The notes: generated from the sequence alone by a model not told the origin. Shown: positions 1 to 42,628, numbered from the stretch's first letter. The stretch is DNA of 42,628 nt from Asterionella formosa (GCA_002256025.1 NKIB01014556.1:1-42628), one strand, 5' to 3'. Program-made: numbers and translations.

Positions 1-574
1 TAGTCTTTGATCAAAGGAATCACAGGAACCCTTGAATACATTGCCATGTTTGTTGTCTTCTAATTCGACTCTTTTTGAATTCAAAGTGAAGTATCTAACT
101 AGAAGTAGTAGTATTTGTTGAATATATGAGCTTATTAATTAATCCTTATGTATAACTCATTTCCTGAACTGACATCAAAGTATAGAATGGGTGTTAGTCG
201 AGTTCTCTCATTATTGAATTCCGATATATTTGACATAACCCCAACTCTATATATATATCTGTATCGATGTGCAGGATTGCTCACCTGGTACCATACCAGG
301 TACCACCGGCCTGCTATAGTGCAGGGTACCTGGTACCAGGTACCACTACCGGCAGAGGAAAGCAAAATACTGGTATCTGGTACCAGGTATCACAGCACAA
401 GCAACCTTGCTGTGGCATACTGCTATATGGACCGGAAGAGCAGAAGCACGACATAATACAATCATCCGGGATCACCATCATCACCTTCATGCAAAAGCAA
501 TACCACATGCAACATTTTGTGCTTCAAATGTTTGTTGATAAAATTGGCAGTTGAAAGTCATTGTAAAAAGAATC

Positions 575-1022
575 TAAAGCTAGTTAGCACATATCACTGG
601 GAACAATGCAAGATCACGCACCATAAATATTACATCACCTGAATGGTTGTCCTTGTCTAACTTGCCATCTCGTTTGTGTTGTTAGATTTCTCACAACATC
701 AGACTGGTTGATTGTTGGGTTTAGGCACCCTCTTGGAGGTGAAGTAATTGTACATGTAGTCCCTCCTGTTGCAAATAATGCATCGACAGCTCCTAGCACC
801 AGTAAGTGACAACCAGCAGACTGGATTTTGAAGCACATCTTTGTCCACCAGAATCTCACTCCAGTTTTCAATTTCCGCACTTCCTCTTTATTGCGGAAGC
901 AGCTATAACGATAATATGAGGAATGGGTTGACTTGCAAGAAAAATGGTGTATTGAAGCAATGTCCAAGAAACATCCTGCAAGGCGGACATTGGCAATTAG
1001 ACAAGGAACCAATTGGCGAAGA
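575..1022. repeat. Dispersed ~450-bp repeat, copy 1 (copy 2 at ~8554-9004)
   Basis: Starts TAAAGCTAGTTAG and shares blocks with 8554-9004 in the same orientation, including GATCACGCACCATAAATATT, CACAACATCAGAC, ACGATAATATGAGGAATGGG and AGACAAGGAACCAATTGGCGAAGA. Family not recognised. Confidence 0.8.
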
Positions 1023-1633
1023 TTCAAGCAATGCTACAATCAACAGAGCAGCAAGGACATGGGAAGCAACAAAAGGGTAGTTCAATGGACAGGTGTAGAG
1101 ATGGAGGTGTGGGCAATTGCGATCTGCAGATGGATTGCTGGGAGATCAATTTTTGGAATGCCATTGCATGCAAATTGTCCAGGAAATAGCCTACAGATCC
1201 ATCTGATCATCAAAGTGCCTCAAAACATCATATAATAGTATCTCATCATTAATTCCTATAGTTTGTTATCATTATACCTGTTCATTAGTTCACCAATGCA
1301 ACCAAAAGCACCATCATAGTCAATCAGCAGGTTGATTTAACATTGCTAGTGGTACCTGGTACCTTGCAGGTACCAGGTACCTGGCACCAGTAGTCCACCA
1401 GGTCGAGGGATGGTCTATATGTCTGTATCGTACAGACCATGACGCTATTTATTATAAAGGAAACGCTACAGTACAACAATTCTCATCACGCAACCATCAA
1501 GGAATCATAACAATGCAATATACCGGTATTATACTCCCAGTACTATTGTATTTGTACCGTAGTCTAGAATACGCATACCGGTACCGGTATTTCCTTGCAA
1601 AGGATAAATATGTATGGAACGGAACGAATCACC

Positions 1634-2172
1634 ATGGACCCTTTTCAAGCCATAAACGGCGTCGCGTCCGTCGTAACTACTGGTATTCGTTACTTGCAAT
1701 ACAACGCATGGTTCATCATTATGCTTCTGGCTGTCGGTTATGTGGTCAAGAGCAAGGGTACGTCCACGTAAATAACATCGCGCTTGTTAGAAACACGTGA
1801 CCTCCACGTGACCTCCTCGTGACTCGCGACTGCATCTAACGCACCCTTCCTCCAAAAGCCCTGGATCCATACCTCGAGAGCCGACAGTATCGCCCTGAAG
1901 CAATAAGAGAGGCTGATTACAAAGACGAGATACGTCGGATCCGATTGAAGCAACAAGAAGAAACCATTCGACGAGCTGCCGAGGCTGCCAAAGAACGCAA
2001 GGAAAAGGAGAACAAGGAAAACGCTCGGAAAAATCAAATTTTTGATCCGAAGAAACAAGATGGAGATGCTCCTAGGTTGGGAATGTCATCAGGAAAAGAT
2101 TACTCTCCAATGCAACCATCCTCTGGATCTACTAGAGGATACAAACCTGTACGGCGGGTAGTTGACCGGTAA
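1634..2172 (+). CDS. Selenoprotein S/K-like single-pass membrane protein; exons 1634-1757 and 1859-2172
   Basis: The GT..CTAAC..AG intron at 1758-1858 joins MDPFQAINGVASVVTTGIRYLQYNAWFIIMLLAVGYVVKSK (hydrophobic TM) in frame to a charged coiled coil (IRRIRLKQQEETIRRAAEAAKERKEKE) and the tail DYSPMQPSSGSTRGYKPVRRVVDR. This matches the SelS layout (TM, coiled coil, YNP..G..RP.RR tail). The 3' end is uncertain. Confidence 0.6.
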
Positions 2173-3110
2173 GAGGCTTGTGCTGCTACAGTAAACTGGG
2201 TTGAGATTGAAAGAGGTTGATTTATAGTTTGATAAATATGAGTAATTGTAAGGTTTTTGCAAGCTCGGGAATGTCTGCAATTGATTGACAATCACAAACT
2301 GAATTGATAGCGCAGACGATGTACAACGATTCGCTTGGATCACGCGATAGGGATACTCTGAGCAAAACCTTAAAAAAGTTGAAACCATCGACACAAGAGT
2401 TTTTACTAAGTACTGTGAAGATTATGGCACTTCCCTAAACCTTGACGGCAGCAAATGTAGCTTTGCGTCCTGAATTGCACGACGCGAAGTCAGTTTCATC
2501 CAAGCCAGGTGTTCATCGACGTTCGATCGATGAAATTCTCTAATTCAGAAATTGATACTTGAGGACAGTTTGTACACCCTAAAGCAGTGTTTTTTAGGGA
2601 TCTGCCTATTTGCACAATAGAATACTTTACTCGTGTTCCTCATTTTTAGGTACTTCGACGAGATTGAAAATCTTGTTACTATCATTTAATCCTTAGAAAA
2701 TTGCATTAAAACGTTCTTCTAGCAGTCCATGAACCGGAGGAAAGAGACTTACGTTTTAAGGGGGGCTTCCCTCTGGCGAGAAATCATAAACCAACATATC
2801 CAAATGGTGCTATACTCATCGTGGATGCGTAGCTCGGTCTAGTAGGCAGTTCCAAGCAAGAAGGTTCTTCCAAAACAAGAAAGCATCCAAAAGTAGTATC
2901 TTGATGCTGTAGGCTATCGAGCAGGCCAGCCATTTCCAGCTGACCCATGAAGACACAGCGTTCCCTTTGATGATCCTACCCGAGAAGTTTCGCTGACATG
3001 ATGTGATGGCCAAGATGTTTTTGCGTTTCTTCACTGCAAGAAGCTGCGCCCTTCTTCCGAACCTGAAGAAGCATATTGATGTATATCCGAAGTTCCTCGT
3101 TCTCCCTTTC

Positions 3111-3376
3111 TGTTTGAGAAATTATTTTAGGAAAGAAAATCTCGGTATAAATTACCTACTACATATTGAATCGAATGAATCAAGAAAGAATATGGTACCA
3201 GAGAATTCGAAAACAATCTACGCCAACAGTAAAACCCATAATTCTATTAAAACTCTTAGGAACGATTACAATCAATTACGGAGACATCATTGTTCATATC
3301 TACAGCCTATTTGGTCCCTGACGTGTCCTTACAGGATACAAGAAAGCATAGAGTGCTTCGGGATGCAATTTCAACA
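3111..3376 (+). repeat. 5' LTR
   Basis: TGTTTGAGAA...TTTCAACA; I count 4 substitutions versus 7648-7913. Confidence 0.95.
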
Positions 3377-3509
3377 GTTTTAATAGAATTAGCCTGCCAG
3401 GAAGAGCCGTGATACCACAATCAACAACAGGTGGACGATTGAGAGTCCGGAGTCAAGATCTGACACTACCAGACCATCCAGAGTCTGAAGAATTCACACA
3501 AGGCGCATC

Positions 3510-6500
3510 ATGAGTGGCAAAGGAAAGTTTACCAAGAAGGCTCATGCCAAGGGAGGGAGCATTGCTTCTCACTCCATCAAGAGGTCAGTCAATGACTATG
3601 ACTACTACCTTGGATCAGCAAAGCAGGCATCTGATTATGAGACTACAACTGAGTACCTCATCAATCATATCAAGAAAGTGTTCGACTATGGCAACGACAT
3701 AGGAACCGCGCTCGAGTTATTAGAACCAACGAGCACATTGGCATGGAAGCCAAGAATGCAAGTGAGCATTGCAACAACAGAAGAAGAACACACTGCAGAG
3801 AATCGACAACATGAGATTGAGTTCAAGGCTGACTACGACACCTACAGTAAAAGAGTACAGGCCTACGAAAATAATAATACCAAGGCATATGCATTGCTCT
3901 GGGAAAGATGCAACAAAGCCATGAAGAACAAGATCGAAGCGAGATCCAATTACAATAGGTATAATAGGATCAAAAATAACCCAATAACATTGCTTATGGC
4001 AACTAAAGAACACGCAATAAATTTTCAAGAAAATCGATAATCTATGTTGATCATTTTAGATGCAATGAGAACGCTTTTATTCACAAAGCAAAAAGAAGGA
4101 GAAGAGTCTACAAGACTACACCAAGAGATTTCGTGTGGCATGAGATGTGCTCAAGTCACACATGGGAGGACCCATTATCCTCACCAAGTTCGTTGAATCC
4201 ATGTATGGATACAACAAGACCAACATCAAGCAACGAGATAAATTTCGTGAACAAGCTTTCAGTCAATTTTTGGCATATTTGTACCTCGATAATGCCGATA
4301 AAGCCAAATGCAGATCAATTATGACCGGGCTGAACACTCAACAATAACTCGGCAACAATCAATACCCAAAGACCATCACTGAATCAAATAATGTTCTCAG
4401 CAATCATCGGTTTGATGTAACAAAAAGAGCCAACTACAAGAAACCAGGAGATAATAATAAAGAAAGAGAACAAAAGGATGCAGGCAAGGAAGACAAAAAT
4501 GTGAACTTATTGTTTGCACAGTTGGAAGGAAAATGTCACTGCTGTGGTAGAGCAGGTCACAAATCTCCTTTGTGCCAAGACAAGAATAAACCCAAAGAGG
4601 AATGGGCTATCAACAAGGCCCAAAGCCATGCACAGGCACAGGCTTCTACATCAGAGACTAGTACGGTTACCTCTGTTAATTCCAACAACCCACTGTCATC
4701 ACAAGCTTCACAACAAGCAAATGTCAATCAATTTGGATGGTCGGGAGCTCATATGAAACAACAATTTTACCAAGCATCTTAGATGCGTGACTGGATACTA
4801 TTGGATAATCAATCAAGTGTCACATTCTTTTGCAATCCAAAAATGGTTGAAAACATTTGAATGTTAACCAATGGAAGCATGCACCTGGCCATAAATGGTG
4901 GATGCATGGTCACTAATATGAAGGCTGATCTTCCACAATGGGGAGAAGTATGGTTTAATGAAAAGTCAATCACAAACATCTTCAGTTTTGCCTAAATGGC
5001 AGATAGGTACAGAATAACCTACGACTCTGAGAAAGAAGATGCATTTATTGTTCATTTGCCTGACAAGCCAGTTTGATTCGAAAGAATTGGGATGAACTTA
5101 TATGTTTTCAAGCCTCCTACAGCAATTAAGGCGGAGAATGCTCAAATATTTAATACAGTTGAAGAAAACAAAACATTTTACACTGAGCGTCAATTTGAAA
5201 GAGCCAAGCAAGCTTGTGATCTATTTCATGCCTTGGGTACACCATCAATTAATGATTTCAAGGCAATAATTCGTATGAATACGATCAACAATAATCCAGT
5301 GACTACCGATGATATCAAAAATGCAGAGATAATTTTTGGATCTGACATTGGAACACTAAAAGGCAAGAAAACTTGTCGCAAGCCACTGCCAGTTGTGAAC
5401 AACTACATCGAGATCCCGAAGGAGCTTATTCGAGCTCAACGCGAAGTTACTCTTTGCAGGGATGGAATGAAAGTGAATGGACAATCATGTCTCACAACAA
5501 TTTCTCGAAACATTATGTATAGGACAGCGTAATGGGTCAAAAATCAGATAGCTGATGTCTATCGAGACGCTTTGACTCAGGTATTCCGTGTTTACAATAC
5601 CGGAGGATTTAAAATTACAACAATCCACTGTGACAACGAGTTTCGACCTTTGATGGAACAAATTTCCAATGAATTTCAAAATAATGTTGAAATGAATGCA
5701 GATGAAATCCAAAATGAGGAAGAAGAACCAGAAAATGAAATTGAAAATGAAGAGGCAATGTGAGAAGCCAATCCAAGCACTGAGGATGTCATAGACCCAA
5801 ATGTTAGAACTACAAGGTCTGGATGAGTCTCAAGACCACCATTAAAACTAACCATGGTCCAAAATCATTTGCATATCCAAGCACAATGTCAAGAAGAATA
5901 CACGACTGATAATGCGAAAGTGATCGCAAAGAAAATGTGTTATATGAATGAGATGTCTATCGATAAAGAAGCATTTCACTTTGTTCAGTCATACAGCTTA
6001 AGGAAAGGTCTCAAGAAATTTGGCCAGAAAGGAAAAGATGCAACGTATAAAAAATGAAACAACTACATGATAGAGTTGTATTTGAACTGATTAGGATTGA
6101 AGACCTAACTGATATTGAAAAGCGACGTGCAATGGAAAGTCTAATTTTTTTGGTTGAAATGAGTGACAAGAGCATTAAAGGCAGAGCATGTGCCAATGGC
6201 AGTTTGCAACGTGAATACATGGAAAGAGATGAAGCAGCTAGTCCAACTACCATGAATGAATCTGTTATGATAACAGCAACAATTGATGCAAAGCAAAATC
6301 GCGATGTTATGACTGCGGATATACCCACCAATGCATTTGTGCAAGTCTATATCGATGAGCAAGAAAAAGGGGAACGAATCATTATGAAGATTAGAGGTTC
6401 TTTGCTTGTCAATATGTTGACAGAAATCAGCCCCGAGACTTATGAATAGTATGTTGTTTATGAAGGGAACAACAAGGTCCTATATGTTAGGATGATCAAG

Positions 6501-7620
6501 GCATTTTTGCCATTTTGCAGTCATCATTATTATATTACAAGAAATTTCGAAAGGATATTGAGTCAATTGGATTCAAGGTCAATCCATATAATCCATGCGT
6601 TGCAAATCGCATTGTTAATGGCAAGAAGCACACAGTTACTTGGCACGTAGACGATTTGAAATCAAGTCACGTGGACAGCAAAGTGAATAATCAATTTTTG
6701 GAATGTCTCAAAAAGAAATACGCTTCTGACGAAATTGGTGAAGTCAAGGTCATGCGTGGAAAGAAGCATGATTATTTGGCGATGACACTAGATTAATCTC
6801 TTCCAGGAGTGTTGAGGGTGGACATGACCAAATATGTGAAGTCAATGATTGATGATTTTCCAGTGAAACTTGAAAGTATTGGAAAATTCCCATGGACAGA
6901 TAAATTGTTCACAGTTGATACTAAATCAAAGAAGCTGGAATATGAAAAAATGTTTCATACTTTTGTTATGAAAGGAATGGTCCTAGGTAAGCGAGGAAGA
7001 CAGGAAATTCAACCAGTAATTGCATTTCTGGCAACCCGAACTACCAAACCAAATGAAGGCGATTGGGAAAAATTAGTCAAGATCATGAATTTCTTGAAAG
7101 CAACTTGGAATGAGCTTGCATCTATGAGTGCTGATGACACTCAGATCATTAAATGTTATGTTGATGCGGCGTTTGCAGTACACAAAGATTTTAAAAGTCA
7201 CACTGGAGCTACATTGTCACTTGGAAACGGAATTATTTTTTGTTCTATGTCTACGAAACAGAAAGTGAACACTAGAAGTTTGACTGAAGCAGAATTGGTT
7301 GGTGTCGATGACATAATATCAAAAGTGTTGTGAACGAAATTTTTTATTGAAGCACAAGGGCACAAGGTGACTACAAATGTCATTTACCATGACAACACTA
7401 GCGCAATGAAGCTAGAAGCAAATGGAAAAGCAAGTTCTGGAAAACGCACGCGACATTTCAACATCAAGTATTTTTACATTACTGATCTTATTGAAAGAAA
7501 GGAAGTACAAATTAAGTACTGTCCAACTGATGTAATGATCGCAGACTACATGACAAAACCAATGGTTGGCACTGGTTGGCGCGAAATTTATTCATTTTCG
7601 TCAGCAAATTATGAATTCAA
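3510..7620 (+). pseudogene. Degenerate gag-pol of the Copia element
   Basis: Fragmented ORFs 3510-4040, 4147-4347, 4501-4782, 5092-5532, 5572-5763, 6054-6449, 6515-6796, 6809-7333 and 7367-7654, separated by stops and frameshifts. The integrase breaks off after IHCDNEFRPLMEQISNEF (~5690). Confidence 0.93.
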
Positions 7621-7647
7621 AGTGATCATACGTGTCCAGCAGGAGTG

Positions 7648-7913
7648 TGTTTGAGAAATTATTTTAGGAAAGAAAATCTCGGTATAAATTACCTACTACA
7701 TATTGAATCGAATGAATCAAGAAAGAATATGGTACCAGAGAATTCGAAAACAATCTACGCCAACAGTAAAACCCATAATTCTATTAAAACTCTTAGGAAC
7801 GATTACAATCGATTACGGAGATATCGTTGTTCATATCTACAGCCTATTTGGTCCCTGACGTGTCCTTACAGGATACAAGAAAGCATAGAGTGCTTCGGGA
7901 CGCAATTTCAACA
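7648..7913 (+). repeat. 3' LTR
   Basis: Direct repeat of 3111-3376, preceded by CAGCAGGAGTG (PPT-like) and followed by the TSD CTTTC. Confidence 0.95.
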
Positions 7914-8367
7914 CTTTCTTGAGCAAAATTTAGACTTTTCAGCCTCGACACATTTGCCTGTGTTCGGACAAACTCCAATTTCTTTCGGTTGCGGCAAATC
8001 TTTGCACTTTGACGATTGTCAACAAGGCGTTCCTCGCGCCCAGACCGAATGGGCTTTTTGTAGTCCTCGTTGACTGATATTACACACCAGTAATAGCTAT
8101 ACAATAGTCCTGTGTCCTGTATATGATAGACACACGCAATGGAGAATGACGGGACAGAAATGGCTAGCAGCTAGTATCAACCATCACATACAACCTTTTG
8201 CGCTTCAAACGGTTGTAGACGGAAAGGGCAAGCAATGGGAAATCAGTCTAAAAAGAATCCTAATTTATCTTGTGTTTTAAAAGCTAAATTAATATTCTTT
8301 CATTATGCCAATCTGGCGAAGCGAAATTAGGGGTTGATCTGTTGATGTCATTTCGTTTTTTAACTCC

Positions 8368-8443
8368 TTCATCTCTTGGCGAATCTTGGCAGCATTCCAG
8401 ACTTAAGCTTTCTTAATGCTGCCAAGATTCGCCAAGAGATGAA
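8368..8443. repeat. Perfect 29-bp inverted repeat with an 18-nt spacer
   Basis: TTCATCTCTTGGCGAATCTTGGCAGCATT (8368-8396) / AATGCTGCCAAGATTCGCCAAGAGATGAA (8415-8443). Confidence 0.9.
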
Positions 8444-8553
8444 AAAGTCAAAAATCGCAAATCATGGCAATTTCATACTTTTGGAGATTCATCACTCATA
8501 TATTCTTATGTAAAAGCCTTGTAGGCTTAGTTCTCCCTCTGAGAACAACATGT

Positions 8554-9004
8554 TAAAGCTAGTTAGTACATATGCAAAGGGAACAATGGAAGATCACGCA
8601 CCATAAATATTGCATCATCACACTTCACCTGAATTGTCATCCTTGTCATCATCTTGTTTGATGTTTCACAACATCAGACCAGATGATTGTTGGGTATAGC
8701 TAGGTAGCAGCTTGGACGAGGTGAGGGAATTGTTCCCGCCTGTTGTCCCTCATGTGGCAAACAACACATCGAAACCTCCAAGCATTAAGTGACAACCTGC
8801 AGATTGGAAACTGAAACACATCTTTGTCCACTAGAATTTCACTTCAATTTTCCATTTCCATACCTCCTCTTTCTTGCGGAAGCAGCCATAACGATAATAT
8901 GAGGAATGGGTTCTTGACTTGCAAGAAAACTGGTTTATTGAAAGTCCAAGAAACATCCTACAAGGCAGATATCGGCAATCAGACAAGGAACCAATTGGCG
9001 AAGA
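8554..9004. repeat. Dispersed ~450-bp repeat, copy 2
   Basis: Diverged direct copy of 575-1022. Confidence 0.8.
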
Positions 9005-9023
9005 ATTTAGTTAAGCTTATAAA

Positions 9024-9403
9024 TTTAGGATTCGCAAGTGAGAAAAGTGATAATTGACAGGAAGGCCAATTACTTTACTAATAGGAAGGAGGCTAGAAGA
9101 TAAAAGTGAGTGGTTCTACATATGGAGTACTACTACTAGCAATCAGCTGGCTAAGAAGATCAACGATCGACGATGTCTACGGAAATCGAATTTTAGTTTG
9201 GTAATTGGAAATTCGAACAGAGTCTTAGAATGCATGATTTTGAGGGAAGCAAAGATGCATGGAAAGGAAACATTTAAGTTTAGCTTAAAATTTTAGGATT
9301 AGCAAGTGAGAAAAGTGTTAATTGACAGGAAGGCCAATTTAGTTTACTAATAGGAAGGAGGCTAGAAGATAAAAGTGAGTGGTTCTACATATGGAGTACT
9401 ACT
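9024..9403. repeat. Two ~112-bp direct repeats (9024-9134, 9292-9403)
   Basis: TTTAGGATT.GCAAGTGAGAAAAGTG...AATAGGAAGGAGGCTAGAAGATAAAAGTGAGTGGTTCTACATATGGAGTACTACT is present twice. Confidence 0.9.
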
Positions 9404-9669
9404 AGAAGCACATAAGAATCTATGTAAGGAATACAACCCACGGAAGCCAGAGTACAAATGACTATCATCATCATTACCTTATAATTCAGAGTTCTGTCCC
9501 CCCAATTTACACTGCTGTGACTGAATTTGACTGATTTTACTTTAGGGGGGGGGAGGATAATGAAATGATTGCCCTTCTAATTGACCTTTGTAAATGTTAT
9601 TGGTTCTATATGATGGCGCGCATTTTTCTAATATATGTTAATATGATAATCATCTCCGTAAAGTGAAAA

Positions 9670-10825
9670 ATGAGAAAGCTTCTCAGCTTGCAAGAAAAAC
9701 GCGACATCATGGATGAAGTATGGGAACTCCCCAGCACCACCAAGCCTGTTGCACGTATGTATGGCCCAAGTGCCAACAATATTCGGTCCTGGAAAGCTGA
9801 CTTTCATGATTTTTCACACTCTATACACCGATGTTGAAGGCTTATTGTTGGATGAGGGTCGTTCATTGTTAAAGAAACTTATGTTTCATTTGGGCAGTTT
9901 GCGTAGAAATAGTGCAGCTGATTTTGCTGCGATTCGTCAATTGTACGATCAGCTTCGCGGTGATGATCGCGCTTGTTCCATCCTGTTGCTTGCTGCCGAG
10001 CTGAAGCGCCTTTCTGGACATGATTTTTGCTTGATTTTCATGCAACAGCATGTAGCTTGTTGGTGCGCCTTGCATAATATTGTATATCGTTGTATCAACC
10101 ACAAGTCGCAAAACACGCGCTATGTACTAGGAATATATCCAGTACATTAACACGCAGTTTCTTGTAGGGTCGTATCAACATCCTAGTATCATGAAACAAA
10201 TACATTTTTGATATGGCGGGCAAGCTCAAGATAACTGATAGAGGTGCAAAAACTATCAGCTTACTACGCACCAATGGAAGCAGCATGCGTGGCACAGTGT
10301 TGTTGGGCGTTTCCATGTCTGGAGAGAAGCTTGCTCCTCTTGTTGTTTTCAAAGGACGAGTACCTGATTTCAGGATCCAGCGAGAATTTAACAATCAACA
10401 GTTTGCTTATCCCCCACAGATGGTGTATTGTTGTGAGGCAAAAGCGTGGGTGGATGAGTCGGTTATTTCTGTGTGGATTGCCATGGACAATCAGTCATGG
10501 AAACCAACCATTCTACCTTCTGATGGACGAGTTCCAGGTGCATTAGATGGCAACAAGTCTCAATGCAATTAAGGACTGTGGAACTGCTGTGGACTTCATT
10601 TGTGGAGGATACACCTCCAAACTACAGGTATTGGATGTCGGGGTAAATAAGCCCTATAAGGGCTATGTTAGGGATGCCTATGAGAACTGGATGTTCGCAA
10701 ATCCTCATGGCACGAAGGTGAAGCGTCAGGATGTTGCTCAGTGGTTCTGGACAGCTTGGGAGAGGCTGTCAGAAACCACAATTTTGAACACTTGGAATTT
10801 GGTTAGTTCTGTCGCAAGTCACTGA
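9670..10825 (+). pseudogene. pogo-type DDE_1 transposase, frameshifted
   Basis: N-terminal HTH-like MRKLLSLQEKRDIMDEVW..VARMYG..NNIRSWK, then SSMRGTVLLGVSMSGEKLAPLVVFKG, LLMDEFQVH and GGYTSKLQVLDVGVNKPYK in shifting frames. Confidence 0.9.
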
Positions 10826-11132
10826 AGACCATAGATTGCTCAAAAAGTGTAGCATGTGACTAGAAATGTAATTTTATAGTCTGTTTAAGCATGCTCTATT
10901 GTTGCATTATTGATTTGTAGACGTAATTCCATAGCATTGATTTGAAATAGCTAAAATCATAGTAATTTTCGATTCGATTTCAAGTTGAAGCTAGTAGAAC
11001 TATAGTTTACGTGAATCACTAAATATATTAAAAGAAATGATTCTAGACTCTATTTAGTAATGTTCTACAATGTTATAATACATTGTATAGAATGCATTTC
11101 TATAGCTTCATTGCAGTCTGCTACACAAGAAT

Positions 11133-11540
11133 CTACTCCTGGTCTGCTTGAATATCCTCCATCAAGCGAAATGAAGCCATTCCAGCATTCCTCTTTCTTT
11201 TATATCTCATATTTTCGTGGGTGTCATATAGTTCTAGCACCTGCCCAAACTTGTCAATGTACTTGATTTTTTGCGATGGTAATGCAGCAACTTCTCTGCC
11301 CAGAAACCCAAAAGTGCAAAGTTCTGTGCCATCCTTCTTGATGATGACGGCCTTGATTGTCTCCAACAGCATGCCTGAAATATCATCCCCCACAGTCAGC
11401 TTGAACCTGATCACATCATCTCTCTTCAACGCCTTCCCGCAGCATTCATGTTGCTCGCATGAGCGCCCATTGTTATGAGCATTCAGACCAAGCAACTCTC
11501 CATCACGTCGACTGTTGATTGTTGAATGTGTTCTTGACAT
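11133..11540 (-). CDS. 135-aa passenger ORF inside the pogo element; Cys/His motif, possibly HIRAN-like
   Basis: ATG-initiated ORF with ELLGL..NNGRSCEQHECCG..LKRDDVIRFKL..IKAVII..GTELCTFGFL, convergent with the transposase. The fold assignment is an inference. Confidence 0.55.
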   Translation of the reverse strand: MSRTHSTINSRRDGELLGLNAHNNGRSCEQHECCGKALKRDDVIRFKLTVGDDISGMLLETIKAVIIKKDGTELCTFGFLGREVAALPSQKIKYIDKFGQVLELYDTHENMRYKRKRNAGMASFRLMEDIQADQE

Positions 11541-11695
11541 AATTCATATTTTGTGTGCTGGTAGTACCAGTAGTACTGGTATTTTATAATGGTAGCGTCG
11601 CTCAATTTACGCCATAAAAATCGGAATTACAGTACATTACTTTGTCTATGTCTAGAAAATTATTGGGTGTTTGTTGCCACCACGAAAAATGTACA

Positions 11696-11725
11696 GGGGG
11701 GGGGTGGGNNNNNNNCACCCCACCC

Positions 11726-11802
<77 letters not shown>

Positions 11803-11834
11803 CCCCCCGCCGGGCCCCCCCCCCCCCCCCCCCC
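11696..11834. other. Poly-G / N gap / poly-C tract, probable assembly artefact
   Basis: N run at ~11709-11715 flanked by homopolymers. Confidence 0.85.
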
Positions 11835-12158
11835 AGCAACCTCATTGAGATGCCAGCACCCTGAATTATACTGTACACTTTCAATAGAATAACTATCATT
11901 CCATATATGTTCTACAGTTGTTACATGAACATGGACCACCATGCCAGATATTTAATGGTTCCAATCATCCAAACAAGCATACCATTGTTTTCTTCCTTTG
12001 GATCATTGTTCTACTGTTATATCCTATTTTGTAAGTATGTAGAGAATAGGTTGTTTAAAGAAAACTAAATCGTTCCTCATGCATATGCATTTTTTCGAGA
12101 TGTGACCATGAGTGAAGATCGAAAAAGCCGAAAAACGAAATATTTTCTGCAACATTTA

Positions 12159-13546
12159 GGGTCGTTCTTATCATTCCGAATTTGCTGTATCATTTCCGGG
12201 TTGCGAGCAAAAAGTGACGGTTGGTATCAAAACACGGTATCAGCAACGGTAACTTGATGGTATTAATTTTGTATCATTGATACAAAATTGATACCTGTTT
12301 TTGCACCCTCCAAAAACGGTATCAGTGATACTGACGTTTTCATGCGCGTATCATTTCCGTTGTCACTAATAAAATAACCGAAAATAAGCCTGCAAGGCAA
12401 GGCACCAGTGATAATATAAATGGCATATACTATTCCTTCAATTTTATGCTGGCTGCGTACATCGTCCAAGCAACACCATTGATACAATTATACAGCACCA
12501 GACAGAAAGTTATACTTGGCGATCTTATAACTCCCAAGTGTTTTTGTGTATTTGTTACTACAGATCAGTCATTTGAATCTCCCTGAAGATACTACAAGCA
12601 AGGCAAATGGAACCGCATAGTATGGAACCAGTCACACAAACGCAAACAGCAACTGTTGATGTGGAGACCACTGTATGTCAAGATCGACCCACCACCTTCA
12701 ACGATACAATGCAGTCTCTTGCTACAGATACTGAAGTCGATCGATTTGTTGACTCCCTCATACTCCCTGATGACTTTGTGCTTGGTAGTGAAAGGACAAA
12801 GGTTATTTTCATCAAAGGTGTTGCAATGAAGCAGATCTCGGTCAAGGTTCTCCGAAAAATTTGCGTCAGATACAAAGTTTCTGGATACAAAAATGCGAGG
12901 AAGGCTTTCACTGTTGCTTTGATTGCTCGACTTTTGAAGAGAGAAAGCTTGTCACAGAGGATATACCCTAGATCTTTCATTGTTCATGGTCATCGTAATC
13001 AAAGAATTGATGGTTGTTTTCATTATCAAAAAATTGATTACTGATGACATCATTACCATCATCATCATTGCCATCGTTGATATTCACGGCACCTTCTTCA
13101 GTCCAATGTTGATCCACTTGTTCGTCATTGTGCACTGACAATGATGACATGGTGCTGATTGCTTGTAAACTTGAAAGGGGATGATGGCAAGCGGAAGTGT
13201 AAGAAGAAGTGTATAGAGGATCTTGCATGTCTGTGTTGACTCATGGCAAATCAAGAATTAAGCAGGTATGTCAGCTACATATTCCATACTGCTACATAAT
13301 ACGCGTAGTTTTCCTACATGGTTTTAGTAATGGAAAATTATCGAACTAGTCTGGAGGGAAGCCTGGAGGGATATGCACATGATTGTAGCCAGCCCGTAAC
13401 CGTTGAATTTTCGTGATACTTTTTGGGTGATACAATTTCATTTTTATTTTTGTGGAGAATGGATTTTTTCGGTTTAAATCGAGTAGCCATTACATGATAC
13501 TTTTTCAACAAAAATGATACCAAATCGAAAATGATAAGAACGACCC
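12159..13546. mobile_element. Non-autonomous PIF/Harbinger DNA transposon
   Basis: Perfect 17-bp TIR GGGTCGTTCTTATCATT / AATGATAAGAACGACCC, extending imperfectly inward. 3-bp TSD TTA at 12156-12158 and 13547-13549. Many internal GTATCA/TGATAC subterminal motifs. No DDE transposase visible. Confidence 0.88.
12607..13044 (+). pseudogene. Truncated ORF in the Harbinger element; putative accessory DNA-binding protein N-terminus
   Basis: Basic helical segment IKGVAMKQISVKVLRKICVRYKVSGYKNARK resembles SAP/HeH motifs. The sequence character changes abruptly near 12975. Confidence 0.45.
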
Positions 13547-14723
13547 TTAGTTTCCAATTTTTTTATTATATGCATTTATATGTATCATGGATCTGTATCT
13601 TTGAGGAAGCCACACAATAGGGCAATTGAGCCGGAGAAAATCGTACTAGTCAAAATGGCCCTGGAGACATTTGAATTATCGATGCAACTATGTGTTATTG
13701 GATGTAGGAAGGACCGGTACCTGGTACCGGCAGTAAGCAATAAAAAGCCTTATTTACATACTATGTACTGGTCATGCTATAGGGTTCACTACAACCACAT
13801 CGAGTGTACCGGTAATGAAGTACATGGTATACATGTTTAAGCAATATGTGTATCAGGTACCTGGTATCCAATTCTCGACCACCTCCCTCGACGACAATTT
13901 TTTGTGACCCACCACAGACAGCAAAAAAACGCACTGTATCACGCAATGGAACGATTAAGCAATGACTTGTAAATACGATGCTTTTATTTTCTTAGCTCTA
14001 TGTTCCTCCAATGAGATTTCGAGCATCTTTTCTATTGGCAGCTGATGAGCATTCGAAATACATAGGTCTGGTTTGCCAATATCAACTCCCGTTCGGTCAC
14101 AACTAATATATTGACTTTTATATTTTAAATAAGAGCCAGACTTTTGGGCATAAAATGTAGCGGTAATCCTGAGCGATGTCCCCGCATCATGTCTACCGGT
14201 ATACAAGTTTGTATTAACTTCTACGAGGGAGTACGTTGCCGTACCTTGTAGCAGGGTACCAGGTACCCTGGCACCTCGTACCTGGTACCAGTTAGACTGC
14301 CCTGGTACCAGGTACCTGGTAGTTAGAGGTGGGTAAAGGCCATGTACATCGAGGAATTGGTCGGATGTACAGTACTCCCAAAAAGGTACCTGGTACTCCT
14401 ACATCACAGCAACGAATTACCAGGTACCAGTAAATATGTGACCCTGCATATAGTAGGAGCAAGGAACAAAACAGTTTTCGATGCTTGATCCAACAGCTAT
14501 CTATATACCATATGTCCTTGCTGTCGTTTTGTCGCTGCTGGTGATGATATGACCAACAAATGATCTATTGTTGGCGTAGATTTCTACAGGAGATCATTCG
14601 TCTGATCCGTTGCTCGTTGTGCCGCTACATCTTTCCCGACATACCAGTACGTGGCAACAACACAACTCTCATTACAACGATGAACAGCACTGAACTGAAT
14701 TTCTGTCACAATACAGTCTTAAA

Positions 14724-15272
14724 ATGATCTCTGACGCTACTTCTCACTCTCTCACTTCCACAGAGGCTTCTGTCTTGTCTAGCTCCCAGGAGAAGGAGTT
14801 GGATGCACCTGTGCGTGGTTACAAACGCTTATTGTCAAGTATTAGTGATGGTGATGGTGACGGCGACGGTGACGGTGACGGTGACGATTATTCTCATCCT
14901 ACCACGCGTCACATGTCAACTGACGACAAGAAGTTGAAGCGTATCATGGCCAACCGCAGGTCTGCTCGTGAGAGCCGTGAACGCCGTAGAAGTCTATTGT
15001 CCAACTTGGAGTCATCCGTCGAGATACTCTCCAAAGAGAACGCCTCGTTGGTCCGTGAAAATGGAGAGTTGCGAAAGCAACTAGCTCGTCTCCTTCCTCA
15101 ATCTAATCTAGGCATGTTTTATCAGCAGAACATGCAGCACATGCAGCCCCAAGGTCTTTCCTCGCTCTACGCGAACCGAATGCGTCCTAACGCACAACAA
15201 ACTGCTCAGTTCATTCAGCTTCAAAAGGAGCAACAAATTTTGGAGGTAATGAGACGACGACAAGGGTTCTGA
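14724..15272 (+). CDS. bZIP transcription factor, 182 aa, single exon
   Basis: KKLKRIMANRRSARESRERRR basic region, heptad leucines (LESSVEILSKENASLVRENGELRKQL), a (DG)n tract and a Q-rich C-terminus. Confidence 0.93.
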   Translation: MISDATSHSLTSTEASVLSSSQEKELDAPVRGYKRLLSSISDGDGDGDGDGDGDDYSHPTTRHMSTDDKKLKRIMANRRSARESRERRRSLLSNLESSVEILSKENASLVRENGELRKQLARLLPQSNLGMFYQQNMQHMQPQGLSSLYANRMRPNAQQTAQFIQLQKEQQILEVMRRRQGF

Positions 15273-16603
15273 GCGATACTTTCCAATTGTGTCCAGACAC
15301 AGTCCACTTCTGAAATAATTTTATTTCTTTTTTTCTCCAACTCGGTCATCTTTGCAATTTAGGGACCTTTCTGAAACTTACTACTAATCCATGATTCCTT
15401 CATGAATTGCACACGAGTTCTGTGCATCCCTTACATAAACAAATTTTAAATGTGCGCCGGCCGGTACCAGGTAGTCTATCTTTCTTGGTTTCATGTTCTT
15501 AGTTTCAACGTTACAATACATATAACTATAGTAAAAATAGAATACACCGGCATAGGCGGTTTAGGTGTATTTTGAGCAGAAATGTGCTCCGAAGAGTTCT
15601 TTTTGCGTGCAAATATTAAAAACACTTGTTAGAATGCACACAAACATATTTGAAACAGAATTGGATAAAGAAGTTAATACAGAAATAAGATCAACAGGAT
15701 GTGTGTTAGTTGAAACAGGCAAGAAGATTGGAAACCCTACCATTGCTTTGTCAAGTATCAGAATGGCTGATGCTACCTGTGAATGCAAAGTGACAAGTGC
15801 CAGCAAATCCCTTTCAGTATCAATTTGCTTCTGTGGTGATTTGAGAAACTTGTTTCTTCCCCAAGCTCTTTGATTGTCATTCGATCACATTTTTGTAGCA
15901 GTTCTTGATCATTTTGTAATCATTGGATCATGCATCACAATTGAAATTTTCAAAAATTCTATACTCTCAAATCATGCCCCATTAGTATGATTAAATGGTA
16001 AGTCCAGAAAGTCATCTTACAAGATTAGATTCTATGTTAGTTCATCATACTGTTTTGATGTGGCATCGTAATGGGATAGATGAAGAAAACCAATGGCCAC
16101 CAATCCTGGCAAATGAGATTGCCCACAATGGACAGGATAAAATATTTCTTTACATTGGCAACAAAGACCACCTCGAGAGTGGCTGGTACCTGTAAAAATG
16201 TTTCAAATAAATTTCAATCTGGTCAGGAGGGTCCCCCAAGGAGGACAGAGACACTGACATCACAAATTGCATGGCCACCTGACTCGACTGTTTGCAAAGA
16301 GTGAAAAAGGGGAAGAAGAGCTCTGGCAGGTGAGCTCATCATGACATCAAGAGCTTTTCTCTGCCTTTCTTAGGAAATTGGGTATGCCAAACCTCCAACT
16401 TCCACCGCTACATGCATAAATGCAGGCATTTGTTGGGCTCACCTTCACTGACACTGTAGCCAAGGGGCATCATGCAACCTATTCTATCACAATATTATTG
16501 TTTTAACATGACTGAAAAATGAAATTATCTATGCATTTCTCTACATTGGCCTGACATGCTACAAGAAATGATTCAACCCCTGGATTTTACATTTTGAAGG
16601 CGC

Positions 16604-16607
16604 GGGG

Positions 16608-16667
<60 letters not shown>

Positions 16668-16739
16668 GGGGGGGGGTNNNNNNNNNNAAAAAAAATTATA
16701 AAACCCCCGTTTTTTCAATTTTTACCCCCCCCCCCCCCC
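16604..16739. other. Poly-G / N gap / poly-C tract, probable assembly artefact
   Basis: N run at 16678-16687 flanked by homopolymers. Confidence 0.85.
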
Positions 16740-16937
16740 AATTGTAAAAGCAAATACTAATGAGATGGAAACAAAAAAAATTATTAACAAGTAAACTGTA
16801 GATACGCCCCGCCCCATACTGTCAAGTATCATGTTGCTATAAGTGACGGAGACAAGCAACAAGAGTTTAAGGCATGCTAACAACTGAGGCAACAATGCCA
16901 AAGGGGAAGGGCAGAAGCTCACACTTTCGCATTGATG

Positions 16938-19147
16938 CTATGGGCCTGAATCATCGTCCATCGAATACTCTGTCAGACCAGATACGACAGAAATGTCGCC
17001 CAATGAAACTCGGCGTCCGTGCCCTGTGAAATAGCGACGGTTTTTGAATGTCTTAGTTGCCAGCATCGCTTCCACTTCATCATAGATACAGCCTAGGGCT
17101 ACCAAATTTGTGGAAGGGTTATCATCAGTTGCCCCATCAATCCAATAAGTGAACATCTGTCCCTTGCCTTTCATGTCAATCAATCCTCGAGGAATAAAGT
17201 TAAACTGCTTCTTGTCATGATTGGAGAAATGAGCAATCTTCCCGTAAGTGATGCTACTGCAATGAATTTGACCAGGCAAACCCGTGCTTTCATGGCGAGA
17301 AGTAGTGTTGACCATGTCACCAAAAACACAAAAGCGGGGTGCAGCATTACCAATAACTCCGGCAGAACATTCGCCACTATTGATCCCAATTCGAAGTTGG
17401 ATGGGTTGACCATCTAGTGGTGATAACACTAGCTTACAGCAATGCAACACGGCAATGGCAAAATTCGCTATCAATTCTGCGTTGTCGTCGTTTGCGTTGG
17501 GCAAACCACAGGCACAAATGTATGCATCTCCAATCGTTTCAACTAGAAAATGCGCAGAAAGGATCAGAAAAATATTTCACCATAAGACCAGAGTGGTCAG
17601 CGATTTTGAACTCACCTTTATAAATCTGGAATTTCTCGGCAAGGAAGTCCATCACACAGTATAAGCGGTTCAATAAATCGACGACGTCCATGGGTGCAAT
17701 GCCAGTGCATCTACGCATGGTGAAAAAGATTAGAAACAACCATGATAAACGAAACTCGCCGTAGCAACCTTATGACAACTTACATGGTGGTAAACCCCAC
17801 AATGTCAGAGAAAAACATTGTCACGTCCCGGTAGAGCTCAGGCTCAACAACCTTTCCAGCTCGAAGGTCATCAGCAACCATTCTAGGAAGCATTGAATAA
17901 AGAAGGTTGTTAGAGACATCCTTCTCTCTCTCTAGATTCTTGCTTAACTTGTCGAGCTTGAAAGCCGCCTTCACTTCGGCGACTATGTGTTCCCCAAGAA
18001 ATACAGCGTCGCGTTGAAAGCTGTGGAGGGGCAAGTCCGACATTGTCAACCCCATTTTAGTTAATTCAGCGACATTTTGAACGTCAGGGGACAGAAAGAA
18101 GACCACCCGATAAGGATCTTGAGAAAGCTTGATCATGTTTCCCTTTAGAGCAACTTTGTTGATGCTTGACTGCAAAAAGAACGTCTGGTCTTCGAGTTTC
18201 CGGAGAGCATGCCATTCCCAGATTCCATGGAGAGGCTTAGTAATCTCCATTACTTCACTAATCTTTTTACCAACGAGATCACTCTTGTCTACCTTAAATA
18301 GATTTGGTAACGCCTTCCCGATTTGCAAGATGACAAAATCCTTGTCGACGCAGACATGAAAAGGAAAAATTTCCTTCATTTGATCCCCCGATATTGAAAC
18401 TTGATATTCACCACCGTTGCGTTCTATTGCTGTCTGAGCCACTTCATTTCCACAAACAGTATCCTCTGTGATTGCTCCGCTGAAAGGGCATCGCGCACCG
18501 CTTGGAATGTCTGTTTTGGTAAATTTTGGAACACCAGAAGCCCATTCCCTAACGGTGATCTTCCACTGTTCTGATTCGTCCACTGCTGAAATGCGGAAAC
18601 TAGTGAATGCTGCTCCTTCAACGTCCTGCTTCTGGAGCTGCACCATGTTGATGGCGACATCAAAGTGAAATCGTGCGACTTCCTTGACGAGTCCTAGAAC
18701 AATTGGCACAAGTAGATTGCCTCGCTTAGAAAAATAATGAAGGATAATAGAGCCTTCGATATCTTCGTCGTCCTCGCACCAGAATACCGGCTTGATCATA
18801 CCACGAGGAAAGGCTGATTCCAAATGATCATGCAATGCATTAATATTGCTTAACCAAGTTCGTAGGGTAGATCCTTGACAATTCAACAATTTTTCAAAGC
18901 CTTCTGCTCTTGTAAACTCCATGAAATAAACACCAAATGCCTCTAGTACATCGTCAACCGAAATATCCAACACTTCACTGGCAGCAACAACAAGTGCAAC
19001 AGTAGATTCGTCGGAGTATCGCTCGTGACGGATAAAGCCGCCGTCCTTCACAATACATCCTGCTTTTTCTTTTACGGCATGCCAAGTCTCCACTCCAAAC
19101 TTGGAAATGACCAGTTTTTCGGTGCAGTCATTGATCCAGCCAAACAT
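16938..19147 (-). CDS. Soluble guanylate cyclase beta-like protein (H-NOX/HNOB, HNOBA, coiled coil, class III cyclase); exons 19147-17784, 17710-17616, 17542-16938, ~687 aa
   Basis: MFGWIN start, heme-ligand motif NALHDHL, YFSKR (YxSxR), IFPFH, LTMSDLPLH, LLYSMLPRMVADDL, FSDIVGF, YKVETIGDAY (across intron 2), RIGINSG and PRFCVFGDMVNTTSRHES. Both GT-AG introns keep the frame. Confidence 0.95.
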
Positions 19148-19595
19148 CGCCCTACTTGCGATACGAAAGACTTGGATTCAATCACGACCCGCTGTTTTGG
19201 TTCGCTCGCTTAGGAAAGCTCTAAGGCTTTGATGTGCTGCAATTGTATTTCGCTTGAAGCTGCTGGTCTCTCCAATGAAGTTTGATTTCGGAATTCGACT
19301 AACATGCAATCGACGTTGAACCACAATTGTGGCTTGCAATCAGTTGTGTCAATGAGTCAACAACGACCAGAAGGCAAGCCTGCAGGGGAGGATTTATTTA
19401 CGGGCACATGTAAGCCAGATAGAATTACCGGTGTACGTACTGGTACCAGGGTACCTGGCACCAGGTACCAGGTACCGGTGGTGGAAGGATGAGCTTTCCT
19501 TGTATGTATTGGATGTACATAACAGGTTTGTTGGTGACGCAACTTGTCGACGTGGCCTTCTGTTTGTTATGATAATCCTGTGTAATTGTCTATAT

Positions 19596-19800
19596 CTCCA
19601 AGTTCCGGTACCAGGTAAGCAATTTTGCTGAAATTGATAACGTGACGTAGGACAGACGCTCAAAACGACAAAATAGAGAACGTCATCAACTCTCTCTGTG
19701 AATGGACAGTATCTTTAACTCCAAGTTGCGGTAATTTTGCTGAAATGGACAACGTGACACAGGACAGGCGCTCAAAACGACCAAATAGAGAATGTCATCA
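19596..19800. repeat. Tandem duplication of an ~82-bp unit (19596-19688, 19719-19800)
   Basis: CTCCAAGTT.CGGT...AATTTTGCTGAAAT.GA.AACGTGAC..AGGACAG.CGCTCAAAACGAC.AAATAGAGAA.GTCATCA occurs twice; copy 1 has 11 extra nt. Confidence 0.85.
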
Positions 19801-20267
19801 TCAGACATATAACTAACATTTAGTACCCCGATTTTCGTAGAAATGTTTTTTTTTTCGGCCTTAGTCCAAATTTGTTTCATTCATTCCCTCATGTGCTGCC
19901 AAGCTAAGAAGGTTGGAAGAAAGGCGCTTAAAACTTCTGGGGAGCTTGGCTGAAAGAATTGGGCCTGGTGACCACCAACTGGAATCAGGCTCTCATGAGT
20001 CAGAATTATTGACAGATTCATCTCTCATGCCAACGAATCAAAATAGGGCTTCAAGTACTGAGTACCAATGTTAACTGCTATTGGTACTCAGTTCTGGAAC
20101 CAACTAAGTATGGATTGTACTGGCCTGTTGTTTTGTACTACATTCAGAGCATTGTAGCAACAACTGCATGGCAACCCATCGGTCCCATGCTTGTTCCACC
20201 TAAAAAGAGCTCTTGGATCCCTCAAGTGTCATTGAAAGCTCCATATGACGTTTATCTCCTTCTCGGT

Positions 20268-20800
20268 TCATCTTCTAGAATGGCTTCTGTTACTGATTTC
20301 ACTCCATCTGGCCCTAATTGGCCGGTTTCCAGTCAAATACAGTTTGGTCACTGCGCACCCTCTCCTGATCCCATCAGCCAACACCATGGCTCCTTCTTCC
20401 TGCATGTGATTCCCTGCCAAGTAGAGCGTATGCAGGGCATGTCCAAACAAAGCACGTGCCTATGATCGAATCCCATCATCGCCAACTTGGTTGAATCCAA
20501 GATCCAATGATCCCAAAGCGCGGTGTGCTGAAATCCCGACAGCCAATGTATTAAAACATACCTTCGTTGCCCAAGTTGTTGTAACCTGGTTTGAGAATGG
20601 AAAGATTTTAATTCTGCAGCAGGGCCACTTTGACTAGGAAGCGTGCGTCCGATGACTGCAATCCTCGGCTCCCTGTGATAATCAATCTGCCAATCGTGAG
20701 TACGGATGGAGTATTTGAAGGAAAAAGCGCCAAGGAGTTGGAACAACTGAGCCACAGCACAGCGCAAGATAGCAACATGCACTCGGGGAGCTTGTACCAG
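20268..20800 (-). pseudogene. Ribonuclease-inhibitor-type leucine-rich-repeat gene remnant
   Basis: LRR units LLQN*NLSILKPGYNNLGNEG, LGSLDLGFNQVGDDGIRS*, LHTLYLAGNHMQEEGAMVLA and VTKLYLTGN, with stops and frameshifts. Boundaries approximate. Confidence 0.75.
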
Positions 20801-22439
20801 TACTTAACTTGGTCAGCTAGTATTGTTGCATGAGTGCTTCTGATAAGCGCTGAAGGACACTCTCTCGAGTCGGCGTTGCTTTGGCTGTTATAGTGCGAGT
20901 TCAATTTGCCAATTTTACATCGACAATGCGCACTTACTTCAGCCTACAACGGCGATGTTTATGGTTGCGTCAATTTGGTGCATGAGGATGGCGAAAACTC
21001 TTTTCACTGTCATTTCTTGGCCGATTCATACCTTCTCGGCATATGAGTTGTCTTTCGCAATGATTTATCCTCTAAAACAATTTTATCTTGAACTTTTAAG
21101 ATATGTAGTCGTAACATCAACAAGTTTTGTATTGGAAATCACTGTATGAATCTGAACCATCATGTGAAAACCTCGAAGAGAAGTCTTGTTCACTATAATA
21201 GTTCTTTTTATTTACGTAAAGTGCACAACTATAAACTGTAGATTGTCCATGCATGAAATAAGACACTACAAATATCCTTACTATTTCACAAATAAAGATG
21301 CGTGTAGTAAATGAATCAGCCACGAGAGCAGGATATTAGTTGAACTTTGAAATGAATTATTTGAAACATCAAATAATTCAGTCTCAAGTTCAAACTTCAT
21401 TGTGAAAACTTCACATGAAACCGTTAAAAGTAACCTTTTTACGGGAAGAGTGGCATTAATTCATGTCGAGTACCCCATCATTAACACTCGTACGTAAATG
21501 AAATTTCGAAAATTGGCGTATTTTGCGGCTTAGATGTACCGGTACTAGGAACCAGCATCACCAAGCAAAAAGACAAGAACTTGGCTGCACATACATATGT
21601 GGTCTCTGACAATAGACACTCGTACCTGGTGTACCAGTAGCTGGTACACCAGGTCTGGAGTACCAGGTAGCCTTGACAACCAATGTTAAAATTGCTCAAA
21701 ACTAAATGGGAATGAGTGCCCTGAAGGATCCATCAACTAATTAAATTAGTCCAAATGTTACATCCCAAATGCGGAAACGAGCAATGTGAAAGAAAATTTC
21801 GTAATCAGAATCATCCTATTTCTATGTGTAAAGTCTCTAACATTTTCGTATCTCCTTCTATGCTGACGTTATTGTAGATCTAGTATGTGAGAATTAAAAA
21901 TGTCAATGAGACCAAGTAGAATGTCTTTCTTGTTTATGAGTGGATTGGCAAGGTTGTAATGCTGGTCAATGGAATGGATGTACTATGTGCGCTGTGTGCT
22001 GAACCATTCCGATTTCATATGATTTCTTCTCTGTAAACTCTTAATTGAATGATTATGAACAAAGGGTGCACTGCACATGATGATTACTCAAAGATGTAAT
22101 GATCACTTGAGCAACAATTGAAGAAGTTATCTTAGACAATGATTCCTCTCGTCATTGCTAGTATTTTTTTGCTGTCGCAAAAATCGGAGTGAGGACTGAT
22201 GAAGATGATGAGCCAAAGTACATTACCTTAGCTGTTACATTATCCTACCAAGAAATGTAAATAAAGGAACCTAATAGAAACAATACATATAATAATTAAA
22301 TATACATAGTCAAAAGGGTTACTATTTAATTTACGATGGCATTTATCATACTTATTACATGATGCATCAAAAAATTATGATCTGATGATCATAATCCTAT
22401 GATGCATCCTCATAGGAATATGATGGTTATTATTTTGCA

Positions 22440-23313
22440 GATGTACCTACACAGATCGATCAACAGACCCCTAATTCTGGAGGCAAGCAACAACAAAAAA
22501 ATTCTGGAGGCAAGCAACAACAAAATTATCAAATGGTGGGTGGACGCATCCTTCACGGTTCGGAGTCATACCGGTGGAGCCATGTCGATGGTCAAAGGTG
22601 TCATTTATGGCACTTGCTTCCACACAACAAAAACTGAGCACAAAAAGCTCGGACTGAAGGGAGCTGGTTGGTGTCAATGACATTATGCCCCAGTTGTTGT
22701 GGACCAGTTATTTTATAGAGGCACAGGGATATCACGTGCAGGAATCTATTCTATACCAGGACAACCAAAGCACTATGTTGCTAGCGATGAAAGGAACAGC
22801 TTCAAGTAGCCGTCGAACATGCAACATTAAATTTCGATAGTTCTTTGTGGCAGACTGGGTTGCATCAGGGGAGGTGAAAATAGAATACTTCCCAACTGCG
22901 CAATTTCTGGCCTATTATTTTACAAAGCCCCTGCAAGGGAATCTTTTTCTCAAGATGCGAAATCTGATCATGAATGTTAATCCTGCATCGGACTACACTT
23001 ATGCCATGCAGAATTATTGGAGTGTGTTAAATATGTGTAATGGACAAATTAGAAATGACCACATTGGCCATCATGCCAATATTGGTAACAACCACGCCAG
23101 CCATGCCAACGTGCAAACTAACAGACAAGTTTAGACTAGGGTTGAACCAAAGAAGATTTCAAGAAAAGGAATAGAATGCTTGGTGCCATTGAAACTGGCT
23201 CATTCTAATTTAATTATCCTGTTTTACAAACAATAGCCTCCCAGTGTCCTCTCTCCACCAGATCTGTGGTTTTATTGACATGGAGGTGTATTTTAGAAAT
23301 TGTGGTTTCAACA
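22440..23313 (+). mobile_element. 5'-truncated Copia remnant: RNase H plus putative 3' LTR (23025-23313)
   Basis: WWVDASF..SHTGG, ELVGVNDIMPQLLW, YQDNQS and YFTKPLQG, followed by GGAGTG then TGTTAAA...TTTCAACA. A ~27-bp tandem duplication lies at ~22473-22526. Confidence 0.85.
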
Positions 23314-23727
23314 TTATGTATTAACCAAATAGGAGAGCATCGTTCTCAATTTTCCTAGAGCTTTCTGCTATTTTCATGAAGGTCAAGGCTGAGAGTCGAC
23401 ACTGTTAATATCTGAGTACCTGGTACCGGCATGATGCATGATGCTTCAGTCGATAACAACCACTCTAGTGTTTTATATGCATAAATGAATCGCATTGTCT
23501 CAACTAAATAATACTGGTGCCAGGTACCACCGATATACCGGGATCAGCGCTGCCTTATTTTAAGAGGGCCAACAGAATTTCCGCACGTTAATTTGTCCAT
23601 GGCTGGTCTAGGAAATTATTGGGAGTCAGAAAAATGTACAGGGCAAGGGTCCAGCAACTAACATACCGGTATTGATAGGTCCAGGACACTGAAGTTCAGT
23701 AAACGGCATGAATATAAATGTATCGGT

Positions 23728-26700
23728 ATGGTTCGAACGACTGCTTGCAAGGAAGCAACCACATCCGCGGCGATGACATTTCACGATTCACAAGATAGAT
23801 CAGATCTTACGATTGACAAAGCAATTGAAGCAGCGAAACAATCAAATGCGACATTAGTGGCCTCGTTGTTGGGATGCAAGCGCTCCCTTGCCAGTGGACT
23901 CGACCAACCTTTGCATCAATCAACCAAGCTTGCTGCTACACTGTTGGATCGGAGCTCGGATCTACATGGTTGGAGGACTCTATTGTTGGTTCCTGCTTCC
24001 TATGACACCCCGTGGAGGGCTGCCTGTAAAATTGTGGAGGAATCATATGCAAGCAGAGACAACTGGACGGGCCTCGCGGAGATTCAGACTTTCTTGCAGG
24101 AAACATTTTCGAGTTGGTGGAAGTGCGAACGAGAGGCAAAGGTCATTCATCAGGGGGTATCTATTCAGTTGGACGTTGTTCCTCGTGAACTGGTTTTAAA
24201 ATTGGCGGATACGGTTCTAAAGCCGTTGTTGGAAACGGATAGCAATTTATGCGATCAACGTCGTCATTGGTTCGCTTCGTTAGACGTGATTACCACTATT
24301 GTTTCCCTGAGCCGGGAACTCGAGGGTGGCGATCTTGTTGAATTCGATTCCACAGTTGCTGGCACGGTATTAAGGAAAGTATTTAACTCCGGCATTCGCG
24401 ATGATTGCCTGTTGCCGTGGCTATCAATGGCGTCGGATCTCAAGCCGCTGTTGCGACCATGCGATTGGAACAGCCTTCAACTCAAGGTGGAATCCGCTTT
24501 GACTATCGTTCCGTGTAAAGTGCCTCTCTCGGATCTTCCTGGCATTGGTAGGTCGATCGCCTTGTTTCTGTCGAATTGCGACGACGGCGGGGATGAACTA
24601 TTTATCAGGTGGAGACAACTACTTCCCAAAGTTATTGCTGCAGCATCGAAAGATATACCAACATACTCAACTGTCGAGGCCATGCTAAGATCCTCTCTTT
24701 CTTCGTTCTCAACACATGACTTACATACATGGTGGAATTCCCTTCGTTCTGCCGACTGTGAGCATTGGGTTGCAGCCAATATACACCTTTTATTCCTCCA
24801 TGCCAGTCAACATTCTGGATCACGACTAGTATCTGCTTTACTATCCCAAGCACTGGTCAAGAATGGTGTCGACGACCTAGACTTGGCACCCAAATGTTGG
24901 GACTCTTTGGTCCGATTGCAAATTTCTGATCGACAAGTGGTAGCCAACATTGATTACGAAAAAACAATTCTGGAGGTACAGGAACTTCTCCGCGACATTT
25001 ATTATCATGGGGAAGGAGTATTCAAAAGACTTAATGGAACCCCAGAAAAAAATCTATCCACTAGCGTTATCTGTGAAAGTATATTTTTAGGAGATACGAA
25101 GCTTCAAAAGAGATCGCACCGACTTCATGCAACAGAACGCGGGCAACTTTGGGTAAATGCTGCAAACCAGGTACTTCAACGACAAGGAGAAAATTTGTCT
25201 GCATCTAATGGCAGCACAAATGAGGACGTTTTAATGGCTGTGCTAGTTATGGTAACAATTTTCTGCGAAATTCCAGAATCTCGATCATCACTGTTGAGGA
25301 CTTCAATACAGCGGTTGATAGGCGACCATAGTGAGGCAACACTCCACTGTATAACAATCAAGATGATAGTGCAATCATTTTGTCAGAACGGCCAAGAACT
25401 GGACATGCAAGTGGAAGATTTCAATCAGTTCGCAGATGCGTTTGTGCAACGATTGGATGAAAGGGTCTGTTTCGACCTTGCAACGGCTCTTTGCCCTTTA
25501 TGTACCATGCGGTCATCAATGCTATCCATCGCACGCAAGCTTTTTAATACGCCTATAGTTTGGTGGATGAAAGATGCAACCCGCGTTGCTCAGGAGGGAT
25601 ATGAAAAAATTAAATGTGCTCTCTTTATACTCAGCTGCTTAATGAACTACCACGACACGGACGGTCTTGAGGCACGGATCTTGATCTCTGACATGATTGT
25701 GCTCAACAAACCTGCCCTTCCTTTATCTGTCCGATCATGGTTTTTCAAATTGTTGACGTGTCGCGTCAAGAAATTCGAACTCTCAGTGTCAACTATTGGA
25801 TGCCTTTACCGTGCATGCCTTGCAAGGACCCTTTACTTTTTCGATGATCGAGCGAATGGAATTTTGTTTGTGCCGAGCCGCGTTTTTGTGGCCTGGGGTA
25901 GTGCTCCGGTACGCTCAAGTCAGCAAGAGAGCCTTTCTGACTTGCTACTTGTGATTCTGGCAATAGTTGGTCATGCCAACGAGCTGATACTGAACAAGCA
26001 TACGACGTTATATTGCGATTTCGTTGACGAAGTATTGTCAGGGTTATCGTCACTTCTTGTCGATTCAGTAGGCACGACATACCTCGATCGATGCTTTGAC
26101 TGGGATGATATTGAAAATAGCCACACAAATACCAAGGTAACATGTGCGTGTCTACTGGCAATCTACCGGGCATGTGTTTGCTCCAGTCAAGGGATAAAGA
26201 CACCATCGGTTAAATTCACAAGAGTATTGGGAAAAGAAAGTCACTTACGAATATGGCGATCTCGAATAGTAGACGAGGAGCGAGCACAATACCAAAAATA
26301 CTGTACTTTTCCCCAATGGGCGAGTATAGAACCTGATGAGGAGGAGATACGAACATGTGATGTTAACAAGCAAGAGATCGACTTGGTCTTTCAGTCGCTA
26401 TGCAACTTGTTTCTGGATTTAATTTTGAGTCCTTTGTGGGATTCGCTCGCTGGTGCTGCACGGACACATAATGCTGCTCATGCATGTAGTTTTGTCGTAA
26501 TGATAAAGCGGGCTTTCAACACCTCGCAACTGTCAATCACAAATGACGATTGGGTTGATGGAACCACAATGCCTCACACTATCCCAAAATTCATCAAGAT
26601 TTCCTACCTATTGTTTCAAAGTTTGCTTCATGAGAAGCGGTCAATTGAAGAAATTGAATGTGTCCTGACTGCAATTCTCGACAATTGCTTATTACTTGCT

Positions 26701-28506
26701 TGTGGATTTAAGTCTCGACGCCTCAACTTGACCCGCGATAACCTTGTGGAGATTTTGGATTCTGTTCTTGGCTTGTATAGGAGTTTGGGAAATGAGGATA
26801 ACACGATCAAATTGATTGCCTACTTGGATGAGAAATGCCTTAACGACGCAAACTATACTTGTACTGACGGTTTACTTCGCAAGATATGCACTTGCGACGA
26901 CGTTAACGAAGCAATCAGATTTATTCGGTGTTCGATATTGGATCTTTTGGTTTCTTGTTTGCAGAGATTTAACGACTTGACATTTGTTCTAGTCACGTCT
27001 ACTGAGATCGAAATCGGGATCTATAGGATGTTTTGCAGTGATCTGAGACAAGGCCTGGAGGGCCTTAGTGGGGGAATGACAGACAGAATGTATGTTCGAT
27101 TCCTAGACTGCATTGAGTTATCTTCGTCGATACTATCGAGGATTCATAATGACAGTGAAACGGTGGCCGATAGTAACTATGAATTAAGCGCATCAAAACA
27201 AGAAGGTGCAATACTATACGATATTCTTATCACCTTTCCCGTACGAAATAGAACTCTATTCAAGAAGACGCTGCAACTTGCTATGAACGGTTTGCACTTC
27301 CTTACACACTCTATCAAGTGGAAAGATCCAACTGCAGATGTTTACAAGTCATTTGACCTTGCCGTTGTTGTGATGCAACAATGTTTGCCTCTTTTGGAGA
27401 AGCTAAAGACAAGCGATACATCAAAATCTTGGGCCGTCATGGCTGGTCCTGATCACGTTTCTCTTGATATTGACTATCATGCGATAGAGTTAGATGATTC
27501 GTCGATAGATTCCGAACCCCCCGTCCAGACTATCCCCGCAGTAATAGCAATCTCGCGGTGGAAAGGCACGGACCATTACTCCAAGCAAAAGTCCCCAAGG
27601 AAGCTGCAGCTACCAACAAAGCAGCATTTATATTGGGCATTTGATACTGCTGTTGCTTCGATGGAGCTGACTTGCGACGAGACACTTGCCGTCATGCGAG
27701 ATTCACTGCACCAAAGCCACGTTTCCGATGTTCAAACTATATCACGGGGAAAGTTTTTGCATGCGACAGTGGCTTTTGTCGTCGCATTATTGAAACCAAA
27801 CATTGGAGTGGATTCCAGTCTTGCGAGCGCCTTACCCAAGTCATCAACATTGAAATTGTGTTCCCTGCTAGCCAAAATTTTCAACACTCTTCAGAGATCA
27901 TGCCAAATCATATTGGAGTACCTTGAAAAAGGTTTACCCTCTCAAACATTCATCGCCCTCACTCTGTTGGTTTCGTGGTGGAAGGGCTCCACGAAAAGTG
28001 ACAATGACCTGTTGAATCTGACTAGAGATTGGATGGACCATGCGAGAGAAAAGGTTCATGGCACCAAAGAAAGCAGAAACCAACAGGATGAGTCGGTGAT
28101 CTCTCGCGTACAAAGGATTACCCTGAAAATGGACGAGGTCGAGACAACGTTGGAGAAACTTACCTTCTTGCTACATCAAAGGCATAGCAAGGTGGTGATC
28201 CGAATTTCCACTCTCGACGATGCACTGACCGCCGTTGGTGACTCAGATTTGAAAGGAGCAGTGACCATGAATCAGTTGGTATATCATCTTATTGATAGAA
28301 TGAACACTGGACGGTTCGCCTCGTCTGAAAGTGTGGAAGGGACCGTTTCCCGGCGACCATCCGTTCTTAAGAAACGGAAGCGAAATGTTGGGCACCTGAG
28401 AAGTCGTAATAAGGTTGTTGATAATTGGCTTCACCTTGATCGAGCACTTGATGATAGCGATGATGATGCATATGTTGACCTCGAAGATTTCCTCGCGGAC
28501 GGATGA
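23728..28506 (+). CDS. 1592-aa helical-solenoid protein, putatively a divergent FANCI-like protein
   Basis: Uninterrupted 4.8-kb Leu-rich ORF, so coding status is near certain. The segments VPLSDLPGIGRSI, VTIFCEIPESRSSLLRTSIQRL, ALCPLCTMRSSMLSIARKLF, LSVRSWFF and QESLSDLL occur in the same order as FANCI motifs I recall. The confidence value refers to the product call. Confidence 0.5.
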   Translation: MVRTTACKEATTSAAMTFHDSQDRSDLTIDKAIEAAKQSNATLVASLLGCKRSLASGLDQPLHQSTKLAATLLDRSSDLHGWRTLLLVPASYDTPWRAACKIVEESYASRDNWTGLAEIQTFLQETFSSWWKCEREAKVIHQGVSIQLDVVPRELVLKLADTVLKPLLETDSNLCDQRRHWFASLDVITTIVSLSRELEGGDLVEFDSTVAGTVLRKVFNSGIRDDCLLPWLSMASDLKPLLRPCDWNSLQLKVESALTIVPCKVPLSDLPGIGRSIALFLSNCDDGGDELFIRWRQLLPKVIAAASKDIPTYSTVEAMLRSSLSSFSTHDLHTWWNSLRSADCEHWVAANIHLLFLHASQHSGSRLVSALLSQALVKNGVDDLDLAPKCWDSLVRLQISDRQVVANIDYEKTILEVQELLRDIYYHGEGVFKRLNGTPEKNLSTSVICESIFLGDTKLQKRSHRLHATERGQLWVNAANQVLQRQGENLSASNGSTNEDVLMAVLVMVTIFCEIPESRSSLLRTSIQRLIGDHSEATLHCITIKMIVQSFCQNGQELDMQVEDFNQFADAFVQRLDERVCFDLATALCPLCTMRSSMLSIARKLFNTPIVWWMKDATRVAQEGYEKIKCALFILSCLMNYHDTDGLEARILISDMIVLNKPALPLSVRSWFFKLLTCRVKKFELSVSTIGCLYRACLARTLYFFDDRANGILFVPSRVFVAWGSAPVRSSQQESLSDLLLVILAIVGHANELILNKHTTLYCDFVDEVLSGLSSLLVDSVGTTYLDRCFDWDDIENSHTNTKVTCACLLAIYRACVCSSQGIKTPSVKFTRVLGKESHLRIWRSRIVDEERAQYQKYCTFPQWASIEPDEEEIRTCDVNKQEIDLVFQSLCNLFLDLILSPLWDSLAGAARTHNAAHACSFVVMIKRAFNTSQLSITNDDWVDGTTMPHTIPKFIKISYLLFQSLLHEKRSIEEIECVLTAILDNCLLLACGFKSRRLNLTRDNLVEILDSVLGLYRSLGNEDNTIKLIAYLDEKCLNDANYTCTDGLLRKICTCDDVNEAIRFIRCSILDLLVSCLQRFNDLTFVLVTSTEIEIGIYRMFCSDLRQGLEGLSGGMTDRMYVRFLDCIELSSSILSRIHNDSETVADSNYELSASKQEGAILYDILITFPVRNRTLFKKTLQLAMNGLHFLTHSIKWKDPTADVYKSFDLAVVVMQQCLPLLEKLKTSDTSKSWAVMAGPDHVSLDIDYHAIELDDSSIDSEPPVQTIPAVIAISRWKGTDHYSKQKSPRKLQLPTKQHLYWAFDTAVASMELTCDETLAVMRDSLHQSHVSDVQTISRGKFLHATVAFVVALLKPNIGVDSSLASALPKSSTLKLCSLLAKIFNTLQRSCQIILEYLEKGLPSQTFIALTLLVSWWKGSTKSDNDLLNLTRDWMDHAREKVHGTKESRNQQDESVISRVQRITLKMDEVETTLEKLTFLLHQRHSKVVIRISTLDDALTAVGDSDLKGAVTMNQLVYHLIDRMNTGRFASSESVEGTVSRRPSVLKKRKRNVGHLRSRNKVVDNWLHLDRALDDSDDDAYVDLEDFLADG

Positions 28507-29068
28507 AAGTTTTTTGCAAGTACATGCTGCGTAATCGCGGTCGTGTTCGAGCTGCTTGAAGCCGCAATGTTAGTACCGGTAGTCGTTCCTCGCCAATCTA
28601 CGAATTGGCAGATGGATGGATGGAAGTTCGCTGTTTTCCAATCTGGGACGGGCGAATCATAACGGCGATTGAGTGGCGTTATAGCCACTTGTGCGCTTGG
28701 CGAGCTTCGTATGGACAGATTGAACAATGTTCCACTTCGAGATGGGAGTTGCTTGCTTCTTTCTTGAAATCATCTCCAGCAATGACCTGCGGTAGGATCA
28801 TCACCATAATATGATAATCAAAGCTATCGTAATTGTCGGATCATTGAGTTTGACCACGACCCCCTTATCTCCAAAAAAGGTTACAAACAAACGACCGAAT
28901 GTTTGAAAAAGGGTGCTGTAGTTTCTTCACTAGCAGTAAAGTACTGCGATTGGTTAGACTCGTACATGAAACAAATTTGAAAAAATCAGTATATTCCTAT
29001 GCTATTCGAGCATCATACCTATGAACGAAATAATAATGCTGCAGAAAAAAGGGCAACACATAGCTATA

Positions 29069-30407
29069 TTACTGTTCGTGCTTCGCATTTGGTTCATTTG
29101 ATAGCGTGTTGCTGTCTTCACCCTCCGCTACGATCATTGGAAAAGCTTTGGTTGACGTGCTCAGATGAGCCGCATTCATGGCTGAAACAGCCTGGGCCAG
29201 CAAGGCACTGACATCACCAGGTCGATCATTGAAGATCATAGTATTCGATTTCTGTCCCATATCTCCATACATAGTGACATACTCCTTGGACAATGCCAAC
29301 ATTGCAGCTTTAGCACCACCTGGATTTTCTAATTCCGCTGCTATCATTCGTAAGGCCTGCGCTTGAGCTCTAGCTGTCATGAGGATTGCTTCAGCTTGCC
29401 CTTCCGCTTCTCGCACCATCTTAATCTTCATAGCTTCTGCTTCATTTTTAACCTTGATTAAATTTCCTTCCGACTCATTTTGTAAGCTGATCTTTACTCC
29501 CTCAGATGTCAGCGTCACTCGTTGTTTGTCACCCTCAGCTCGTAGGACATGCTCACGTCGATCACGTTCGGCAGCAGCTTGCTTATCCATAGCCAGTCTA
29601 ATTTGAGGGTCTGGCATGATTTCGGTGATTTCGTACCGCTTAATTTCAAGACCCCAAGGGATGGCTACAACAACAATCAGTTGCGCGATGATTAAGTCAT
29701 CGTAAAAGTGAGTTCTACATGAGTTGTATCTGACACGCTACATGCAATACTATATTTGACGTACCGGCTTCTTGGAGGCCACCCTTGATCATGGCATTCA
29801 TTTGGGCACGCCCGTGCAGAATTTCGTCCAGTTCCATTTCTCCAATCGCCGAACGCATGGCCGATTGAGCATGCTAGAAGCATCATAAGTTTTTTTTCCA
29901 TCAAGCATTAGTCGCAAAATCAGTAAAGGTCTAGAATGCCCGGACTGCTGTCTGACGTTTCCTTACCTGAGTGACAGAATAAAGTGGATTAAAAGCTCCA
30001 TAAGCAGCACGTTCCGGATCTACAAACTGCACAAAGAGATTTCCAGAAACCTCTACTGACACATTATCTCTGGTAATAGCCGATTGCGGCGGAATGTCCA
30101 TGGCTCGTTCACGCACATCCACATCGTAACTGATCTGATCAACGAATGGAATGGCCAGAAACCAACCAGACTCTTCCACGGAATGCAGCTTTCCAAATCG
30201 TTCGACAACGTATTTGTGTCCCTCTGGCACAATGTTGAAGATAGTATTGGCTTTACGAATGGGCCACTGAGAAGCAGGAGGCGACGACCCAGGAAGGGCA
30301 TCGAGGATGTACGAAGAAAATGCAGCAACACTGGTCTGTTGAGTCAGACATGCGTGTGGCCTTGACATAGTCTGCGGAATCAACCGTCTTGACAACAATA
30401 CTGACAT
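29069..30407 (-). CDS. Stomatin-like protein 2 (SPFH/band 7), probably mitochondrial; exons 30407-29967, 29873-29765, 29664-29069, ~381 aa
   Basis: Arg/Ser-rich presequence, VVERFGK, IPPQSAITRDNV, AQSAMRSAIGEMELDEI, WGLEIKRYEI and QAAAERDRRE. Two GT-AG introns keep the frame. Confidence 0.95.
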
Positions 30408-30999
30408 TGTGCTAGCGTCTGTATTGATCGATAACGATAACTTCCTGAATGATAATGCCCGAATCTATTGTTAAACTGTAGATGATGGAACCAGGTTGAC
30501 AAATAATGCTCGTGCTTTGGGCAGAGGTATTAAGTGCGATGCATCCTGATTGTTACGTCTTCATACTTCCTAGTGCATCCTTGTCAGGAGCATACAATAG
30601 GTACTATTAGGTACTCCTCCCTACCTGGTACCTGGTACCTTACCAGGTACCTGGCCAGTTCTCTTCTTCCAACACCAGACACCGGCATGTGATGGTGAGT
30701 TGTACCTGGTACCTGGTACTGAATGATTAATTTACCTCTGGTGTGCTGCTGATATGTAATACCGGTATGCACTGGTACCAGGTACCAGTTACCGGTAATA
30801 AATACGGTACCAGGTACCTTCAGTATTTATACGCCGGTATACATGTATATATACACATATCATGGTGTGTTGTAGACTACTACATTTCTTGATGAATCCA
30901 TGTGCTAACACGGCATGTTGTTGTGTATTTATATCCTGTTATTGATATATATGTAATAGTCTATAAATATGATTTGCTATATATGATACATTCAAAGTC

Positions 31000-31510
31000 A
31001 ATGAAGAAGAGGAGGAGGAGGAGCAATTTGAGACAATGTTGGATTCACAGGAGGTCACTGGCAATACAAATACAAGTTGACTTGCTTACCTGGGAGAGTT
31101 TTGAGCAAGAAATGGAGTGGATAAAGATTCACAGGCTCATCAACAGAAGAAAACTGCTCAAGCGCACATTGATGCACACAGGAAAAAACTGTCTGCCGGA
31201 CTCTTTGTAGCTTCTGGGAATCATGCCCTTGGTCCTGTTGTAACACTTGCAAGGAACTGGGAAGGAAAAGGAAGCCAGACAAAACACAGAGTGAGAAACA
31301 AATTAAATGGCTACAAGAGTATATTACACTTTGCACCAAAATTTATGGCGCTATGCACAGAACAAAAGCCTTAGCACTTGCTTTCAGTAGCTGATCTAAA
31401 GGTACTGGTATGATGGTTCAGGCGCAATGGCAATGCATCAGCGCCACAAACATGACAAGTACGGCTGCTTACCAGGTTGTGTGCAACATCACACCACTGT
31501 GGTGACCAAC
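31000..31510 (+). pseudogene. Degenerate fragment resembling a DNA-transposase C-terminus
   Basis: RKKLSAGLFVASGNHALGP and LSVADLKVLV*WFRRNG fragments with stops. The family assignment is from memory only. Confidence 0.35.
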
Positions 31511-31813
31511 AGGCCCCAGCAATTTTAAGTAAATGTTACTTAAATTGTCACCAAAATGAGAAGCCAAAGTGGTATTTGACCTGAAACCAAATATTAATAC
31601 TGGAGTGTCATCGAAAACAGAACTTTTATTATGAGAATAAAACATCGAAAGGGATAATAAATAAAGGGTAGTAATCAGTAACGGACTAAAAATATTGTGG
31701 CATCAAAAGTTTTTGTCGCAAAAACATGGTAATCGAAAAAATGAAGATTGAAAACTCGTCTGTCTGTGAATAAAATTTTCATTAGATCTAACATTTTACT
31801 TAGCATATGTTCC

Positions 31814-32105
31814 AAAAGTTATTGATTAAGCTGAATTCTTATGATGTCGGGAATAATTTTGATAATATCAATAACTTTTCTTTGTTCGATCAATTAAATT
31901 CATATCTCAGGGTATGACTTTACACATATTTCTTTATGCATGTATAAAAACGTATTGTACATATGTACTAAAAGTTTTTGATTTATCAAAATTGTCGTTA
32001 TATTGGGAATAATTTTGATAAATGAACAACTTTTTCTGTTCGATAAATTGAATTTCTATCTCAGGTTATGACTTGACACAAGTCACCTCATGCATAAGTA
32101 AAAAC
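31814..32105. repeat. Two diverged ~157-bp tandem units containing a split palindrome
   Basis: AAAAGTT.TTGATT...GGGAATAATTTTGATAA...TGTTCGAT.AATT.AATT..TATCTCAGG.TATGACTT.ACACA at ~31814-31950 and ~31970-32105. Confidence 0.75.
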
Positions 32106-32259
32106 TTGTACCAGATGGTTACATACTAATTTTTGTGCATCATTCCGATTTGAACACTTCACATGTTTTAATGCATTTCATGTACTGGTACTTCTCTCTC
32201 CATTTGCATACCACTAATCGAATTTCTTTCCTGTTACTAAGCCATGTGCGCTCGTCGAT

Positions 32260-34130
32260 TCTCTCACGAGCTACCTTCTTGCAGGGAGACGACAAAGATC
32301 TTCGTCTTGTTACACATGAGATGGTCTCGATTTTTAAGGGGAATTATGCCAGCGAAGTCGGATTTTTGTAACACGAAAGCAAAAGCTTTGGTCAATTTAT
32401 AACGACAGAATCGGAGAACATTCCTTTGAAGGTCATGCCCGCTCACCATCCGAAATCAAGAAGAAAATTTTTAAATCATAATTCACAAACTTCGGACATG
32501 GGGTAATATTTCGAATCTGTTCTTCAAGATGAGGTGCGGATCAGAGCAAAGATGGACCAGATGGCAGCACAATTTGTTGCTCGTGGTCTTAATCATGAGC
32601 CTTCCATTCTCATTGACTCCATCACAAATCAGGGAGTAGCCGCATCACTTCAACAGATGAATCAATCAGGAAATAGCAGCTTCACGTGAATCATGAATAG
32701 AAGTGGTTTCGAAATGACAATCATACCTCTTATCAGCTTTGTATTATCCCATTGTTCTAAGAAATCTCCTTGCTGATTATAGGCACCATATAGTATGCAT
32801 GTCGTAACTTCATTGCCATATATGTTAATGCTATATTTATATAGCATATTATGTCCCACACATAGGTACCAGTGGTATTATGTACAAAATATATAAATGT
32901 ACCATTATTCATTCAATAGCAATGGCATACAGCAGCAACAAATGTCAAAATGAGTCCAATGATGTTGACAAACTTTTCCATTATTGGGGAGTTTTTAATA
33001 ATCCCTGTACATTTACCAATATTGTTCGTACCGGTATTGATACAGAGGAAAAGAAGAATAAGCTTCTTAGCACCATTTCGGCCACATTTGAAAAGAATCG
33101 TCAAAATTGGGAAGCATTCATTCCTGACCAGGCAATGGAATAATCATTCCATTCATTTGAAGTAACGATCAATGACGTCATGTGGTCTCTGTGTCTACAT
33201 CTACACAGTCTATTGAAAGCGAAATAGTTGCAAGGAAAGATCGTCGGGTTTGTGTGGTAGATCTTGTTTCTACCTCCGCAGAGTCTATCGATTCCGATTT
33301 GCTTGATGTCAGAAGTCTCCCCCTTCCAAAGCGAAAGGTAAATTAAAGGAAGCTCCAGACATCATTGTTACCGGTCTGGAATTATTTCATGATAACTTAT
33401 TTGAAATGAATTCAAAAGATTGCTCGTCAATACTGTATTTGCCCAGGTACAGAACGATATCATCAAAGTAATTATACCCTAAATAAATATGGTAAAGTTG
33501 TTTGAAAACAGGTTCGAGAAATGGAAATCAGGCAGGAAGATCAAATGTCAGGAGAGTTTTTTGAAAACAATTGATGAGAAACAAAGGTTCTGAGGTTATA
33601 CTGGCGGCGAGCCTCAATTTAAGATGACAGCTGGATGCAGAGGTAAAGCGCCTCTGAAATATTTTATGACCAAAGATACTGATTTAATGACTTAACAACA
33701 AACCAAGTATGGTGGATGGTCATGCGGTATCTTTACAAATTGTGACAATTACGCTACAATGGAAACACGGTGTTTATGGGGAAACGAAGTGAGTCCCGGT
33801 TAACAATTGATGGTTGGGATACATTCTCGGACATGAAATTTAATGGAGGTAATGAAAATGGATGGTCATTTCCTGGTCATACAGCTTTCGGAATCGAAGA
33901 TGCAGCAATGTTATATGTTCTCAAAAAAGTCATGGGTTGTTGTCTTGACAAAGTTGCAGCAATGGAGTTCAATCCTGAATTTGAGTTATCTCCGAAATTA
34001 ATTGCTGCCGAACTGATTTATCTTATTGAAATGGTTCAACATCCCGTATAATCATTCAATTGGCATGATGATAAAGAAATCTTGAATTTTGAAAAAGAAG
34101 TCGGACATGCTCTGATAATTGCTGAGGGCT
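32260..34130 (+). pseudogene. Heavily decayed AT-rich coding remnant, probably TE-derived
   Basis: Short broken frames (32880-33143, 33770-34051) and a GWSCGIF motif near 33715 reminiscent of the catalytic Cys of Ulp1/C48 proteases. Confidence 0.3.
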
Positions 34131-35844
34131 AGCAGATATTGAGACATTATTCTGTCTTTCTGGATGGCATGTTGGTTTCGATTAAAACAACTAAGAGAGA
34201 GAGAGAATAAGCGGTCAGATATAATCAATAAACAAAAATTAATTGAAAATAGATTTTGAATTCAATTGCAACAATTTCGCTGACTCTTTTCATCTCATCT
34301 TTAAGAAAAAATGTCAAAGTAAGAAATGACATATGTCAAAGTAAGAAATGATATGTGTCAAAGCAAATGGTATAATCAAACGTCACTACTGGAACTGGAG
34401 GGAAAGGAATTATTCAAGACGATCATATGCTCATTCTGTTGGAGGATGTGCAGTGGAAAGGATGTGTGACCACCAGCATCATTATTATATATATTAATAA
34501 ACAGCAATCCATTTAACTCGATTTGTGTTTATCAGTGATCGAGCATGATTCAAATAGTAAAGTTTCCTTAGATCTGTAGAAATAATTACGTTAGGTCAAA
34601 AGCTAAAATACTATTTGATCAAAGCACTCCAAATGTTAGATCAATAGATCAATAGACTTGATTGTTCTATCGTTAGATCGTAGATTGGAAAATCATTTCA
34701 TAACACAGTAACAGTGTTGTATTAACGACGATGACATTGTTTGATGAATGAGTTTAGAATGAATTGATGACATACATACATTCAATGTATAATACAAACG
34801 TTACACTAATTGATGCAACATTAAAAACTGTTTGATATAATAACAATATGTATATAACAATCATGCATATATATGTTTATGATCAAACATGCAAAAAGTT
34901 ATTGATCAATAACTTTTATGGATGGTCATTTAAAACCCCGGAATGCTGCCAAAATTTTGGGGCAGTCTATAATAAAGAAAAATGTTAGGCCTAACACTTT
35001 TTTCATTCACAGACGACGTCCTCATGTATGATTTAAAAACCATTATACTGTGGGTTATCATTATGAGGCAAATTGATGACATTAGAAGCTTCATATCTCA
35101 AGATATATTAACTTCACCCAAGTTTTTTTTAGACCTAGTGGTACCTGAGAGGGCGAGCTACATTAACCTTCGTACTTGCTTCAACATTACCATGCAATCG
35201 GACTGAAATAATTTGAGTCGTAACAAAAAAGGACAACTCTCAGTTTTTAGGTTGTACATGGTAGACTGGTACCGTGGTATTCCGGTACCAGTACCTACAC
35301 ATAATATTTAGGACCGGTATCATGAAGAAATCCTTTGTTTTTGCAGCAAGCTTGGTCGTCAGCCGTATACCTAAGCGTCTTGTGACGTCAGTGAGGTCAG
35401 GAAGCGAACTGAAGTGACGTCCTTCTTACGATTCAAATTGATGGCTGCTGCAGCTGGGCTGGGGATGATGTACGGTCCTACATATGGTATGGCTGTGCCC
35501 AAGGAAGATCTTGAATTCTTTGGTAAATGCATCGGCCACCAGTACCAGTGCAGGTACCCGGTTGGCATTATCTTCATTGTCATTACAACTGTAGCAGGTA
35601 CAAGGTACTATGTTTCAAGGTACCAGTATTATATATAAGCAAGTCAGTCAACGAATCTCAGCCATGTCAAACTCATTTTTGTAAAAATAGTTAACAAAAT
35701 TGTTGTTGTTGTTGTTCGTTGTTCTCATTTTGCCCCATTCCATTCTTTAGTACGTCCTATTACTCATTGATTCTGCTGCTACCAGCTTCCTCTCCTCTGC
35801 TCTACTCATTCTCTCATCAGCATCACCAACCGTGATTGAAAAGT

Positions 35845-38800
35845 ATGGTTTCGAAGGTGCTCATCGCGCTGTTGTTGCTGGAAGCTTCCGTTTCCGTCGG
35901 CGCGTTTCTGCACCCACTCCGACAATCCTTTCGATTGGCACTCAACGTGGGCACTGGGATTTTTGACGACGCAGCAAGCGGCAAGGCCTTTGGAGCCACA
36001 CCGAGCAATCCTTCTTCCAATTCTCCTAAAGCAAGGCCGCAATCCACCCGAGTTGAAAGCAAAGATGTTGTCATTGTCGGTGGAGGATTGGCTGGGTTGT
36101 CGGCAGCGCTGTATTTATCACAAATGGACCCGAATCGACAAATTACTATCTTGGAGAGAGAAGATCCTTCCCAGACACTGACAGTTGTCGGTAGCTTTGC
36201 AGCCGCTGGTATGTTGGCACCACAATCGGAGCGATTGCCCAGTGGACCCCTCCTGGATTTGTGCCTTTCGAGTCGAGCCCTCTATCCAGAATTTGTTCGG
36301 TTGGTCGAGAAATTGGCGTCGTTTTCAGGAGACGAAGGGAAAAAGTTTTTAACGTATGGTGATGGAACCGTTGGATATGTCACTTCGGGGGGCTTTTTGG
36401 CCCCTGCGTTTGCTGGTGATACTGTTGCTACGTGGGCACCTCCTCCAGGAAGCGGATCCGCATTTTGGCTAGACGAATCGCAAGTTCGCGAGTTGGAACC
36501 GAATTTGCATCCTAATGTGGTGGGCGGATGGTGGTTCCCTCAAGATGCAAGTGTCGATGCTCGTAGATTGACATGTTCCTTACGAGCTGCATGTGTCTCA
36601 CAAGGAGTTCAGATCCAAACCGGCAAGGACTATGAAGTCAAATCCTTGGACTTTGCTGATGGAGCGTGTCATGGATTATACACCGAAGATGGTATGTACA
36701 TATCCGCGAAGACAATTTTGTTGGCTAATGGGGCTTGGATGAGATTCTTACTTCCAGTTCCCATCGAACCGCATAAGGGGCAATCCATATCGCTCAGAAT
36801 GCCTTCAGATCGACCACCTATTCTACAGCGAGTGCTCTTTGCTCAAGATACATACATTTGCCCAAAGGCAGATGGACGTATTGTAATTGGTGCTACCGTT
36901 GAGGTTGGGAGTTACGATGCCGACATCACACCTGCAGGAATGATTCATATCCTACAACATGCCTTGGATATGGTTCCAGGATTGAAGGATCTGCCAATTG
37001 AAGAAACTTGGGCAGGCCTTCGTCCCACCACTCCTGACAAGGGGCCCATTTTGGGAAAGACGTCATGGGAAAATTTATTTCTCGCTGGAGGCTACTGGCG
37101 AAATGGTGTCTTACTCGCTCCAAAAACAGGTCAACTAATAGCATCTCTCATTGCTGGAAACAAATTGACTCCTTCTGACGATGCATTGTTGACCTCATTT
37201 TCGTTGGAACGATTTGCTAGTGTCGAAGGCGCTGTAAAGCTGGCTGCCAACACCCGTTATGCTGCATCGATGCACCCAGTACAGCGACGTTCACAGCCAC
37301 TTGGGGTTGGTACCGAGCTGGGTTCATATTCCAATGCACGAAATGCTCGGGAAGAGCGGGAACAAGACAGAGCGGCTTTGTTTGAAATGGGTGATGACGC
37401 GCTAGAGCAAGCAGCACAACTTGGAGTTCAAGATGGCACAGCTTTCAACTGGGGCGATGTGACAATGGAGAAAAAGACGTTAGCTACCTTTAGGAAGGAA
37501 CAAGAAGCATCTCGAATTGTCGACGAGTCGAAAAACATATGGCCAGCAAATGATAAAATGGGATCAGCTCAAATATCAGAGGGAATGTCGTTCACAGGTA
37601 CAACCGGCGATGATCGTTCGCGCACCTACCAAGCGATCCAAGACTGGAGGGGATCTCCAGCTTCTCCTGGAAATGAGATAGGACAAGGACCGGCGGAAGT
37701 GTCCATAGCAAAAGAATTGGATGCCATGAGAGCAGCCCAAAGCCTTGATGATACATCAGAAATGGTTGATTTCGCATTTGACAAGGTTGATTTCAATCAA
37801 CGCGGATCTCGGGAGGACGAGATGGATGCCATGAGTGCAGTCCGAAGGAGTAACCTCGGTGTCAGTGATAATTTCTCAAGACAGAAACCTGCGATCAAGA
37901 AAATTAGAATTTTTCAGGAAGTGCCGCCTGTAGATAGATTTGTGTCGACAAATGCATGGCCGACAAATCAGGACATAGCATCATTGCTATCATCGAATCA
38001 GAGTGGTTCTACAAGTGACAAGCAGCCCTTGGCCGTCGTGTCAAAGTCCTTGCAAGCCTCACGTGTAGCGGAAAAAGCATCAACGAATTCGTGGCCAACA
38101 AACCAATACATGGCATCCTTGCAAACGTCAGTAGCGTCACCGTTTGAAAGCAAGGCCGATGCGCTCCCTGTCGCACAAGCGACGCAGCCCATCGCTTCCA
38201 ATGCATGGCCAACAAATCAGTACATGTCATCATTGCAACCGTCGAAGATGGTTGATGATACTAAACCGCTGCAAGCCTCTCGTATTACAACTGCATGGCC
38301 CACAAATCAGTACATGGCAGCCTTGCAACCGCCGGTAGTGAAACTTTTCGACAGCACGACCAATTCCATCTCTGTCTCACGTGAGGAACCTGCTGTTACC
38401 GACATCAAAGCGTTGGAAGCACCACCTGTTATGGAAAGAATGTCCACCAATGCATGGCCAGGAAATCAGTACATGGCAACGTTGCAAACAGCAAATATGG
38501 GTGGTGCCACCGGCTCCAGGAAGCCATTCGACAACGTAAAAATACCAATTCAAGGCTCGTTTACTGCGCCGGCGTGGCCTACAAATCAGTATATGGCAGC
38601 CTTGCAACAGTCTGCAGAGAAGCGTCCCGACGGCACGACCAATTCCATTCCCGTCGCACGAGAGGAACCGACCGTTAGTAGCATTGTAACGTTGGAAGAA
38701 ATTCCAACTGTAATGGAAAAATCGTCCACGAATGCATGGCCAGGAAATCAGTACATTGCAACGTTGCAAACCCCAAATATGGGCGGGGCCACCAGTTCCA

Positions 38801-40047
38801 AAAAGTCATTCGGCGTCGTCAGAACATCACTGCAAACCCCCCGTGTTGCCAATGCATGGCCGACAAATCAGTACATGGCGACCTTGGAATCGATTACTAC
38901 AACACCTTTCGACAGCACGGCCATTTCCATCCCTGCCCCACGAGATGAACCGGCTGTTACTAGATTGAAAACGTTGGAAGGAGCTCGACCTGTAATGGCA
39001 ACAGCGACCACGAATGCATGGCCAGGAAACCAATACATGGCAACCTTACAAATGTCAAACATGGGTGGAACCAAGAGTCCCGTTCAGGTCGAAGGCGCCG
39101 TTACAAAAACACCTCAAGCAGAAAGAGCGTCAACTAGTGCATGGCCGACAAATCAGGACACGACATCGTTACAAACTGTCGTGGCAACCACGTTCGAAGG
39201 TTTGGACGATACCATATCTTCCTCCACTGTCGAGGATTTTGATATCGCAATTTCTCCGAATGAAGACGTTGACCTTTCTTTTATTTACCAAGCTATTCAG
39301 GGTCCCAAGTCATCTCCTATTGAAGAACCATCCATTGGAGCAACTGCAAATGATATCGATCAAGATTCCGTGGTATCAACTCTAGTGGAAGAGTTGAAAT
39401 CCATGAATGTATTGTCGTCGAATGCTTTCAATCCACTTTTCGAACCGACCCCAGCATTTGAATCCTTTTTGGAGCAACAAGCATCGAAGGTCTTTGGGGA
39501 GGATGATGACAACTTTAAGGTTCTGAATCGATTTTTCGACCAGATCCAAGATAGCCCAGCAACTGGAATAGATTTGGCGGTCGACTCCAGAGTAAATGGT
39601 CCAGTACCCACGTATCCAGCCATCAAGGTAAACGGCAACTCGAAGGACCTGAATCAACTTTATGAACGGATTCAAAAGAATAAAGCTACTACCGTTGAAA
39701 TGGGAGACCGAGAGGAAGTAAACCGACTTGATCCCGGATTTCGTATCTTCTATGTTGACGACGATGACGAACGGTATGAAGTTCCACCATTCACCCGTCC
39801 TGAAGAGATGGCGTCCTTGGTTGCCGCCAAGAAAGGTATGAAGACCGTAAGTCCAACGTCTCAGTTTGTAGAGGAACAGTACAACGAACAAACGTTTGAT
39901 GGATACACGACAATTCAACAAGCCAACGCAAGATCATCACGACAGGAGGAATTGGATGCAATGAAAGAATCCAGAAGAAAGAATCGTTTTGGAGGTTCTG
40001 ATCAAGTTGATGAATCCAAAATTGGAGCACTGAGGGGAAACTTATAG
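35845..40047 (+). CDS. thiO: Plastid-targeted glycine oxidase ThiO-like FAD oxidoreductase (DAO family) with a long repeat-containing C-terminal extension, 1400 aa
   Basis: First ATG at 35845. Signal peptide MVSKVLIALLLLEASVSVGA followed by F (ASAFAP-like) and an S/P-rich transit peptide. VIVGGGLAG, SFAAAGMLAPQSE, WAGLRPTTPDKGPILG and GGYWRNGVLLAP define the oxidase domain at ~36060-37220. Confidence 0.85.
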   Translation: MVSKVLIALLLLEASVSVGAFLHPLRQSFRLALNVGTGIFDDAASGKAFGATPSNPSSNSPKARPQSTRVESKDVVIVGGGLAGLSAALYLSQMDPNRQITILEREDPSQTLTVVGSFAAAGMLAPQSERLPSGPLLDLCLSSRALYPEFVRLVEKLASFSGDEGKKFLTYGDGTVGYVTSGGFLAPAFAGDTVATWAPPPGSGSAFWLDESQVRELEPNLHPNVVGGWWFPQDASVDARRLTCSLRAACVSQGVQIQTGKDYEVKSLDFADGACHGLYTEDGMYISAKTILLANGAWMRFLLPVPIEPHKGQSISLRMPSDRPPILQRVLFAQDTYICPKADGRIVIGATVEVGSYDADITPAGMIHILQHALDMVPGLKDLPIEETWAGLRPTTPDKGPILGKTSWENLFLAGGYWRNGVLLAPKTGQLIASLIAGNKLTPSDDALLTSFSLERFASVEGAVKLAANTRYAASMHPVQRRSQPLGVGTELGSYSNARNAREEREQDRAALFEMGDDALEQAAQLGVQDGTAFNWGDVTMEKKTLATFRKEQEASRIVDESKNIWPANDKMGSAQISEGMSFTGTTGDDRSRTYQAIQDWRGSPASPGNEIGQGPAEVSIAKELDAMRAAQSLDDTSEMVDFAFDKVDFNQRGSREDEMDAMSAVRRSNLGVSDNFSRQKPAIKKIRIFQEVPPVDRFVSTNAWPTNQDIASLLSSNQSGSTSDKQPLAVVSKSLQASRVAEKASTNSWPTNQYMASLQTSVASPFESKADALPVAQATQPIASNAWPTNQYMSSLQPSKMVDDTKPLQASRITTAWPTNQYMAALQPPVVKLFDSTTNSISVSREEPAVTDIKALEAPPVMERMSTNAWPGNQYMATLQTANMGGATGSRKPFDNVKIPIQGSFTAPAWPTNQYMAALQQSAEKRPDGTTNSIPVAREEPTVSSIVTLEEIPTVMEKSSTNAWPGNQYIATLQTPNMGGATSSKKSFGVVRTSLQTPRVANAWPTNQYMATLESITTTPFDSTAISIPAPRDEPAVTRLKTLEGARPVMATATTNAWPGNQYMATLQMSNMGGTKSPVQVEGAVTKTPQAERASTSAWPTNQDTTSLQTVVATTFEGLDDTISSSTVEDFDIAISPNEDVDLSFIYQAIQGPKSSPIEEPSIGATANDIDQDSVVSTLVEELKSMNVLSSNAFNPLFEPTPAFESFLEQQASKVFGEDDDNFKVLNRFFDQIQDSPATGIDLAVDSRVNGPVPTYPAIKVNGNSKDLNQLYERIQKNKATTVEMGDREEVNRLDPGFRIFYVDDDDERYEVPPFTRPEEMASLVAAKKGMKTVSPTSQFVEEQYNEQTFDGYTTIQQANARSSRQEELDAMKESRRKNRFGGSDQVDESKIGALRGNL
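37945..39174 (+). repeat. Coding repeat array: 10 x (T)NAWP(T/G)NQYM(A)xLQ
   Basis: Copies near 37951, 38086, 38200, 38290, 38449, 38570, 38731, 38851, 39013 and 39136, conserved in DNA as GCATGGCC(A/G)..AAA(T/C)CA(G/A)TACATGGCA. Confidence 0.95.
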
Positions 40048-40981
40048 TTACATCGCTAATGTATTGGAAGGCTGTGATGCGCAATACCCAACTAACCTCC
40101 AATAGCTGTATCACAGCCCTACTGTGGCACCACATCAGCTCCGTTTTCATTAAATTTTCATTTCCATTGGTACCCTTTCGTGACTATTTTTCGAACTTTT
40201 GATCGTCGAAGTCACAACCTTCTTCACTCCGCTATTGAATCGAATAAATAACATGTTGTGCAATTCTAGTAGTCCACTTGTGGTCTATGCCAAGGTAACA
40301 ACACCTGTTGTTGTTTAGCTAAGTTAGTAAACGCTCATTTTGTCTCCGCAGCAGTGACAAGATTGCGATGTTCCTTATTTTTATTTTCAACTATTTTAGA
40401 TCATTTGCTCACATTTCCCTGATGGGCTGTTTGCTATTGCTGCCCCGCCTCTTCCTGGCTCGGGCATTTTTTCGGGTTGGCCTTGAACTTTGAGAGCCAC
40501 TTGTCACCATGCTATACAACCCTTTGCTTGCAGAGGAGGGAGGAGTATTGTTTGTTACTAACTATTTTGGAACATTTGCTTGGGGGAGGAAGGGAGCGTT
40601 AGAGGATAGAAACAATTGGCTGTGCTGACTATGATAATGAGCACCAAATGTGCTACAAGATCAGAAAATTACAAAGCAGCTCACACCACACTCCAAATTT
40701 TGTGAAGATTTGGATGGATTTATAAAAAATATTATGATTTATTGAGAAAAGAATCAAGATTTGTCTTAATGTTGTTTTCTGACAAAATTTTGGAATTGAG
40801 TTGTCTCCTGGTATTCATTTCAGAAGAAGTTTAAGTGCCTTGGATACTTGTAGGCATCATGCCTTTATTTGCCTTGGTTTGGAAAAATATGTAGTGTTAT
40901 CAGCAGTATTTAAATTTATTAGTCCGATAATTGTAGCTACTTGTAGTAAATATGGAAAATGAGGAACCAGTGCTAGATATC

Positions 40982-42628
40982 TGCAGGTTGCAATCATTTT
41001 GCCGAAACTGAAATGCGGTACCGGCACTCAAATTCGAATCTTACAGTATTGTTGTTGTGAATCACCTCTTTACATGACGTGTCAGTATATGTCTGTGTCT
41101 GTTTGTCTGACAGTACCTATGCATCTTACCGGTATTTAAATCATCGTTCTTCTATATCAACTTAATCTAATCACTCTTTTAACAAACACACCTTCCAATC
41201 TCCTTTTGAGCTTGTCAGGTTAGTTATCGGACTCCCCTCCTCTATCGTCTCCTCGTTCATCGACCTCGTCGATCTCTCTCGTCCCCTCTTTCACTGCAGG
41301 TTATGAGCCCAAGCTGTTTCCTTGAAAGAAACGAAATTGTTGATTGTTAATTCGATCTCACTGTCGGCGCCGATCGAAAAATCTCGTTCGCTTTTGATTG
41401 TTTTCGCATCATTCATTTGGCTGCTACATCTGTCTATCTATATACTACACACAGCAGAAGTAGACAAGTGTATTGAGTAATCTTTATCAAAAGAGTGCTA
41501 TTTGGCATTCAAAGGTTGCCTGCTTTTCATTCGCAACACATCGTCAACAGCGTTTTTTTCTTTTTTCGTCGTGAATCGTTTTCATATCTTCACACTATTT
41601 TGGCTACGAAAATACTCTACTGTAAACGATCATCTGTGGGTTATCAAAACAAATGATCTCCGACTGTATTCAGAGCACCTTCCGGCAAACAATATTCCCA
41701 AGAGATTACAAGTGGAAAGTCTATACAATAAACTCAAATCACTCCTCCAACATTTACCTACTCCTCGCACCCATCGTTCCACTCATGGGATCACTCTACC
41801 TGTTCATGCTGATGTGGTTTCAGTCTCTACTATTGACATTGCACACACATTGGAATGTGCTCTTCAAGGCCACCCTGATACCACTACTCATGACCACAAT
41901 CCCATTCATGCGCTCATGATTTCGGCCATTAATCGCGCGAGAGTTCCTAATCCTCACCAAATATGTCTCTTTCCTTGGTGTGGTGTCAAACATGACCCTC
42001 TCTGTTGTTGTATTTGTTTTGGTAGTAACCATAAAACGCCCGATTGTTGGCATCTCAATGGACTCTCAGACAACCGAAAAGAACTACTTGTCAAAGCACA
42101 TTCTGCTAAAATTGCTCGGCTCCCTCCGTTTGATGCAACCCCTGCTCGACCTCCTCGTGGTTCTCTTGGTCGCTCTGGTCCACAAGACACCACTCCAGCA
42201 AATACTCAACTCTTTACAGTTTAGGCTATTTCCACCATGCCTGAGGACAAGAATGCGGAGCCTACACACCTTCAGTCTGTCATAGATGATATACATATCA
42301 CATCGAAAGAGAACATGTATAACATTGCACCATTTTCTCATCAATACAGCTGGGATGTCCCCACTCCTAGATCCCCTGGACTTCATGATATTGACAATGA
42401 TCAGGTTATCACATCTTCCCCAGTTTATCACACAGGCATGGTCGCTTTTGTTGCTCATATTCGTGATTCACACAAGGTTGTTGATGACTTAGCTCTGATA
42501 AACTCTGATCCCACTGAAGTTCTTACACATATCTCTTCCTCTCTACCGCACTCCTCCACTTCCTCATCCACCACTGGTCTGGAATTTGCTGCAAACCTCC
42601 ACGAAGGTGAAACTTTGATGCATGTGGA
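40982..42628 (+). mobile_element. Copia LTR retrotransposon 5' end (putative LTR 40982-41298, PBS, decayed gag), running off the window
   Basis: TGCAG...CTGCA terminal inverted pentamer, immediately followed by GGTTATGAGCCCA (41299-41311, Copia-type internal tRNA-iMet PBS). ORF 41502-42224 has the zinc knuckle CCICFGSNHKTPDC. The LTR start is inferred. Confidence 0.7.

Follow-up and report, generated by a model that had tools for sequence, protein, structure and literature searches.

Within the window (the whole stretch of DNA analysed, 42,628 nt), positions 35836..40047 of the plus strand form a single open reading frame, whose first ATG at 35845 yields a protein of 1400 aa (P0001). Its main features are as follows.

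35845..40047, plus strand: coding sequence of P0001 (ThiO plus tail), intron-free, stop codon included
35666..40232, plus strand: RNA-library contig X2 (4567 nt), spanning the entire gene collinearly with 0 differing letters, 0 gaps and 0 joints
35845..36060, plus strand: bipartite plastid presequence, recognized by inspection; signal peptide (aa 1-20) ending in ...SVGA just before F, then a transit-peptide-like stretch
36061..37224, plus strand: ThiO glycine oxidase (FAD) domain, aa 73-460, with Pfam DAO, TIGR02352 and PDB matches
37225..37500, plus strand: helical extension (RYAASMHPV...GTELGSY...), aa 461-552, conserved in all relatives and containing invariant columns
37540..37560, plus strand: degenerate motif copy WPANDKM (in IWPANDKM), aa 566-572
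37945..39177, plus strand: array of ten motifs and their spacers, aa 701-1111, with the 13-aa cores at 37951..39174
38292..39052, plus strand: higher-order tandem repeat with a 282-nt (94-aa) unit that pairs a WPT with a WPG motif, present in 2.7 copies (Tandem Repeats Finder, 75% matches, score 786)
39178..39630, plus strand: acidic stretch behind the array, aa 1112-1262, net charge -20
39631..40044, plus strand: conserved C-terminal module of ~135 aa (aa 1263-1400), present in all relatives, often twice, and in ThiO proteins only

The P0001 gene, a nuclear gene without introns from a freshwater diatom, is expressed and is represented by one collinear RNA. In addition to contig X2, the polyA run X6 spans 35613-38787 and 38807-40348, and neither joints nor indels occur in any of the four RNA runs aligned to the gene. 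The stretch or part of it is contained in 16 RNA records from 14 studies. An earlier note on this DNA had called for a check that the array resides on an unspliced transcript, and the collinear contigs over the whole gene agree with this. The same note took the protein to be plastid-targeted. Diatom plastid presequences have a signal-peptide cleavage site followed by Phe and then by a transit-peptide-like region. By inspection, the N-terminus of P0001 fits this rule: its signal peptide ends in ...GA just before F, and the junction, MVSKVLIALLLLEASVSVGA followed by FLHP, conforms to the ASAFAP-type pattern. The four closest relatives (P0002-P0005) have the same [A/S]-F junction.

The assignment of the N-terminal domain as ThiO-like is well supported. 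Pfam DAO spans aa 74-435 (E = 1.3e-59, profile positions 1-353 of 353), and TIGR02352 (ThiO) spans aa 75-439 (E = 2.2e-73, positions 1-350 of 351). The latter scores 247.4 bits, slightly below the cut-off of 250.8, probably because of an insertion at ~aa 170-205 that is conserved among the relatives of P0001; the next family reaches 111 bits. The FAD-binding GxGxxG start is present (VVIVGGGLAGLS, aa 75-86). The seven best distinct PDB sequences are all named glycine oxidase (or oxydase), with E-values from 2.1e-43 (7cyx) to 2.3e-29, and sarcosine oxidase ranks after them (4.2e-19). ThiO is the source of dehydroglycine when the thiazole moiety of thiamine is made by the bacterial-type ThiG/ThiS route. 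Bacterial ThiO proteins (7cyx, 4ysh, 6j38, 1ryi, 1ng3; TIGR02352) align end to end with the N-terminal 390 aa of P0001 and share the GxGxxG start. However, they are tail-less proteins of 376-395 aa, whereas P0001 adds the presequence, the insertion and a 940-aa tail. Use of the ThiG route by diatoms is described in PMC4260697.

The reading frame indeed continues for ~940 aa past the oxidase domain. For all 16 Pfam matches listed at E<=1, the best-aligned segment falls inside aa 65-458, and therefore the region that follows matches no family. A long tail is not peculiar to this protein: each of the 31 relatives found, at 779-1098 aa, has a tail as well. BLASTP alignments to them reach ~aa 538-558, in line with a conserved helical extension. 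P0001 shares with all its relatives a ThiO-specific tail plan consisting of this extension, a variable linker and the conserved ~135-aa end module. The unusual feature of P0001 is the amplification within the variable linker and not the tail itself. The AlphaFold2 model of the end module has a pLDDT of 68.7 and a pTM of 0.26, and a Foldseek search with the module produced no match at E<=0.001. PF01266 is carried by all eight proteins matching the end module, and no stand-alone module was found. The other diatom-type ThiO proteins with tails (P0002-P0032 and P0034-P0036) resemble P0001 in the type of presequence, the helical extension and the C-terminal module, and their oxidase domains are 51-75% identical to that of P0001. 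In contrast, the array occurs in none of the 31, and many of them possess a second end module as well as a linker motif, [YF]EGSADAxTVG, which P0001 has either lost or retains in degenerate form. Some of the tailed records are labelled 'glycine oxidase' or 'thiazole synthase' at their source.

The array consists of the following motif copies.

37951..37989, plus strand: motif 1, NAWPTNQDIASLL, edge copy with D in place of Y
38086..38124, plus strand: motif 2, NSWPTNQYMASLQ
38200..38238, plus strand: motif 3, NAWPTNQYMSSLQ
38290..38328, plus strand: motif 4, TAWPTNQYMAALQ
38449..38487, plus strand: motif 5, NAWPGNQYMATLQ
38569..38607, plus strand: motif 6, PAWPTNQYMAALQ
38731..38769, plus strand: motif 7, NAWPGNQYIATLQ
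38851..38889, plus strand: motif 8, NAWPTNQYMATLE
39013..39051, plus strand: motif 9, NAWPGNQYMATLQ, the same as motif 5
39136..39174, plus strand: motif 10, SAWPTNQDTTSLQ, degenerate edge copy

The consensus is (S/T)NAWP(T/G)NQYMAxLQ, and P0001 contains exactly ten WP[TG]N[QD] motifs, with W at aa 705, 750, 788, 818, 871, 911, 965, 1005, 1059 and 1100 (W codons within 37957..39142). All ten copies share W, P, N, Q and L, and the A preceding W is conserved in at least 90% of them. The first and the last copies read NQD instead of NQY, having lost the Y. These counts, together with the degenerate IWPANDKM near 37540, are as the earlier note had described them. So are the spacers, said to be rich in S/T/P/A and ~15-40 aa long: those between the cores measure 15-39 aa, and S, T, A and P make up 133 of their 281 residues (47%). 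Every W and Y of the array sits in a motif, and the only aromatics in the spacers are six F. The description of the tail as disordered-looking needs a caveat. Disorder is suggested by what the array is composed of, by the variation in spacer length and by the neutral evolution of the spacers (see below), whereas a simple charge-hydropathy calculation puts it marginally on the 'ordered' side (H 0.448 vs boundary 0.414, net charge near zero). In a six-frame scan of the 42.6-kb window the motif was found nowhere outside the array.

We compared constraint on motifs and spacers in the three higher-order 94-aa units of this single gene, where 26 columns fall in motifs and 68 in spacers. Motifs show a pS of 0.402 and a pN of 0.056 (pN/pS 0.14), and spacers a pS of 0.378 and a pN of 0.351 (pN/pS 0.93). 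None of 20000 random 26-column sets had a pN as low as that of the motif. For all ten cores, pS is 0.43 and pN 0.14. Since pN is low in the motif and high in the spacers at equal pS, purifying selection preserves the motif peptide and leaves the spacers to drift almost neutrally. The equal pS also makes gene conversion (homogenisation) or constraint at the DNA level an unlikely cause. The proposal that the motif diverges much less than its surroundings is thereby substantiated. Variants in run X8, from a related strain (two synonymous and two non-synonymous in motifs, seven and nine in spacers), are too few to add to this. Constraint so much stronger on the motif than on the spacers is typical of short linear binding motifs that occur in repeats.

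The motif did not originate in this gene, and traces of it are found in relatives. P0004 and P0005 have one clear copy, N[AV]WPASQYLA[ST]LQ, at the matching linker position and one degenerate copy, and P0014 has a W-less form, PTNQYMDSLE, also at the matching position. No copies were detected in the rest of the 31 relatives, including the sister pair P0002/P0003, in which the linker is short. In the ThiO-domain tree, P0014 lies outside ((P0004,P0005),(P0001,(P0002,P0003))), with supports of 94/93, 100/100 and 97/84. On this distribution, the motif predates the array and was lost in P0002/P0003. Its absence from this pair means that it is dispensable for basic ThiO function. The earlier note also suggested looking for recurrence in other plastid proteins. 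A repeat profile run against 1.84 billion representative proteins returned P0001 and one unrelated repeat protein and no other array, with single copies (~30 bits) lying below the sensitivity of the search. Metagenome contigs scanned at the DNA level yielded two matches, both in short reading frames that look like chance. The array therefore appears to be lineage-specific, and the tail, the end module and the ancestral motif have been found on ThiO only.

Our preferred reading, which we hold to be somewhat better than an even bet, is that the P0001 array is a lineage-specific, selected, multivalent strip of short linear motifs by which plastid ThiO is held or clustered on an oligomeric plastid partner through avidity. 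On this reading, an older linker element (...QY[ML]xSL[QE]..., followed in other diatoms by [YF]EGSADAxTVG) was duplicated in tandem, with one duplication stage using the 94-aa two-motif unit, to reach ten copies. We infer that each copy binds protein as a short linear motif, combining a Trp-Pro anchor with a short amphipathic helix that would present Y, M and L. The ten-copy strip would act by avidity, holding or clustering the oxidase, a tetramer in its bacterial form, on the oligomeric partner. As this partner we favour a component of the same pathway, either thiazole synthase (ThiG/ThiS) or ThiO itself. A general address to the pyrenoid or the thylakoid seems less likely to us, because ThiO is the only protein on which the tail, its end module and the motif ancestor have been found. 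ThiO might even scaffold itself, the ten selected stickers on each subunit of an oligomeric oxidase building a metabolon or condensate in the plastid, either together with ThiG/ThiS or in or at the pyrenoid, but we regard this as unlikely. If true, such self-scaffolding would keep the H2O2-releasing reaction confined and allow the labile dehydroglycine to be passed on.

Repeated short motifs in a plastid protein also bring to mind Rubisco stickers of the EPYC1/PYCO1 type, with which the array might recruit the H2O2-producing oxidase to the pyrenoid or phase-separate with Rubisco. The architecture is indeed the same, with aromatic motifs conserved amid drifting spacers. As described in PMC10288592, PYCO1, the pyrenoid linker of Phaeodactylum, is likewise a diatom plastid protein. 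Along its tandem repeats, short motifs with aromatic residues, a critical Trp and a Tyr, stay conserved between spacers of low complexity; it works through multivalency, as we propose for the P0001 array. One of its stickers, the large-subunit-binding helix AAEWGSMNQ/ASEWASMNT, is a short helix with W and then NQ, as in AWPTNQ, and variants of it occur in other Phaeodactylum proteins (PMC10288592). However, the W-to-N spacing differs by one residue, and the stickers given there, KWSP(R/Q)GGS, GTGYNP and AAEWGSMNQ/ASEWASMNT, are all absent from P0001, with no homology detected. Moreover, PYCO1 lacks any enzyme domain and is purely a scaffold (PMC10288592), whereas the P0001 array is embedded in the tail of an enzyme. 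The pyrenoid link suggested for the motif is further weakened by the confinement of the tail and the motif ancestor to ThiO, by the sister lineage that does without the motif and by the lack of another such array among the 1.84 billion representatives. A weak additional argument is that three supplements of the PYCO1 paper name no glycine oxidase, thiazole, thiamine, D-amino acid or FAD dependent oxidoreductase, these supplements being for another species and their tables possibly holding ids only. Equally weak, the main text of the PyShell preprint, again on another species, does not mention glycine oxidase, thiamin, oxidoreductase or FAD. The Rubisco-binding motif of Chlamydomonas is a precedent for an address: in addition to EPYC1, it is present as a tag on other pyrenoid proteins. 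EPYC1 resembles P0001 in that a short helical motif recurs along a disordered chain (for P0001, both helix and disorder are proposed), yet it belongs to another lineage and uses another motif, and further P0001-type arrays were encountered neither in the window nor among the representatives. The shared Chlamydomonas motif is mentioned in the discussion of the PYCO1 paper (PMC10288592). Taken together, we find a pyrenoid sticker strip quite improbable.

It might be argued that the array is a functionless, neutral tandem-repeat expansion in a tolerant linker, its conservation reflecting recent duplication or homogenisation. Its presence in one lineage only, the sister lineage that does without it, the neutral spacers and the decaying edge copies would all fit. 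Nevertheless, the copies are old (pS ~0.40 between units) and still differ in pN between motif and spacers (0.056 vs 0.35), a motif pN matched in 0 of 20000 resamples; motif synonymous sites are as diverged as spacer ones, which contradicts homogenisation, and the motif is older than the array. We thus give neutral expansion little credence. The motifs could alternatively be repeated processing or modification sites (plastid protease cleavage that releases or trims the tail), degrons or sorting signals. An enzyme recognition site would look just the same, short and conserved amid variable sequence, and beyond the motifs this long tail shows little conservation. Ten copies, however, are more than a degron or one round of processing would need, and such a role seems to us similarly improbable. 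Likewise doubtful is a folded repeat domain, a solenoid or other regular structure with the motif as structural core, in place of independent binding motifs along a flexible chain. The marginally 'ordered' charge-hydropathy value with its near-zero net charge and the regular alternation of WPT and WPG types speak for it. Against it are the spacers, which vary from 15 to 39 aa, evolve at a pN/pS of 0.93, are 47% S/T/A/P and have only six aromatics, all F, and the relatives with a single functional-looking copy, which is impossible for a solenoid.

Should the self-scaffolding reading, unlikely as we consider it, hold true, P0001 would provide the first description of an enzyme-borne sticker array from a red-lineage plastid. 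The tail of diatom ThiO in general, with its end module and [YF]EGSADAxTVG, would then represent the ancestral, low-valency version of the docking device.

The gene occupies an open reading frame at 35836..40047 on the forward strand and, read from its first ATG at 35845, encodes P0001, a ThiO glycine oxidase of 1400 aa. The N-terminus of P0001 reads MVSKVLIALLLLEASVSVGA followed by FLHP, that is, a signal peptide and then Phe, a junction common to P0001 and its four closest relatives. A signal peptide followed by Phe is the pattern of diatom bipartite plastid presequences. The Pfam family DAO matches residues 74-435 (E 1.3e-59), and the ThiO equivalog TIGR02352 covers residues 75-439, corresponding to profile positions 1 to 350 of 351. 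The seven best solved structures are all named glycine oxidase or oxydase (376-395 aa; top match 7cyx, 2.1e-43). Beyond about residue 460 a Pfam search at E<=1 found no family. The extents of the ORF and of both domain matches thus agree with the earlier note, which described a normal-sized oxidase followed by an open frame of ~940 aa. The TIGR02352 score of P0001 (247.4 bits) lies just under the curated cut-off (250.8), probably because of an insertion in the oxidase domain. This insertion relative to bacterial glycine oxidases (about 36352-36460, aa 170-205) reads …GYVTSGGFLAPAFAGDTVATWAPP…, with many columns invariant in all 32 relatives; in the model of P0002, one of the sister pair of P0001, AlphaFold confidence is low in the insertion region (residues 179-239). 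An Rfam search of 34500..41500 at E<=1 returned no family, and therefore no TPP riboswitch was found there.

Using the tail (aa 460-1400) as a query, we matched 31 other proteins. All of them have a DAO domain and are 779-1098 aa long, so that a long tail is normal among the relatives of P0001. Where source labels are available, they read glycine oxidase or thiazole synthase; diatom names are attached to two of these proteins. BLASTP and alignments revealed three conserved parts, namely the oxidase, a helical extension that runs as far as aa 540-555 or so, and a ~135-aa terminal module (aa 1263-1397 in P0001), whereas the linker from the helical extension to the end module is variable among relatives. 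The position of the end module is as follows.

39631-40044, forward strand: end module (aa 1263-1400, ~135 aa), conserved in relatives

Every relative has the end module, many of them twice, with the consensus LxxxYxxIxxNK ... RPDPGFRI..D...EVPPYT ... TxDGYxxIQxAN.R.SR.EEL.AMR.AR..NR. Stand-alone proteins of 83-265 aa consisting of it were not found, and all eight matches among longer proteins carry PF01266; the end module thus occurs only on ThiO. No Pfam family describes it. Its AlphaFold2 model, based on a 32-row alignment (pLDDT 68.7, pTM 0.26), shows one helix, a beta-hairpin and a further three helices, and no compact fold is predicted with confidence. A Foldseek search of this model against the PDB gave nothing at E<=0.001 (the best value, 1.1, is uninformative at pTM 0.26), and a search of the ESM Atlas gave no usable match. 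The full-length model of P0002 (pLDDT 55.5) is too poor to decide for or against docking of the tail on the enzyme. The end module may be the real docking element of diatom ThiO. A MAFFT alignment with P0002 and P0003, the other member of the sister pair, is the one basis for a faint suggestion that aa 585-700 of P0001 might be a decayed end-module copy; self-BLAST of the tail detected no pair outside the repeat array.

The array lies within the variable linker. P0001 contains exactly ten WP[TG]N[QD] motifs, whose 13-aa cores fall within nt 37951..39174 and whose Trp residues are at aa 705, 750, 788, 818, 871, 911, 965, 1005, 1059 and 1100. A motif search recovered the ten copies listed in the earlier note, its two NQD variants, which prove to be the edge copies (1 and 10), and its degenerate WPANDKM at aa 566 (nt 37540). 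Aligned, the ten copies share invariant W, P, N, Q and L, with STNAWPTNQYMAxLQ as consensus. Spacers of 15-39 aa separate the cores; they are rich in S, T, A or P (133 of 281 residues), and no W or Y of the array falls outside a motif. Copies 4-9 form three copies of a 94-aa unit, in which a WPT motif and its long spacer are paired with a WPG motif and its short spacer; this unit is reported at 38292..39052 by Tandem Repeats Finder (282-nt period, 2.7 copies, 75% matches). A six-frame scan of the whole window detected no motif outside the array.

Is the array part of the transcript? The gene stretch or part of it is contained in 17 database rows, 16 of which are RNA, from 14 studies; the RNA rows are mostly freshwater or lake metatranscriptomes. 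In run X2 a single contig of 4567 nt corresponds to 35666..40232 with 0 differences and 0 gaps. Coverage is 35613-38787 and 38807-40348 in the polyA library X6, and 35729-38653 and 38649-40349 in run X7. No joints or indels were seen over the gene in the contigs of four runs, and the array therefore belongs to a collinear transcript, a point that the earlier note had asked to see confirmed; the X2 contig alone spans the whole gene without a joint. The RNA contigs end ~180 nt beyond the ORF on either side, in an mRNA-like manner, but they are mute on exact transcript ends and expression level, and DNA carry-over is formally possible. Contigs of run X8 represent a strain or allele close to this one (95-99% identity over 36311-39775), with 39 listed single-base differences from the window gene and an unchanged array length. 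Twenty of these differences are inside the array, four of them in motif codons, which is too few for a test of selection. The four comprise two synonymous changes, T1013A at the variable x position of the motif, and N1062S, which yields WPGSQ (compare WPASQ in the related protein P0004).

To characterize selection on the motif, we computed pN/pS from a codon alignment of the three higher-order 94-aa units, divided into 26 motif and 68 spacer columns. Synonymous divergence is similar in both (pS 0.402 in motifs, 0.378 in spacers), whereas nonsynonymous divergence is not (pN 0.056 and 0.351), giving ratios of 0.14 and 0.93, respectively. Among 20000 random sets of 26 columns none had a pN as low as that of the motif, while 11870 had a pS as low, which is unremarkable. 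For the ten cores taken together the values are pS 0.43 and pN 0.14. Conservation of the motif beyond that of its spacers, anticipated in the earlier note, is thus borne out, and it acts on the peptide. Given the equal synonymous divergence of motifs and spacers, it does not result from recent duplication, gene conversion or nucleotide-level constraint. With a pS of about 0.4 the motif copies are old, and they have been maintained. As an observation, the array is real and statistically solid.

No motif array occurs in any of the 31 relatives. P0004 and P0005 carry one clear motif each (NAWPASQYLASLQ and NVWPASQYLATLQ, aa 596/597) as well as a degenerate AWSTGQSL. At the equivalent linker position P0014 reads PTNQYMDSLE and P0026 GDYMESLQ, and in both this QYMxSL-type element is immediately followed by YEGSADAYTV. 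The pattern [YF]EG[ST][AV]D[AV] occurs in 12 of 32 ThiO proteins and also in P0036. Carriers of [YF]EGSADAxTVG are P0007-P0009, P0012, P0014, P0019-P0021, P0024, P0026, P0027, P0030 and P0036; the element sits in the linker, at about aa 520-720, and is lost or degenerate in P0001. Copy 2 of the P0001 array reads SLQTSVASPFESKADALPV, which to us looks like a decayed composite of the QYM-type and YEGSADA-type elements. In the maximum-likelihood tree of oxidase domains P0014 is placed outside ((P0004,P0005),(P0001,(P0002,P0003))), with supports of 94/93, 100/100 and 97/84. As judged from these sequences, the simplest history would be a single ancestral linker motif that underwent ten-fold amplification in the P0001 lineage, with loss of the motif and shortening of the linker in P0002 (817 aa) and P0003 (814 aa).

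Recurrence of the motif on other proteins, which the earlier note set as a check, was not found for arrays. At E<=0.001, a profile built from all ten 32-aa repeats matched only P0001 (10 stretches) and P0033 among 1.84 billion representative proteins, a search for which single copies (~30 bits) are below reach. P0033 is an unrelated repeat protein aligned through spacer-side columns (IAALQPSV) without the WP motif, and was rejected as a second carrier. A back-translated motif scan of metagenome contigs gave two loci with one match each; the ORFs concerned measure 64 and 34 aa, and we read both matches as chance. The organism's own gene is absent from that collection. Thus, no other array is on record in the representative proteins or the metagenome contigs scanned.

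A selected repeat in a drifting, compositionally simple chain is the signature of a multivalent short linear interaction motif. Purifying selection confined to the motif, drifting spacers and an older single-copy origin in the linker together point to such a motif made multivalent, in a position flanked by the catalytic domain on one side and the conserved end module on the other. The selection pattern supports the reading as a multivalent docking array put forward in the earlier note. If the motif binds a partner, the W-P pair may anchor a short amphipathic helix (NQYMAxLQ) whose Y, M and L share one face. Bacterial ThiO is a tetramer, and ten copies per chain on an oligomeric enzyme could act by avidity, which would retain or concentrate the oxidase at a partner that is itself oligomeric. 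Since ThiO proteins are the only ones that carry the tail, the end module or the ancestral motif, we favour a putative partner tied to thiazole synthesis (ThiG/ThiS) or ThiO itself; a general sub-compartment address is less likely. Diatoms use ThiG/ThiS, according to PMC4260697.

It might be argued that the array is a pyrenoid address, which is possible. The helix with which the pyrenoid linker PYCO1 binds the Rubisco large subunit, AAEWGSMNQ, likewise has W and then NQ (PMC10288592), but its register differs from that of the P0001 motif by one residue, and the PYCO1 stickers given in that paper do not occur in P0001. Glycine oxidase or thiamine terms are absent from three supplements of PMC10288592 and from the main text of the PyShell preprint, both weak evidence as they concern other species. 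A literature search for pyrenoid together with glycine oxidase found no paper. Overall, the evidence does not favour a pyrenoid, thylakoid or phase-separation destination over a pathway-specific role.

Sticker-and-spacer arrays are known on dedicated scaffolds such as EPYC1, PYCO1 and carboxysome linkers. In contrast, the P0001 array sits on a biosynthetic enzyme, with selection on the stickers alone. Literature searches for diatom ThiO glycine oxidase returned nothing relevant, and no description of the conserved diatom-type ThiO tail was found. As far as the searched literature shows, both the enzyme-borne sticker array and the conserved, ThiO-specific tail without a known fold are new. Such a tail, with its conserved elements, is present in all diatom-type ThiO proteins found, and the cooperation of nuclear-encoded ThiO with plastid-encoded ThiG/ThiS may depend on it. 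The array is restricted to one lineage, being absent from and dispensable in its sister, and its importance may be local. Its ten near-identical peptides offer a testable handle on the placement of a thiamine-pathway enzyme in the diatom plastid.

Elsewhere in the window, the longest ORF (23728-28506, forward strand, 1592 aa) matches no Pfam family at E<=0.001. A 455-aa ORF at 17783-19147 on the reverse strand contains the haem-NO-binding domains HNOB (1.7e-37) and HNOBA (5.7e-35), and represents the sensor portion of a protein resembling soluble guanylate cyclase.
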